Assembly (NCBI GenBank): GCA_965247095.1
Contig: OZ251997.1
Span: forward strand, 4,480,001 to 4,544,000
DNA: 64,000 bases
DNA from: Candidatus Multivorans sp.
GTDB taxonomy: Bacteria > Acidobacteriota > Thermoanaerobaculia > Multivoradales > Multivoraceae
Direction of reading: 5' to 3'
Shown: in pieces, positions 1 through 64,000 of the stretch
Layout: each line of letters opens with the position of its first letter
Position numbering within the stretch: the first letter of the stretch is position 1
The notes under the pieces: generated by a model
What the model was told of the DNA's origin: nothing
Databases searched by the model: none
The model's input: the letters and a program-made list of their open reading frames with translations, nothing else
Translations under genes and position numbers: made by a program

Positions 1-1232
1 AGTGTGTCGTTGTCCACCAACGTGAGAGGGCCAAGACCTGACCGCGCAAGGTTGTTCGCGACCTGCGAGCCAAGGGCACCCACCCCTACCACGAGCGTGC
101 GGACCTCCTTCAACACGAATCCGTTCATCGCCGCTGCCATGCGTCGGTCGAAGTGGAGAAGCACCGGTAGGAGGGACACTGGGCAGTTCTGGCCACGGTT
201 TGCGTTCGCTGGACCTTCCGCGGTCCCAATGATCGACGCGGCGTGTGAAACACCTTCGAACATCTGCGTCTCCCATGCGCCCACATCCTCTCCAACCTCA
301 AGCGGTGTCTTGGCAGTGATGAGTGCAAACATGTCCGCCGCCTCTGGGACCGTGTCGTGGGCGTGACGCTTCTTCGGAATCCAGAGGATCAGGGCGAGTC
401 GTGAGAAGAGCGCCTCAGAGTGCTCCGAAGCGTCCTTCCAAGCGCGCAGTCTTCGCCTCATCTCAGCCAGCAGGTCGAAATCGACGTCCTGCAACACAGA
501 CGCGACGTCGGCGAGAGTCCGTGGCTGACGGCGTATGACTCCATGCTCAGCAGGAGCGGTGCGGATTGTAAACGCTAGAGTTCTTGCAGTGTCGAGCTTC
601 GGTTGAGGATCCCCCGGCTCCCGCGCCGCCCTGGCGAGGTATGCGGTTGCGGCGGAGTCGGTGGCGCGAGTTACGGTCTCAATGCGTAGCGGTGCCGGAG
701 CATCGCGGAGAAAGATGTCACGGGGAACAACAAGCGGTACGAATGGTCCAAGAAAGAACGGCTCAAGGGCCTGATCTTCCCGATGAAGGCTGCCGTGCGC
801 CGCCCCTTCTAGCCAAGTTCGGAGGAGTTGTAGTAGCAGTCTGGTTGTCCATCGGCGTCGCAGTTCGTCGTATCGCATCTCAGTGATGCAAAGGCTGCGG
901 GGCACCTCCACCTCTCGCAGATTCTGGTGTGACAGGCGTGGGAACGAAGGGCGAAGGGCGAGGATTTCTGGGATCCTGTCGTCGGCGCGAGAGAAGACGA
1001 CAGCGATACGCTCCGACTCCTGAATGCCGTACCGCGATCCGCCTTGAGGAATCGAGACCTCGGTGTCAAGCACGACAACCTCGGTGTGCTCGCTGCTGCG
1101 ACATTCGACCAGCTCGGAGTAGTGATCAGCCCCCTTCACCAGGTGCTCGACGAGAGCCCGGGCCTTGGTGCATGTCAGGGAAGAGGTCGGGACGGGTACG
1201 CCGGGAGCTTTGAGCCAAGTCGCCCCCGTCAT
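1..1232 (-). CDS. Prokaryotic E2 (family A) + E1/ThiF fusion, Cap2-like (probable E2-E1-JAB of a 6A-MBL system); truncated by window edge
   Basis: Absent from the ORF track because its stop lies outside the window. Manual translation from ATG 1232 (ATGA overlap with the MBL stop) is open for about 410 codons. E2-A-like segment ALRPSFPRLSHQNL..PRSLCI..WT..LLRTWLEGAAHGSLHREDQALEPFF (Cys codon 888-890), then E1 Rossmann motif TLVVGVGALGSQVANNLARSGLGPLTLVDNDT (GxGxxG at 69-86). Confidence 0.88.
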   Translation of the reverse strand, partial: MTGATWLKAPGVPVPTSSLTCTKARALVEHLVKGADHYSELVECRSSEHTEVVVLDTEVSIPQGGSRYGIQESERIAVVFSRADDRIPEILALRPSFPRLSHQNLREVEVPRSLCITEMRYDELRRRWTTRLLLQLLRTWLEGAAHGSLHREDQALEPFFLGPFVPLVVPRDIFLRDAPAPLRIETVTRATDSAATAYLARAAREPGDPQPKLDTARTLAFTIRTAPAEHGVIRRQPRTLADVASVLQDVDFDLLAEMRRRLRAWKDASEHSEALFSRLALILWIPKKRHAHDTVPEAADMFALITAKTPLEVGEDVGAWETQMFEGVSHAASIIGTAEGPANANRGQNCPVSLLPVLLHFDRRMAAAMNGFVLKEVRTLVVGVGALGSQVANNLARSGLGPLTLVDNDT

Positions 1233-2339
1233 CCGTGCCGCTCGCCTCGACTGCTGGCGATCGCCACGCTGGAGGCGATTGTCGCCTTCACTAGCGTAGG
1301 ACCTTGGTCACCGATCGAGATCACAAGGGGTTGTGGTCTCTTGGCTCTCGGCGGGGGGGCATCGTGACGTGGAAGTCACCGGAGTGACTCAGCACAGAGC
1401 GATAGTAGGCTGCTGCCTGACGGTGCGGAGGCTGATCGCTGTCGTTGGCGCCACCCGGCTTCGGAATGGGCCGGGATGAAGAGACGAGAATCCCCGGCCG
1501 GACCTGTCGGTCCCCATAGAGCCACTCGATTTCCTCATCTTGGGGAGTCGTCTTGTTCAGACCGCGATCCGGCCCGAGCGACTTGTAACTGCAGTGGTGC
1601 GGTACCTTGAGTACGTGCCAGCGGAGGCGATCGTGATTCCCGTGCTTCTCAGTCGCCGCTACGATGTCTCGAAGCGCCTCGTAGTCGGCGTCGGCGAGAA
1701 GGAGAACGTCGGTGGTTCGTGCGGCGACTCTGAAGCGTGCCTGGCACATGAAGCTGTTGGTGTTCCGATCCTCCAAGTCCTCGTCGATCTTGAAGGCGAA
1801 CGGTGAGTGGACGAAGATCTCTAGCCCGTCATCTTCAAGCGCAAAGTTGGGGGCGGTGCATCCAGCGTCTGTAATGAGGTGCTTACGGCTCGCCCAACCG
1901 ATACCTTGTTCCTCGCAGTACTTCTCCAACAACTTCGGCCGGCCGAAGATGCGGATCCCCTTCCCTTCCTTGAAACGATGCCTTGCCTCCGCCCGAAGCA
2001 CCCTAGCTTCCGCGGCTGATCCTGCCCCGAGTTCCTCAAGAAGCAGGCCTGCTGGTGCCCAGAGCTCCTCAATCCGCACGCGGTCTTCATCCTGGTACTT
2101 GGCTGCGTGCTCCAGGTAGAAGAAATCTGAGGCGCCTTTTGTAGTGGTCTTCGTCTAGGTGTGTGAACGCCACGATGTCGAAGTGGGCTCTGCCGGCTTC
2201 GTCGAGGTCTTGCCTTAACAACGTGGGAAGATCGCAGCGCCGGTCGTTGTCGTCGTCCGGGTCGCGGGTGGCCGCGTAGTCGATCAGCAGTTTGCGGCCA
2301 TCCTGCAAGTCGATCCGGCAGCAGTCAGCGTTGCCTAGA

Positions 2340-4306
2340 CCGAAGTTCTGAGCTTCAAGTCGTGAAATCGCCTGTAGTGGTGGGCGTTTTCAGTTGTTCG
2401 GCGGTGTCTTGTACTGGGTACGTCGACTTCAGGGGCGGATGCCGAGTAGTTTGAAGGCTTCGTTCTGGAGTGGAGTGGGCCGTGCGAGGACGTCGGCGGT
2501 GGAGTCGGCCTTGCCGTGCATCCGCACGCGGTTTCGGGTCAGCGTGGCCAGGTCGGCGAGCAAGGTCTGGAAGCTGTGGACGGGGAGTCCGTCGGGGGTC
2601 CTCCGGGAGTTGGCCTTGGTCATTGCCTCGTGCGACCTTCGCGCGGGATCGACGGGCGACTCGCGTTGGTCGTCGCGGCGTTGGTCGTCGAAGAGGAGGG
2701 GCGCCAGGGTCCGGCGCATGTGCCACTCGACGTAGTAGGCGAGCATGCAGAGGAAGACGTGGGCGCGTACCCTCGAGGCTAGGCGATGGTGGACGGGGCG
2801 CACTTTGAGGTCGACGCTCTTGTAGGAGCGGAAGGCGCGTTCGACGCGGCTGAGGCTCTTGTAGGCGCGGACCGCATCGGCTGCCGGCAGTTCGTCTTCG
2901 GGGACGTTGGTGCGGATGACGTAGAAGCCGTCGAGAGCGGCTTCCTCGGCGATGCGCGCCTCGTTGCGGCGGTATTGGAAGCCGTCCTCTTCGATCTCGA
3001 CCTCGAAGTGCTTGCCGACCTTGTAGGCGCCCAGGGCGCGGTCCGCGCGCACGGCGATGGCGTCCTTGCCGCGCAGGGGGTTCTTCTTGCGCCGCGTCGC
3101 CGCAACGACGGCGTCGAGCTTGCGCTCGGTGGATTCGAGAAGCTCCTGGCGCTTGCGGCCGCGTTCCTCCGCCAGAAGCGGGTTCCGGCACACCACGAGG
3201 CGCTCCTTGGGGTACAGCTCCGGGACGCTGATCTCGGCCATCTTCCGCTGGTCGAAGAGCGACAGTTGCAGGTGGCCTTCCTGGGCCAGCGTCCTGATCG
3301 CCGGCGCGCGCAGGGCGCTGATCCAGGACAGGCCCGCGGGGTCGAGGTCCTCGCGGATGCGCGCGTCGGTGATCAGGCCCCGGTCTGAGACCATCACGAT
3401 CCTCTCCAGCGAGAAGCGGTCGCGGAGCTTCTGCACCTGGGCGTTCAGGGTCGTCGGATCGGCCGTGTTGCCCTCGAATACCTCGACCGCGACCGGGCAT
3501 CCGTCCCGGCTGCAGAGCAGGCCGAAGACGATCTGGACCTTGCCTCTCTTCTTGTCCCTGGAGTAGCCGTGCCTGGCCAGCGTGCACTTCCTGCCCTCAA
3601 AGTAGACCGAGGTCACGTCGTAAAGCACCAGCGAGCCGTCTTCCAGATGCCGCCGGGCAAGAGTCCGCTCGATGCGCGGCTGTCTTTCGAGCAGCCAGTC
3701 CATGGCGCCGTAGAGTTCGTCGGCCGAGGCCTCCTGCACGCCGAGTTCCTCGCCGAGGGTGTGGCTCATGGTCTCGCTCGCGAGTCCGCGGGCGGTGGCG
3801 AGCTTGGATCGCGGCTCGAGGATGCGGGCCGCGATCATGGCCAGCGCCAGTGCCCGTTCGCGCGAGGGCCGTCGGTCGAGGAGTCGTTCGATGCCGAGGC
3901 TTCGGGCCACGCCGAGGACGGCGGCGACATGGCCGTGCGGTCTGGCGCGCAGGATTTCGAAGGCGGCCTCGAGCGAAGGCAGGGCGACTCCTCCCTTGAG
4001 CAGGGTTCTGAGTCCTTCGACGAGTTGGTCGGGCCACTTGGAGAGGTTGGCGAGAGTGCGTTTCTTGACCTTTCCGTCCTGTCGGTAGGACTCTCTCAGC
4101 AGGACGGCGGGTGGTGAGTTTCGGTTGGGTACCCGTTCGATGTACATGGCTTCTCATTGTAGACGCAACCATTCAGAATGTCTACATGCCACGAGATCCT
4201 TACATGGCTACCAATGGCAGAAAACAGGGGCGGCCCAACACCCGAAAACCCAAGCACTGCAACGCCTCTCGACGACGAGGAGGCCCCAGGAGCCTCAGAA
4301 CTTCGG
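2340..4306 (-). mobile_element. IS1634-family insertion sequence (1967 bp)
   Basis: Perfect 13-bp TIRs CCGAAGTTCTGAG (2340-2352) and CTCAGAACTTCGG (4294-4306). 6-bp target duplication CCTAGA at 2334-2339 and 4307-4312. Encodes one DDE transposase. Confidence 0.95.
2429..4147 (-). CDS. IS1634-family DDE transposase
   Basis: 572 aa. N-term LLRESYRQDGKVKKRTLANLS; motifs LYDVTSVYFEG, GYSRD, FEGNTAD, VSDRG, VERAFR..K, RVRAHVFLCMLAY. Confidence 0.95.
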   Translation of the reverse strand: MYIERVPNRNSPPAVLLRESYRQDGKVKKRTLANLSKWPDQLVEGLRTLLKGGVALPSLEAAFEILRARPHGHVAAVLGVARSLGIERLLDRRPSRERALALAMIAARILEPRSKLATARGLASETMSHTLGEELGVQEASADELYGAMDWLLERQPRIERTLARRHLEDGSLVLYDVTSVYFEGRKCTLARHGYSRDKKRGKVQIVFGLLCSRDGCPVAVEVFEGNTADPTTLNAQVQKLRDRFSLERIVMVSDRGLITDARIREDLDPAGLSWISALRAPAIRTLAQEGHLQLSLFDQRKMAEISVPELYPKERLVVCRNPLLAEERGRKRQELLESTERKLDAVVAATRRKKNPLRGKDAIAVRADRALGAYKVGKHFEVEIEEDGFQYRRNEARIAEEAALDGFYVIRTNVPEDELPAADAVRAYKSLSRVERAFRSYKSVDLKVRPVHHRLASRVRAHVFLCMLAYYVEWHMRRTLAPLLFDDQRRDDQRESPVDPARRSHEAMTKANSRRTPDGLPVHSFQTLLADLATLTRNRVRMHGKADSTADVLARPTPLQNEAFKLLGIRP

Positions 4307-4345
4307 CCTAGAGGGAAAAGGGTCAGTTTGTGCAAGCTATCTCCT

Positions 4346-5017
4346 TCATGAGGGTATGGTGGGAGTCGCCTCAGCGTATGAGGTGAGTACCTCCTTGGTG
4401 TAGTGGCGGAAGAACTTGAGGTAGCGATAGAGCATTCCGATTGCGAGCACCGAGCCGGATGGCACCCAGATCAGGAGGTCGGGTGCGGATGAGGGGCATC
4501 TGTAGCGTCCCAGAACGAGCACGAGAGTGGCAAGAGCCGAGGCCATCGAGATATTGCGGCAGAATCCGTAGCGGGAGAGAAAGATATTCAGCCTCTCGAG
4601 CGTGGCGCGTTGGTGTTTCACGATCGTGTGGCAGTGGAGGAAGAGGGCCCTCCCGCCCGTGGGTACGCCGTGGCTCGCTGCGCGTGCGCGAATTCGGTCC
4701 TGGGTCTCTTCGGGTAGCGCCTTGAAGGTGCCTGGAAAAAGCTTGGCTTTCCAGCTCGGAGCTTGCGTAGCGAGCAGGTGCTCTTCGGGCGACCCAAGGA
4801 ACTTCCGCAGGAAGAGTCTCTCGACGACAGCGCTCGCAATGTGGGCCACGATGTGGCCGACAACGTAGGCGAGGAGGGTCCACAGGATCGCATGGACCGG
4901 ACTGATGGCATCGTTGAGGAGCCAGCCCCCGCTGCAGGAGAAATCGAGTGCCGCGAGCAGTAGGAATCCGGCCGCTAGGTAGCCGAAGAAGTCGTAGATG
5001 CTGAAGGGCGTTTTCAC
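4346..5017 (-). CDS. Uncharacterised 4-TM membrane protein in defence operon
   Basis: 223 aa, two N-terminal and two C-terminal hydrophobic helices. GTGA overlap with the PIN gene and 10 nt upstream of the MBL start. Confidence 0.75.
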   Translation of the reverse strand: MKTPFSIYDFFGYLAAGFLLLAALDFSCSGGWLLNDAISPVHAILWTLLAYVVGHIVAHIASAVVERLFLRKFLGSPEEHLLATQAPSWKAKLFPGTFKALPEETQDRIRARAASHGVPTGGRALFLHCHTIVKHQRATLERLNIFLSRYGFCRNISMASALATLVLVLGRYRCPSSAPDLLIWVPSGSVLAIGMLYRYLKFFRHYTKEVLTSYAEATPTIPS

Positions 5018-5562
5018 CGGTGGACCTCCTCAGTGGGGGCTTTGGCTGAAGAAGGTCGTAGCCTCTCGCGAAAGGAGCGGAATGGCATCTTGAAGCGCTT
5101 CGTTTCCAGCTTGCCCTTGGCGGCGTCGGCCTCGTCGACCGTGATGAGGTTCGCTTGGATCGCTCGGATGAAGAGGTCCACAGTTCCGATGATCCGGTCT
5201 TCGCCGATTCGGGCGATGGCCTCGCGTCGGAACCGCCCCTTCTCGTCCGAAGCCACTGTCCAGCCGTTCTTTTCAGCGAGCACCAGGCAAGCTGCCTCAC
5301 CGCGGCCAAGGCGAGCGAGGAGCTTCGCGAATGTTCGGATGTCGCCTGGGTGTGTGATCGAAGCGGCGTCCAGAGCTCCGGCGGCCAGTGCTTCGTCGAG
5401 TTCAGCCCGCTGGCCCTTCCGGCTGATTTCCTGTCGCACGTGATCCGGAACCACGAATTCGAGGTTCGGGAGGTCGGCGCACAGGCTGAGCCGTCCGACG
5501 TGCATGAAGTTGATGAGGACGTTCGCGTCGGTGACAACGACGTGGGTGGTCGGTGCGTTCAT
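5014..5562 (-). CDS. PIN-domain protein (DUF3368/COG2405-like)
   Basis: VVVTDANVLINF, VPDHVRQEI, LGRGEAACLVLA and VASDE PIN motifs. ATGA overlap with the upstream gene. Confidence 0.85.
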   Translation of the reverse strand: MNAPTTHVVVTDANVLINFMHVGRLSLCADLPNLEFVVPDHVRQEISRKGQRAELDEALAAGALDAASITHPGDIRTFAKLLARLGRGEAACLVLAEKNGWTVASDEKGRFRREAIARIGEDRIIGTVDLFIRAIQANLITVDEADAAKGKLETKRFKMPFRSFRERLRPSSAKAPTEEVHR

Positions 5563-6827
5563 CTGTCGTGCGGGCCACCATCCGGGCCGTTCGCCAAGCC
5601 GCTGTTCTCGAGTAGCGCGGGGACGCAGTCGACGGAGATATCCAGCATCGCTGCGAGCTCTTCGAGCTTGCCGCGTGAGATTTCTTCTCGGCGGTACGCC
5701 TCTAGAGCGAGTCCGAGAACCCGAAGCTGGAAGCGCCAGCGGAGTTCCACATGATCTGGCGTTGGCAGTCCTAGATTTCTGGCGAGTTGCTTGCCGCGCC
5801 CGAGACCGTCGAGTTCCTTCAGCTCATCGAATTCCGGTTCCGAGATCATCTTGAGGTTGCGGAGCCGATAGAGGGCGGCGATTCGGCTCACACTGAAGTG
5901 GTGGGCGAGCCGGACGACGTCATACAACTGAATCGCTTGGCTTCCGGGTGCACTGCGGGCTTCTACCTCGACGCTCTCGGCCTCCTCCAGGACGTCGCTG
6001 AAGACCTCGCTGCGGATTCGGCTCGGCCAGCCTTTTCCTAGACCGGCAACGAACTGCTTGACGCCGTTTTCTGGAAGCAGGAAGCCGGCGGCGAAGGCGT
6101 TGGCGCGTACCTCGATGAGGTTGCGACGCTCCGAAGAGCGGCTTACCAGGCCGAAGCGGTCTCGGTCGGCAAGGGCGTGGGCGAACTCATGGGCGAAGGA
6201 GAATCGGCGGCGCAAGACGTGCTGGTCCCGGTTCGCCACTACGAAGATCCCCACTCTTGGGTGGTTCAGAGTCAGTCCCGATACGTCGGCCGGTAGGTCG
6301 ACAACGCCGGTGCGAATGCCTTGGGCTTCGAGCAGTTCGGCCAAGTCGGGGAGGGGCGCGTCGCCAAGGCCGAGGCGGCGGCGTTCTTCAGTTGCGAGAC
6401 GCTCTCCCTGCTGGATTGCCTTCCAGGGGCTGGTGGGGGGTGGAAGAGGGTACGAGGTCGTGGCAGCAGTTGCGACATCGATGCTGAGTAGCTCTTCCAG
6501 AGAGGTAATCTCCCGGCCTAGGGCGACGCAATCCCGGAGGGCGCCGGCCACCGATGGCTCGGTCGCCACGTCCGGCTCCGCGCGAAAGAGAGCTGCGAGT
6601 GGGTCGCTGGCCGCGAACTCTTGGGCTACGAACTCGCGAATGTCCCGGCCGAGCATGTGCGCCAGCGAGTCGAGTTCAATGCTCGAGACCGCACGATTGC
6701 CCGCCTCGATCTGCGCAACAGTTGGCCGGGACACGCCCAGGTCTTCTGCCACCTGCGCCTGCGTTAGAGCGCACGCTTGTCGCGCACTTCGAATCCGACA
6801 GCCGAGTTCTGCTTGGGTGATGGGCAT
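5559..6827 (-). CDS. XRE-family HTH fused to ImmA/IrrE Zn metallopeptidase
   Basis: N-term LTQAQVAEDLGVSRPTVAQIEAG HTH; RRRFSFAHEFAH (HExxH); EVRANAFAAGFLLP; GGAGG RBS. Confidence 0.93.
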   Translation of the reverse strand: MPITQAELGCRIRSARQACALTQAQVAEDLGVSRPTVAQIEAGNRAVSSIELDSLAHMLGRDIREFVAQEFAASDPLAALFRAEPDVATEPSVAGALRDCVALGREITSLEELLSIDVATAATTSYPLPPPTSPWKAIQQGERLATEERRRLGLGDAPLPDLAELLEAQGIRTGVVDLPADVSGLTLNHPRVGIFVVANRDQHVLRRRFSFAHEFAHALADRDRFGLVSRSSERRNLIEVRANAFAAGFLLPENGVKQFVAGLGKGWPSRIRSEVFSDVLEEAESVEVEARSAPGSQAIQLYDVVRLAHHFSVSRIAALYRLRNLKMISEPEFDELKELDGLGRGKQLARNLGLPTPDHVELRWRFQLRVLGLALEAYRREEISRGKLEELAAMLDISVDCVPALLENSGLANGPDGGPHDR

Positions 6828-6874
6828 GATCTCTACCTCCGAGTCGCTTGGTGGCCCCGGTCGATGATGGCCGA

Positions 6875-6903
6875 AGGTTAGAAAATCGGACGCGACATGT
6901 CAA
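6875..6903 (-). promoter_or_regulatory. Sigma70-type promoter of the defence operon
   Basis: Minus strand reads TTGACA (6903-6898), 17-nt spacer, TAACCT (6880-6875), 47 nt before ATG 6827. Palindrome GACATGTC overlaps the -35 box. Confidence 0.75.
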
Positions 6904-6930
6904 TCCAGGGGAAAGGTGTTCTGCGTGAGG

Positions 6931-6954
6931 GCCGGAAGCGTTAACGGTTCCGGC
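6931..6954. promoter_or_regulatory. 24-bp imperfect palindrome, candidate operator or hairpin
   Basis: GCCGGAAgCGTTAACGgTTCCGGC, one mismatched pair, just upstream of the -35 box. Confidence 0.45.
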
Positions 6955-7055
6955 AGGCACACTAAGGGCTCGTCCGCATGGCCGACACGGGCAGGCGGGG
7001 GTCCTCGGTGTTGAGGCGTCGCTTCAACTCGCGACTTGCCGACGGCCGAGCTTCG

Positions 7056-7532
7056 TTAGCCCGCGGCCAGCCGCTTCTCGAAGCAGAGGCTGTGCGGATC
7101 GTAGGCGTACTCGTTGTAGCAGGGGATCTGGACGTAGCCGAAGGAGCGGTAGAGGTTGATCGCTGCCGGCTGCAGCTCGCCTGTCTCGAGGCGAAGCGAG
7201 CGGTAGCCGAAGGCTGCGGCGCGGGCTTCGAGTTCTTCGAGGATGCGCCGCCCCAGGGCCTGGCGACGGTACTCGGGGGCCACGTACATCCGCTTGATCT
7301 CGGCCTGGTCGGGGCCGAGGCGACGGAGCGCGCCGCATGCTATGGCCTCGCCGCCGGCAGTCAGGCCGAGGAGCAGGCAGCAGCCCGGCGCGTCCAGCTT
7401 GTCGGGCGCGACGCTGTAGATGCTGTCCGCGGGGTAGAGGTCTCCGAGTTCGCGGTCGAGCGCCTCGTGCAGGCGCACGAAGGCGGTACCTTTGGGGTCG
7501 CCCGGTTCGATCCGGACTTCGTCGGAGGTCAT
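7056..7532 (-). CDS. GNAT acetyltransferase
   Basis: From ATG 7532 (MTSDEV, GAGG RBS): ACGALRR..AEIKRMYVAPEYRRQALGR..LETGELQPAAINLYRSFGY. Confidence 0.9.
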   Translation of the reverse strand: MTSDEVRIEPGDPKGTAFVRLHEALDRELGDLYPADSIYSVAPDKLDAPGCCLLLGLTAGGEAIACGALRRLGPDQAEIKRMYVAPEYRRQALGRRILEELEARAAAFGYRSLRLETGELQPAAINLYRSFGYVQIPCYNEYAYDPHSLCFEKRLAAG

Positions 7533-7566
7533 CTGGTCCTCGGTGCGGTGGGTTGGCGAGCCGCCG

Positions 7567-9303
7567 TCACGGATGGAATTCCGGGGCTTCCCGCAGCATC
7601 TGGTCGCGCAGGGTGCGCTTGTGGATCTTCTCGGTGGCGCCGCGCGGCAACTGCTCGTCCTGGAGCCAGACGTAGCGCGGCACCTTGAAGCGCGCCAGAT
7701 GCTCGCCGACGTGAGCCCGCACATCGGCCGCGTCGAGATCGGCGCCGTCCTTGGGTACCACGACCACCGCCAGCTCCTCGCCCAGCCGGTCGTCGGGGAC
7801 GCCGAAGGCCGCGGCCTCGTAGACGGCGGGGTGCTGGTAGACGACGCGCTCGATCTCGGCGCAGTAGATGTTCTCGCCGCCGCGCAGCACCATGTCCTTC
7901 TTGCGGTCGCGGATGTAGAGGAAGCCGTCCTCGTCGATCTCGGCGATGTCGCCGGTTCTGAGCCAGCCGTCCTGGATCGTCTCCGCGGTCGCCTCCGGAC
8001 TGTTCCAGTAGCCGCGGATGTTCATCGACGACTTCATGATCAGCTCGCCCTGTTCGCCGGACGGCAGTTCGTTGCCGTCGTCGTCGATGATCTTCAGTTC
8101 GACGATCGGGCACGGCTTGCCGCAACTGTCCGGCTTCTCGACCAGGCCCTCGTCCGTGTTGCCGGCGCCGCCGGCGTTCGTCTCGGTCATTCCCCAGCCG
8201 AAGGACCAGTGCTTGTCGGGCATCAGAACCTGCAGGCGATCCACCATGCCGCCGGGGATCGGCGCGCCGCCGCCGGACACCGCGGCCAGGCTGCGCAGGT
8301 CGCGATCCTTGAGCGAAGGCGACTGCAGCATCTCCCAGGTCATCGTCGGCACGCCGTTGAAGGACGTGACCCGCTCCCGCTCGATCAGCTCCAGGCCGAG
8401 TTCGGGATTCCACTTGTACATCATCACGATCTTGCGACCGGCGCCGAAGGAGGCGAGCAGGCCGGCGTGGCTGCCGCTGACGTGGAAGAGCGGCAGGGGC
8501 ATCAGGATCGAGGGCTGGAACTCGGGGTTCTCCTCCGGTTCCTCGAGCAGGCCCATGGCGATCCGCTGCGCGCCGTAGAAGCCCCAACTGCCGATGCCGC
8601 TGAGCACGCCGCGATGGGTCGACACGGCGCCCTTGGGGAAGCCGGTGGTGCCGGACGTGAAGAGGATCGTCACGTCGTCGTGGGCGCCGAGTTCGATGTC
8701 GGGCATAGGTTGGCCGGCTGCCTCGCGCCACACCGCGCCGAAATCGTCGACGCCGTCGGGCGGGTCGCCGTCCCAGCGAACGCCGATGCTCACAACACCG
8801 AGGTCGGGTAGGCGGCTGGCCACCCGTTCGTAGCGCTGCTGGTCGAAGAAGGCGAGCTTGGCGCCGGAGTCCTTGAAGCCGTACTCCAGTTCCTCCCCGG
8901 ACCACCAGCCATTGAGCGACACGGAGATCGCGCCGGACGACGTGATCGCCATGAACGCGATCACCCATTCCGGGTAGTTCCGCATCCCGATCGCGACCCG
9001 GTCGCCCTTCTTGACGCCGTAGCGGTGGACCAACTGATGCGCGATCGCCGCGGCGCGGTCGTACGCCTCGGCGTAGGTCAGGCGGGTGTCCTGGAAGACG
9101 AGGAAGTCCTTGTCGCCGTGGTCCTGCAACGCTTGGTCGTAGATGTCGCGCAGCGTCGCCGGAAGATTCTTGAAGACCTTGTACTCGACCCCGCGCACGG
9201 TTTCCGTGACCAGCTCGTAGTCGGCGCCCGGGCCGGTCAGGTGGGCGACCGACTCGTCGTAGGTCATCTGGCCGTGGATCGGCTCGGCGTTCATTTGCTT
9301 CAT
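7567..9303 (-). CDS. Long-chain fatty-acid-CoA ligase (ANL family)
   Basis: FTSGTTGFPKG, GWGMTE, WLRTGD, DRKKDMVLRGGENIY. Confidence 0.93.
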   Translation of the reverse strand: MKQMNAEPIHGQMTYDESVAHLTGPGADYELVTETVRGVEYKVFKNLPATLRDIYDQALQDHGDKDFLVFQDTRLTYAEAYDRAAAIAHQLVHRYGVKKGDRVAIGMRNYPEWVIAFMAITSSGAISVSLNGWWSGEELEYGFKDSGAKLAFFDQQRYERVASRLPDLGVVSIGVRWDGDPPDGVDDFGAVWREAAGQPMPDIELGAHDDVTILFTSGTTGFPKGAVSTHRGVLSGIGSWGFYGAQRIAMGLLEEPEENPEFQPSILMPLPLFHVSGSHAGLLASFGAGRKIVMMYKWNPELGLELIERERVTSFNGVPTMTWEMLQSPSLKDRDLRSLAAVSGGGAPIPGGMVDRLQVLMPDKHWSFGWGMTETNAGGAGNTDEGLVEKPDSCGKPCPIVELKIIDDDGNELPSGEQGELIMKSSMNIRGYWNSPEATAETIQDGWLRTGDIAEIDEDGFLYIRDRKKDMVLRGGENIYCAEIERVVYQHPAVYEAAAFGVPDDRLGEELAVVVVPKDGADLDAADVRAHVGEHLARFKVPRYVWLQDEQLPRGATEKIHKRTLRDQMLREAPEFHP

Positions 9304-10241
9304 GCCATGGCCGCCAGTTCTTCTTCGTAGTTGGCGAAGGAGTGCTTCAGCGTCGCATGGTTCAAGATCATCTCGGCTATGGGTTCCTTCGACTCCGCGT
9401 CGAGGAAGGTGGTCCTGACCCAGTACGACTCGGTGCGCCGGCTCTCGCTCAGGGCGACGATCTGACGCTCAAGCAGGTAGTCGTGGTCCACGAACAGGGG
9501 CCCGCGGATCATCCGGATCTGCTGGCCCGCGAACAGGCCCAGGGCCGGTCCGCGGATGCGGAAGCCGGCCTTGCGGTTCGAGTAGCCGCCGAGCACGCTG
9601 ATCATCTCCAGCGGGATGACCGCGCGGCCCCAGGGCGATGAGCCGCCCTCCTTCTCGGTGTACCAGGGCGACGGCGCCGTGATCGCGTCGAGTTTCTGAT
9701 TCAGGCTGAAGGGATAGAGGCTGCCCATGTGCTGGTCGAAGTCCATCCTCACCTCTTCGAGGCCCCTGCCCTTCATCCCGACCTTGAGATCGCGCATGAT
9801 GACGAGGGGCCCGGGTGGCCGCAGACGGGCGATCCGGGTAGCGATCTCGGACGACTCGACGTCACCGCGGATCGAGGCGGTGCCGATCAACACCTCGGTG
9901 CCGTCGGCCTTCTCGGCGCGGATACGGACCTGGGTCTGGCCATTGGCCGGGCGCTCGACGAGGGCGCGCACCTGCTCGCCCTCGACCACCATGTTCCGGT
10001 AGTGGGCGCTCAGGCAGCCGGTCTCGAACCACTCCTGCCCCCACAGGTCGTGGAGCAGGGGCACGAATTGGCTGAAGTGGGTCGGACCCTCGATCGGGCC
10101 GCCGGCCTGGAACCCCATCTTTTCCGCCATCGAGTCGTCGTGGATGGACACGTGCCCGCCGTACTCCTGCTCGGCGAGCATCTGCTTCGGGGACCGTAGC
10201 GGTCCACGGATGTAGGTCGGCGTGTCGAAAGCCTCGGCCAT
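9300..10241 (-). CDS. Putative double hotdog-fold (MaoC-like) protein
   Basis: 313 aa; SIHDDSMAEKMGF..GGPIEGPTH resembles the MaoC hydratase motif. Overlaps and is coupled to the CoA ligase. Confidence 0.55.
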   Translation of the reverse strand: MAEAFDTPTYIRGPLRSPKQMLAEQEYGGHVSIHDDSMAEKMGFQAGGPIEGPTHFSQFVPLLHDLWGQEWFETGCLSAHYRNMVVEGEQVRALVERPANGQTQVRIRAEKADGTEVLIGTASIRGDVESSEIATRIARLRPPGPLVIMRDLKVGMKGRGLEEVRMDFDQHMGSLYPFSLNQKLDAITAPSPWYTEKEGGSSPWGRAVIPLEMISVLGGYSNRKAGFRIRGPALGLFAGQQIRMIRGPLFVDHDYLLERQIVALSESRRTESYWVRTTFLDAESKEPIAEMILNHATLKHSFANYEEELAAMA

Positions 10242-10338
10242 TCGGGTCTCCTGGTCGGGAAGGGGCCAAGTCTAGGAGTTTGCGCCGCAGGTGCAAACTC
10301 TTCCCCCGGCCTTCCGGCACGTCGTGAGATGATGAGGC

Positions 10339-11211
10339 GTGGTCAAGATACCCGGCGAGGATGTCGTCATCCGGAGCGTCGAGTCGGCGCTGGAGGGCAG
10401 GCCGGCGGCGGTCGAGAGCTGTCCGAACTGCGGCTCGGAGCGCGTGGACAACTACTGCGCCGACTGCGGCCAGCGCGCCGGCGATCTGCATGCGACGGTC
10501 GGTCAGTTCGTCCGCGACGCGTTGGACGGCCTGCTCTCGTTCGACTCCCGCGTCTGGCGCACGCTGATCGCTCTGGTTCTGCGTCCGGGCTTTCTGACCG
10601 TCGAACACTGGCGGGGTCGGCGCGCCCGCTACGTCGCGCCGCTGCGGTTGTACCTGTTCGTGAGTTTCTTCACCTTCCTTCTGCTCGCGCTCCTCGCTCG
10701 GGGCAACGTCGTCGACACGACGGGGACGAACCCGGACGCCACCATTCAAATCGGATCTTCGGAGTCGGACGACGGGGACGAAGAAGCCGGGTGGTTCATC
10801 GATCGCGTGTTGCGGCCGATCGTCGAGGACTCGGAGGGCTTCGAGGCGCTCTTCGTACGGCGACTCCCCTGGATGTTCTTTGTCCTCGTGCCGCTGTTCG
10901 CCATGTTCCTCCGACTGCTGTACCGCCGCCGAGAGCGCTTCTACGTGCCGCACCTCGTCTTCGCACTTCACTTTCACGGCGCGGCGTTCCTGCTGACTAG
11001 CGCAGGAAGAGCAGGGACTCTCCTCTGGGAACCGCTGTCCGGCTTCGCCTTCCTCGCCGTCCTCGTCGCGCTCTTCCTTTCGCTTCGACGGGCGTACGAA
11101 GAAGGATGGTTCAGGACCATCGTCAAGGAGGTCTGCCTTCTCTTCGTTCACGGGTTCAGCATCGTGATCGCCATGGCGGTCCTGATGATCGTCACCAGCT
11201 TGATGCTGTAG
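10339..11211 (+). CDS. DUF3667-type membrane protein
   Basis: CPNCG..NYCADCGQ zinc ribbon; RPGFLT..GRRARYVAPLRLYLF; multiple TMs. Confidence 0.85.
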   Translation: MVKIPGEDVVIRSVESALEGRPAAVESCPNCGSERVDNYCADCGQRAGDLHATVGQFVRDALDGLLSFDSRVWRTLIALVLRPGFLTVEHWRGRRARYVAPLRLYLFVSFFTFLLLALLARGNVVDTTGTNPDATIQIGSSESDDGDEEAGWFIDRVLRPIVEDSEGFEALFVRRLPWMFFVLVPLFAMFLRLLYRRRERFYVPHLVFALHFHGAAFLLTSAGRAGTLLWEPLSGFAFLAVLVALFLSLRRAYEEGWFRTIVKEVCLLFVHGFSIVIAMAVLMIVTSLML

Positions 11212-11236
11212 AGGTTTGGCGCCCCGCCGGCCGCGG

Positions 11237-11821
11237 TCAGGGGCTGGTTGCCAGCGTCAAGCCTGACGCGATCGCGCTGCGAACGGCGGCGCCGGCTCTC
11301 TTGCCGGACACGGCGTCCAGGGCGCCGAAGTCGATGTCGCGCCGACGCTGGAGATACTCGACCCAGTAAGGGTAGCCGCAGGGTTCGGAACGAAGGAGCC
11401 GGCCGCGCTCGCGCGGCCGCTTTCCGCGGGCGGCCATGAGCAGGACGCGATCGACGAAGTCGGCGGCCTGTTCTTCGGCTTCGGCGGTTCCGAGGATTGG
11501 CGGCAGGGGCTCGGATCCCCCCGCGACCATGAGGCTTTCGAGTCGGATGTGCGCGGCCTGACCGCTGAGGCGGCAGACGAGCACGGCGAGTTGTTCGCCT
11601 GGTGGCATTCCGCTGCCGGCCGGGTATGGAGTCTCAGCCGTCTTCAGGGTCCGGTAGACGACGAGCCAGTGGGGAAGGTAGAGGAGTTCCAGGCCCAAGG
11701 ACCGGCCGCGCCGGCTTCTTCGCAACCGGCCGCCGGCCAGGCGCCGGCGGGCTTCGTCTTCGGAGATCGTCGGCGAGATCGTGTGGACTGGCTCGGCGGT
11801 TGCGCGAGGTGCATCCGGCAC
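11237..11821 (-). CDS. Hypothetical protein
   Basis: 194 aa with internal-repeat-like LYLPHW..CRLSG / YPYWV..DAVSG; follows the small membrane gene. Confidence 0.6.
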   Translation of the reverse strand: MPDAPRATAEPVHTISPTISEDEARRRLAGGRLRRSRRGRSLGLELLYLPHWLVVYRTLKTAETPYPAGSGMPPGEQLAVLVCRLSGQAAHIRLESLMVAGGSEPLPPILGTAEAEEQAADFVDRVLLMAARGKRPRERGRLLRSEPCGYPYWVEYLQRRRDIDFGALDAVSGKRAGAAVRSAIASGLTLATSP

Positions 11822-11838
11822 CGGCTGTGGCGACTCGG

Positions 11839-12054
11839 TCAGCGTTTCCGACCCCCCTTCGATCCGCTGTGGTTGCCGTAGATCATCAGCACCGCGGCGG
11901 CCAGGAGCAGCGCCGCTCCGGCGGCCGTACCGAGAGCCAGGTCGATCGATTCGGCCGCGGCGAAGCCCCCGGCCAGCACCGGAATCGCCAGCACGGCCAG
12001 GAACACGCCGAGGATGCGGGCCGTCGAGCGGTCGCGGTTGTCGTTGGCGGCCAT
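11839..12054 (-). CDS. Small 2-TM membrane protein
   Basis: MAANDNRDRSTARILGVFLAVLAIPVLAGG..AALLLAAAVLMIYG; the hydrophobic C-terminal part of ORF 11839..12963. Confidence 0.6.
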   Translation of the reverse strand: MAANDNRDRSTARILGVFLAVLAIPVLAGGFAAAESIDLALGTAAGAALLLAAAVLMIYGNHSGSKGGRKR

Positions 12055-12071
12055 GGCTGTGAGGCTGGTAG

Positions 12072-13148
12072 CTACCGGCGCCGGAGCAGTCGCAGGAACT
12101 CTGCCGCGTTCGCGCACGTCTGCGCGGCGCGAATCAACTCGGCCACGGAACCATCCGTGAGTTCCGCCAACTGCACTGCCAATGCCGGCGTGGTCGGGAT
12201 GCCGCGCGCCTCGAGGATGCCGTGTACGGCGCGCAGCACGTCGGCGTGGCCCTCGGCGCGGCCCTCGGCGCGACCCTCGACGCGGCCCTCGGCGCGGCCC
12301 TCGGCGCGACCCTCGACGCGGCCCTCGGCGCGACCCTCGACGCGGCCCTCGGCGCGGCCCTCGACGCGACTCTCGTCGCGCTCGGTGCGCAGCCACACAT
12401 CGTCGTCCGGGCCGGTTCCTTCCGCGGCGCCCAAGGCACGCCCCACCCGGTGCAGCACCGCCATGGTCTCGGGAGATGTCACGGGTTCGTTCAGCGCCGT
12501 ATGGATCTCCTCCGCCGTCCAGCCCGGGAAGGCTCGGCTGCTCGGCGCCGTCCGGAAGCGGCCAGCCTCGAGAACGTGGATCGTCAGTCCTGAGCGACGG
12601 GACTTCGGGCGGCTCCGCGAGGGCGCGTCCGGCACGTCGACCCAGACTTCGGGAAACCCCCAGGCCTCGTAGAGCGCCAGCTTGCGCACCCGGACGTCGG
12701 TCGAGTAGTCCACCTCCAGCACCACGTCCGGCATGACGTCTCCATCCACGTTGACCGACGGGTTCAGTTCGGCAGCGGGCGGGTGGAGGTACAGGATCTG
12801 GTCCGCCTGCATCAGCACCTTTCGCTCGCCGCAAGTGTCGAACCGCACCAGGTCGGTCGTCCCCTCCATCTCGATCAGTGTCCCCCTGGAGGCTGCTATC
12901 CGGCCAGCCAGCCAGCCGAGCCGGTGCGACGGTCGTTCGTGGTAGCGGGTAGTCGGCTCGCACACCACCATGGCGGTCTCCGTGTGTGCCTCCCAGTACT
13001 CGAGACGGCCGTCGTAGTCCTCGATCTCCTCGCGTGGGATGTGGACCGCCTGGCAGCCGGGGAAGTCGGCCGGATCGATTGCTGCCGCTTCCGGATCCCG
13101 CGGTTCTTGCGGGAGCTTCGGCACAGCGGCGCGGACGGGCTCGGCCAT
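12072..13148 (-). CDS. Uma2/DUF820-like PD-(D/E)XK endonuclease with xEGR repeat tail (copy 1)
   Basis: GRLEYW, ADQILY, PDVVLEVDYSTDV..KLALYEAWGFPEVWV, SRAFPGWTAEEIH. Confidence 0.85.
   Translation of the reverse strand: MAEPVRAAVPKLPQEPRDPEAAAIDPADFPGCQAVHIPREEIEDYDGRLEYWEAHTETAMVVCEPTTRYHERPSHRLGWLAGRIAASRGTLIEMEGTTDLVRFDTCGERKVLMQADQILYLHPPAAELNPSVNVDGDVMPDVVLEVDYSTDVRVRKLALYEAWGFPEVWVDVPDAPSRSRPKSRRSGLTIHVLEAGRFRTAPSSRAFPGWTAEEIHTALNEPVTSPETMAVLHRVGRALGAAEGTGPDDDVWLRTERDESRVEGRAEGRVEGRAEGRVEGRAEGRAEGRVEGRAEGRAEGHADVLRAVHGILEARGIPTTPALAVQLAELTDGSVAELIRAAQTCANAAEFLRLLRRR
12246..12365 (-). repeat. 10 x 12-bp coding tandem repeat ([V/A]EG[R/H])
   Basis: Plus-strand units of the type GCGGCCCTCGGC / GCGACCCTCGAC, translating as VEGRAEGRVEGRAEGRVEGRAEGRAEGRVEGRAEGRAEGH. 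Confidence 0.95.
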
Positions 13149-13186
13149 GGGACGGATCCTAACGCGCTACCGGTCCGTGTGTCCCG

Positions 13187-13426
13187 CTACGCCAGCAGCA
13201 GGTAGATCATCAGGTACGGGACGATGAACAGCGCCGCCCAGACCCGCAGGTCGCGCCACTTGGCGCGGTCGGGCGCGCCGCGCAGCACCCAGTCGCGGCT
13301 GAGCCGCCAGACGGCGGCCGCCGGCAGGATGAGCAGCAACGCCACGGCGACGCGGGCGCTCCAGAGCGGCAACGCGCCGAGGGCGGCGTCGATGGGCCCG
13401 AGGACGAACTCGAGGATTGCTCTCAT
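13187..13426 (-). CDS. Small membrane protein coupled to SSS transporter
   Basis: 79 aa, two TMs, WRDLRVWA motif; ATGA overlap with the symporter stop. Confidence 0.75.
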   Translation of the reverse strand: MRAILEFVLGPIDAALGALPLWSARVAVALLLILPAAAVWRLSRDWVLRGAPDRAKWRDLRVWAALFIVPYLMIYLLLA

Positions 13427-15006
13427 GGCGTCTCGCCTTCTCCCTGCAGCCGCGCGACCCGGCTCCGCAGCGCGGCTTGCACGGCTTCATCGTTGCGCAC
13501 TTCGCCCCAGACCAGGCCCCGGAGACGCTCCGGCGGTTCGGGGGGCGTCAACCGGCTGACGATCCAGGTCACGGCGAGTGTGAACACGAAGGACCACCAG
13601 GCGACGAACAGGAACGGCTCTTCGGACGGGAACAGTCCGTCCATCGACGGAGAGTTGAGCAGCAGGCACAGGCCGACGCCCGCGGCGAGGCCCGCGGCGC
13701 CGCCGTAGCGGTTCGCCCCGCGCCACAGGATGCCGAGCAGCAGCACCGCCAGGGTCGGCCCCTGAATCAGGGAGAAGACGGTCTGGATCGCGTTGTAGAT
13801 GTTGCTGAAGCGCTGCTCGATCTCAGGGGCGATGAAGGCAGCCGCGAGCAGCAGCACCGCGGACAGGATGCGGCCGAAGCGGAGTTCCGCGGCGGTTCCG
13901 AGCTCGGCCCGGGCCCAACGCCGGCGCAGCCGGCCGAGCAGGTCGCGGCTCCAGAGCGTGGCCGCCGAGTTGAGGTTCGAGTCGACGCTCGACATGAGGG
14001 CGGCCAGGAAGGCCGCGAACATCAGGCCGCGCAGGCCGGGCGGCAGCAACTGGGCGATCAGGGTCGGCACCGCTTCGTCGGCGTTGGCCAGATCGGGGAC
14101 GATCAGGATCGCGGCTAGCCCCGGCAGGGCGACGAGCAGTGGAATGAACAGCTTCAGGAAGCCGGCCAGCAGCACGCCGGCCTTCGCGTCCCACTCGCTG
14201 CGCGCCCCGAGCGCCCGCTGCACGATCGTCTGGTTGCCGGTGTAGTAGGCGATGGAGAGGACGATGCCGAGGCCCAGGACGATGCCCGTCCAGGGGAACG
14301 GAGTCGCCGTGTCGTGGGGCAGGTAGAGCGAGAAGTGGTCGGCGTACTGCGGTCCCTGATTCAGGACGCCCTCGCGCAGCGCGGCCAGACCGCCGACTTC
14401 GTAGAGCGCCCGGGCGACTAGGGCGGCGCCGCCCACGAACATGATGATGAGCTGCAGCACGTCGGTCATCACGACCGCGGCCAGACCGCCGCTGATCGTG
14501 TAGATGCCGACGATGCCGGTGGTGATCCAGATCGAGAGTTGTGGGTCCCAGCCGAGTACGGTGCGCATGAGCAGCGCCGTGGCGTGGATCATGATGCCCA
14601 GGTTGAGCACCAGGATCACGCCCCAGGCCAGGGCGAGGAAGGTGCGCACGCCGTCGCCGTATCGTCGCCCCAGGAACTCCGGCACCGTGTAGACGCCGCT
14701 TCGCCAGTACAACGGCACGATCAGGAAGGCGGCGATCAGCAGCGCCGGCATCGAACCCAGCCAGTCGAAGTTCGCCTGCGCCAGTCCGTAGCGATAGGTG
14801 CCGCCGGCGACGGCGATGAAGTCCGTGGCGCCGATGTCGCTGACCACGATCGACATGCCGATCGCCCAGAACGGCAGGGCGCGGCCGGCGAGCAGGAAGT
14901 CGCCGCTGGTCTTCACGTAGCGGCTGAAGGTGGTGCCGATGACCAGCACCCCCGCCAGGTAGACGAGGACGATCGCGGTATCGAGCCCGGACAGGCCCCA
15001 GGTCAT
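13423..15006 (-). CDS. Sodium:solute symporter (SSS)
   Basis: FLLAGRALP, GGLAAVVMTDVLQ, NQTIVQRALGA, AALMSSVDSNLNS. Confidence 0.95.
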   Translation of the reverse strand: MTWGLSGLDTAIVLVYLAGVLVIGTTFSRYVKTSGDFLLAGRALPFWAIGMSIVVSDIGATDFIAVAGGTYRYGLAQANFDWLGSMPALLIAAFLIVPLYWRSGVYTVPEFLGRRYGDGVRTFLALAWGVILVLNLGIMIHATALLMRTVLGWDPQLSIWITTGIVGIYTISGGLAAVVMTDVLQLIIMFVGGAALVARALYEVGGLAALREGVLNQGPQYADHFSLYLPHDTATPFPWTGIVLGLGIVLSIAYYTGNQTIVQRALGARSEWDAKAGVLLAGFLKLFIPLLVALPGLAAILIVPDLANADEAVPTLIAQLLPPGLRGLMFAAFLAALMSSVDSNLNSAATLWSRDLLGRLRRRWARAELGTAAELRFGRILSAVLLLAAAFIAPEIEQRFSNIYNAIQTVFSLIQGPTLAVLLLGILWRGANRYGGAAGLAAGVGLCLLLNSPSMDGLFPSEEPFLFVAWWSFVFTLAVTWIVSRLTPPEPPERLRGLVWGEVRNDEAVQAALRSRVARLQGEGETP

Positions 15007-15884
15007 CCGGCTTCTCGGGCGGTCAGGGAGCGGCCGAGGGCGGTCTCGGTGCGCAGATAGCGCAGGCTGGCGGCGGCATCCTGCGCCGGTGAGCCTTCCG
15101 CCTCCGCGGTCTCGTCCTGTTCGACGACGAACAGGCGCACTCCGGCTTCGAGCGCCGCCTCGACGCAGCCGGTCACGTCGACGTCGCCGGCGCCGAGGGG
15201 CCGGAACCAGCGTTCGGCGGTGGCGCGCTCCGGGCCGCGTTCGGCCGGCGCGCCGGGCAGCAGTCCGTCCTTGAGGTGCAGAATGTGGATTCGGTCGCCC
15301 AGTTCGCGGATCAGGGCGGCCGGGTCGTGGCCCGCGAAGGCCGCCCAGTAGATGTCGAGCTCCATGCCCCAGCCGTCGTGCGAGCGGCAGGAGGCGAGCG
15401 CCCGCAGGCCGTCCACGCCGAGGCGCTTCGGTTCGCCGTCGTCGAACGGCAGCAGCTCGAACTCGTGGTTGTGGTAACCGAAGCGAAAGCCGCCGGCACG
15501 AAACCGGTAGCTCAGCAGATCGAGCCGCTGGCCGAGTTCCACGTAGTGCGCGCGACCGCCGTCGCCGCGTTGGGCTTCATCGAGCCAGGGGCAGACGAGG
15601 ACCTCGCAGTCGAGCTCGCGGAAGGTCTGCATCACATCGGCCGGGTCCGCTTCCAGGTCGGCCAGGGGCACGTGGGCCGCCGCCAGGGAGAGGCCCCGTT
15701 CGGCGAGGAGCTGCCGCAGTTCGGTGGTCGTACGGTTCCAGAGGCCGCCGAACCACTCGATCTCGCGGTAGCCGGCTTCGGCGGCCTGGTCCAGGGCGGT
15801 TTCGAGGTTCTCCTGGGCCTGCCGGCGCAGCGTGTAGAGCTGGAGCGCCACGCGCGGGGAGTCGGCGGCCTCGCCGGTCGTCAC
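15003..15884 (-). CDS. Sugar phosphate isomerase/epimerase (xylose-isomerase-like TIM barrel, IolE-like)
   Basis: GTG 15884 (GTGA overlap): ALQLYTLR, YHNHEFE, ELDIYW, LHLKD, VEQD. Confidence 0.88.
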   Translation of the reverse strand: MTTGEAADSPRVALQLYTLRRQAQENLETALDQAAEAGYREIEWFGGLWNRTTTELRQLLAERGLSLAAAHVPLADLEADPADVMQTFRELDCEVLVCPWLDEAQRGDGGRAHYVELGQRLDLLSYRFRAGGFRFGYHNHEFELLPFDDGEPKRLGVDGLRALASCRSHDGWGMELDIYWAAFAGHDPAALIRELGDRIHILHLKDGLLPGAPAERGPERATAERWFRPLGAGDVDVTGCVEAALEAGVRLFVVEQDETAEAEGSPAQDAAASLRYLRTETALGRSLTAREAG

Positions 15885-18067
15885 TCCGCGGCCTCCGTGC
15901 CCGCTTCGCCGGCCGTCTCTTCGATCAGGCCGTGGTAGAGGCCGAGGTAGTAGGGCAGCAGGAAGCTCGCGCCGTCGGCCAGGTAGCGGCCCTGGCCGCC
16001 GTGATCGAGTAGCCACGGGTCGTGGTTCCAGTGGTTCACATAGCGTTCGTCGATCGGCAGCACACGACCGTCGATCAGGTGGCCCCGCGGACCGCGGCGT
16101 TCCTCCTGGGCGCGCAGCAGGACGATGTCCTGGCGGTGGCTGTTCGTGAGCGCCCAGTCGAAGCGGTCGAGGGGGTAGAGGACCAGACTCTCCACGGCGT
16201 CGTGGAGGGGGAAGTCGCCGCGGCTGTAGGTTTCGTCGTCGAAGGCGTCGCGGTAGCTGGCGCCGTCGATTGCGGCGGCGTGGATGAAGTCGAACAGGGG
16301 ATTCCGCTCGGGCTGGAGGAGCTTCCAGTACTGGCGCAGCGAGTGGGCAACGACGCTCCGCAGCGCCTCGTCCCGCTCGTACTTCAGCAGGTGGTAGTAG
16401 TTCATGAACGCCATCTCGTCGTCGGACTGGTTGCCGGTGCCGGGGCCGCTCTGGACCTTCGGGTTGCGCAGGTTGGCGGCGTAGGCGTGGTCGTCGAGGA
16501 GAGTGCGGGCGGCTTCGGCGTAGCGCTGGCCGCGACGGGCGTCGTCGGCGGAACCGGAGTAGCTCATGTGCTCGGCGATCCGCAGGTAGGTCAGGTAGGA
16601 GAGCGAGTTGAGGCCCCGCTCCTCCCACCACTCCCGGTCGTCGTTCAGTTGCTCCGGGCCGAACACCGCCCAGCGGGTTGGTTTGCCGTCGTGGTCGACG
16701 AGCGCGCCGCCGTGGTCGACCAGGTGGTCGACGATCGCCAGCACGGTTTCGCGTACCTCGGCGCGTTCGGCGTCGCCTCGCGCGACCAGGTCGTAGTAGA
16801 GGCCGTAGAAGAAGAAGTGGCCGTCCAGTTCGTCGGAGCTCGTGTCGCTTTTCCAGTACCACTTGCCGTCGGCATTCGTGGGCCAGCGCGGGTCGATGAT
16901 CTTCCAGAGTCCGTCTCGTTCCTCGCGCAGTTGGCGGTCGCGTTCCGCCTGGCCGGCGTTCGGGTCCGGGCCGTCGGCCGGCAGGATGGAGCGGGCGACG
17001 AAGCCGGGCAGCGCCGGCGGCGTGCCGCCCTGGGTCACGAGCTGCAGGAAGCGGAGCGCTTCAAAGGCCTGACGCGCCCGCTTGCGAGCCTCGGGATCAC
17101 CGGTGACCGCCCAGCGCAAGCACTCCGCGGCGCCGTACATCGCGGTCCACAGGCCGTCGTTGTCGCTGTCGTGTTGGGTGAACGCCGATGTCTCGCCCGC
17201 CCGCTCGAGCGCCACGCCGCCGACGTAGCCGTAGGGAGTGCGACGGTGGAAACGGTCGATCTGCCGGTCGAAGTGGTCCGCCTTCTGCCGCAGGGTCGTC
17301 GGCCGCAGGTGGATCGCGCCAGGTCCGGCGGCGGTCTCGACCCGGACCGCGCCGTCCGGCTCGACCTCGACCGCCAGCACATGGTCGTGCGGGAGCCAGC
17401 GCCGCCCCTGCCGGTACTGCCAGCGGGGCTTGGCGCGGCGCGCCGCCCTCGGGCCGCCGTTCGACTCTGCTCCTGGGAACGCGGGCGTCTCGCCCGCATC
17501 CGGGGATGCGGCGGTCTCTTCGTTCAACCCGGGCATCAAGTGAACCAGGCCGCGCGTCGTTCCGGCCCAGATCGAGCCGTCCGGCGCCGCGGCGAGGCTG
17601 GTGAAGTCGTTCCAGGGCAGACCGTCGGTGCGGTCGTAGAGCCGCCAGGTACCGGTGAAGAGGTCGAGCGCGCCCATGCCCTGGGGTGAGGCGAACCACA
17701 GCCTGCCGTCGTAGTCGAACGTCACCGCCCGGACATCGACGGGCGCCCAACTCCGGTCGCCTTCGTGGGGAAACAGACGTCGCCAGGCGGTCTCGGCGCC
17801 GGATCGCAGGTAGAGGCCGTCGGACGAGGCGGCGGCGATGCTGAGGGTGGCGGCATCCGTGGCGACTCCACGGAATTCGCCGGGGGCGTCGGCGGTGCTG
17901 GTGGGGGAGGGCGCGGGCGCCGCTGGTGACGCGTCGGTTTCGTTGGGCGGGGCGTACTCGGCGACCTGCTGCAGGAACGGTCCGATGCGGACCGGCAGTT
18001 CGGTCTGGGCCGGCGCGGCGAGCGGCAGGAGCAAGAGCCCCAGCAGTGTCAGGATGCGCTGGTTCAC
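15881..18067 (-). CDS. Secreted protein: beta-propeller repeats plus probable helical-barrel domain (putative glycan-active enzyme)
   Basis: GTG 18067 with TAGGCT 7 nt upstream; signal peptide ..LAAPA; propeller repeats (DGRLWFAS, DGLP..DGSIWAGT); acidic motifs SDNDGLWT, DTSSDELDGH, SDDEM. Confidence 0.7.
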   Translation of the reverse strand: MNQRILTLLGLLLLPLAAPAQTELPVRIGPFLQQVAEYAPPNETDASPAAPAPSPTSTADAPGEFRGVATDAATLSIAAASSDGLYLRSGAETAWRRLFPHEGDRSWAPVDVRAVTFDYDGRLWFASPQGMGALDLFTGTWRLYDRTDGLPWNDFTSLAAAPDGSIWAGTTRGLVHLMPGLNEETAASPDAGETPAFPGAESNGGPRAARRAKPRWQYRQGRRWLPHDHVLAVEVEPDGAVRVETAAGPGAIHLRPTTLRQKADHFDRQIDRFHRRTPYGYVGGVALERAGETSAFTQHDSDNDGLWTAMYGAAECLRWAVTGDPEARKRARQAFEALRFLQLVTQGGTPPALPGFVARSILPADGPDPNAGQAERDRQLREERDGLWKIIDPRWPTNADGKWYWKSDTSSDELDGHFFFYGLYYDLVARGDAERAEVRETVLAIVDHLVDHGGALVDHDGKPTRWAVFGPEQLNDDREWWEERGLNSLSYLTYLRIAEHMSYSGSADDARRGQRYAEAARTLLDDHAYAANLRNPKVQSGPGTGNQSDDEMAFMNYYHLLKYERDEALRSVVAHSLRQYWKLLQPERNPLFDFIHAAAIDGASYRDAFDDETYSRGDFPLHDAVESLVLYPLDRFDWALTNSHRQDIVLLRAQEERRGPRGHLIDGRVLPIDERYVNHWNHDPWLLDHGGQGRYLADGASFLLPYYLGLYHGLIEETAGEAGTEAAE
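17472..17500 (+). repeat. REP-like palindromic element inside CDS 15881..18067
   Basis: Same 29-mer; translated on the minus strand as PDAGETPAFPG. Confidence 0.85.
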
Positions 18068-18114
18068 GCGCCGAAGCCTAGCGCCGTGGGTCCGGCAGAC
18101 CGTCGGCCACACCT

Positions 18115-18495
18115 TCAGGCGCGCAGGGTCCGGACCCCGTAGAGCTGCATATGGGTATCGCGAGTCACGAGCGTCAGCCCCTCGGCCTGAGCCTGGGCAA
18201 TCAGGAATCGATCGAACGGGTCCTTGTGATGCATCGGTAGGCGCGCCGCCTGCTCGGCGTGGTGGAAGGCGAGCGGCAGGTGGGTGAAGCCCTTCTCATC
18301 GACCATCGCGGCCAGGTTCTCGGGGGCGTCCATCTGGCCTTTGAGGCGCTTGACCGTGATCTCCCACGCGGTGATGGCGCTGACGAAGATCTCGTTGCGC
18401 GGGTCCTCAATCGCGGCTCGCGACGTGTCGCGCAGTTTCCTGGGGTCGGACAGGCACCACAGGAACGCGTGCGTGTCGAGCAGCAAGCGCTCCAC
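18115..18495 (-). CDS. vapC: VapC PIN toxin
   Basis: LLLDTHAFLW, VSAITAWEI, HHKDPFDRFLIAQA..LVTRD. Confidence 0.93.
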   Translation of the reverse strand: MERLLLDTHAFLWCLSDPRKLRDTSRAAIEDPRNEIFVSAITAWEITVKRLKGQMDAPENLAAMVDEKGFTHLPLAFHHAEQAARLPMHHKDPFDRFLIAQAQAEGLTLVTRDTHMQLYGVRTLRA

Positions 18496-18498
18496 GTG

Positions 18499-18750
18499 TC
18501 AGGTCTCGTCCGGGAAGATTTTCGAGTTCATCATCAGCTCGAAGAGCTCTTCGTCCGGCTCATCGAAGTCCGGTGACATCCAGATCTTCCCTTCCAGTCC
18601 TCCCATCTTTCGTGGCTTCAGCTTCTCCCGGTAGGGCTCAAGCCGCAGGTACGGCTCGCCCGCCTTGGCAATGATGACTTCCTCGCCTTCCCAGGCCAGC
18701 TTGCCCAGGCGCGAGAGCTGTGACTTCGCTTCGTGCATGTTCACCTGCAT
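18499..18750 (-). CDS. Phd/YefM-family antitoxin
   Basis: MQVNMHEAKSQLSRL..GEEVIIAKAG; immediately upstream of vapC. Confidence 0.92.
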   Translation of the reverse strand: MQVNMHEAKSQLSRLGKLAWEGEEVIIAKAGEPYLRLEPYREKLKPRKMGGLEGKIWMSPDFDEPDEELFELMMNSKIFPDET

Positions 18751-18775
18751 CTTTCTCCCCTCCGGAGTCGGCCTA

Positions 18776-18792
18776 GCTAAGTCTGGCTAAGT
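18776..18792. promoter_or_regulatory. Direct repeat GCTAAGT x2 (10-bp period), candidate TA operator
   Basis: GCTAAGT at 18776-18782 and 18786-18792, 25 nt upstream of the antitoxin start. Confidence 0.4.
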
Positions 18793-18842
18793 TCAGCTCT
18801 GGCGTCAAGGAGGCAAGGCGGCCTCATGGCAGAGTCGCCGCC

Positions 18843-19866
18843 ATGGCCGGCACCCAACTCCGCGTCCTCCGAGCATCTGAGATCGAGGCCCTCCTCCACC
18901 TGCTCGACGGCTGGCCCTTTCCCGACGGACAGCGGGGACGGGACTTCTTCCGGCGGTACATCGAACTCGATCCCGCGTTCGAACCGCGCAACGTGTGGGT
19001 CGCGGAGCAGGACGGCGACCTGGTGTCGTGCGTTCAGATCTTCCCGCGCCGGGTGCGGATCGGCGGCCGGATCCTGCCCATGGGTGGGGTCGGCAGCGTC
19101 TTCACCCGGCCGGACTGCCGGCGCCGCGGACTGGCCGGCGCCCTCCTGGAGCGCATGATCGACGCGATGCGGGAGCGGGGGATGGTGTTGTCGTACCTGC
19201 TGGCCGAACGGCTGAAGTGGTACGGCGAATATGGGTACCGCCCGTGGTCGAGAGGCTGGCGAACTTTGCACTCGGCCGACCGCTCCATGTCGGCCGTTCC
19301 CGGGGCGCGCCGCTACGACCCGGCGACCGACCGCGACGGACTGGAACGCCTCTGGCGCGTCTACGCGGAGGGCGCCGGCGGCGTGCCACTCGACGGCATC
19401 GTCCACCGAGACGCCGAGGGCTGGCGGGGCAGCTTCCAGCTCGCCGGGAACCCGGACGAGGACATCTGGGTCGCCGACGGCGGTTCCGGCCTCGAAGCCT
19501 ACCTCCGGGTCACCGAGATAGGCGGCCGCCTCCGCGTCCTGGAGTGGGGCCGCGAGCGTGAAGCGGCTCAGGCCCTGTGCGAGCTGGTGACGGCCGCTAT
19601 GGCCGGCCGTGGCGTTCAGTCGATCCGGTTGCCCTTGGTCCGCGACGATGCGGTGGAAGAAGCGTTTGCCGATGCCGGCGCGCGGATCGAGACCCAACCT
19701 GCCTGGGATGAACTGCCTCCGGACACCCCGCCGCCGGCAACCTGGATGGTGCGGTGCCTGGATGACGACGCGCTGGCCGACCCTCGGCGTGGCCAGAGAA
19801 GGCGACGTCCTGGCCCGCTGCCTGCCGCCGGAGCGCTTCGCGTTCTGGGAGGCGGACCGGTTTTGA
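18843..19866 (+). CDS. Eis-like GNAT acetyltransferase, with a probable 1-nt frameshift near 19780
   Basis: GGVGSVFTRPDCRRRGLAGALL. The C-terminus continues in another frame as TLGVAREG..FAFWEADRF*, which resembles an Eis-like terminus. Confidence 0.75.
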
Positions 19867-19932
19867 GCTGCGTGCAGGCGCCTCAGGTGCCGGTGGCGGC
19901 GTGCTTGCAGGGAACAAGGACGGCACCGGCTC

Positions 19933-20127
19933 TCAGATGAGGCCGTAGCCGATCTCATCGACGATTCCGGTGAGCACGCGATGCATGAGCAGGTCGGCCA
20001 GCGCGCGGTGGAAGCGGGTCTCGGACGCGATCGGTGACGGCTCGAGCTGTCCGAACGCGACCGTCGTCAGGCTGGGCTCAGTGGTGCGGAGCCGATCGGG
20101 GTCAGGCCTCCGAGGCAGTTTGGCCAC
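19933..20127 (-). pseudogene. Truncated RES-like toxin remnant
   Basis: MAKLPRRPDPDRL..EP resembles RES-toxin N-termini; lies directly after the antitoxin-like fragment; no intact RES core follows. Confidence 0.45.
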
Positions 20128-20136
20128 TGTCTCTGG

Positions 20137-20379
20137 TCAGAGCCGCCGGGCGAGCATCGTGAGTCTCATCACGGCGCCGCCGCTGCGAAGCCACGCCAGC
20201 GGGCTCACGCAGGTGTCCACATCGTCGTCCAGGAACAGATCGGGATCGGGCGCCGTGTACCAGGCGTAGACCTCGACGGGATGGAGGTCGGGGCTCAGCG
20301 CGGTATTTACCTTGGCGATGTTGGGCACCAGGGGTCCGCTCTGCTTGAACTGAAAGATCGGAATGTACCGGCGGTTGTC
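20137..20379 (-). pseudogene. 5'-truncated Xre/MbcA-like antitoxin
   Basis: Frame after TAG 20380-20382: RYIPIFQF..LVPNIAKV..LHPVEVYAWYTAPDPDL..SPLAWLRSGG; no N-terminal HTH or start. Confidence 0.6.
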
Positions 20380-20514
20380 CTACGCGATCGCTCCATCCTC
20401 GACAAGTCTCCTGGGGATGTTGGCGGTCTCCGCCGGCAGGACCGGCCCAGACTTGCGACCTACTACGGAGGGTGGCCGGATTCCGTTTGTCTGGCCCCCG
20501 CTAGACTCCCTTTC

Positions 20515-21054
20515 ATGCAGGTCCTCGACCCGTCCTGGGAGGGTTCTCCGCCGTTCCTGGCACCGGCGCCTCGGTTGAAGGCACTGACCGGGATCGACGT
20601 GGCGTTGCTCTCGAACGGCAAGGCGGGCGTCGAGCCGCTCTTCGATCACGTGGAGACTCTGCTGCGGGTCCGCTGGCGTGCCGCCTCGGTGGAGCGGGCG
20701 ACGAAGGGGAACTACAGCGCTCCAGCGGAGCCGGATCTGGTGCGCCGGCTGGCCAGGCGGCGACTGGTGATTACCGGCGTCGGTGACTGAGGGAGCTGCT
20801 CGTCGTGCAGTCTGCATGACGCGGTGACCTTCGAGCGGGCGGGTGTGCCGGCGGTCGGGGTGATGACGTCGGCCTTCGTCGACGGCGCCGAGTTGATGGC
20901 CGTGGCCTGCGGGGCGCCGGACTACCGGTTCGCCGTGATCGAGCATCCGATCAGCAGCGCGAGCGATGGAGAGCTCCTGGAACGGGCGGGCGAGATCGTG
21001 CGCCAGGTGGAGAAACTGGTGCTCGCTCGGGCGGATGTGGAGACAGCGCCCTGA
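20515..21054 (+). CDS. UGSC-family selenoprotein (Sec at UGA 20788-20790)
   Basis: ORF-track fragments 20281..20790 and 20824..21054 are in the same frame: LLSNGK..GVGD-U-GSCSSCSLHD..ERAGVP..HPI. SECIS-like hairpin follows; TAGACT 7 nt before ATG 20515. Confidence 0.9.
20801..20821 (+). promoter_or_regulatory. Bacterial SECIS-like hairpin
   Basis: Stem CGTCGTGCA / TGCATGACG (one G-U pair) with apical loop GUC, 19 nt downstream of the UGA. Confidence 0.75.
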
Positions 21055-22238
21055 CCGCCCGCCGCCAGGCCCCCGCCGCCGTCCTCGCGGCAGTGGTGGC
21101 CGCTGCTGCGGCGCTGCTCGCGGCGCCTGTGGTAGCCGAGAAAGGCGTGGTCCTCGCGGAGTTCATCTTCGAGACGGCGCCGCACCCCGAATGCCACGCC
21201 TCGACGATCGCCGAGACCGCCTCCGGCGTGCTCGTTGCCGCGTGGTTCGGCGGCACCGAAGAGCGCAACGCCGATGTCGGCATCTGGTTCAGCCGGCTTG
21301 AAGCCGAGCGGGCCGAGTCGGCCTCGGCCCCCGCGTCGCCGAGCGGCCGCTGGACGCCGCCGGTCGAAGTCGCGAACGGCGTCCAGGCCGGCGGCGCCCG
21401 CTACCCGACCTGGAATCCGGTGCTCTACCAGCCGCCGCGGGACGGCGCGCCGCTGCTCCTGTTCTACAAGGTCGGCCCGAGCCCGCCTCTGTGGTGGGGC
21501 ATGGTCATGGAGTCGGAAGACGACGGCCGCTCGTGGAGCGCGTCGCGGCGGCTGCCGGACGGCATTCTCGGACCGATCAAGAACAAGCCGATCACCCAGG
21601 TCGACGGTTCGCTGCTCGCCGGGTCGAGTATCGAGGACGCGCCCGAGCCGCCCGCCTGGAGGGCGCACTTCGAACGCTCGACGGACCTCGGGCGGACCTG
21701 GACGCGCAGCGACCGGCTGGCCGGCAGAACGGCCGGCGGCGAGGACTTCTGGGTCATTCAGCCGACGATCCTGACCCTCGGTGACGGCGAACTCCTGGCG
21801 CTGTTCCGCTCCAAGCAGAGCCGGATCGCCGCTTCCCGCTCCGCCGACGCGGGTAGGACCTGGGGACCGATCTTCGGAACCGCTCTGCCGAACCCCGACG
21901 CCGGCGTCGACGCCGTGACCCTGGCGGACGGGCGGCACCTCCTGATCTACAACCACAAGGTGCGGATCAATGGCGCCTGGGCCGGATCGCGCTCTCGCCT
22001 GAACGCGGCGCTCTCGGACGACGGCGACGCCTGGGACGCATCGCTCATGCTGGAAGACCAGGACGGTGAGTACTCGTACCCCGCGGTCATCCAGACCCGC
22101 GACGGGCGCGTGCACGTGACCTACACCCACCGGCGCACCCGAATCCGGCACCTGGTGCTCGATCCGGCCGCGCTGCCGCGGCATCCGATGTCCGGCGCCG
22201 AGTGGCCGGACGAAGCGCCGGTGCTGGCGCCCGAGTGA
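21051..22238 (+). CDS. Sialidase-like BNR/Asp-box protein (BNR_2)
   Basis: CHASTI, WFGGTEE, Asp-boxes SEDDGRSW, STDLGRTW, SADAGRTW, SDDG; YSYP; signal peptide. Start is either CTG 21051 or GTG 21093. Confidence 0.88.
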   Translation: MTARRQAPAAVLAAVVAAAAALLAAPVVAEKGVVLAEFIFETAPHPECHASTIAETASGVLVAAWFGGTEERNADVGIWFSRLEAERAESASAPASPSGRWTPPVEVANGVQAGGARYPTWNPVLYQPPRDGAPLLLFYKVGPSPPLWWGMVMESEDDGRSWSASRRLPDGILGPIKNKPITQVDGSLLAGSSIEDAPEPPAWRAHFERSTDLGRTWTRSDRLAGRTAGGEDFWVIQPTILTLGDGELLALFRSKQSRIAASRSADAGRTWGPIFGTALPNPDAGVDAVTLADGRHLLIYNHKVRINGAWAGSRSRLNAALSDDGDAWDASLMLEDQDGEYSYPAVIQTRDGRVHVTYTHRRTRIRHLVLDPAALPRHPMSGAEWPDEAPVLAPE

Positions 22239-23719
22239 CTGGCGGCCTCGATCTCTTCGTCTTCGCCGCCTATCTGCTGGCGGTCATCGCTCTCGGCCTC
22301 TCCCTGGCGCGGCGGAGCCGGACGGCGCGCGGCTTCATGATCGCCGGCGGCGCGCTGCCGGGCTGGGCGGTGGGCCTGTCGATGTTCGGCACCTTCCTCT
22401 CCAGCAACACCTTCATCGGCGTGCCGGGCCAGGCGTTCGCCGGCAACTGGAACGCGTTCGTGTTCTCGCTGTCGCTGCCGGTGGCGGCCTTCCTGGCGGC
22501 GCGCTGGTGGATCCCGTTCTACCGGCGCGGCGGCGCGGTGTCGGCCTACCACCACTTGGAGGCTCGCTTCGGCCGCTGGGCGCGGACCTATGCCGTCGCC
22601 TGTTATCTGCTGACCCAGTTCGCGCGCGTCGGCTCCATCCTGTTCGGCGTCGCGTTGGCGATGAACATACTGACCGGCTGGCCGGTGACCTGGATCATCC
22701 TGAGCACTGGCGTCGTGGTCACGATCTACACCCTGATCGGCGGCATCGAGGCGGTCATCTGGACCGATGTGATCCAGAGCGTCGTGCTGACCGTCGGCGC
22801 CCTGTTCGTGGTCGGGCTCCTGATCGTCGACGCGCCGGGAGGGCTGGGCGGACTCGTCGAGACGGCTCAGGCGGCGGACAAGTTCTCGCTCGGCAGCTTC
22901 GCATTCGACTTCACGACCTCGACCTTCTGGGTCGTTCTGATCTACGGCCTGTTCATCAACTTCAACAACTTCGGCATCGACCAGAGCTATGTGCAGCGCT
23001 ACCACGCAGCGAACAGCGACCGCGCGGCCTCGCGCTCCGTGTGGCTGGCGGCCGGCCTCTACCTGCCGGTGTCGGCGGTGTTCTTTTTTGTCGGGACCGG
23101 GTTGTTCGTCGTCTTCCAGGGTCAGCCCGAGGCCGCCGGAGTGGCCGCCGACCAGGCTTTCCCGCACTACATCTCGACCCGGCTGCCGGCCGGGGCCGCC
23201 GGCCTCTTGATCGCGGCGCTGTTCGCGGCCGCGATGAGCAGCATCGACACCTCGCTCAACAGCTCGGCGACGGTGTTCCTCTCCGATCTCTACCGCACCT
23301 ACATCCGGCCGGCGCCGGGTCCGGACGGGGCGGAGGCGGAGGACCTGCGGGTGCTGCGTCGGGCGACGGTCGGTGTGGGCGTGCTCGGTACCGGCACCGC
23401 CCTGCTCATGATCGGCGCCGGCAGCCTGCTCGACGTCTGGTGGACCTGGTCGGGAGTGTTCGCCGGCGGCCTGCTCGGGCTGTTCGCGCTCGACCGGCTG
23501 GCGCCGCGGGCGGGCCGGGCCGCGGCCCAGTTGGGGGTCGCGGTCGGCGTGCTGGTCATCGTGTGGATGACGGCCTCGCCGCGCCTTACGGGGGGATTGG
23601 CGATGCTGCGAAACCCGCTGCACAGCTACATGATCACCGTTGTCGGCACGCTGGCCATCTTCGGTGTCGGACTGCTGATCTCGAGGTGGCGGCGGACGGG
23701 GGGCGCTGCGATAGGCTGA
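22235..23719 (+). CDS. Sodium:solute symporter (SiaT-like)
   Basis: GTG 22235 overlapping the sialidase stop; LSSNTFIG, GGIEAVIWTDVIQ, DQSYVQRY, AAMSSIDTSLNS. Confidence 0.93.
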   Translation: MTGGLDLFVFAAYLLAVIALGLSLARRSRTARGFMIAGGALPGWAVGLSMFGTFLSSNTFIGVPGQAFAGNWNAFVFSLSLPVAAFLAARWWIPFYRRGGAVSAYHHLEARFGRWARTYAVACYLLTQFARVGSILFGVALAMNILTGWPVTWIILSTGVVVTIYTLIGGIEAVIWTDVIQSVVLTVGALFVVGLLIVDAPGGLGGLVETAQAADKFSLGSFAFDFTTSTFWVVLIYGLFINFNNFGIDQSYVQRYHAANSDRAASRSVWLAAGLYLPVSAVFFFVGTGLFVVFQGQPEAAGVAADQAFPHYISTRLPAGAAGLLIAALFAAAMSSIDTSLNSSATVFLSDLYRTYIRPAPGPDGAEAEDLRVLRRATVGVGVLGTGTALLMIGAGSLLDVWWTWSGVFAGGLLGLFALDRLAPRAGRAAAQLGVAVGVLVIVWMTASPRLTGGLAMLRNPLHSYMITVVGTLAIFGVGLLISRWRRTGGAAIG

Positions 23720-24277
23720 ATGCCTCCGATGCTCGCACGAGACCTTCCGTCCGCCCGGCCTGCGGGCCGCCTGCGCCGCGCGGCCCTCGTTCTCGCCACT
23801 TCGCTTCTCGTCCTCGCGCTCGGAGGTTGCGAGAACCGGGGCGACCTGCTGGGCGTCGAGCTCGTGATCTTCACGGTCGGCGAATGGGTGGGCATCGGCC
23901 CTCAGGGAGAGGAGCTGCGCTTCACCATCGAGCGCGACGACGACGAGGCGGTTCTCACCGCGTTCATCGTCAGTCTGCCCGGTCTGGGCGACGTGGCTCA
24001 GGGCGAGCCGGAAGCCTGCGACGAGATGGTCACCGCGTTCAACCGGTTTGGAAATCTCAACGTGCGTATTCCGCTGCGCAACGCCGGCTTCAGGTTCCGC
24101 ACTCCGAACGACTTCCGGGTCGACAATGACGGCTATATCCAAGCGGCGATCATCGGCCGCTTCGACGCGCCGGACAGCGCGATGGTCGACGCCGACATCG
24201 AGATCGACGTGACCCGGGTCCTGCCCTGCCGCGCCGAGTTGATGGTCAGTTGGCAGATGGCGCCGGTGGGTTCCTGA
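23720..24277 (+). CDS. Putative lipoprotein
   Basis: Hydrophobic signal ending LGGC (lipobox). Confidence 0.6.
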   Translation: MPPMLARDLPSARPAGRLRRAALVLATSLLVLALGGCENRGDLLGVELVIFTVGEWVGIGPQGEELRFTIERDDDEAVLTAFIVSLPGLGDVAQGEPEACDEMVTAFNRFGNLNVRIPLRNAGFRFRTPNDFRVDNDGYIQAAIIGRFDAPDSAMVDADIEIDVTRVLPCRAELMVSWQMAPVGS

Positions 24278-24315
24278 GTCGCAGGCAGAGCTACCGGTAA
24301 CGAGAGCGCATCGCG

Positions 24316-25887
24316 ATGTATCCCGGCAGGTACGCGCGCGAAACGCCTGACAAACCGGCGGTGGTCATGGCCGGCACTGGCGAGTCGGTCAGCTACCTGG
24401 AGCTCGATCGACGGTCGAACCGGCTGGCCCAGCTCTGGTACGCGCAGGGCCTGCGGCCCGGCGACCACGTGGCGATCTTCATGGAGAACCACCCGCGCTA
24501 CTTCGAGGTCTACTGGGCGGCGATCCGCTCGGGTCTCTACCTGACCACGGTGAACAGCTACCTGACCGCCGAAGAAGCGGCGTACATCGTGAAGGACTGC
24601 GGAGCGGAGGGGATCGTCGCATCCGCGAAGCTGGCTGAGGTCTGCACTGAGCTTCCAGACCTGATTCCAACCTGCCCCAGCCGCCTGATGGTCGACGACG
24701 ACCGGCTCGGCATCCCCACGGGCTGGGATGACTACGGCGAGGGGACGGCGCAGTACCCGGCCGAACCGCTCGCCGAACAGCCGCGCGGCAGCACGATGCT
24801 CTACAGCTCGGGCACGACCGGGCGGCCGAAGGGCATCCTGCGGCCGCTCCTGGGCCTGCCGGTTGATGAGATGCCGGCGCTCAGGCTGGAAGTCCTCACG
24901 AACATCTACGGCATTGGCGCTGATTCGATCTACCTGTCGCCGGCGCCGCTCTACCACGCGGCGCCGATCGGGTTCACTGGCGGTGTCCAGACGCTGGGAG
25001 GGACGGCCGTGGTCCTGGAACGGTTTGACCCGGAGCTTGCGCTCAAGGCGATCGAGGACTTTCGGGTCAACGTCAGCCAGTGGGTGCCGACCATGTTCAA
25101 CCGGATGCTCAAGCTGCCTGAGGAAGCGCGGACGCGCTACGACCTGTCGAGCCACCAACGGGCGATCCATGCCGCTGCGCCCTGCCCGGTCGATGTCAAG
25201 CGCCGGATGATCGAGTGGTGGGGACCGATCATCCTGGAGTACTACGCCGGCACCGAGGGCAACGGGATGTGCGCGGTGGAAACCGAGGAGTGGCTGGAAC
25301 GCCCCGGCACGGTCGGCCGGTGCCTCACGGCGACGATCCACATTTGCGGCGACGACGGCGGACAGTTGCCTGTCGGCGAGCCCGGGACGATCTACTTCGA
25401 GCCGCCCGAGGACGCGGACCTGTTCGAGTACCACGGCGACCAGGAGAAGACGCTCGGCTCCCGGCACCCGGTTCATCCGCGCTGGAGCACGCTCGGCGAC
25501 GTCGGCTACCTGGACGAGGACGACTACCTGTTCCTCACCGACCGCAAGGCCTTCATGATCATCTCGGGCGGCGTGAACATCTACCCCCAGGAGATCGAGG
25601 ACGCGCTGGTTGTCCACCCGAAGGTCGCCGATGTGGCGGTCATCGGCGTACCCAACGAGGACATGGGCGAAGAGGTCAGGGCGGTGGTCCAGTTGATGCC
25701 CGGGATCGCGGAGAGCCCGGAAGTGACCGAGGAACTGATGGCCTACGCCCGCGAGCGAATTGCGCACTACAAGGCGCCGAAGTCGATCGACTTCGAGGAG
25801 CAGCTCCCGCGGCTGCCAACCGGCAAGCTCTACAAGCGTCTGCTGCGCGACCGCTACTGGACGGGCCGCACGTCGCGGATCGTGTAG
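24316..25887 (+). CDS. Acyl-CoA synthetase
   Basis: YSSGTTGRPKG, YYAGTE, TLGDVG, DRKAFMIISGGVNIYP, PTGK. Confidence 0.95.
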   Translation: MYPGRYARETPDKPAVVMAGTGESVSYLELDRRSNRLAQLWYAQGLRPGDHVAIFMENHPRYFEVYWAAIRSGLYLTTVNSYLTAEEAAYIVKDCGAEGIVASAKLAEVCTELPDLIPTCPSRLMVDDDRLGIPTGWDDYGEGTAQYPAEPLAEQPRGSTMLYSSGTTGRPKGILRPLLGLPVDEMPALRLEVLTNIYGIGADSIYLSPAPLYHAAPIGFTGGVQTLGGTAVVLERFDPELALKAIEDFRVNVSQWVPTMFNRMLKLPEEARTRYDLSSHQRAIHAAAPCPVDVKRRMIEWWGPIILEYYAGTEGNGMCAVETEEWLERPGTVGRCLTATIHICGDDGGQLPVGEPGTIYFEPPEDADLFEYHGDQEKTLGSRHPVHPRWSTLGDVGYLDEDDYLFLTDRKAFMIISGGVNIYPQEIEDALVVHPKVADVAVIGVPNEDMGEEVRAVVQLMPGIAESPEVTEELMAYARERIAHYKAPKSIDFEEQLPRLPTGKLYKRLLRDRYWTGRTSRIV

Positions 25888-25893
25888 GAACTT

Positions 25894-26616
25894 GTGGCGT
25901 CGGGTTCCCCGCTGACGGCGATCGCTGACGAACTGGCCTCGGCAGTCGACGCGCTCGAGTTCGGTGCCCCGGTCGTCCACGTCTACAACCCCCTGGTCTA
26001 CGCCCAAGCGGCCCACCATGCCTACCTCCGGGTGGCCGGCGCGGCAACCGGACGGGTGCTGCTGCTGGGGATGAACCCGGGGCCCTGGGGCATGACCCAG
26101 ACCGGTGTGCCGTTCGGCGAGGTGGCCCACGTGCGGGACTGGTTGGGGATCGCGAGCGGTGTCGAACCGCCGGCCGATCAGCACCCGAAGCGGCCGATCC
26201 TGGGCTTTGGCTGCGGGCGGAGCGAGGTCAGCGGCCGCCGGGTCTGGGGTTGGGCGGATCGGCGCTTTGGAACCCCGGAGGCGTTTTTCGATCGCTTCGT
26301 GATCTGGAACTACTGCCCGCTTGCCTTCCTGGCGGAGAGCGGCGCGAACCTGACCCCGGACCGGTTGCCGGCGAAGGAGAAGGCGCCGCTGTTTTTGGCC
26401 TGCGACCGGGCTCTGGAGCAAGCTGTTCAGGTTCTTGAGCCGCGGCTGGTCGTCGGAATCGGAGCGTTCGCGGAGGGCAGGGCGCGGCGAGCGCTCGAGG
26501 GTTTGGATGTGCCGTTAGGGCGGATGCTGCACCCGAGCCCGGCGAGTCCGGCCGCGAACCGGGGCTGGGAAGAGCAGGCGGAACGGGACCTGCGGGGGTT
26601 GGGGGTGGTTCTCTAG
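25894..26616 (+). CDS. SMUG1-type (family 3) uracil-DNA glycosylase
   Basis: VYNPL, GMNPGPWGMTQTGVPFG, SEVSG, NYCPL, HPSPASP. Confidence 0.92.
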   Translation: MASGSPLTAIADELASAVDALEFGAPVVHVYNPLVYAQAAHHAYLRVAGAATGRVLLLGMNPGPWGMTQTGVPFGEVAHVRDWLGIASGVEPPADQHPKRPILGFGCGRSEVSGRRVWGWADRRFGTPEAFFDRFVIWNYCPLAFLAESGANLTPDRLPAKEKAPLFLACDRALEQAVQVLEPRLVVGIGAFAEGRARRALEGLDVPLGRMLHPSPASPAANRGWEEQAERDLRGLGVVL

Positions 26617-26626
26617 GGTAGGGCGT

Positions 26627-27817
26627 TCAGCCGGCGTCGCGGGGTTCGACCTCGCGGTCGTCGACGGCCAGGACCACCGCGTCGTGGATCGCGGGCCGCA
26701 GCCTTCTGATCGCGATGTTGTCCCGCGTGGGGTGGACACGGTTCGTCAGCAGGACGACGATCAGATCGAGTTCCGGGTCGATCCAGAGAGAGGTCCCGGT
26801 GAAGCCGGTGTGGCCGAAGGAACGGGACGAGAAGTAGCGGCCGGCGGAACTCGGCTCTGAGGGCGTGTCCCAGCCCAGCGCGCGGCTGCTGCCGGGGACG
26901 AGTTCGGCGCGGCGGGTGAAGAGGGCGACCGTCTTGGCGCCGGCAAGCCGCTGCCCTCCGTAGACGCCGCCGTTCAGCATCGCCTGGCCGAACGCGGCGA
27001 CATCGCCGGCGGTGCCGAACAGGCCGGCGTGCGGAGCGATGCCCCCCAGCGCGAGCGTGTTTTCGTCGTGGACCTCGCCATGGGGCAACCGGCCGCGCCA
27101 GGGATCGAACTCTGTCGGGGCGGTCTGGCCCCGCAGTGATTCATCGGGCAGGTACCCGCTGTCGGCCAAGCCGAGTGGGTCAAGGACTTCGGCCTGCACC
27201 AGGTCGTCGAGGCCGCGGCCGGAGCTCCGCTCCAGGATCTCACCCAGGAGCAGGACGCCGAGGTCGGAGTAGATCGCCTGTTCGCGCCGGCCCACTTCCA
27301 GTTCCGTGCCGGCGATGTGCTCCAGGTATCGGGCGCGCGCCTCGTCGCGGTCGAGGCCTTCTCCGACTTCCCGGAACAGTTCGGTGCAGCAGGGCAGACC
27401 GCTCGAGTGGGCGAGCAGATCCCGCAGCGTCGCGCCGCCGACCGATGATCCCTCGAGTTCGAGCAGGTAGGACGCGGCAGTGGCGTCGAGGTCGAGCGCG
27501 CCCTCCTCGACCCGGCGCATCATCAGCGTCGTCGTGGCGATGATCTTGGTCAGGGAAGCCAGGTCGTAGATCGTCGACGGGGTGACCGCGGGCGAGCCCT
27601 TGTCGTAGGTCAGGCGGCCCGCGGCCCGTTCGAGGACCACGGCGCCGCGGCGGGCCACCAGCAGGACGCCGCCCGGGGTGACACCGCTGCCTGTGGCCGT
27701 CTCCAGCAGGTCGGCGGCGTGTTGCAGGCGCTCTGCATCGAAGCCGGCCGCTTCGGGCGCGGCGTCGCGAAGCACGGGCGCCGCCGCTGCCGGTTCTGCC
27801 GATCTCGGTGGGGACAA
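26627..27817 (-). CDS. Serine hydrolase, class C beta-lactamase-like fold
   Basis: DLASLTK (SxxK), LLAHSSGL, YSD, VHDEN, GHTGFTG, LTNR. Confidence 0.92.
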   Translation of the reverse strand: MSPPRSAEPAAAAPVLRDAAPEAAGFDAERLQHAADLLETATGSGVTPGGVLLVARRGAVVLERAAGRLTYDKGSPAVTPSTIYDLASLTKIIATTTLMMRRVEEGALDLDATAASYLLELEGSSVGGATLRDLLAHSSGLPCCTELFREVGEGLDRDEARARYLEHIAGTELEVGRREQAIYSDLGVLLLGEILERSSGRGLDDLVQAEVLDPLGLADSGYLPDESLRGQTAPTEFDPWRGRLPHGEVHDENTLALGGIAPHAGLFGTAGDVAAFGQAMLNGGVYGGQRLAGAKTVALFTRRAELVPGSSRALGWDTPSEPSSAGRYFSSRSFGHTGFTGTSLWIDPELDLIVVLLTNRVHPTRDNIAIRRLRPAIHDAVVLAVDDREVEPRDAG

Positions 27818-28047
27818 GTGCGCCGCGGGTCCAGGCGATTGGCAGGCGGACGTTGCCGCCAGGACGAGAAGAGCCGCCAGAGGGTGGAGCCGGTGCGTTG
27901 GTCAGTCCTCGCGTGGCGTCCATGGCGGGCCAAGGCGGGCCAAGGCGGCAACTGAAGGACTATAGCCGGGTCGGCTGCGGGAGGATCTTCGGTTGCTATC
28001 CTCGCTCCTTGCTGATCGGAACAAATGCGGAAGGGGAATGAGGGACG

Positions 28048-29106
28048 ATGAGGAATTCTCTTGCCGGAGTGATGATCGTCGCCGTGGGCTTGACCCTTGG
28101 CTGCGGTTACGGCGCCGAGACAGAGGAGGCGGAACCGATGGTGGACGAAGGCGAGGAAGCGGTGGAAGCGGCGGGCTCGATTCTGCGCAACGACCCGGCG
28201 ATGGACGACCTGGTGCCGGCGGACGCGGTGGTAGAGAAGGTCGCGGACGGCTTCATGTTCACCGAGGGCCCGGTGTGGGTGCCGGGGGATCCAGACCGCC
28301 TCTATTTCAGTGACATCCCGGGCAACACGGTCTACCGCTGGTCCGAGGGCGAGGGCAAGGTCGTCTTCCTGCAGCCCGTGCTGCCCGACGACGCCGACAC
28401 CGGCGGCACCGGCGGCTCGAACGGGCTGGCGCTCCACGCGGACGGCCGGCTCGTCCTTTGCGAGCACGGCGGTCGACGGGTGTCCGCGATGGCGCTCGAC
28501 GGCGAGCGGGTGACCCTGGCCGACCGCTACGACGGCAAGCGGCTGAACAGCCCGAACGACATCGTGTTCCACTCGAGCGGCGCCGCCTTCTTCACCGATC
28601 CTCCCTACGGGCTGGACGGGCAGGACGCGTCGGAGAACAAGGAGCAGCCGCACAACGGCATCTACCGGCTGGACCCGGACGGCACGGTGACCCTGCTCGA
28701 GACCGGCCAGACCCGTCCCAACGGTCTCGGCCTGTCGCCGGACGAGAAGATCCTGTACGTGGCGAACTCGGACGCGGCGCCGAACCGGTACTGGAAGAAG
28801 TACGCCGTGAACGACGACCTGACCCTCGGCGAGGGCGAGATGTTCTTCGACGCCAGCGACATGGAGGCCCCCGGCGCACCCGACGGGATGGCCATCGATG
28901 TGAACGGCAACGTGTTCGCGACCGGCCCCGGCGGTGTCCTGGTCTTCAGTCCGGACGGTCGGCACCTGGGCACCATCGCACCGGCCGAGCTGCCGGCGAA
29001 CACCGCCTTCGGCGGCGACGGCAGCACGCTCTACATGACCGCCCGCACCGGCCTCTACCGCGTGGCGACAAGTACGCGGGGCGACGTCTACGCCAGCGGC
29101 GAGTGA
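28048..29106 (+). CDS. SMP-30/gluconolactonase-family lipoprotein
   Basis: FTEGPVW, SNGL, NSPND, FTDPPYG, PNG, PDGM; lipobox LGC. Confidence 0.93.
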   Translation: MRNSLAGVMIVAVGLTLGCGYGAETEEAEPMVDEGEEAVEAAGSILRNDPAMDDLVPADAVVEKVADGFMFTEGPVWVPGDPDRLYFSDIPGNTVYRWSEGEGKVVFLQPVLPDDADTGGTGGSNGLALHADGRLVLCEHGGRRVSAMALDGERVTLADRYDGKRLNSPNDIVFHSSGAAFFTDPPYGLDGQDASENKEQPHNGIYRLDPDGTVTLLETGQTRPNGLGLSPDEKILYVANSDAAPNRYWKKYAVNDDLTLGEGEMFFDASDMEAPGAPDGMAIDVNGNVFATGPGGVLVFSPDGRHLGTIAPAELPANTAFGGDGSTLYMTARTGLYRVATSTRGDVYASGE

Positions 29107-29129
29107 AGAGCCGCCCTGAGTAGGGCCGC

Positions 29130-30808
29130 ATGCAACTCCGCGGATCGTTCGGCACACTCGACTGGCTGATCCTCGCCGCGCTGCTGGTCGGCCTGACGCT
29201 GCTGTCGCGGTCGCTGTCGCGGCGGCAGAAGACGGAACGCGACTACTTCGGGGGCTCCCGGAGCTTGCCGTGGTACGCGGTGGCGGCGTCCCTGGTGGCG
29301 ACCGAGATCAGCGCCGTGACCTACATCAGCCTGCCCGCGATCGTCCACCGGCCGGGCGGCAACATGACCTACCTGCAGATCGGGCTGTTCGGCTACGTCG
29401 CCGCCCGTCTGCTCGTGGCCCGGCTGCTGGTCCCGGCCTACTACCGGTACGACGTGATGAGCCCGTACGATCTGATCGAGCGCCGGCTCGGCGACTCGGG
29501 CGCGGCGGTCCGGAAGGCGGCGACCGGCCTGTTCTGGCTGGGAGGGGTGCTGGCGCAGTCGGCGCGCGTCTACCTCTCGGCCGTCGTGCTCGGGGTGCTG
29601 CTGCACCGCGAGCTTGCCTGGCTCGAGAGCGCGACCGGCCTGCCGCCCCACGTGGCCGCGGTGGCAGCGATCATGGCCATCGCCATCCTGTGGACCTGGC
29701 TCGGCGGCATCGCGGCCGTGGTCTGGACGGACGCCGCGCTGTTTGTGCTGTTTCTCGTGGGCGTCGCGGTCAGCCTGGGCGTCGTTGTGTGGGAGATCGA
29801 GGCCGGTATCTCGACGACGCTTGCCGCCGCCTGGACGGAGGGGAAGTTCACGCTGTTCGACCTGTCGACCTCTCTCTCCGTTCCCTACACCCTGTGGGCG
29901 GCGCTGATCGGCGCGACGGTCGGCGGCTTCGCCGCCTTCGGCACGGACCAGTTGATGGCGCAGCGCATCTTCTGTTGCCGCAGTGCCCGCGACGCCCAAC
30001 TGGCGGTCGTGGCCAGCAGCGTGTCCGTGATCGTCTCGTTCGCGTTCGCCCTGGTCGGGATCGGGCTGTGGGCCTACTACGAGCAGGCGCCCCTGCACGG
30101 TACGGCGGCGGCGATCGTGGCGGAGCAGCCCGATCGGATCTTCGCGGTGTTCGCGGTCGAGGCGGTGGCGGTCGGCCTGAAGGGCCTGGTGGTAGCCGGC
30201 GCCCTGGCGGCGGCGATCTCGAGTCTCGACTCCATTCTCGCGGCCCTTGCGCAGACCACGTCGTCGCTGCTGGGCCCGCGGTGGCGTCGCGGCGACGGCC
30301 TGCGGTTGCCCCGGTTGCTGGTCCTCGGTTGGGGACTGGTGCTGGGCGTTGTGTCGCTGTCGATGGACCGGGTGGCGGCGCGGTACGACGCGCTGCTGGA
30401 CCTGGCGCTGGCGATGGCCGGCTACACGGGCGGAGCGCTGATGGCCGCGGTCCTTCTGGCGCTTGCGCCCTGCGGCCGCGACGGCCGCGGCTTTCTGTGG
30501 TCCGGGCCGTTGTCCGTGCTCGCCGTCTTCGCAGCGGCCTGGCATCAGCCGGCGGCGGGATGGATCTGCCTGCTCGGCTGCGCTGTGTTGCTTGGAACCT
30601 GGCTGCGCGCGGACGGTCGCGGCCGCTGGGGAGCAAGTTTGTTGCTGATGCTGGGCGCCGCGTTCGTGCTCGCGATCTGGCGCTGGGCGGAGGGCCCCGG
30701 CGGCGAGTCGCTGGCCTGGCCGTGGTACGTGCCCTTGGGTGCGGCGGTGGCCTGGCTGTGGGGGCTGGGGCTGAGCGGGCGCGCCCGTGTTCTTGCTAGC
30801 GTCGCGAC

Positions 30809-30812
<4 letters not shown>
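29130..30812 (+). CDS. Sodium:solute symporter (SSS)
   Basis: SLVATEISAVT, GGIAAVVWTD, GTDQLMAQR, AAISSLDS. Confidence 0.92.
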
Positions 30813-32479
<1,667 letters not shown>

Positions 32480-32484
32480 GTCCG

Positions 32485-33624
32485 CTAGGCCTTCATCTCG
32501 CGGAAGCACTTCCGCAGCTCGCCGACAAAGACGTCCGGGACCTCGAACGCCGCGAAGTGGCCGCCTTTCTCCAGGCGGTTCCAGTACACGAGGTTCCGAT
32601 ACCGCTTCTCGGCCCAGCGCCGCGAGGCCCGGAAGATCTCCTTGGGGAAGATGCTGCAGCCGACCGGTATTTCGACCGGGTCGTTGCCGCCCTTGCCGAA
32701 GCTCTCCCAGTAGATGCGTCCCGAGGAGGCGCCGCAGGCCGGCAGCCAGTACATCATCACGTTGTCGAGCAACTGGTCGCGCGTGAGTACGTCTTCCGGA
32801 TGGCCGTCGTTGTCGGTCCAGGACCAGAACTTCTCGACGATCCACGCGGCCTGGCCGGCCGGCGAGTCCACAAGGCCGTAGCCCAGAGTCTGCGGTCTGG
32901 TGGACTGCTGCTTCGAGTAGCCGGAGTCCCAGTCGCGGTAGTACTGGATGCCGGCCAGAGCATCCTTCTCGTTGTCGGTCAGGTCGTTCATCGTGCTCTG
33001 GTCGACGCCGACCGTCGGCATGTTCACGTGAATGCCGTGGCAGTGTTCATGGTCCTGGATCGCGATCGCCGTGCTGACGGCGGCGCCCCAGTCGCCACCC
33101 TGGGCGAAGTACCACTCGTAGCCGAGGCGCGCCATCAGCTCGGCCCAGGCGTCCGCGACCTTCTCGACGCTCCAGCCGGGCGACGTGGGCTTGTCCGAGA
33201 AGCCGAACCCGGGCAGGGCCGGTACCACCAGGTGGAACGCGTCCTCCGCCGAGCCGCCGTGCGCGGTCGGATCGAGCAGCGGACCTGTGACCTCGAGGAA
33301 CTCGACGATCGAGCCCGGCCAGCCGTGCGTGAGCACCAGCGGCGCGGCACCTGTGTGCCGGGAACGGAGATGGAGGAAATGGATGCCCACGCCGTCGATC
33401 TCGGTCTTGAACTGATCGAGGTCGTTCAGGCGGTTTTCCAGTCGCCGCCAGTCGTAGGAGGACGCCCAGTACTCGCAAAGCTCCTTCGTGTAGGCGAGTG
33501 GGATGCCCTGGGTCCAGTCGTTGACCGTCTCCCGTTCGGGCCAGCGCGTGGCGGCCAGCCGGCGGCGCAAATCGGCCAGTTGCTCGTCGTCGATTTCGAT
33601 GCGGTAGGGCGTGATGTCGGTCAT
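32485..33624 (-). CDS. Microsomal-type epoxide hydrolase
   Basis: EHN N-term (DLRRRL..RWP), HGWPGS, GGDWG, GGHFAAFE. Confidence 0.93.
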   Translation of the reverse strand: MTDITPYRIEIDDEQLADLRRRLAATRWPERETVNDWTQGIPLAYTKELCEYWASSYDWRRLENRLNDLDQFKTEIDGVGIHFLHLRSRHTGAAPLVLTHGWPGSIVEFLEVTGPLLDPTAHGGSAEDAFHLVVPALPGFGFSDKPTSPGWSVEKVADAWAELMARLGYEWYFAQGGDWGAAVSTAIAIQDHEHCHGIHVNMPTVGVDQSTMNDLTDNEKDALAGIQYYRDWDSGYSKQQSTRPQTLGYGLVDSPAGQAAWIVEKFWSWTDNDGHPEDVLTRDQLLDNVMMYWLPACGASSGRIYWESFGKGGNDPVEIPVGCSIFPKEIFRASRRWAEKRYRNLVYWNRLEKGGHFAAFEVPDVFVGELRKCFREMKA

Positions 33625-33657
33625 AGGGTGCGACGCTAGCACCTGGGGTTGGCGGCG

Positions 33658-34266
33658 CTAGAAGACCATCCGGATGCCGGCCGAGACGGTCTCGATATCG
33701 CCGGCGATCGACTCGATGCGGCCGACTGCCCTGAACCGGCCGAGGATCTGGACTTCGACGCCGACGCCGTAGATCAGATCCTCATCGTCCACGTCCACCA
33801 GGGTGACTTCGAGCTCGTCGGCCGCATCCTCCACGTTGGCGGCCCAGGACACGATGCCGAGTTTTGCGAATACCCGGATACGCCCCGTGATGTCGTAGTG
33901 GGGAACGATCGCGGCGGAGTAGGCGGTGATCTTGCCCTGGATCGCGATATCGGAGCACGAAACGCCTTCCGCGCAGGGTCGGATCGCCCCGTCGACCTTG
34001 GACAGGTCGTAGTAGCCCACCTCGACCGCCAGGAAGTCGTTGAACTTGTAACCGATGTCGTAGCTCAGCGAGTTCTCGTTGCCGTCGAGAACCTGGTCGA
34101 AGGCATCGGTCCTGTTGATGTCGATGCCCGCCAGGCCGAGGTGGAAGCCAACGTAGATCTCACGGTCGGCCGCTGCTGCCGGCGTCGCCGCGAGGGTGGC
34201 CAGCAGCAAGGCGATTGGTGTTGCCACGGGCAGGAAACGGAGCATCCAAGAGTGGCGTCTGGTCAT
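33658..34266 (-). CDS. OmpA-like outer-membrane beta-barrel protein
   Basis: Signal peptide; GYKFNDFLAVEVGY; YGVGV; C-terminal F. Confidence 0.85.
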   Translation of the reverse strand: MTRRHSWMLRFLPVATPIALLLATLAATPAAAADREIYVGFHLGLAGIDINRTDAFDQVLDGNENSLSYDIGYKFNDFLAVEVGYYDLSKVDGAIRPCAEGVSCSDIAIQGKITAYSAAIVPHYDITGRIRVFAKLGIVSWAANVEDAADELEVTLVDVDDEDLIYGVGVEVQILGRFRAVGRIESIAGDIETVSAGIRMVF

Positions 34267-34352
34267 CGTGGCCTCCCGGGAGACGGCGGTTGAGTCGGCT
34301 TCGTAATCATACAGGAATAGCTATATGTCGGTACGATAGTGTCCGCGCACCC

Positions 34353-35054
34353 ATGAGCGATCCGGTCTGTCTCATCTCTGGCGTGGGTCCCGGAACGGGG
34401 GCTTCGCTGGCTCGTCGGTTTGCGGCCGGCGGCTACCGGGTGGCGATGCTCGCGCGCAACGGAGAGCGCCTGAAGGCGCTGGAGACCGAGATCGAGGGTT
34501 CGCGCGGTTACGTCTGCGACGTGTCCGACCCGGAGGCGGTGCGGACGACCGTGGCGCGGGTCGGCGGCGAGCTGGGCGCGCCAGGGGTGCTCGTCCACAA
34601 CGCCGTGGGCGGCGCCTTCGGCGACTTCATGGAGGTCGAACCGGAGCGCCTGCGCGCCAACTTCGAAGTCAACGTGATGGGCCTGCTCTACCTGGCGCGC
34701 GCTGTCGCCCCGGCGATGATCGAGGCCGGGCGCGGGGCGATCATGGTCACCGGCAACACGGCGGCGCGCCGCGGCATGCCGCGCTTTGCCGGGTTCGCGC
34801 CGACCAAGGCGGGGCAGCGCATCCTCGCCGAGTCGATGGCGCGGACCCTGGGGCCGCAGGGCATCCACGTCGCGTACTTCGTGATCGACGCGGTGATCGA
34901 CCTGGAGTGGACCCGGCGGCGAATGCCCGACCAGCCGGACGACTTCTTCATCCAGCCGGACGCGATCGCCGAGAACGTCTGGTATGTGGCGCACCAGGAC
35001 CCGTCCGCGTGGAGCTTCGATGTCGAGATGAGGCCGTACCGCGAGACTTGGTAG
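34353..35054 (+). CDS. Short-chain dehydrogenase
   Basis: From MSDPV: GVGPGTG, HNA, FAPTK, GIHVAYFVIDA. Confidence 0.9.
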   Translation: MSDPVCLISGVGPGTGASLARRFAAGGYRVAMLARNGERLKALETEIEGSRGYVCDVSDPEAVRTTVARVGGELGAPGVLVHNAVGGAFGDFMEVEPERLRANFEVNVMGLLYLARAVAPAMIEAGRGAIMVTGNTAARRGMPRFAGFAPTKAGQRILAESMARTLGPQGIHVAYFVIDAVIDLEWTRRRMPDQPDDFFIQPDAIAENVWYVAHQDPSAWSFDVEMRPYRETW

Positions 35055-35104
35055 CGGCGCCCACGGGCCTCCGATCGGCTGCTCCCGCGTGGTAACTTCG
35101 CGGG

Positions 35105-36046
35105 ATGACGCGTTCCGTTCCAGCCCTCCTGATCGTCCTCCTGATCGCGCTCGGCGCCTTCGCCTGCGGCGAGACGGCGCCACCGGCGGCGGACGACACG
35201 GCCGAAGCGGATGCCATGCCTGCCGAGCCCGCCGAGTCTTCCGATCCGGAAGGGGCCGACCCGAACGACCCGGTCGCGCAGCGGGTCGAGCCGTTCCAGA
35301 TCTTCGACAACCTCTACTACGTCGGGATCGAGTGGGTCTCGTGCTACCTGCTGGTGACCACGGACGGTCTGATCCTGATCGACTCGCTCTACGGCGACCA
35401 CATCGATACCGCCATCGATGGCATCCGGAGCCTGGGCTACGACCCGGCGGACCTGAAGTACGTGCTGGCGACGCACGGCCACTTCGACCACGCCGGCGGC
35501 GCCGCCAGGTTCCAGGAGACGTACGGGGCACGGGTCGGCATGACCGAGGCGGACTGGCAACTGGCCGAAACGCCGCCGGGCAACCCCGACTACGAGATCG
35601 ACGTGCCGGTCCGCGACATGGTCATCGCCGACGGCGACACGCTCGAGCTGGGCGACACGGAGATCCGGTTCTACGTCACGCCCGGGCACACCGAGGGGGT
35701 TCTGTCGATGGAGTTCCCGGTGCGAGACGGCGGCGAGGAGCACCGCGCCTTCGTGTTCGGCGGCGTGGGGCTCAACTTCGAGGGTGTCCACCGCACGAAC
35801 CTCTACCTCGACAGCGTGGCCCGGGTTCAGCGGCTCGCCGCCGAGGAGGGCAACCCGATCGAAGTGAACATCACGAACCACGCTTCGATGGGGAGGATCT
35901 TCGAGCGCGCCGAGCAGTTGGCGTTGCGGGCCGACGGCGACCCCCACCCCTTCGTCGATCCCGCTGGGCACGCGGCCTGGCTCGCCGAGCTGCAGGAGAA
36001 CGCCGAGAAGAAGCTCGTCGTCGAGCGGGAATTAGCAGGCGAGTAG
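35105..36046 (+). CDS. MBL-fold metallohydrolase, subclass B3-like lipoprotein
   Basis: PFQIFDNLYYVG, THGHFDH, TPGHT; lipobox FAC. Confidence 0.88.
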   Translation: MTRSVPALLIVLLIALGAFACGETAPPAADDTAEADAMPAEPAESSDPEGADPNDPVAQRVEPFQIFDNLYYVGIEWVSCYLLVTTDGLILIDSLYGDHIDTAIDGIRSLGYDPADLKYVLATHGHFDHAGGAARFQETYGARVGMTEADWQLAETPPGNPDYEIDVPVRDMVIADGDTLELGDTEIRFYVTPGHTEGVLSMEFPVRDGGEEHRAFVFGGVGLNFEGVHRTNLYLDSVARVQRLAAEEGNPIEVNITNHASMGRIFERAEQLALRADGDPHPFVDPAGHAAWLAELQENAEKKLVVERELAGE

Positions 36047-36110
36047 GCGGGTAGGAAGGGCGGCGTTGTCGCATTGGTGCGGCACGGAATCCACGACGGG
36101 GCGCTAGATT

Positions 36111-36722
36111 GTGAAGAGCTTCGAGCTGATGCCGCGTTACGAGAACGCGGTGGCGGGGTTCGACCTGTTTCACCGGGAAGATCCGGCGACGGAGACGGTG
36201 GACGGCGAACAGGCGCCGCGGGAGTTGGCCTACGCCCGGCGGATGGCGGCCTGGGTGACGCGGCTCGATCCGGATGCCGGCGAGATCCTGCTCCTTGCGG
36301 CGCACTGCCAGCATCTGCGCCGCTTCAAGATGCCGCGGACCGACTACCCGGCCGGGCGCGAGGGCTATCTCGCCTGGCGGCGGGCGGCGGCGCTGGAGCA
36401 CGCGCGGCTGGCCGGCGCCGTGCTGCGCGACGCCGGCTACCGGCGGGAGCAGATCGAGCGGGTACAGAACCTGGTGCTGAAGCGGGCGGGCCGAGGTTCG
36501 CGCCAAGAGGCGCAGACCCTGGAGGACGCGGCCTGCCTGGTGTTTCTGGAGCGCGACCTGGAGGGATTGGCGGGCCGGCTTGGCGCCGAGAAGACGGCGG
36601 AAGTGCTGGTCAGGACCTGGCCCAAGATGTCGGCCGCCGGCCGCGAAGCCGCCACGGGGTTGGAGTTGAAGCCGGAGCTCCAGGAACTAGTGGCCAGCGC
36701 GCAGCCGGTCAGCCCGACCTGA
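36111..36722 (+). CDS. DUF4202-family protein
   Basis: EDP..ELAY..M, AAHCQH..R..YP.GR.GYL.WR, Q.LEDAACLVFL, TW.KMS. Confidence 0.85.
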   Translation: MKSFELMPRYENAVAGFDLFHREDPATETVDGEQAPRELAYARRMAAWVTRLDPDAGEILLLAAHCQHLRRFKMPRTDYPAGREGYLAWRRAAALEHARLAGAVLRDAGYRREQIERVQNLVLKRAGRGSRQEAQTLEDAACLVFLERDLEGLAGRLGAEKTAEVLVRTWPKMSAAGREAATGLELKPELQELVASAQPVSPT

Positions 36723-37286
36723 AGGTCAGTTGCTCGCGGGCCTCGCCGATCCGCTCCACCTTGACCGGCGCAACTCCGTTGCCAACACCGGCTACCGCCA
36801 ATGCTCGTTCGAAGGCGGATTCGAGCACTGCGGACGTGTCTTCGTCTTGGGGGACCAAGCGGTCGTTGACGCGCAGTTCGAGCCGATGGCGGTCGAAGGC
36901 GACTCTGCCTTCGAGTTGGGGCTCGGTCTCGATCAGGTCGCACGCCCGGAACGCGCAGGCAAGCAGGGAGCGCAGGCGCTCGTCCAGTGAGCCGACGCCT
37001 TCCAGTTCTCGCGAGGTCTCGCGCCGGCGGCTGTAGAGGAGCCCCGGCTCGCCGCGGCTCTGGTCGTAGGCGTAGATCGCATCGTGGCCGACCAGCAGCA
37101 CTCCCGGTCCTTCGTGGACGTGGCTGTAGTCGGCGACGTCGATCAGCAGTTCGGGCAGGACCCGCTCGGAAATCCAGCGGTGGAAGACCGGGATGAACTC
37201 CTCGGGCGCCGCTTCCGGGTCGTCGCAGGCGAGCACCTTCAAGTCCAGTTTGATCAGGTCGTCCAGGACGGCTCCACGGGAGGCGC

Positions 37287-37290
<4 letters not shown>
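36709..37290 (-). CDS. Conserved hypothetical protein coupled to sulfite reductase
   Basis: ATG 37290 (ATGA overlap): FIPVFHRWI..LIDVADYSHVHEGPGVLLVGH. Confidence 0.75.
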
Positions 37291-39605
<2,315 letters not shown>

Positions 39606-39747
39606 CGATCGGTTCTCGCTTGGTCCTTCGGGAATCGGCTTTCCCACTCCGAGGCGCGGGGTGGGCGGGGCCGGCGTATTCGTGACCATAATGGTTACCT
39701 TAGTCATCATTCTACGCGTACCGGCGCCCAACGTTGCAACCGGCGGG

Positions 39748-40626
39748 CTACCTCAGATCCTGGAAGCGGACCGGCTTGGGGAAGTCGGCGGAGGCTGCGC
39801 GGATCTTCTCGCCGATCGCAGCCACGCTCCAGGGGGCCTGGTCGTTCGGCCGGCGGGCGACCTCGAGCGACTGCCAGGACAGAAGGAACACGGTGTTGCC
39901 GCCGACCGCGAAGATGCGGCCGGTGATGTCGGCGGCGTCGTCGGTGCAGAGCCAGACCACGGCGGGCGAAACCTTCTCCGGCGCCAGCGGATCGGCGGTC
40001 GCCTCGGGCATGATGTCCTCTGTCAGGCGCGACCAGGCGGCTGGCGCCAGCAGGTTCACGGTGACGCCGTACTTCGCGCCCTCGATCGCCAGGCAGCGCA
40101 TGAAGCCGGCCATGCCGGCCTTGGCGGCGCCGTAGTTCGTCTGGCCGAAGTTGCCGAGCAGGCCGGAAGTCGAACTGGTCATGATGATCCGTCCGCCCGA
40201 CTCCTGCTCGATCATCTGGTCGTACGCGGCCTTCGTCACCAGATAGGTGCCGCGGAGGTGGACGTCGAGGACGATGTCCCACATCTCGTCGGTCATGTTC
40301 TTGAACGACTTGTCGCGCAGGATGCCGGCGTTGTTGATCGCGATGTCCAGCTTGCCGAACTCAGAGGCGGCGCGCTGCACCATTGCCCTGGCGGCGTCGC
40401 TGTCGGAGACCGAACCGTAGTCGGCTACGGCCTGACCGCCGGCGTCGCGGATCTCGGCTGCAACCTGGTCGGCCATCGCTGTGCCGGCGCCCGTGCCGTC
40501 CCTGGCGCCGCCGAGATCGTTGACGACGACCGCCGCGCCTTCCTGCGCCAGGAGCAGCGCGTGGGTGCGGCCCAGACCGCCGCCCGCGCCTGTAACGAGT
40601 GCGACCTTTCCGTCGAGCAGACCCAT
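39748..40626 (-). CDS. SDR oxidoreductase (MFE-2/hydroxyacyl-CoA dehydrogenase-like)
   Basis: TGAGGGLG, VVNDLG, NNAGILRD, NYGAAK. Confidence 0.93.
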   Translation of the reverse strand: MGLLDGKVALVTGAGGGLGRTHALLLAQEGAAVVVNDLGGARDGTGAGTAMADQVAAEIRDAGGQAVADYGSVSDSDAARAMVQRAASEFGKLDIAINNAGILRDKSFKNMTDEMWDIVLDVHLRGTYLVTKAAYDQMIEQESGGRIIMTSSTSGLLGNFGQTNYGAAKAGMAGFMRCLAIEGAKYGVTVNLLAPAAWSRLTEDIMPEATADPLAPEKVSPAVVWLCTDDAADITGRIFAVGGNTVFLLSWQSLEVARRPNDQAPWSVAAIGEKIRAASADFPKPVRFQDLR

Positions 40627-40750
40627 GGTGTCGATTCCCTCTCTCTGTCGTCTTGTCGTGTTCGTGGTGTTGGAGCGCGCGAAGTCTAGTAGAAGAGCTT
40701 CGTCCGTGCAGGGGTGTGTTTGTCGCTAGGCGTCCCGGCTCAAGTCCGGC

Positions 40751-40847
40751 CCTGGGAACCCGGGTGGCGCGATCCGCGCCACCCGCGAACCACTCCGTGC
40801 ATTCGTCATCGGGCGCACGGATGGCACGCGGGCATCTTGCCCGCATC
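40751..40847 (+). repeat. Two intergenic REP-like hairpins
   Basis: CCTGGGAAC followed by hairpin CGGGTGGCGCG-ATC-CGCGCCACCCG (40751-40785), and GCGGGCA-TCT-TGCCCGC-ATC (40828-40847). Confidence 0.65.
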
Positions 40848-40884
40848 GGCGCGAAGCGCCGCTCTGCCCGTTAGAGTCCAGTCG

Positions 40885-41646
40885 ATGAGAGGCCCCGCGT
40901 TTGTCTGGCCCGATACGGCGTCAATGGCAGGGTCTCTTGTGTTGGCTACCGCGATAGGCGTTGCCGCCCAGGAGCCCCCCGAGCCCCACGCCGAACCCAG
41001 CGCCGCAATGCTCCTCCGCCAGGCCAGCCTCCACGAGTCCCGGGGCGACTACGAGGCAGCCATCGCCGGCTACGACCGGGCGATCGCGGCCGAGCCGCGC
41101 GACTGGCAGCTCTACCTGCTACGCGGCGCCGCCCGTTTCAAGGCGGGTCAGATCAACGCGTCGATCGAAGACTTCGACCGGGCTGTGACGCTCGATCCGT
41201 CGCAGGACCCGTACCTCTGGCAGCGGGGCGTCTCGTACTTCTATGCCGGCCGCTTCGCCGACTGCCGGGCCCAGTTCGAACGGCACCGCCTGGTCAATCC
41301 GAACGACGTGGAGAACGCCGTGTGGCACCTGCTCTGCGGCGCCGCCGAGGATGGCCTCGAGTCGGCACGGAAAGCGATGCTGCCGGTCGGTCCGGACGCG
41401 CGCCGGCCGATGAAGGAGATAGACGCCCTGTTTCGCGGCAAGGGCAGCGCCGGGGACGTCGAGACGGCGGCGCAGGAAGAAGGTCCGGGAGCGCGCTTCT
41501 ACGCCGATTTGTACCTCGGGCTGTACTACGAGTTGATCGGCGAGACGGAGAAGGCCGCCGCCAAGATCGAGCGCGCCGCCTCGCTACCGAACCGTGGCTA
41601 CATGGTCGAGGTCGCGCGGGTGCATCGTCGGCTGCGGTATCCGTGA
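40885..41646 (+). CDS. TPR protein (NlpI-like)
   Basis: TPR helices; LWQRG..Y.AG..QFE.H..VNPNDVENAVW; TAGAGT 7 nt before ATG. Confidence 0.85.
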   Translation: MRGPAFVWPDTASMAGSLVLATAIGVAAQEPPEPHAEPSAAMLLRQASLHESRGDYEAAIAGYDRAIAAEPRDWQLYLLRGAARFKAGQINASIEDFDRAVTLDPSQDPYLWQRGVSYFYAGRFADCRAQFERHRLVNPNDVENAVWHLLCGAAEDGLESARKAMLPVGPDARRPMKEIDALFRGKGSAGDVETAAQEEGPGARFYADLYLGLYYELIGETEKAAAKIERAASLPNRGYMVEVARVHRRLRYP

Positions 41647-41661
41647 GATCCTCACCACGGC

Positions 41662-42642
41662 TCAGTCGTCGGCGCGGCGCAGGAAGTCGCCCTCGTCCTG
41701 GCACTCGTAAGCGAGCTGGACCAGCGTGACTGCGTCTGCCGTTGGTCCGATCTCGGTGAGAAGAGCGTAGAGAGCCGGCGTAGCGGCCAGCCCACGGGCC
41801 GAGGAAACGCCGAGCACGGCGAGCCGGAGAGCCTCCCGCCGGCCTTCGGCGTGGCCTTCGGCGTGGCCTTCGGCACGGCCTTCGGCGCGCTCGCGACGCA
41901 GGAACAGGTCGTCGTCCGGGCCCGTTCCCTCCGACGCGCCCAAGGTGTCACCCACCCGGCGCAGCACGTCGACGGTCGAGAGAGACATATCGGCCTCGTT
42001 CAACGCCCGGTGGATTTCCTGCGCCGTCCAACCGGGGAAGGCGCGGCTGCTCGCTGCCTCCACATAGCGACCTTCCTCCAGGACGTGAATCGCGAGTCCG
42101 GACAACCGCGACTTCGGGCGGTAACGCCAATTTGCCTCGGGGACCTCTACCCACACCTCGGGAAAGCCCCAGGACTCGTAGATCCCGAGCTTCCTCCGGC
42201 GAACGTCAGTGCTGTAGTCCACCTCCAGGACCACATCGGGTAGCTCGTTGACGCCGTACTCGATATCGGGGCCGCAGGGCCGCGTTGCCCCGGGGCGGAG
42301 ATACACGATCTGGTCGGCCGCCATCGCCCGCCGGCGTTCGCCTTCCGGGTTGCGCACGACGAGAGCGGCAGCGCCGATCACGTCGATCGGCGAGCCCCGC
42401 CTCAGGGCGATCAGGTTCAGGAGGCGCGCGAGCCGCTGCGCCGAGTACTCGTGATAGGTGGTGGCCGGCTCGGCCACGATGGCGATCTCGTTGCGCGCAT
42501 CCCAGTACTCCAGGCGACCCTCGAAATCGTCGAGTTCGTCGGGCGGAACGTCAATGGCGCGGCAGCCCGGAAACTCCGCCGCGACCGGTGGAGGACCGTC
42601 GTCCGGCGGCGTCCAGGTTGCCTTGGAGATCGGTTCAGCCAT
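41662..42642 (-). CDS. Uma2/DUF820-like endonuclease (copy 2)
   Basis: PDVVLEVDYSTDV..KLGIYESWGFPEVWV; 4 AEG[R/H] units. Confidence 0.85.
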   Translation of the reverse strand: MAEPISKATWTPPDDGPPPVAAEFPGCRAIDVPPDELDDFEGRLEYWDARNEIAIVAEPATTYHEYSAQRLARLLNLIALRRGSPIDVIGAAALVVRNPEGERRRAMAADQIVYLRPGATRPCGPDIEYGVNELPDVVLEVDYSTDVRRRKLGIYESWGFPEVWVEVPEANWRYRPKSRLSGLAIHVLEEGRYVEAASSRAFPGWTAQEIHRALNEADMSLSTVDVLRRVGDTLGASEGTGPDDDLFLRRERAEGRAEGHAEGHAEGRREALRLAVLGVSSARGLAATPALYALLTEIGPTADAVTLVQLAYECQDEGDFLRRADD

Positions 42643-42718
42643 GCACCGATTGTAGCCCGGTCGTGTTCGGGTAGGCCATCCGTCGATCGGCGAGCGCCGC
42701 TATCGCGCGACCTCCCCC

Positions 42719-44017
42719 CTATCGCCCTATCGCCCACAGGTGCCCGTCGGTGCGGATGTACCAGACACCGCCGACGAGGGCCGGGGAGGCGATTGTCCGT
42801 TCGCCGATCCGGTTGACGTGGAGCAGTTCGAAGTCCGGCCCTTCCTTGATCACGAAGGTCTCGCCGTTGTCGTTGGTGAAGAAGACCTTGCCGTCCAGCG
42901 CCACGGGCGCGGCGGAGAAGCCCTCGCGCATCCGTTCGCCCAGACGCTCCTGCCAGACGACTTCGCCGCTCTTTGCCTCGTAGACGGTGATCACGCTGGC
43001 CATGTCGTTGACCATGTAGAGGTAGTCGCCGACGAGCATCGGCGCGACGACGAAGGGGGAGCCCTTGGCCGCGGTCCAGACGATGCGGCTGTCCGTCACG
43101 TCGCCGTTGCCGCCGGGGCGGATCGCGAGAGTGGGCCCGGCGCGGCCCGAGGTGCTGAACAGCAGGTCGTGGCCGACGACGGGACTCGGGATGACCTCGA
43201 AGGTGGTGCCGCTCGCCCGCCACAGTTCGCGGCCGTCCGCCGGTGCGTAGGCGATCACGTGGTGCTGGCTGTTGACCACGATCTCGTCGCGCTCCTCGCC
43301 GTCGTCGGTGGTCACCGAGATCGCGGCCGGCGAACTCCAGCCGACCTGGGTCTCGCGTTCCGTGCGCCAGAGTTCCTCGCCCGTGCGTCGGTCGAAGGCG
43401 GCGATGAAGGAGGGGGCGCGCTGCTGTTCCTGGACGATGATCAGCCGTTCGCCGAGCAGGAGCGGCGACGAGGCGGTGCCGTGGAAGGCGTTCAGTTCGC
43501 CGAGGGACTTGTGCCAGACGATCTTGCCGTCCATGTCGATCGCGAGCACGCCGTGGTTGCCGAAGTAGGCGTAGACCCGCTCGCCGTCCGTGGTCGGAGT
43601 CGAGGAGGCGTGACCGTTCTTCCGGTAGGCGCGCTCGGGGTTGGCGTTCGGCGCCGCCGTCGTCCACAGCCGCTTCCCCGTCTCCCGGTCGAAGGCGAGC
43701 ACCGAGCGATTGGCGCCGGCCGCCTCGGCGGTGGTCAGGAAGATGCGGTTGCCCCAGACGATCGGCGACGAGTTGCCGTTGCCCGGCACGGCAACCTTCC
43801 AGCGGACGTTCTCCTCCGGACCCCAGCGGTCGACGTAGCCGGCGCCTGCGACATCGCCCTGACCGCTCGGTCCGCGCCAGCGCGGCCAGGTGTCGGCGGG
43901 ATCGCCCACGGCGGGTGTCATCCTTGCGCGTTCGTTCGCCGCGGCGGCGCCGGGGGCGAACGCCGGCAGGAGCAAGGCGGTGGCGACGAGCAGACGAGAC
44001 GGCATCGTGAATCTCAT
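42719..44017 (-). CDS. PQQ-like beta-propeller repeat protein (BamB-like)
   Basis: WPRWRGP, SSPIV, repeated GxxxW motifs; signal peptide. Confidence 0.88.
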   Translation of the reverse strand: MRFTMPSRLLVATALLLPAFAPGAAAANERARMTPAVGDPADTWPRWRGPSGQGDVAGAGYVDRWGPEENVRWKVAVPGNGNSSPIVWGNRIFLTTAEAAGANRSVLAFDRETGKRLWTTAAPNANPERAYRKNGHASSTPTTDGERVYAYFGNHGVLAIDMDGKIVWHKSLGELNAFHGTASSPLLLGERLIIVQEQQRAPSFIAAFDRRTGEELWRTERETQVGWSSPAAISVTTDDGEERDEIVVNSQHHVIAYAPADGRELWRASGTTFEVIPSPVVGHDLLFSTSGRAGPTLAIRPGGNGDVTDSRIVWTAAKGSPFVVAPMLVGDYLYMVNDMASVITVYEAKSGEVVWQERLGERMREGFSAAPVALDGKVFFTNDNGETFVIKEGPDFELLHVNRIGERTIASPALVGGVWYIRTDGHLWAIGR

Positions 44018-44074
44018 GCGCAGAATGATAGAACTTCGCGGCTACCTGAATCCAAACTGAGGGACATTCCGAGA

Positions 44075-45067
44075 ATGAGCGACACCTTTCGAGCCGTCGT
44101 CGTCGACAAGGTCGACGACCGGCACACGGTCAACCTGCGCGACCTGACCCCAGGCGATCTGCCGGAGCACGACGTGCTGGTGGATGTCGAGTACTCCACC
44201 CTGAACTACAAGGACGGGCTGGCGATTACCGGCGCCGCGCCCATCTGCCGTTCCGTGCCCATGGTCTGCGGCGTCGACCTGGCGGGCACCGTGGCGGAGT
44301 CCGCCTCGGACGCGTTCTCGCCCGGCGACCGGGTGCTGGTCAACGGCTACGGCCTGAGCGAAAGCCACTGGGGTGGCTACTCGCAGAAGGCGCGGATGAA
44401 GTCGGACTGGCTGGTGCCGGTGCCGGACGCCTTCACGACCCAGCAGGCGATGGCGATCGGCACCGCCGGTTACACGGCGATGCTGTGCGTGATGGCGTTG
44501 CAGAATCACGGCGTGACGCCGGAGAGCGGCGATGTCGTCGTGACCGGCGCCGCCGGCGGGGTGGGCTCGGTGGCGGTGGCGCTGCTGGCGCGGGCCGGCT
44601 ACCGCGTGATCGCCTCCACCGGACGCGAGGCGGAGCATGACTACCTGCGTAGTCTGGGCGCGGCCGACTTCCTCGCCCGCGACACGTTGTCCGCGAAGCC
44701 GCGGCCGATCGGCCGCGAGAACTGGGCCGGCGCCGTGGACGTCGTCGGATCGTCGACGCTGGCGAACCTGATCGCCCAGACCCGCTACGGCGGCTGCGTT
44801 GCCGCCTGCGGACTGGCCGGCGGGATGGACCTGCCGTCGAGCGTCTACCCCTTCATCCTGCGCGGCGTGGTCCTCGCCGGCGTCGATTCGGTGATGGCGC
44901 CGATGGAACTGCGGCGGGAAGCGTGGAACCGTCTGGCCGCGGAGCTTCCGGCCGACCTGTTGTCCGAGATGACGACGGTCGAGCCGATGAGCCGGATCGA
45001 GGAGCTGGCGGCTTCGATCCTGGCCGGTGAGACCCGTGGGCGGGTGGTCATCGACGTGAACGCCTAG
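44075..45067 (+). CDS. YhdH/AcuI-family MDR oxidoreductase (acryloyl-CoA reductase-like)
   Basis: From MSDTF: YSTLNYKDGLA, AMAIGTAGYTAML, TGAAGGVGS, PFILRGV.L.GVDSV. Confidence 0.92.
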   Translation: MSDTFRAVVVDKVDDRHTVNLRDLTPGDLPEHDVLVDVEYSTLNYKDGLAITGAAPICRSVPMVCGVDLAGTVAESASDAFSPGDRVLVNGYGLSESHWGGYSQKARMKSDWLVPVPDAFTTQQAMAIGTAGYTAMLCVMALQNHGVTPESGDVVVTGAAGGVGSVAVALLARAGYRVIASTGREAEHDYLRSLGAADFLARDTLSAKPRPIGRENWAGAVDVVGSSTLANLIAQTRYGGCVAACGLAGGMDLPSSVYPFILRGVVLAGVDSVMAPMELRREAWNRLAAELPADLLSEMTTVEPMSRIEELAASILAGETRGRVVIDVNA

Positions 45068-45093
45068 CAGCCAACGGCGCACAGGAGGATCGA

Positions 45094-47181
<2,088 letters not shown>

Positions 47182-47239
47182 GGGTTTGAACGTAGGATGC
47201 ACCGGCCCGACCCGGTCACCAACCAAGAGGAGAGGAACG

Positions 47240-48208
47240 ATGATCCGAGTGAGTGGAAAGACGACACGACGGCGCCTCATGGCTGCGGCCGCCGGTGTTC
47301 TACTGCTGGCGATGACTGGGGGAGCGGCAATGGGCAGCGACTTGATGGACCGCGTGGAGCACGGCTTCGCCGACTCGGATGGCGTGAAGATCCACTTTGC
47401 TTCGATCGGCGAGGGCCCGCTGGTCGTGATGATCCACGGCTTCCCGGACTTCTGGTACTCGTGGCGGCACCAGATGGAGGCGCTCTCAAGCGACTTCCAG
47501 GTCGTGGCGATCGATCAGCGCGGCTACAACAAAAGCGACTCGCCGGACGGCGAAGAGAACTACAACATGCGCTACCTGGTCGGGGATGTCGCCGCGGTGA
47601 TCCGGCATCTCGGCCGCGACAAGGCGACGATCGTCGGCCACGACTGGGGCGGCGCGGTCGCCTGGCAGGTCGCGTTCCACCTGCCGCAGATGACGGAGCG
47701 GCTGATCATCCTGAACCTGCCGCACCCGAACGGCATGGGGCGGGAACTGGCGAACAACGCGACGCAGCAGCAGAACAGCGGCTACGCGCGGAAGTTCCAG
47801 GAGGGCAAGGCCAGCGATCCGGATGTCTTCTTCGGCATGCCGATGAACCCGCTGACGCTGTCCGGCTGGGTACAGGACCAGGACGCCAAGAAGCACTATC
47901 AGGCCGCCTTCGAGCGGTCCGACTTCGACGCCATGCTCGCCTACTACAAGCAGAACTACCCGAGAGACGGAGGCGGCATCGGCCAGGCGCCCGGACAGGA
48001 ACTGCCTCGGCTCGGAATGCCGGTGCTCATGTTCCACGGCCTGGACGACACGGCTCTCCACTCGGACGGTCTGAACAACACCTGGGACTGGCTCGACAGC
48101 GACCTGACCCTGGTCACCGTGCCGGGCGCCAACCACTTCGTCCAGAGCGACGCGGCCGACCTTGTGTCGACCACCATGAAATGGTGGCTGCTGTCGCGGG
48201 TGGAGTAG
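47240..48208 (+). CDS. Alpha/beta hydrolase (epoxide hydrolase-like), secreted
   Basis: [25 protein letters not shown]; GAGGAG RBS. Confidence 0.9.
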
Positions 48209-48211
48209 CAG

Positions 48212-48232
48212 GGGCCGCGGGCTACGCGGCCC
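48212..48232. terminator. GC-rich hairpin between convergent genes
   Basis: GGGCCGCG-GGCTA-CGCGGCCC; no U-tract. Confidence 0.4.
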
Positions 48233-48246
48233 GCATCTGTCGCCGT

Positions 48247-49359
48247 CTACCAGCGCGGCCGCGTGCTGACGTAGGTCGCGTCGTCGGTGAGTTGCACCAC
48301 CTCGCCGGTCTCGATCTCGATCTTCCAGATCTCCCAGTTCCCCGAGCGGTCCGACTCGAACACGATGAAGCGGCCGTCGCGGGAGAACCAGGGGTGGCCG
48401 TCGTTCGCGTCGGACGCGGTCAAGCGGCGCTGATGCGAGCCGTCGATGCCGGCGAGGAAGATGTCGTCGGTCGGGCCGCTTCGGTTCGTTTGCCAGGCGA
48501 TCGTCCGGCCGTCGGGTGAGACGGCGGGCCGTCGGTGACGATGGTTGCGGTCGGTGAGCGCCGTATAGGTGCCCTGGCCGTAGCCGTCGAAACGGATGAT
48601 CGCGATCTCCATCCGCCGCTCGCCGTCCAAGGATCCGCTTTCGGCCTGGAACAGGACGGCGCGCTGCAAGCCAACGCCGTTGCCGACCCGGAGAGCGGTC
48701 GTGTTCGACGCGTCGAGCCGTCGTCGATCGCCGAACTCCGTGATCAGGCCCTGGTTGAAGCCGTCCCCTTCGGGACAGTTCCGCGTGTAGGTCAGCTCCT
48801 GGCTGATCGGCGAGATGCTGGCGTGGTGGACCGCGCAGCCCTCGACTTCGCGCAGCACCTCGCGCTCGCCGGTGGCGAGGTCCTCGCGGAAGATGCGGGC
48901 GCCGCCTTCGACCCCGGCGTCGGCGTCGTTGAACTCGGCGTAGACCACGGTTCGCAGGTCGAGGGACAGGGACGGGTGGTCCAGGTGTGTCATCCGTGCA
49001 CGCGAGGACGGGCGCACGGAGCGGTTCGCGCGTGGCGTGGATCGCCACGCGGGTTGCGGCACGCCCTTGCGCACCAGGCGCAGGCCGCTGCCGTCCCCCT
49101 CCATGATCCAGATGTCGGCGCCGCCGTAGAAGCCGGGGACGGTCGGCACAGCATCCGTGTTGGCGAAGCGCTGGAAGACGATCGGGTCGGTGAACTCGGG
49201 CGCACGTGGGGACGCGGGCGTCTCGCCCGCATCCGGCTCGGTGGCAACGCCGCCCGGAGCGTCACCGCCGCACGAAAGCAGGACCGCCGCCGCGAGGGCC
49301 CCGGCCGCTCCGAGAGCGGCCGAGGCGAACCTCCGTGGGGCGGCGGAGCGTTCCGTCAT
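48247..49359 (-). CDS. TolB-like (PD40 repeat) lipoprotein
   Basis: Lipobox LSC; PAVSPDGR, PWFSRDGRFIVFESDRSG. Confidence 0.85.
   Translation of the reverse strand: MTERSAAPRRFASAALGAAGALAAAVLLSCGGDAPGGVATEPDAGETPASPRAPEFTDPIVFQRFANTDAVPTVPGFYGGADIWIMEGDGSGLRLVRKGVPQPAWRSTPRANRSVRPSSRARMTHLDHPSLSLDLRTVVYAEFNDADAGVEGGARIFREDLATGEREVLREVEGCAVHHASISPISQELTYTRNCPEGDGFNQGLITEFGDRRRLDASNTTALRVGNGVGLQRAVLFQAESGSLDGERRMEIAIIRFDGYGQGTYTALTDRNHRHRRPAVSPDGRTIAWQTNRSGPTDDIFLAGIDGSHQRRLTASDANDGHPWFSRDGRFIVFESDRSGNWEIWKIEIETGEVVQLTDDATYVSTRPRW
49207..49236 (+). repeat. REP-like palindromic element inside TolB-like CDS
   Basis: TGGGGACGCGGGCGTCTCGCCCGCATCCGG; translated on the minus strand as PDAGETPASP. 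Confidence 0.8.
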
Positions 49360-49373
49360 GCGGCGCGGACGTT

Positions 49374-50948
49374 CTACCCGGTCGGCAGGGTGGTCGGCGT
49401 CTCGTTCTCGGCCGGTGTGCCGATCATTTCGCCGAACCCCATGTTCATGAGCATGGAACCGTCTTTCTGGACCGTTCCTTCGAGCTCCATCGTCTGTCCC
49501 GGGACCTGTGCCGTGGCGGTGACGTGGTCACCGTCCCAGACGATGTCGACGATCACCGCGGGCAGGGCAAGCGTGCCGAACTGGACGAACCAGCCGCCCG
49601 GCCTGCCGTCGCGCGGCAGCAGCATGGCGGTCGGTTCGGGCCCCTGGCCTGGTTGGCGGGTGACGTCGAAGCGCCAGGCCTGCCCCGGATCGCTCTTCGC
49701 GAGCTCGGCGAGTTTGGCGATCACCGCATTGGCGGGCTCGGGGCTCACGCCGTCGGCGGCCACGTAGTCGACGAAGCCGATCAGCATCTCGTCCGTCGAT
49801 TCGGTTCCCCAGGTGACGTTGACTGTCGGGTCGGGGTTGTTCGGATTGTCCGCGGAGTTGTCCCAATGCGCGACGACCTCGATGCGGGTGCCGGCCGGCA
49901 GCGCCAGGGGCTCGTCGAACTCGTAGCCGGTCTGCCAGTTGAAGTCGTAGCGGCTGACGCTGAGCAGTTCCCGCTCCTCGCCGTCGGGGAGGTATGCGGT
50001 GTACTTCATGTCCTTGCCGCGGTAGTGCATGTGCGGGGCCAGGGAGCGGACGACGACGTCCTCGGAGAAGACGTGACTGGCGCGCGCCTCGTAGTTCGGG
50101 TCGCCGGCCGGGATCTTGAACGTGGCGTTCATCACCCAGAGGTTGATCAGTTCCTTCTCGACCTCCTCGGGCTCGGCGAACCAGACTCCGACGCGGGTCT
50201 TGTCGGTCGCGGCCATGCCGTTCGGGTGGTAGTGGAAGTCGCCGAGCAGTCCGCGCCCCTTGGGCAGGAATCGGGCGGTGCCGGACGGGAGTTCGTTCGG
50301 GCCGGCGCCGGCGGCCCAACCGTCGATCCAGGCGTCCTGGACCTCCCTGCTGGCCTCGGATGCCCGCCACAGGATGAAGTGGTGGAGCACCTCGCGGTCA
50401 CCGGGCTGGACTTCCACGGCGCGAATCCAGCGGTCCTCCTCGAAGCCGGGCGCGATCGGCAGGATGGCGAAGCTGTCCGGGCCGTCGGCCGCAACGTCGA
50501 AGGCGTCGAACTCATAGACCCAGTCGGGCTCGCCGAATGCCCATTCAGCTTCCGCGGCGGGCGGCTCGTAGGCCGGCTCCTCGCCGTCGCCCCGCGGTGC
50601 GCCGGTTGCGGCCCACCGCGTGATTGCGGCGATTTCGCTGTCGCTCAGGCTGATGTCGTTCTTCCACGGTCCGTAGCCCGGGTCGGCGTCCCAGGGCGGC
50701 ATGTCGCGGTTCTCGACGGCGCGCGCGATGGACTTCGCCCACGGCCGGGCCTCGCGGTAGGTCCGCAGCGCCATCGGCGCGATCTCATCCGGCTGATGGC
50801 AGGAGACGCAGTTCTCGTGGAGGATCGGCGCGATGTCGGCCACGAAGGTGGGCTGGTCCAGGTTCAGGGCGAGGCCGGTCGCGGGGAGGACGAGCAGTCC
50901 GAGGGCGATGGCGGTGGCCGTGCGCATGCGGTGGGGGATGGCGTTCAT
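49374..50948 (-). CDS. c-type heme + copper type II monooxygenase-like (PHM/DbM-like) secreted protein
   Basis: CVSCH, MPPW, LHH, FHYH, PHMHYRGK, YDFNWQ, TDEM; start uncertain (50948 or 50984). Confidence 0.78.
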   Translation of the reverse strand: MNAIPHRMRTATAIALGLLVLPATGLALNLDQPTFVADIAPILHENCVSCHQPDEIAPMALRTYREARPWAKSIARAVENRDMPPWDADPGYGPWKNDISLSDSEIAAITRWAATGAPRGDGEEPAYEPPAAEAEWAFGEPDWVYEFDAFDVAADGPDSFAILPIAPGFEEDRWIRAVEVQPGDREVLHHFILWRASEASREVQDAWIDGWAAGAGPNELPSGTARFLPKGRGLLGDFHYHPNGMAATDKTRVGVWFAEPEEVEKELINLWVMNATFKIPAGDPNYEARASHVFSEDVVVRSLAPHMHYRGKDMKYTAYLPDGEERELLSVSRYDFNWQTGYEFDEPLALPAGTRIEVVAHWDNSADNPNNPDPTVNVTWGTESTDEMLIGFVDYVAADGVSPEPANAVIAKLAELAKSDPGQAWRFDVTRQPGQGPEPTAMLLPRDGRPGGWFVQFGTLALPAVIVDIVWDGDHVTATAQVPGQTMELEGTVQKDGSMLMNMGFGEMIGTPAENETPTTLPTG

Positions 50949-51147
50949 GTCTTGTCCTTGAGTGTCGGATGGGAGGGTCTTCATGAAACCTCGCGGACGC
51001 TGGATGCGTCTACGATTTGGAGCGCTCGTGCGTCCGAAGTGGTTTAGACAGTACCCGACTATACGGCGCTCACGCCTTCTGGGTTTCGGCTGCCAGCCGA
51101 GCCTGGCCGCGACCAACCCGACGCCGAGGACTGCTACGCTCACCGAC

Positions 51148-52053
51148 ATGTTTCCGGTCGAATCGGCGCCTGATCGAAGCCCCGGAGTCGAGCCTCGACG
51201 ACGCCCGTTCGGCCTCCGTGTCCTGGGGTCTTCAGCCCCCCGGTTGCGAGCCTCCTTTCTGACGGTAGCGGCTCTCTTCGCCTCGATCATCTTCTGGGGT
51301 CAGCCGGCGGCCGCTCAGAATGTGCTTTCGAGAGCGATTCAGGATCGCGTTCAGGAGAATCCCCACACCACCGAGGCCGACATCGAGGCCGGCGCCCGGG
51401 TGTTTCAGCGCAGTTGCTCGCTCTGCCACGGAGCGGACGGCACCGGCGGCGACGGCCCCGACCTCACCCGCGGCGTGTTCCGTCACGGCAGCAGCGATGC
51501 GGCCCTGTTCCGGAACATCCTGACCGGCATTCCCAACAGCGGCATGGGCGGCATCTACCAGCCCGACAAGAAGATCTGGCAGGTCGTGTCCTACGTGCGG
51601 TCGCTCAGCCGCGGTGGCGGCGACGCGGAGGTGCCGGGCGACCCGGCGCGTGGCCGGCGTCTGTACTTGAGCCGGGGCTCGTGCTCCGACTGTCACCGCC
51701 TGAACGGTTCGGGAGGCCGGCTCGGGCCCGATCTCAGCGATCTCGGCTGGCGCCGCGCGCCGGCGCACATCCGCGCTTCGATCGCGGAACCTTCCGAGTC
51801 GATGGCCGATGAGTACCGTACGGTCGAGGTCAGGACCACCGGCGGCAACACCGTCCGCGGCGTGTTGCGGAACGAGGACCGCCACTCGATCCAGCTCTTC
51901 GACGAGTTCGAGAACCTCCGGTCCTTCGCCAAGGCCGATCTGGCCGCGGTCGACAAACCCGGGGAATCCCTGATGCCGCCGCTCGGCAGCTTCTTCCGCG
52001 GTCGCGATCTGGACGATCTCGTGGCCTACCTCTACTCGCTGCGGCCGGAGTGA
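51148..52053 (+). CDS. Di-heme c-type cytochrome
   Basis: CSLCH and CSDCH, GPDL x2, SLMP; TACGCT 7 nt before ATG 51148. Confidence 0.88.
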   Translation: MFPVESAPDRSPGVEPRRRPFGLRVLGSSAPRLRASFLTVAALFASIIFWGQPAAAQNVLSRAIQDRVQENPHTTEADIEAGARVFQRSCSLCHGADGTGGDGPDLTRGVFRHGSSDAALFRNILTGIPNSGMGGIYQPDKKIWQVVSYVRSLSRGGGDAEVPGDPARGRRLYLSRGSCSDCHRLNGSGGRLGPDLSDLGWRRAPAHIRASIAEPSESMADEYRTVEVRTTGGNTVRGVLRNEDRHSIQLFDEFENLRSFAKADLAAVDKPGESLMPPLGSFFRGRDLDDLVAYLYSLRPE

Positions 52054-53699
52054 TGCCGATGCCCCGAATGAACGAGACGAAGACGCCGGCGGGCGTCCGC
52101 ATCGCGCTGTCGCTTCTGTTGCTCTTGCTCGCAGCGTCCGGTGCGTTCGCACAGAGCGAGGTCAGCTACGAACGGTTGAAGGCGGCGGCCGATGAGCCCG
52201 CCGACTGGCTCATGTACTCGGGCCAGTACGACAGTCAGCGCTTCAGTCGCCTGGACGAGATCGACTCGTCTAACGCCGCCAACCTGCAGCTTCGCTGGGC
52301 CCATCAACTGCCGACACTCGGACAGGTCGAGACGACGCCGATCGTCGTCGACGAGGTCATGTACGCGACCACGCCGGACAACATCGTGCTGGCGCTCGAC
52401 GCGAGCACCGGCCAGCGGTACTGGACCTACACTCATGACGTGCCGGATCAGCTCGCGCTGTGCTGCCGCAAGCAGAGCCGGGGAGTCTCCGTCCTCGGCG
52501 AGCGGCTCTACATGGGCACGATCGACGCCCGCCTCGTTGCCCTCGACGCGAAGACCGGCGCGCTGATCTGGAACACCGAAGTGGGGAGTCCGCTCTCCGG
52601 CCACTCGATCACGGCGGCGCCGATGATCATCCGCGATCTGGTGATCACGGGGATCGGCGGCGGCGAGTACGGGATCCGGGGCTTCCTCGACGCTTACGAC
52701 GCGGGCACCGGCGAACTCCGCTGGCGGACGTACACGATTCCAGGGCCGGGCGAACCCGGCAACGACACCTGGGAGGGCGACTCCTGGAAGACCGGCGGCG
52801 CCCCGACCTGGATGACCGGTTCTTACGACCCGGATCTTGACCTCCTCTACTGGGGAACGGGCAATCCGGGGCCCGACTGGAACGGTGAGGTCCGGGAAGG
52901 CGACAACCTGCACTCCGACTCGGTCCTCGCCATCCGGCCCGAGACCGGCGAGATCGTCTGGGCCTTCCAGTTCACGCCGCACGACGTCCACGACTGGGAT
53001 GCCTGCCAGGTACCGGTCCTGTTCGAAGCCGAGTACCAGGGCCGGCAGCGCAAGCTGATGGCCTTCGCCAACCGGAACGCCTTCTTCTATCTGCTGGACC
53101 GCGAGACCGGTGAGTTCCTGTTCGCTCGCGAGTTCGCGAAGCAGACCTGGGCCGAGGGCATCGACGCCGACACCGGCCGGCCGATCCGGGTTCCCGACAT
53201 GTTCCCCTCCGAGGAGGGAAGACTGGTGGCGCCGGTGATCGGCGGCGCCGCGAACTGGTTCTCGCCCACCTACAGCCCGGACACGGGACTGTTCTACATC
53301 CAGGCCTACGACGCTGAGATGCTCTATTTCATGGCCGAAGCGGAGTACGAGGAAGGCGAGCTCTTCGTCGGCGGCTACGGCAAGCCGGCGGCGCCGGCCG
53401 ACGAGTACGTCAGCGTGGTGCGGGCGCTCGATCCGCTGACCGGGGACCGCAAGTGGGAGTACCGGGTCCAGCCGCGCTCCACTTCCGGCCTGCTGGCAAC
53501 GAAGGGCGGCGTGGTGTTCGGCGGCAGCGTCGCCGGCATCTTCTATGCCCTCGACGCCGGGAGCGGCGAGGAACTCTGGCACCGCCGCCTCGGCGGCAAC
53601 ATCCACGCCGCGCCGATGAGCTACGAGGCCGGCGGCCAGCAGCACGTGACGATCGCCGCGGGTCAGGCCCTGTTCACCTTCGCGCTGCCGGTGGAGTAG
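52050..53699 (+). CDS. PQQ-dependent alcohol dehydrogenase (methanol/ethanol family)
   Basis: Vicinal CC (ALCCRKQSRG), GGEYGIRG, GTGNP, HDVHDWDA, NRNAFFY; GTGA overlap with the cytochrome gene. Confidence 0.92.
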   Translation: MMPMPRMNETKTPAGVRIALSLLLLLLAASGAFAQSEVSYERLKAAADEPADWLMYSGQYDSQRFSRLDEIDSSNAANLQLRWAHQLPTLGQVETTPIVVDEVMYATTPDNIVLALDASTGQRYWTYTHDVPDQLALCCRKQSRGVSVLGERLYMGTIDARLVALDAKTGALIWNTEVGSPLSGHSITAAPMIIRDLVITGIGGGEYGIRGFLDAYDAGTGELRWRTYTIPGPGEPGNDTWEGDSWKTGGAPTWMTGSYDPDLDLLYWGTGNPGPDWNGEVREGDNLHSDSVLAIRPETGEIVWAFQFTPHDVHDWDACQVPVLFEAEYQGRQRKLMAFANRNAFFYLLDRETGEFLFAREFAKQTWAEGIDADTGRPIRVPDMFPSEEGRLVAPVIGGAANWFSPTYSPDTGLFYIQAYDAEMLYFMAEAEYEEGELFVGGYGKPAAPADEYVSVVRALDPLTGDRKWEYRVQPRSTSGLLATKGGVVFGGSVAGIFYALDAGSGEELWHRRLGGNIHAAPMSYEAGGQQHVTIAAGQALFTFALPVE

Positions 53700-53719
53700 G
53701 GAACTCCCCCAAGCCGGCC

Positions 53720-55108
53720 ATGAAGGTCTTCCCGGAACTCTTGATCGAGGATCTGCGCGCGGAGATCGAGCCGGAGCGGTTGGGGCGCCGGGCCGGCGAG
53801 CGGGGGATGCCGCCCCTCGAGGCGGCGGAGGATCCGGGCCAGACCGAGATCGAGGAGTTCATCGAGGCGAAGAAGAACGAGGCGGTTCAGGTGCGAGACG
53901 CTCAGCTCGAGCAGGTCGACCGCCACCTGGACGAGTTCGATCAGGCCGTGCTCGCCGGTGACCTGGAGTCGTCGGCGCGCAAGGCGGCGACCGAGTTCCG
54001 AGAGGTCGAGCAGAGCGAACTGCAGGCGCTCAAGGCGAGCCTGCACGAGTTCGAACGCAGACGGCGTGACTTCTTCGACTTCAAGCACCGCAACGGGCTC
54101 GACCGTGAGCCGGACTATCTGAGTCCGAGGACGACGGCGATCTTCATCGCGGTCCTGGTTCTGATCTTCCTGATCGAGAGTGCTCTGAACGGCACCTTCC
54201 TTGCCGTCGGCAGCGAGGGGGGTTTGATCGGTGGATGGGGGCTGGCGCTCGGCTTCAGCGTCGTCAACCTCGTGCTGCCGGTCCTGGCCTTCGGACCGGT
54301 CAGCCGCTACGTAAGCCACATCAGCTTCGTTCTGAAGGGGGTGGGCGTGGTCGCCATCCTCGGCTGGGTGGCGGCCGCCCTGGTGCTCAACCTGGGGCTT
54401 GCGCACTTCCGGGACGCCTCGGCCGATCTGAGCGAGAAAATCGGCGCCGAGGCGCTCAGCCGGTTCCAGGCCTCGCCGCTGGGCCTCCACGACGCCGAGT
54501 CGTGGCTCCTCTTTGTGCTCGGCTTCTTCTTCTCCGGGGTCGCGTTCTTCGAGGGCCGGAAGCTGTTCGGGGACTCCTACCCGGGCTACTCCCCCAAGCA
54601 CAGGAAGATGGAGACGGCGCGCGCCGACTACGACGACCTCTGGCAGGACTTGGTCGATCAGTTGCGCACCATCCGCGAAGACGGCCTGGACGCGATCCGC
54701 CGCACGGCCCACCAGGCGAAGAGCCAGCCCGTCGAACGCCGGCGGGCACTCGAGAGCGAGTCGAAGCTGCTGGCGGCGTTCGACTCCCATGTCGAGCAGT
54801 TGCGGCGCTTCGGCTCGATGCTGATCGAGGAGTACCGGGAGGCGAACCGCACGGTGCGTTTCGACCGCGGCAGTCCAGCGGCCCATGAGGCAGTCTGGAC
54901 GTTGGCCCGCCCGGCGCCGCATCGCGTGCGCCGCGATACGGGTGCGGTCGAGGAGGTGGACCTGGAGCTGCTGAACGAGCAGTACGAGTCCGTCGTCCAC
55001 CGCGTCCACGAGGAATGGGAACAGACCCAGTTGCGGCTGGACCTCGAGGGCTCTATGTCCCGCGCGCGCCCGGCGGGGCCCGTTCCAGCGGTCGATGGTG
55101 ATTCGTAG
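53720..55108 (+). CDS. Uncharacterised 4-TM protein flanked by coiled coils
   Basis: 462 aa; charged helical N- and C-termini; TM block IAVLVLIFLIESALNG..LAHFRD..SWLLFVLG..GDSYPGY. Confidence 0.75.
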   Translation: MKVFPELLIEDLRAEIEPERLGRRAGERGMPPLEAAEDPGQTEIEEFIEAKKNEAVQVRDAQLEQVDRHLDEFDQAVLAGDLESSARKAATEFREVEQSELQALKASLHEFERRRRDFFDFKHRNGLDREPDYLSPRTTAIFIAVLVLIFLIESALNGTFLAVGSEGGLIGGWGLALGFSVVNLVLPVLAFGPVSRYVSHISFVLKGVGVVAILGWVAAALVLNLGLAHFRDASADLSEKIGAEALSRFQASPLGLHDAESWLLFVLGFFFSGVAFFEGRKLFGDSYPGYSPKHRKMETARADYDDLWQDLVDQLRTIREDGLDAIRRTAHQAKSQPVERRRALESESKLLAAFDSHVEQLRRFGSMLIEEYREANRTVRFDRGSPAAHEAVWTLARPAPHRVRRDTGAVEEVDLELLNEQYESVVHRVHEEWEQTQLRLDLEGSMSRARPAGPVPAVDGDS

Positions 55109-55937
55109 GCGCCGGCGCCGCCGTTCCCGTCGGGGGGACTTGTCGCCGCGGGACATCGCGGTCGGCGCCGGCGCCGCGGTCCTTCTGGGTTTCGGGCTGG
55201 TCGTCATCGCGCGCCTCACGCTGTTCGCTCCGGGGCCGCCGAGCCGCGATCCCGAGACCGGGTGTCCGGAGACGGGGCCCGCGGCCCTGACCGCGATCCT
55301 CGTCGACACGACGGATCAGATCGGCGCCATCAGCCGCGCTGACGTCCTCGCGCAGCTTAACGAGTACGTCGAGACCAGCCGCGAGGACGAGTTGGTCCTG
55401 GCCTACGAAGCCAAGCCGGTCGGCGACGAAGTCGGCGATCCGCTGCTCTCCGTCTGCCATCCGGGCGATCCGGACACCGCCAGCGAGTGGACCGAGAACC
55501 CGCGGCTGATCAGGCGGCGCCTGGAAGAGCGGTTTGAGGCGCCGCTCGAGGACCTTTTCGCCGAACTGCTCGGGAGGGAGGAGGCGCCGACGTCGCCGCT
55601 GATGGAGAGCGTGCAGAGCGTGGCGGTTTCCGTTCTGGCCCGCTACGAGTACACGGACATCCCGAAGCGCCTCATCCTGGTCTCCGATCTGATGCAGAAC
55701 ACGGACCACCTCTCGTTCTTCCGCCAGGCGGTCGACTACGACGGCTTCACCGACACGGTCGGCGCCGATGCTCTGGGCACCGACCTGCGGGGGACGGCGG
55801 TCGAGATCCTGTACGTGCAGCGGGCCGCCCACCGCCGCCTGGAGGACGCGCGCGGCCTGATCGACTTCTGGCAGCGCTGGATCGAGGATCAGGGCGGCAC
55901 GCTGAATCGCGTCTCCCGCATCGACGGCGTGAACTGA
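55095..55937 (+). CDS. Membrane-anchored vWA-like protein
   Basis: Poly-Arg then one TM; ILVDTTD, SPLMES, LILVSDLMQN (degenerate MIDAS pattern); overlaps both neighbours. Confidence 0.65.
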   Translation: MVIRRRRRRRSRRGDLSPRDIAVGAGAAVLLGFGLVVIARLTLFAPGPPSRDPETGCPETGPAALTAILVDTTDQIGAISRADVLAQLNEYVETSREDELVLAYEAKPVGDEVGDPLLSVCHPGDPDTASEWTENPRLIRRRLEERFEAPLEDLFAELLGREEAPTSPLMESVQSVAVSVLARYEYTDIPKRLILVSDLMQNTDHLSFFRQAVDYDGFTDTVGADALGTDLRGTAVEILYVQRAAHRRLEDARGLIDFWQRWIEDQGGTLNRVSRIDGVN

Positions 55938-57139
55938 TGGCCCCGGGGTCGCGGTCACGGCCGGCCGGAGCGGCGCTGCCGAGTGGCCGCGGCCTGTTCC
56001 TCGCGTTCTTCCTGGGCGGCGGGTTGGCGATTCTGCTGATGAAGTGGCTGAGCGACAGTCCGATCTTCGCCGTCGTGCTGCCGATCCTGCTGATGGGCAG
56101 CTACGCCCTGCTGCTGGTTGAGTGGCCCGACCTGCGTCCGCGGTACGACTTCGCGGGCGACAACTTCTACTACCTCGGCTTCCTCTACACGCTGATGTCC
56201 CTGGCCATCTCGCTCTACCAGTTCAATACCGAGGGGGCGACGAGCGCGATCATCACCAACTTCGGTCTCGCTCTCACCAGTACGATCCTTGGGCTCGCAG
56301 GGCGCATCCTCCTGAATCAGCCGCAGGATGAGGGGGCAAGCGACGAGGAAACGCGTTCCCGCGAAGACCTGGCACGCGCGAACCGCCGTCTGCGAGCGGA
56401 GATGGAGTACTCGATCGACGAGTTCCAGCAGTTCCGGACCGAAGCGAAACGGGTGTTCGAGCAGCTCGACCAGGGCGTGAGCGCGGCGAGCGCGGCGCTC
56501 GGGCGGCAGATCGAACAGCTTCAAGGCGGCGCCGCGAGGTTCGGGGCGCTCAGGGAGCGGGTCGCGGAGGTCGATACGGCTGCCGCGGCTGCGGTCGGCG
56601 ACATCCAGGCTCAGCGCGCGCTGTTCGTTTCCGAGGCGCGGGGCGTGAGCGACTCGCTACGGCAGATGCTGGAGAACTTCCGCTCGGTCGACTTCCGTCG
56701 TGAGTTCATCGAGGAACTGATCGAGCCCACTTCGCAGCAGTTCCAGGGTCTGGCGAGGGAGTTCCTTTCCGTTGCGGAGGGCTTGCGGCGGCTGGAGGCG
56801 GGTCAGCTACGGGTCATGGAGCAGAACCAGAGCGCGGTGGCGCGGCTGGCGGAAATCCTCGAAGAGAACCGCCGCTTCTCCCAGGCGAACGCGCGGGCGG
56901 CGAACGGCTTCCGGAACGCGACGGACGCGCTCGTCTCGCTCAGAGCACACATTGATCGGTACAGCGAGGGGACTCGCGCGGTCGTCAACGAGCTTTCCGC
57001 GGCGCGGCGCCAGTTGCACGACGCACCGGAGCGGATGGAGGCGATGAACAGATCGCTGCTGCGAATGGCCGGGAGACTCGATGCCGTCGCCGAGGACGCC
57101 GAGCGCCGGCCCCCGGCGCAGAGCTGGAGCCCCTGGTGA
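55937..57139 (+). CDS. MotA/TolQ/ExbB/ZorA-like channel protein with long coiled-coil tail
   Basis: DNFYYLGFLYTLMSL..IITNFGLALTSTILGLAGRI resembles the MotA/ExbB TM pair; followed by about 270 aa of heptad-rich helix. Confidence 0.72.
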   Translation: MAPGSRSRPAGAALPSGRGLFLAFFLGGGLAILLMKWLSDSPIFAVVLPILLMGSYALLLVEWPDLRPRYDFAGDNFYYLGFLYTLMSLAISLYQFNTEGATSAIITNFGLALTSTILGLAGRILLNQPQDEGASDEETRSREDLARANRRLRAEMEYSIDEFQQFRTEAKRVFEQLDQGVSAASAALGRQIEQLQGGAARFGALRERVAEVDTAAAAAVGDIQAQRALFVSEARGVSDSLRQMLENFRSVDFRREFIEELIEPTSQQFQGLAREFLSVAEGLRRLEAGQLRVMEQNQSAVARLAEILEENRRFSQANARAANGFRNATDALVSLRAHIDRYSEGTRAVVNELSAARRQLHDAPERMEAMNRSLLRMAGRLDAVAEDAERRPPAQSWSPW

Positions 57140-57164
57140 CGGCGGGCTTTGCGGGCGGGTCTGC

Positions 57165-57193
57165 CCTGGGAACGCGGGCGTCTCGCCCGCATC
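57165..57193 (+). repeat. REP-like palindromic element (intergenic copy)
   Basis: CCTGGGAACGCGGGCGTCTCGCCCGCATC, identical over 29 bp to 17472-17500. Confidence 0.85.
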
Positions 57194-57232
57194 TGCATCA
57201 GGCCCTTCTGAGCTTCGGGCGGCAGTTCGGCG

Positions 57233-58303
57233 ATGCCGCGGCCTGAGGTGTCGGACCGCGGGCGGACGTTTCCGCGTGGCCTGGTCCTGGGTCTGACGAT
57301 GGCCGAGATCGTGATCCTGATCATCTTCGTGCTGCTGCTCGCCCTGGCCGCGCTGCTGGCGCGAGAGACGGACCAGCGGCGCAGCGCCGAGCAGGAACTG
57401 GTGCGCTTCGAGCAGATGGAGACCCTGTTCGAGGAGGAGAGGCTGCCCGAGGATCCGGCCGTGCTGCGTGCCGTGCTGCGAGAGCGAGTCGACGAACACG
57501 AGGACGCGGACAGTTGGCGCGAACTCCTGCGCGAGATCGAGACGGCGTTTCCGGAGCCGTCGGTGCAGCAGGTGGTGGAACGCATCCAGGAATCGACGAT
57601 CGGCCGCATGTCGCCGGCCGAGGCCGAGGAACTGCTGGCAGCTCACCAGGCGGTAGAGACGGCGGATGCCCACGCCGAACTCGCACGGGCGCTGCGGGAA
57701 GCGGAAGTCTCAGCGACCCCGGGCGAACTGCGCGAGATGTCCGAGGCGATGAACGCGGCCGCACGGAGGGGCATGTCGCCGTCCGAAGTCCGGCAGGCGA
57801 TCGAGAGCCGGGACGCGATGGAGGCGGCCGGCACTGATCCTGCTGCGCTCGCCGAACAGCTCGGTCGAGCCCGGGAGCGGATCGAGAGGTTGGAGGCCCA
57901 GGCGAGGGCGCGGGGCGGCGGCGGTACGGACCATCCGAGCTGCTGGTACGACCGCGACGGCACGGTCGCCTACCTGTTCGATGTCGCGCTGGCGCCCGGC
58001 GGTTTCGTCGTGGCCATGGCCCGTGCTCCCGAGCACGAGGCCGAGCGCAAGCTGCTTCCGGTCGGGGCGGTCCAGACCAGCCGGCTGCTCACCGAAGCCC
58101 AGTTTCTGCGCCAGACCCGCCCTGTCTACGAGTGGAGCGTCGAGCGCCGGTGCCGGTTCTTCGTCAGGGCATTCGATCTTGTCGCCGCCGACCAGAAGGA
58201 ACTCTACAAACGGCGGATGCTGGTGCTCGAATCGCGCTTCTACAAGAACGCGAACCCGACCGGCGGCCTGCCTGCGGGCTTGCGGCGCGGCGGGAGTCGC
58301 TAG
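57233..58303 (+). CDS. MotB/ZorB-like single-TM protein with coiled coil and non-OmpA C-terminal domain
   Basis: GLVLGLTMAEIVILIIFVLLLAL TM with an acidic residue at the MotB Asp-like position; long helix; C-term GTDHPSCW..YLFDV..CRFFV..D..LESRFYK. Confidence 0.65.
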   Translation: MPRPEVSDRGRTFPRGLVLGLTMAEIVILIIFVLLLALAALLARETDQRRSAEQELVRFEQMETLFEEERLPEDPAVLRAVLRERVDEHEDADSWRELLREIETAFPEPSVQQVVERIQESTIGRMSPAEAEELLAAHQAVETADAHAELARALREAEVSATPGELREMSEAMNAAARRGMSPSEVRQAIESRDAMEAAGTDPAALAEQLGRARERIERLEAQARARGGGGTDHPSCWYDRDGTVAYLFDVALAPGGFVVAMARAPEHEAERKLLPVGAVQTSRLLTEAQFLRQTRPVYEWSVERRCRFFVRAFDLVAADQKELYKRRMLVLESRFYKNANPTGGLPAGLRRGGSR

Positions 58304-58388
58304 GGCTAAGGGAGCGCGGCAGAACGATCCGCCCTTGGGAACGCGGGAGCGTCGACATCCGCGCCCGGGCCGTCGATCCGTAGTCTAC

Positions 58389-59354
58389 TCAGCCGGCGTG
58401 CCGCCGGGCCCGGCGCACGAAGTCGTCGGCGTCGCGGCATTCCCAGGCCAGGCGGATGATCGCGGCCGCGTCCGGGGCCTGGTCGACTTCTTCGAGCCAC
58501 GTCCGCAGAGCCGGCGTGATCGCCAGAGCGCGCGCGGCGAACGCGTCGCGTACCGCGCTCCGCACGATGTCCAGGCGCTCCTCGGCGCGGCTCTCAGCTC
58601 GTTCCCGGTGCAGCAGGGGGTCGTCGTCGGGACCCGTTCCGTCGACCGCCGCGAGTGCGTCGGCTACAAGCCGCAGCACGTCGACGGTCGTCGCCGACAC
58701 CGCGGGCTCGTTGAGTGCCCGGTGGATCTCCTCGGCCGTCCAGCCGGGGAATGCCCGGCTCGACGTCGCCCCGACGTACCGGCCGCCCTCCAGTAGGTGA
58801 ATCGTCACGCCGGACCGGCGGGACTTGGGGCGGTAGCTCCAACTGGCGTCCGGCACTTCGATCCAGACCTCCGGGAAGCCCCAGGACTCGTAGATGCCGA
58901 GCTTGCGCCGCCTCGCGTCGGTGCTGTAGTCGACTTCCAGGACGACATCCGGCAGGTGGTCCGCGCTCCGCTCGATCTCCTTGCCGTGGGGCCGCGTCGC
59001 GGCCGGATGCAGGTAGACGACCTGGTCAGCGTTCAGGAGGCGCTGCCGCGTGCCGTCCGCGTCCCGCACCGCGAGGTCCGATGCGCCGATCACGTCGATC
59101 GGCGAACCGCGCCTCATCGCGATCCTCTCGATCAGGCGTGCGAGGCGCTGAGCTCCGTACTCGTGGTAGGTGGTCGTCGGTTCCGCGATGAACGCGGCCT
59201 CGTTGCGCGCGTCCCAGTACTCGATGCGGCCGTCGTAGTCCTCGATCGCATCGCGTGGGATCCGCACCTTGCGGCAGCCTGGGAAGTCGTCAGCCCGGGG
59301 CGGCGGTCCGTCGTCCGGAATCTGTTCGGCTGGCATGGAAACCGGTTCAGCCAT
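58389..59354 (-). CDS. Uma2/DUF820-like endonuclease (copy 3)
   Basis: PDVVLEVDYSTDA..KLGIYESWGFPEVWI; degenerate AESRAEER tail. Confidence 0.85.
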   Translation of the reverse strand: MAEPVSMPAEQIPDDGPPPRADDFPGCRKVRIPRDAIEDYDGRIEYWDARNEAAFIAEPTTTYHEYGAQRLARLIERIAMRRGSPIDVIGASDLAVRDADGTRQRLLNADQVVYLHPAATRPHGKEIERSADHLPDVVLEVDYSTDARRRKLGIYESWGFPEVWIEVPDASWSYRPKSRRSGVTIHLLEGGRYVGATSSRAFPGWTAEEIHRALNEPAVSATTVDVLRLVADALAAVDGTGPDDDPLLHRERAESRAEERLDIVRSAVRDAFAARALAITPALRTWLEEVDQAPDAAAIIRLAWECRDADDFVRRARRHAG

Positions 59355-59411
59355 GTACCGAGTCTATGCGGGGAACAGCAACGATGGCGGGACCCGGTCG
59401 CGGCGCGGCGC

Positions 59412-60266
59412 TCAAGCTGAAGGAGGGTACTCCGCGAAACACGGAATGCTCTCGTCGAGAGCGCTCCACGGGGCCTTCGAACGGACAAAGATGTTCACGG
59501 CCGCCCGGATGCCCGGATCGGCGTCCAGCGACCCGGCTGGCGCCTGGACCTGCCCGGGCTCCCTGAGCCGGGGAACCAGGCTGCCGCAGTGACGGCAGAA
59601 CGCGGTGCCCTTCACGCGCGCCTCGGGCAGCTTGAAGTCGACCACGGAGTCCCGGCCGCTCAGCCAGCGGAAGGCGTCTTCCTTGACGAAGACGAACGTG
59701 CCGTAGGCGGCGCCCGTCTGCCGGCGGCAGCGGGAGCAGTGGCAGTTGACCATCCGCTCCGGCGGCCCGTCGAACTCGTAGGTCACCTCACCGCAGAGAC
59801 AACTCCCTGGGGTGGCGCCCGGCGTGGCGCTCTGGCGCGCCGGCTTTGCGATGCCGGGCGGAGCGTTCCATTCGGGCGGATACTCGTCGTGCTGGGGGAG
59901 GTCGTCGACGATCGTGTGCCAGGGCGCCCTGGCGCCGGCGAAGATATGGAGTGTCGGCCGGATGCCCGGGTCCTCAGCGACGCCGCCCATGGTCACCAGC
60001 GACACGGGCCCGCCTTCGGGATTCGCCGGGACCGCTGAACCGCAGCGCGGGCAGAAGTGGCGGAAGCCGTGCGGCGAGGACTGGTAGTGAACGATCTTCG
60101 TCTCGCCGTGCGTCCATCGGAAGAACTTCGGATCGACGGCGCCGAAGGTGGCGTACGCCGAGCCGTGGATCTTTCTGCACACCGAACAGTGGCAGTGGGC
60201 GATCTCGATCAGATCGCCGTCGACCTCGAATGCGATGTCTCCGCAGAGACAGGTGCCGGTGAGCAT
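59412..60266 (-). CDS. Tandem GFA (Mss4-like, glutathione-dependent formaldehyde-activating family) protein
   Basis: Two copies of G.CLCG..CHCS.C..FC..CGS. Confidence 0.92.
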   Translation of the reverse strand: MLTGTCLCGDIAFEVDGDLIEIAHCHCSVCRKIHGSAYATFGAVDPKFFRWTHGETKIVHYQSSPHGFRHFCPRCGSAVPANPEGGPVSLVTMGGVAEDPGIRPTLHIFAGARAPWHTIVDDLPQHDEYPPEWNAPPGIAKPARQSATPGATPGSCLCGEVTYEFDGPPERMVNCHCSRCRRQTGAAYGTFVFVKEDAFRWLSGRDSVVDFKLPEARVKGTAFCRHCGSLVPRLREPGQVQAPAGSLDADPGIRAAVNIFVRSKAPWSALDESIPCFAEYPPSA

Positions 60267-60532
60267 GACTCAACTGTCCGTGCCGGACGGTCGGCTTCGG
60301 GCGGGCAAGTTGTAGTAGTGCGTGTCTGCCTCGTCGCGAGAGCCGGGATGGGAGCCTGCGAGCGTACCCCATTCACCATGTGGTGACCCGACTCCGCTAC
60401 CAAGGCAGTGGCGCACCTTCCCCGGGCAGACACAAGGGCTGCCCGCAAGGGGCACATGGAAGCTGCGCCGTCCCAAAAATACCACGTTGGCGGCTGCTTG
60501 TGAGTTGCCCCAAAAGGGTTGGCCAGTTCTCG

Positions 60533-61198
60533 CTACCGTTTCGAGCGCAACAGCGCGGCGCAGACGCCGCACAGTTCGTAGCTCTGGAGAGCCTCGTCCC
60601 GCGGCATCGGGATCCTGCTGTTGCTCAGGAAACGGCAGCCGTCCAGATGGTATTTCGTGCCGGTCTTCGTGACGTAGACGGTTTTGGGAAGGCCCGCTGG
60701 TGCATCCCGCGAACTGCCGGCGCTCCCGCCGACGGCGGTCCCCCACAGGCCCCGGCGGCTCGTTCTCGCTTCCCGCTCGAGTTGGCGGAACCGCTCCAGG
60801 TGGCGGAAGGGAAAGCGGGTGTAGGCGTGGCCGTAGCCGCGGCGGATGATCTCCGCGTTCGCGAACGTGCCGTCGGTGAGATAGACGTAGGCCAGGGTGC
60901 GGCCATAGCGGTCCTGGCGCTCCTGGTCGTACTCGAGACGGACGCGCTTGCCCTCGAGCATTCTCTTCGTGAAGGCGCTGGCCTCCTTGCCGAAGAACTC
61001 GACCGGCCTGTTGGGGTGGACGGTCTCCGGCGTGTCGACGCCGATCAGGCGCACGCTGCCGATGCCCTGCACGATGATCGTGTCGCCGTCGACCACCCGC
61101 TCGACGACCTGGCCGACGGCCGGTGCGGCCACCAGAGCCGCAAGCAGGAGCCCGATCCGGCAGCGGGCGGAGAACGGCGTGGGGATAGGGGTGCGCAC
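60533..61198 (-). CDS. Thermonuclease (SNase-like) with C-terminal Cys/His metal-binding domain
   Basis: VVDGDT, VRLIGVDTPE, DRYGRTLAY, RRGLW; tail VYVTKTGTKYH..C..L..CGVC. Confidence 0.92.
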   Translation of the reverse strand: MRTPIPTPFSARCRIGLLLAALVAAPAVGQVVERVVDGDTIIVQGIGSVRLIGVDTPETVHPNRPVEFFGKEASAFTKRMLEGKRVRLEYDQERQDRYGRTLAYVYLTDGTFANAEIIRRGYGHAYTRFPFRHLERFRQLEREARTSRRGLWGTAVGGSAGSSRDAPAGLPKTVYVTKTGTKYHLDGCRFLSNSRIPMPRDEALQSYELCGVCAALLRSKR

Positions 61199-61409
61199 GT
61201 TGCACGAGCGCGGCGGCAGACCGCATGGCGGACCCCGCCGGCCGGGCCGAAGTCGAACGAATTGAGGGGGTTGCGGGGTTCATTCTCTTCCTTGCTCGGC
61301 GCCTTGTCCAGCGGATGCGCTTGCCGGCTGCCTGTCGGCTTGACACCCTAACGAGCGACGCGCTAGTGGGGCGTCCCGAAGGACCTCTTCGGACTGGTAG
61401 GTTCCCTCC

Positions 61410-62996
61410 ATGCGATCTGGTGCGGCAGTGGCAGCGTTCAACGCTGCGGTCTGCCTGCTGCCGCTGCCGCTCGCAGCCGAGGATGGTGGCGGCGCCGACG
61501 ATACTCACGTCGTGGTCGCCTTCGCGGCGGAGCCGACGCAGATCGACCCCACCCGCACGTCGGCGGGCGTCGACCAGTACTTCATGGCCCTGTTCTACGA
61601 GCAGCTACTGGCCACGAATCCGGACCTCAAGCAGCAGAACTGGCTGGCCGAGTCGTGGCGGTTGTTCGAGCGCGACGGCGTCTGGCTCATCGGCGTCGAG
61701 TTGCGGCGCGGCGTCCGATTCCACAACGGGGAGGAACTGACGGCGCACGACCTCCGGTACTGCTACCTCCGCCAGCGCGATCCGAGTGTGTCGCGCCAGG
61801 CCGGGCGCTGGCGGCACGTCGCCGATGTCCGGGTGCTGGGCGACTACGAGCTGGAGATCGTTTTCAAGGGCCTGCCCGACTCGGCGCTGCTGCCCCTGAA
61901 CCTCGACCTGTGGGCGATTCCGCGCCGCTACTACGAGGAGGTCGGCGACGAAGGGGTGCAGGCGCATCCGATCGGCACCGGGCCGTGGAAGTTCGTGTCG
62001 CGCAGGCTGCGCGAGGAGATCGTGGTAGAGCGGTTCGACGACTACTGGAAGCCCGATTCGCTGCCGAGCATCCGCCGCCTGACGATCAAGATCATCCCCG
62101 AGGACACGACCAGGGTCGCCGCCTTCAAGACCGGCGCGGTCGACTGGATCGACGCGGTGCCTCCAGCCCAGGTCGAAGACTTCGAACGCATGCCCGGGGT
62201 GGAGGTGGCGTCGCTTCCGACCGCGAACAACCTTTTTCTGGCACTGAACGCCCTCGATCGGAGGAGCCCGTTGGCCGATGTCCGGGTGCGCCGGGCGGTG
62301 GCGCACGCCATCGACTTCGACGCGATCATCAAGTACATCCTCCACGGACAGGGCATCCGGACCGTGCAGTTGACGCCGGGAGCGCCGGGACACGACCCCG
62401 CGCTCAAGCCCTACGCCTTCGATCCGGAACGCTCACGTGAGTTGTTGCGTCAGGCCGGCTACGGCCGCGGCATCAACGTGAATTGCTACAACCTGACCAC
62501 GCCGCGCGAGCCGTATCTGAAGGAAGTCGGCGAGGCGATGTTCGCCTACCTGACAGCGGCCGGCATTCGCTGCCGGATCGTCCAGCTCGAGTACGGCGCC
62601 TGGATCAACCTCGGCCGCCGCGACGCCCGGCCCGAGATGGACGGCATCGCGAGCTGGATGTGGGGCCACGGCACGTTGGGCGATCCGACGGACCCGTGGT
62701 CCGGGCACCTGCATTCGTACGGCGATGGTTGGGGCTGGTACTCGTACCACGACGATCCCGAGTTGGACGAGATGGTCGAGACCCTGCGCGTCACCGTCGA
62801 ACCGGAGGCGAAGCAGGCTCTGATTCGGGAGATTGCGCGGCTCAAGCACGAGCGGGTCGCCGGTGGCGTGCCGACCTACCGGCCGCTCGTGACCCTGGCC
62901 TGGCGCGACACGCTTCGCTTCAGGCCCTGGCCGCAGGCGAATTGGCGGATGATGCGGGACATCGGCTTGGCGAGGGCCGAAGCGCCGGTCCGTTGA
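61410..62996 (+). CDS. ABC transporter substrate-binding protein, family 5 (Dpp/Opp-like)
   Basis: LAESW, LRRGVRFHNG, PIGTGPW, RFDDYW, VRRAVAHAID. Confidence 0.93.
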   Translation: MRSGAAVAAFNAAVCLLPLPLAAEDGGGADDTHVVVAFAAEPTQIDPTRTSAGVDQYFMALFYEQLLATNPDLKQQNWLAESWRLFERDGVWLIGVELRRGVRFHNGEELTAHDLRYCYLRQRDPSVSRQAGRWRHVADVRVLGDYELEIVFKGLPDSALLPLNLDLWAIPRRYYEEVGDEGVQAHPIGTGPWKFVSRRLREEIVVERFDDYWKPDSLPSIRRLTIKIIPEDTTRVAAFKTGAVDWIDAVPPAQVEDFERMPGVEVASLPTANNLFLALNALDRRSPLADVRVRRAVAHAIDFDAIIKYILHGQGIRTVQLTPGAPGHDPALKPYAFDPERSRELLRQAGYGRGINVNCYNLTTPREPYLKEVGEAMFAYLTAAGIRCRIVQLEYGAWINLGRRDARPEMDGIASWMWGHGTLGDPTDPWSGHLHSYGDGWGWYSYHDDPELDEMVETLRVTVEPEAKQALIREIARLKHERVAGGVPTYRPLVTLAWRDTLRFRPWPQANWRMMRDIGLARAEAPVR

Positions 62997-63009
62997 CCGC
63001 GGCGGAGCG

Positions 63010-63927
63010 ATGCGCGCCTACCTGATCCGCCGGCTCTGGCAGGGCGCGGTGGCCGTGCTCGGCGCCTTGGTGATCGTCTTCGTGGCGCAGCGGCTGGCCG
63101 GCGATCCGGTGGCCCTGCTGCTGCCGATGGAGGCCTCCGAGGAGGACTTCGCGGCGATGCGCGAGGCGCTGGGGCTCGACCGTCCGCTGCCGGTCCAGTT
63201 CCTCGTCTTCCTGCGGGACGCGTTCACCGGCGACTTCGGCGAGTCGTACCAGTGGCAGGCGCCGGCGATGCCGCTGCTGCTCGAGCGCCTGCCGGCCACC
63301 CTCGAACTGGCCTTCGCGGGGCTGGTCTTCGCGCTTCTCCTGGCCGTGCCCCTGGGGGTGTTGTCGGCGGTTTACCGCGGCCGCTGGGTGGACCGGCTCG
63401 CGAAGGTGCTGGCGCTTCTCGGTCAGGCGATGCCGGGCTTCTGGGTCGGCCTGCTGCTGATTCTGTACGTGGCGGTGCGGCTCCAGTGGCTGCCGGCCTT
63501 CGGCCGTGGCGGGCCGCTTCACCTCGTGTTGCCGGCGATCGCCCTCGGCTGGTACCCGGTCGCGGCGATGACCCGCACCCTGCGTTCGTCGATGCTGGAC
63601 ATCCTCGACAGCGACTACATCCGCACGGGACGGGTGATGGGGCTGCCCGAGCGCACCGTGATCTGGCGCTACGCGCTCCGCAACGCGGCCGTGCCCCTGG
63701 CGACGATGATCGGCGTCTACTTCGCCAACATGCTGGGCGGCGCCTTTGTGATCGAGGTCGTGTTCGCCTGGCCGGGCGTCGGCCGCACCGTGGTCGACGC
63801 CGTGTTCGCCCGCGACTTCCCGGTCGTGCAGGCCGGGGTCCTGCTCTCGGCGGTCATCTTCGTCGTCGTGAACCTCCTGGTCGACCTGAGCTACGGGCTG
63901 ATCGACCCGAGGATCCGCCATGGCTGA
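63010..63927 (+). CDS. ABC transporter permease (DppB/OppB-like)
   Basis: GLDRPL..Q, RLPATLEL, RSSML..DYIRT, ALRNA, DPRIR. Confidence 0.95.
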   Translation: MRAYLIRRLWQGAVAVLGALVIVFVAQRLAGDPVALLLPMEASEEDFAAMREALGLDRPLPVQFLVFLRDAFTGDFGESYQWQAPAMPLLLERLPATLELAFAGLVFALLLAVPLGVLSAVYRGRWVDRLAKVLALLGQAMPGFWVGLLLILYVAVRLQWLPAFGRGGPLHLVLPAIALGWYPVAAMTRTLRSSMLDILDSDYIRTGRVMGLPERTVIWRYALRNAAVPLATMIGVYFANMLGGAFVIEVVFAWPGVGRTVVDAVFARDFPVVQAGVLLSAVIFVVVNLLVDLSYGLIDPRIRHG

Positions 63928-64000
63928 CCGGCTTGGCGAAGCGATACGGGTGCTTCTGTGAAGAAGTTCGTCGACAACCGGCGGATTCCCGTTGTCTCGT
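63920..64000 (+). CDS. Probable start of a DppC-like permease, truncated by window edge
   Basis: Position and operon logic. The ATG 63920 frame stops after 13 codons, but the GTG 63958 frame (VKKFVDNRRIPVVS) stays open. Confidence 0.35.

Follow-up and report, generated by a model that had tools for sequence, protein, structure and literature searches.

The window analysed here is the whole 64,000-nt stretch of the “Candidatus Multivorans” sp. genome, and its left end carries, by ORF reading, five genes that all lie on the minus strand: XRE-IrrE, PIN, a transmembrane (TM) protein, fragments of an MBL gene, and E2-E1-JAB. The features, in the direction of reading and in window coordinates, are as follows.

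6931..6954, no strand: 24-nt palindrome, 29 nt upstream of the -35 hexamer
6874..6902, minus strand: candidate promoter TTGACA-17-TAACCT, read from the sequence and compared with homologues
5559..6827, minus strand: XRE-IrrE fused regulator, 422 aa (Pfam and PADLOC matches)
5014..5562, minus strand: PIN-like protein, 182 aa (PADLOC PDC-S70, Atlas features)
4346..5017, minus strand: membrane (4-TM) protein, 223 aa, four long helices (TM-family HMM, AlphaFold2)
4307..4335, minus strand: 6A-MBL pseudogene piece 1, roughly ten codons beginning with the TTG start (homologue alignment)
2340..4306, minus strand: IS1634-family insertion sequence (IS), boundaries within about 5 bp either way, inserted at MBL codon 10
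2141..2339, minus strand: 6A-MBL pseudogene piece 2, with the H-x-D-x-D-H metal motif (aligns to homologue residues 7-74; NF058524, 73 bits)
2137..2140, minus strand: frameshift 1, an A4 run where three other organisms have A3 (contig comparison)
1360..2136, minus strand: 6A-MBL pseudogene piece 3, main body (NF058524, 246 bits; 52% identity to the L019 homologue)
1353..1359, minus strand: frameshift 2, a C7 run where three other organisms have one more base and one substitution (contig comparison)
1229..1351, minus strand: 6A-MBL pseudogene piece 4, tail ending R-x-G, stop overlapping the next start (same tail type in the closest clade)
1..1232 (ORF 3-1232), minus strand: the first 410 codons of the E2-E1-JAB gene (a Cap2-Cap3 fusion), which runs past the window edge

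The XRE-IrrE/PIN and PIN/TM-protein junctions are ATGA and GTGA overlaps at 5559-5562 and 5014-5017, respectively, a 10-nt gap (4336-4345) separates the TM-protein gene from the MBL TTG start (4335), and the MBL and E2-E1-JAB genes share an ATGA at 1229-1232. These junctions are exactly those given in the original prediction, the last of them only in the homologue-supported frame. The single promoter placed by that prediction upstream of XRE-IrrE is present as a candidate at 6902-6874, with GGAGG 8 nt before the XRE-IrrE ATG. It escaped a consensus promoter scan because its -10 hexamer agrees with the consensus at only three of six positions; the scan found one site (0.7 expected), which is the IS's own promoter, and no promoter-like site between the PIN gene and the genes downstream. 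TTGAC and a similar spacer element occur upstream of all seven XRE-IrrE homologues compared, and the GTCCGAT in the candidate spacer resembles a GTTCGAWT-like element found at the same position in six other XRE-IrrE upstream regions. From the overlaps and the lack of other promoter-like sites we infer that the five genes are co-transcribed; no RNA run contained the stretch. The palindrome may act as an operator, or it may terminate the GNAT gene that lies upstream.

The E2-E1 ORF was correctly reported as missing from the default ORF list, but only because it runs off the window. Extension of the contig to the left, proposed as the way to find a JAB domain, did find it: the gene reaches 1,114 nt past the window start, is intact, and encodes 782 aa with Prok-E2_A (51-176), ThiF (374-491), and Prok-JAB (625-742) domains (Pfam). 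Residues C115, C557, E641, H705, H707, and D719 are invariant in 20/20 aligned homologues; C557 is the E1 cysteine, and C115 is encoded by codon 888-890, where the E2 cysteine had been predicted. The protein scores 590.2 bits against NCBIfam NF058523 (cap2_3; cut-off, 320), and the main MBL fragment alone scores 246 bits against NF058524 (cut-off, 220), bearing out the proposed 6A-MBL identity. In 102 of the 110 related 6A-MBL loci compared, the gene directly upstream of E2-E1-JAB, on the same strand, encodes an MBL; this comparison set includes near-duplicates, and counts in it do not equal independent events. The MBL fragments contain H-x-D-x-D-H and HHC motifs, and the top PDB match of the fold is the MBL domain of ComEC (9ic4; E, 3e-15).

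A test of family membership had been suggested for the reconstructed MBL; the main fragment is sufficient for it, but the gene is broken more thoroughly than that wording implies, by the IS and two frameshifts. The alignment of an MBL homologue to the window falls into four pieces that occupy two reading frames, with the IS splitting it. The IS carries a transposase ORF (2429-4147; Pfam DDE_Tnp_1) and belongs to the IS1634 family by its NF033559 score (351 bits; NCBIfam cut-off, 100), 13-nt terminal inverted repeats, 6-bp direct repeat (CCTAGA at 2334-2339 and 4307-4312), and multiple identical copies (six in the genome, at 99-100% identity). Contigs from three other studies and organisms (X5, X7, and X8) are free of all three lesions: 2332 is joined to 4306, leaving an empty IS site, and there is one base fewer at 2137 and one more behind 1355. 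An alternative would be that errors of assembly, or a homopolymer switch that can revert, account for the lesions, and that 6A-MBL is still functional in this strain: the frameshifts, one +1 and one -1, each fall in a homopolymer run (A4 and C7), and E2-E1-JAB is fully intact. Such a reading is nevertheless highly improbable. Contigs assembled from read run X1, which may come from the same sample as the genome and are then not fully independent, show the same two frameshifts and the same two IS junctions, without a single difference over 307-2364; slippage cannot reverse an IS insertion; and the second frameshift site also differs from relatives by a substitution and is therefore not a simple run-length change. 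The 6A-MBL system is thus predicted to be inactive in this genome because its MBL gene is interrupted by the IS and two frameshifts. The IS appears to have transposed recently, and E2-E1-JAB and the three upstream genes remain intact.

In the homologue-supported frame, the MBL tail ends R-H-G. A terminal glycine is present in 66 of 102 MBL ORFs, compared with only one of 25 paralogous MBL-like neighbours taken as a control, and R-x-G occurs within the last 15 residues in 99 of the 102. All nine of the closest full-length homologues fetched (60-81% identity) have R-x-G, as the final residues in eight and followed by six more in one. The last 17 residues are disordered in the MBL model, and a predicted disordered, glycine-terminated tail is in keeping with the published proposal that MBL is what becomes conjugated.

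The 4-TM protein matches an HMM of 33 family members from which its five closest relatives were left out (E, 3.2e-11 in a 1,211-sequence database). Its AlphaFold2 model is all-helical (pLDDT, 91.1) and gave no convincing PDB match. As a companion of 6A-MBL, the protein is recurrent: the family occurs in 38/110 loci, and its gene is an immediate same-strand neighbour in 24 and shows a start/stop overlap in 10. Patatin-like phospholipases are found in 24/110 loci, where they seem to replace the TM protein. Of the 68 loci having both flanks, 50 carry either the TM protein or patatin. The family also occurs in 10 other genomes of a 401-genome phylum sample, none with cap2_3 above cut-off, and is therefore not specific to 6A-MBL. 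It habitually accompanies MBL-fold enzymes.

The first gene encodes HTH_3 (1.3e-12) and Peptidase_M78 (1.2e-12) domains (Pfam), with HExxH at residues 213-217, and 110 of its 422 residues, including H213, E214, and H217, are invariant across six homologues. Its PADLOC matches are RmrA (1.8e-29, the best), capP (1.1e-16), and capH (1.6e-3), and NCBIfam gives a weak match to the spr1629 repressor/antitoxin family. The expected resemblance to CapH/CapP was upheld by the capP and capH matches, although the higher score of RmrA, an antitoxin of a toxin-antitoxin system, tells against it; the protein is described here as a CapH-CapP-fusion-like regulator. In two loci, close homologues (51% identity) directly head MBL/E2-E1-JAB operons without PIN. 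M78 peptidases lie near 14/110 6A-MBL loci, directly upstream on the same strand in four and on the opposite strand in the remainder. M78/HTH regulators occur at a minority of 6A-MBL loci, an association with 6a systems that has been reported before.

The second gene product has no Pfam match at E≤0.01 and no sequence relative in the PDB. Its PIN-like character rests on a PADLOC match to the candidate family PDC-S70 (5.5e-11), on Atlas features (28 of the 30 nearest named clusters are PIN/DUF3368), and on D12, E45, and D106, which are near-invariant in nine homologues. The ATGA overlap suggests that it is translationally coupled to XRE-IrrE. In the three closest PIN loci, XRE-IrrE (44-59% identity) is directly upstream, and in one of these the pair is bounded by a convergent gene; none of five genomes with the pair has cap2_3 above cut-off. 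XRE-IrrE and PIN therefore appear to form an autonomous two-gene cassette that also occurs in genomes without 6A-MBL.

This autonomy raises the possibility that the two genes are a toxin-antitoxin module or an independent defence pair, comparable to RosmerTA or Xre-COG2856, in which the fused XRE-IrrE neutralises or represses a PIN toxin, and which merely precedes the TM-protein and 6A-MBL genes without meaningful regulation of them. The RmrA and spr1629 matches of the regulator, the PDC-S70 match of its partner, and the conserved, self-contained pair elsewhere all speak for this reading, as does “Ca. Multivorans” genome G036, which at the same site retains XRE-IrrE and about 43 codons of PIN and has none of the rest, apparently through deletion from mid-PIN through E2-E1-JAB. 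The XRE-IrrE homologues that head MBL/E2-E1-JAB operons without PIN speak against it, however, as does the absence of a promoter-like site between PIN and the downstream genes, and neither PIN nor the TM protein matches the PADLOC RmrT models at E≤0.01. On balance, a toxin-antitoxin or independent defence pair with no bearing on the genes behind it is possible but doubtful.

The original prediction went in the opposite direction and took the whole array for one extended 6A-MBL system with built-in damage sensing, in which PIN and the 4-TM protein are effectors or targets of conjugation by E2-E1-JAB. Five genes that overlap or, at one junction, lie 10 nt apart downstream of a single candidate promoter would suit such a system, and so would the frequency of the TM family beside 6A-MBL and the contiguity of the entire array in a 6,693-nt contig of another organism. 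The expectation that the three upstream genes would be linked to MBL/E2-E1 elsewhere held for the TM family and for M78 peptidases but failed for PIN, which is found in 0/110 other 6A-MBL loci and travels with XRE-IrrE in genomes that lack the system. Nothing points to PIN or the TM protein as conjugation targets: the sole invariant residue of the TM family is one arginine, no lysine is conserved, and the published model has MBL itself conjugated to unknown targets. The proposed variant is also less novel than it was made out to be, since both a CapH/CapP link to a 6a system and a CapH-CapP fusion beside a vapC-like gene appear in the preprint of Lau et al. (2022). A single integrated system is accordingly quite unlikely, and the upstream genes look modular rather than like a new integrated design.

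The reading that we prefer, at a probability of roughly 75%, is a composite of known modules behind one promoter, namely, the XRE-IrrE/PIN cassette, the TM protein, and two-gene 6A-MBL, carried on an accessory islet of about 7 kb (about 9 kb with the IS) between a GNAT gene on one side and a gluconate-dehydrogenase subunit gene on the other. At 25 of the 29 same-genus loci, GNAT and the dehydrogenase gene directly adjoin each other, and E2-E1-JAB was found in none of the 60 relatives searched.

By analogy with type II CBASS and CapH/CapP, the intact form of this composite would work as follows. The promoter would be kept repressed by the regulator, whose peptidase would be switched on by DNA damage or single-stranded DNA and end the repression. 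After adenylation by the E1 domain, the terminal glycine of MBL would be passed via E1 Cys557 and E2 Cys115 to a target, with JAB trimming tails and undoing conjugation. A membrane-directed partner or effector would be supplied by the membrane protein or, at other loci, by patatin.

Set against characterized systems, the locus is not a new system; its arrangement is modestly new, and it is predicted to be inactive here. Van den Berg et al. reportedly named 6A-MBL and tested it against phage in 2024, as others cite them. The system corresponds to operon type 6a of Iyer, Burroughs and Aravind (2006; PMC1779556). Shared features are an MBL-fold gene directly upstream of a single-chain E2-E1-JAB gene, scores of both above the NCBIfam equivalog cut-offs, conserved catalytic Cys and JAMM residues, and a glycine at the end of the MBL tail. 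In contrast, the MBL gene here is a pseudogene, the membrane protein is upstream rather than downstream, the fused regulator and PIN-like gene are co-directional and share the promoter, and the tail of this clade is R-x-G without the usual P-R-A-G.

RosmerTA is a parallel to the upstream cassette. Its antitoxin RmrA, the best PADLOC match of XRE-IrrE, combines XRE with a Zn-peptidase, and in both cases this regulator is paired with a putative toxic partner, which here is PIN-like and outside the RmrT models. For the conjugation machinery, the parallel is type II CBASS, in which Cap2 and Cap3 are said to act on the CD-NTase C-terminus (Ledvina and colleagues, 2023). In both systems a non-ubiquitin enzyme with a conserved C-terminal Gly is found beside an E2-E1 enzyme and a JAB peptidase, and patatin or transmembrane proteins are alternative third genes, like the effector choices of CBASS. 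The CBASS roles of Cap2 (E2-E1) and Cap3 (JAB) at the CD-NTase C-terminus are also given by Jenson et al. (2023; PMC10097602). Unlike CBASS, the conjugated enzyme here would be a ComEC-like MBL-fold hydrolase rather than a nucleotide cyclase, E2-E1 and JAB are one polypeptide, and no second messenger is known.

CapH and CapP are DNA-damage-responsive regulators encoded as divergent two-gene units, and the preprint that describes them (Lau et al. 2022; 10.1101/2022.04.27.489752) includes a 6a system in which CapP and CapH are flanked by hypothetical proteins, CapH-CapP fusions in 15 CBASS systems, and, in a DISARM system, the vapC-like gene beside such a fusion. The regulator described here likewise heads a defence operon and combines an XRE HTH with an HExxH-bearing M78/IrrE peptidase. 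It differs in being fused, with the HTH N-terminal, and in being the first, co-directional gene of the operon rather than part of a divergent unit.

The window spans bases 4,480,001–4,544,000 of a single 4.62-Mb contig, on the minus strand of which the five genes of the array are arranged as follows.

Genes of the array (window coordinates)
5559–6827, minus strand: XRE-IrrE gene, 422 aa
5014–5562, minus strand: PIN-like gene, 182 aa
4346–5017, minus strand: membrane protein gene, 223 aa
Between the membrane protein and E2-E1-JAB genes, minus strand: fragments of the MBL-fold gene
3–1232, minus strand: E2-E1-JAB open reading frame, open at the window edge

The junctions are those originally described: an ATGA overlap at 5559–5562, a GTGA overlap at 5014–5017, a 10-nt gap before the TTG at 4335, and an ATGA overlap at 1229–1232. 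Leftward extension of the contig recovered both the JAB domain and the E1 cysteine of the last gene. At full length, its product has 782 aa and contains Prok-E2_A (51–176), ThiF (374–491), and Prok-JAB (625–742) domains in Pfam. C115, C557 (E1 part), and E641, H705, H707, and D719 (JAB part) are invariant in a 20-sequence alignment, and C115 is the E2 cysteine whose codon had been placed correctly at 888–890. Since Prok-JAB and the invariant C557 are present, the enzyme lacks neither of the parts on which the original prediction depended. A word-indexed search (8,000 scored candidates) returned 734 relatives at an E value of ≤1e-5; among the best 120 of these, 119 have all three domains, and one 590-aa form is without the E2 domain. 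The closest clade is 62 to 65% identical.

The prediction that the array belongs to 6A-MBL, a named ubiquitin-like anti-phage system, was confirmed with two curated NCBIfam equivalog models. The E2-E1-JAB protein scored 590 bits (cut-off, 320) on NF058523 (“anti-phage 6A-MBL system cap2_3 protein”), and the largest MBL fragment alone scored 246 bits (cut-off, 220) on NF058524 (“6A-MBL system MBL-fold protein”). Operon type 6a, a triple-module protein beside a specialized MBL, was defined by Iyer, Burroughs, and Aravind (2006, PMC1779556). Anti-phage activity of 6A-MBL is credited to van den Berg et al. (2024) in a 2026 review and a 2025 preprint.

In the window's genome, the locus is a remnant bearing a pseudogene. 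The alignment of a 371-aa MBL homologue with the window falls into four pieces, which are separated by an insertion sequence and two frame changes.

Pieces and lesions of the MBL gene (window coordinates)
4329–4300, minus strand: MBL piece 1, residues 3–12 of the homologue
2340–4306: IS1634-family element between pieces 1 and 2 (NF033559, 351 bits)
2344–2141, minus strand: MBL piece 2, residues 7–74 of the homologue
2137–2140: frame change 1, A4 run
2136–1360, minus strand: MBL piece 3, residues 76–329 of the homologue, other frame
1353–1359: frame change 2, C7 run
1351–1232, minus strand: MBL piece 4, residues 332–371 of the homologue, first frame again

Public read sets settle that these lesions are real and that the gene is dead in the window's genome. 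No RNA run was listed among the sets containing this stretch. Contigs from X1, a set with the same organism label and possibly the source sample of the genome, match the window with zero differences over 307–2364 and across both insertion junctions. In contigs from X5, X7, and X8 (three further studies, each with its own organism label), position 2332 runs straight into 4306, with one base fewer at 2137 and one base more behind 1355. One X5 contig (6,693 nt) covers 1–2332 plus 4306–7100. From these junctions and base counts, the three organisms are free of all three lesions and their five genes are contiguous. The two frameshifts (+1/−1) were also considered as a compensating pair; this was rejected, as the intervening stretch is in the homologue-supported frame and the other frame stops at 2087.

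The insertion element ends in 13-nt inverted repeats with a 6-bp direct repeat. Related copies in the genome comprise six at 99 to 100% identity, five at ~80%, and two partial copies at 66%. Matches to other copies run 5 bp into flanking CTAGA, which suggests that the element may prefer a CTAG-type target. The broken gene retains legible catalytic motifs and the inserted copy is identical to its siblings, so at least the insertion is recent.

The array is flanked by ordinary metabolic genes: to its left, those for gluconate 2-dehydrogenase subunit 3 and a GMC oxidoreductase, and to its right, GNAT and acyl-CoA synthetase genes. GNAT adjoins the dehydrogenase subunit gene in 25 of 29 loci from congeneric species. 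The E2-E1-JAB gene was absent from all 60 relatives searched (36 of the same genus), where only weak ThiF-type matches were found, and cap2_3 exceeded its cut-off in only 3 of 401 sampled genomes of the phylum. At the same site, one genome of the same genus (G036) carries XRE-IrrE (nucleotide identity, 96.6%) and the initial ~43 codons of PIN, followed by the dehydrogenase gene, the deletion running from window coordinate 5433 leftwards to ~1.2 kb past the window's start. The islet is rare and horizontally acquired, and it is being lost by differing routes.

Further variants were seen in close relatives. In the X7 contig (organism C), position 2032 is followed directly by 2066 while the contig's numbering stays continuous, an in-frame loss of 33 bases (2033–2065) within the MBL gene. 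P0121, an MBL protein from an 11.5-kb contig of a close relative (98% identical), has initial residues that match a shifted frame of the window DNA; judged from the protein, the simplest reading would be a 5-base loss at ~2010–2045 and hence another independent break. In addition, the cap2_3 match in genome G118 (contig 13, 11760–14926) lies in two pieces ~1.1 kb apart, and this copy may be interrupted too. Within the window's lineage, the MBL enzyme is the part struck repeatedly, while E2-E1-JAB stays whole. The lineage thereby offers a decay series of a costly defense locus (intact, in-frame deletion, frameshift, insertion, and large deletion). Recurrent MBL gene loss in it is possibly worth follow-up.

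The surroundings of the system were surveyed in 110 related loci, 74 from genomes and 36 from metagenomes, which are 26 to 45% identical to the query and include several near-duplicates of one another. A metagenome search with the single protein found no relative; a search with an alignment found the 36 loci, all at 42% identity or below. In 102 of the 110, E2-E1-JAB is immediately preceded by an MBL gene; the remaining eight comprise four contig ends (L015, L037, L050, and L065) and four truncated remnants (L033, L044, L056, and L073). The 863 flanking open reading frames within 5 kb were clustered, and Pfam was run on one representative per cluster.

Among the 102 MBL open reading frames, 66 end in glycine and 99 carry R-x-G within 15 residues of the end, usually as P-R-A-G, with 1 to 7 residues beyond it in ~40. 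Paralogous MBL-like neighbors, used as a control, have unrelated ends, and only 1 of 25 is Gly terminal. The E-R-H-G tail in the window (versus P-R-A-G) was considered as a sign of decay and rejected, because the nine closest full-length relatives retrieved (60 to 81% identity) all carry R-x-G, terminal in eight and with a 6-residue extension in one; such a tail is normal for the clade. An AlphaFold2 model built for an MBL homologue, with 40 of the 102 sequences in the alignment, reached a pLDDT of 90.5, with residues 355–371 disordered. Its best structural match is the ComEC MBL domain (9ic4, E value of 3e-15), followed by phosphorylcholine esterase, and the best PDB sequence match is the same ComEC domain. 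A flexible, glycine-ended tail fits a statement by Ye et al., and conjugation of a CD-NTase via a terminal Gly or Ala is documented by Jenson et al. (2023, PMC10097602). For the MBL enzyme, the evidence for conjugation through its tail is comparative.

Most 6A-MBL operons across the 110 loci contain a third gene, encoding either a four-helix membrane protein or a patatin-like phospholipase. The membrane protein (200 to 260 aa) is found in 38 loci, bearing out the original link between the window's membrane protein and such systems; in 24 of these it is an immediate neighbor in the same orientation, in 10 with a stop/start overlap, and it lies upstream of MBL, as in the window, in L005 and L060. 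Patatin is found in 24 loci, directly downstream in 20. Where both flanks are available, 50 of 68 loci have one or the other, and a single locus (L075) has both. Patatin (e.g., L101, 6540–7739) occupies the slot directly downstream of E2-E1-JAB where other loci carry the membrane protein. No description of these companions was found in the literature searched, outside which lay the primary 6A-MBL paper and bioRxiv supplements, and they may already be known. The membrane protein/patatin alternative is a general point possibly worth follow-up.

Other neighbors include an M78 peptidase (14 of 110) and a small HTH_3 protein (8 of 110). Type I restriction-modification genes also recur (8 loci have HsdM and 7 have HsdS; e.g., L118, 5356–6876, and L055, 3863–5056), as does an SNF2/NOV_C helicase (6 of 110), consistent with defense islands. 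A second MBL-like family (270 to 370 aa), distant kin of the 6A-MBL enzyme without the conserved tail, is present in 27 of the 110, where it usually comes after the membrane protein (e.g., L019, 12167–12985, and L087, 12176–13051); it is also found in L171 to L176 and pairs with the membrane protein in genomes without E2-E1-JAB.

The window's membrane protein matches three family members directly (46, 43, and 28% identity). An HMM of 33 of the 38 members, made without its five closest relatives, matches it with an E value of 3.2e-11. One Arg (R154) is invariant in the family, inside a Y-G-F-x-R-N motif. The predicted structure (pLDDT of 91.1) is all helical, comprising four long helices plus a small insert that is also helical. 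Fold searches with this model gave a best Foldseek E value of 0.32 and a best VIA-align Z score of 7.0 among helical bundles, without a convincing solved-structure relative, and an Atlas search returned unnamed clusters only. The family occurs in 11 of the 401 sampled genomes of the phylum and is not confined to 6A-MBL, because the 10 besides the window's own lack cap2_3 over the cut-off. Of the 11 loci, 9 were inspected (the window's own and that of G083, an unpublished genome that contributes to the count of 11 alone, being left out), and a member of the second MBL-like family is the neighbor in 5. Therefore, the recurrent unit seems to be a membrane protein plus an MBL-fold enzyme, whether or not the ubiquitin-like enzyme is present. 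Complex prediction for the MBL homologue (alignment of 40) and its membrane protein neighbor (alignment of 29) scored 0.00, which is evidence neither way.

The original prediction also counted the PIN protein as part of the defense system and proposed it and the membrane protein as conjugation targets. Both proposals are wrong or at least unsupported. No PIN homologue was found in the 110 loci at an E value of ≤1e-3. Of 400 other genomes of the phylum, 10 carry a homologue, and in the three closest loci (52, 47, and 43% identity), the gene immediately upstream, in the same orientation, is an XRE-IrrE homologue (44 to 59%); in one of these, the two genes overlap by 4 nt and are followed by a convergent gene. 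None of five tested genomes carrying a PIN homologue has cap2_3 over the cut-off. As the pairing recurs in such genomes, once bounded by a convergent gene, XRE-IrrE-PIN is a self-contained unit. PIN retains D12, E45, and D106, and a PDB sequence search with it returned only chance-level ribosomal eS25 rows. In L135 (genome G027, same genus), the pair sits amid large uncharacterized genes (1167–4634 and 6599–10910), one with an ATPase-like N terminus, which may be another defense context.

The regulator is of the CapH/CapP-like type, as predicted. XRE-IrrE has HExxH at 213–217, with 110 of its 422 residues invariant across six homologues, and in two Latescibacterota loci, a homologue 51% identical to it immediately precedes the MBL gene. 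One regulator type thus heads PIN alone, 6A-MBL alone, or both. The predicted promoter, TTGACA-17-TAACCT, is present at 6902–6874, and GGAGG lies 8 nt ahead of the XRE-IrrE start codon. A consensus promoter scan of the minus strand left this site uncalled, because its −10 hexamer matches at only 3 of 6 positions; the sole called site was the promoter belonging to the insertion sequence. One TTGAC lies upstream of each of the seven XRE-IrrE genes compared, with a GTTCGAWT-like word 7 to 8 nt downstream, within the spacer. This shared arrangement is the best evidence for a real promoter, which is probably autoregulated. The word lies between the −35 and −10 hexamers (window 6880–6896 and the upstream regions of L142, L134, L135, L006, L011, and L125), spans phyla, and is a candidate operator half-site. 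A 24-nt near-perfect palindrome at 6931–6954, 29 nt upstream of the −35 hexamer, is partly conserved in what remains at the G036 site; more distant XRE-IrrE loci lack an equivalent. The palindrome may serve as an operator or as a terminator for GNAT.

One tentative reading, to which we assign a joint probability of roughly one in five, is that the functional core is the four-helix membrane protein plus a ComEC-like MBL-fold hydrolase. The hydrolase would be a membrane-associated nuclease or phosphodiesterase, and the pair would also exist without any ubiquitin-like enzyme. 6A-MBL would then be the version to which E2-E1-JAB was added, switching the hydrolase by conjugation of its glycine tail, and patatin would be an alternative membrane-directed partner. 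The window's operon would bring that unit and an unrelated PIN nuclease under the control of a single damage-sensing CapH-CapP fusion; one switch would then arm two different effectors. Stand-alone pairs of membrane protein and MBL are a general point possibly worth follow-up.

Regulators of this type are known from related contexts. The Lau et al. (2022) preprint (10.1101/2022.04.27.489752) describes CapH/CapP-like genes with a 6a system, plus two flanking hypothetical proteins, as well as CapH-CapP fusions in 15 CBASS systems and a DISARM system in which a vapC-like gene adjoins a CapH-CapP fusion. The CapH/CapP genes described there are divergent from their operon, whereas the window's XRE-IrrE is fused and co-directional. 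The locus reveals no new kind of system; it belongs to a known, named, and little-studied one, has accessory modules of known kinds, and is somewhat unusual in its co-directional arrangement.
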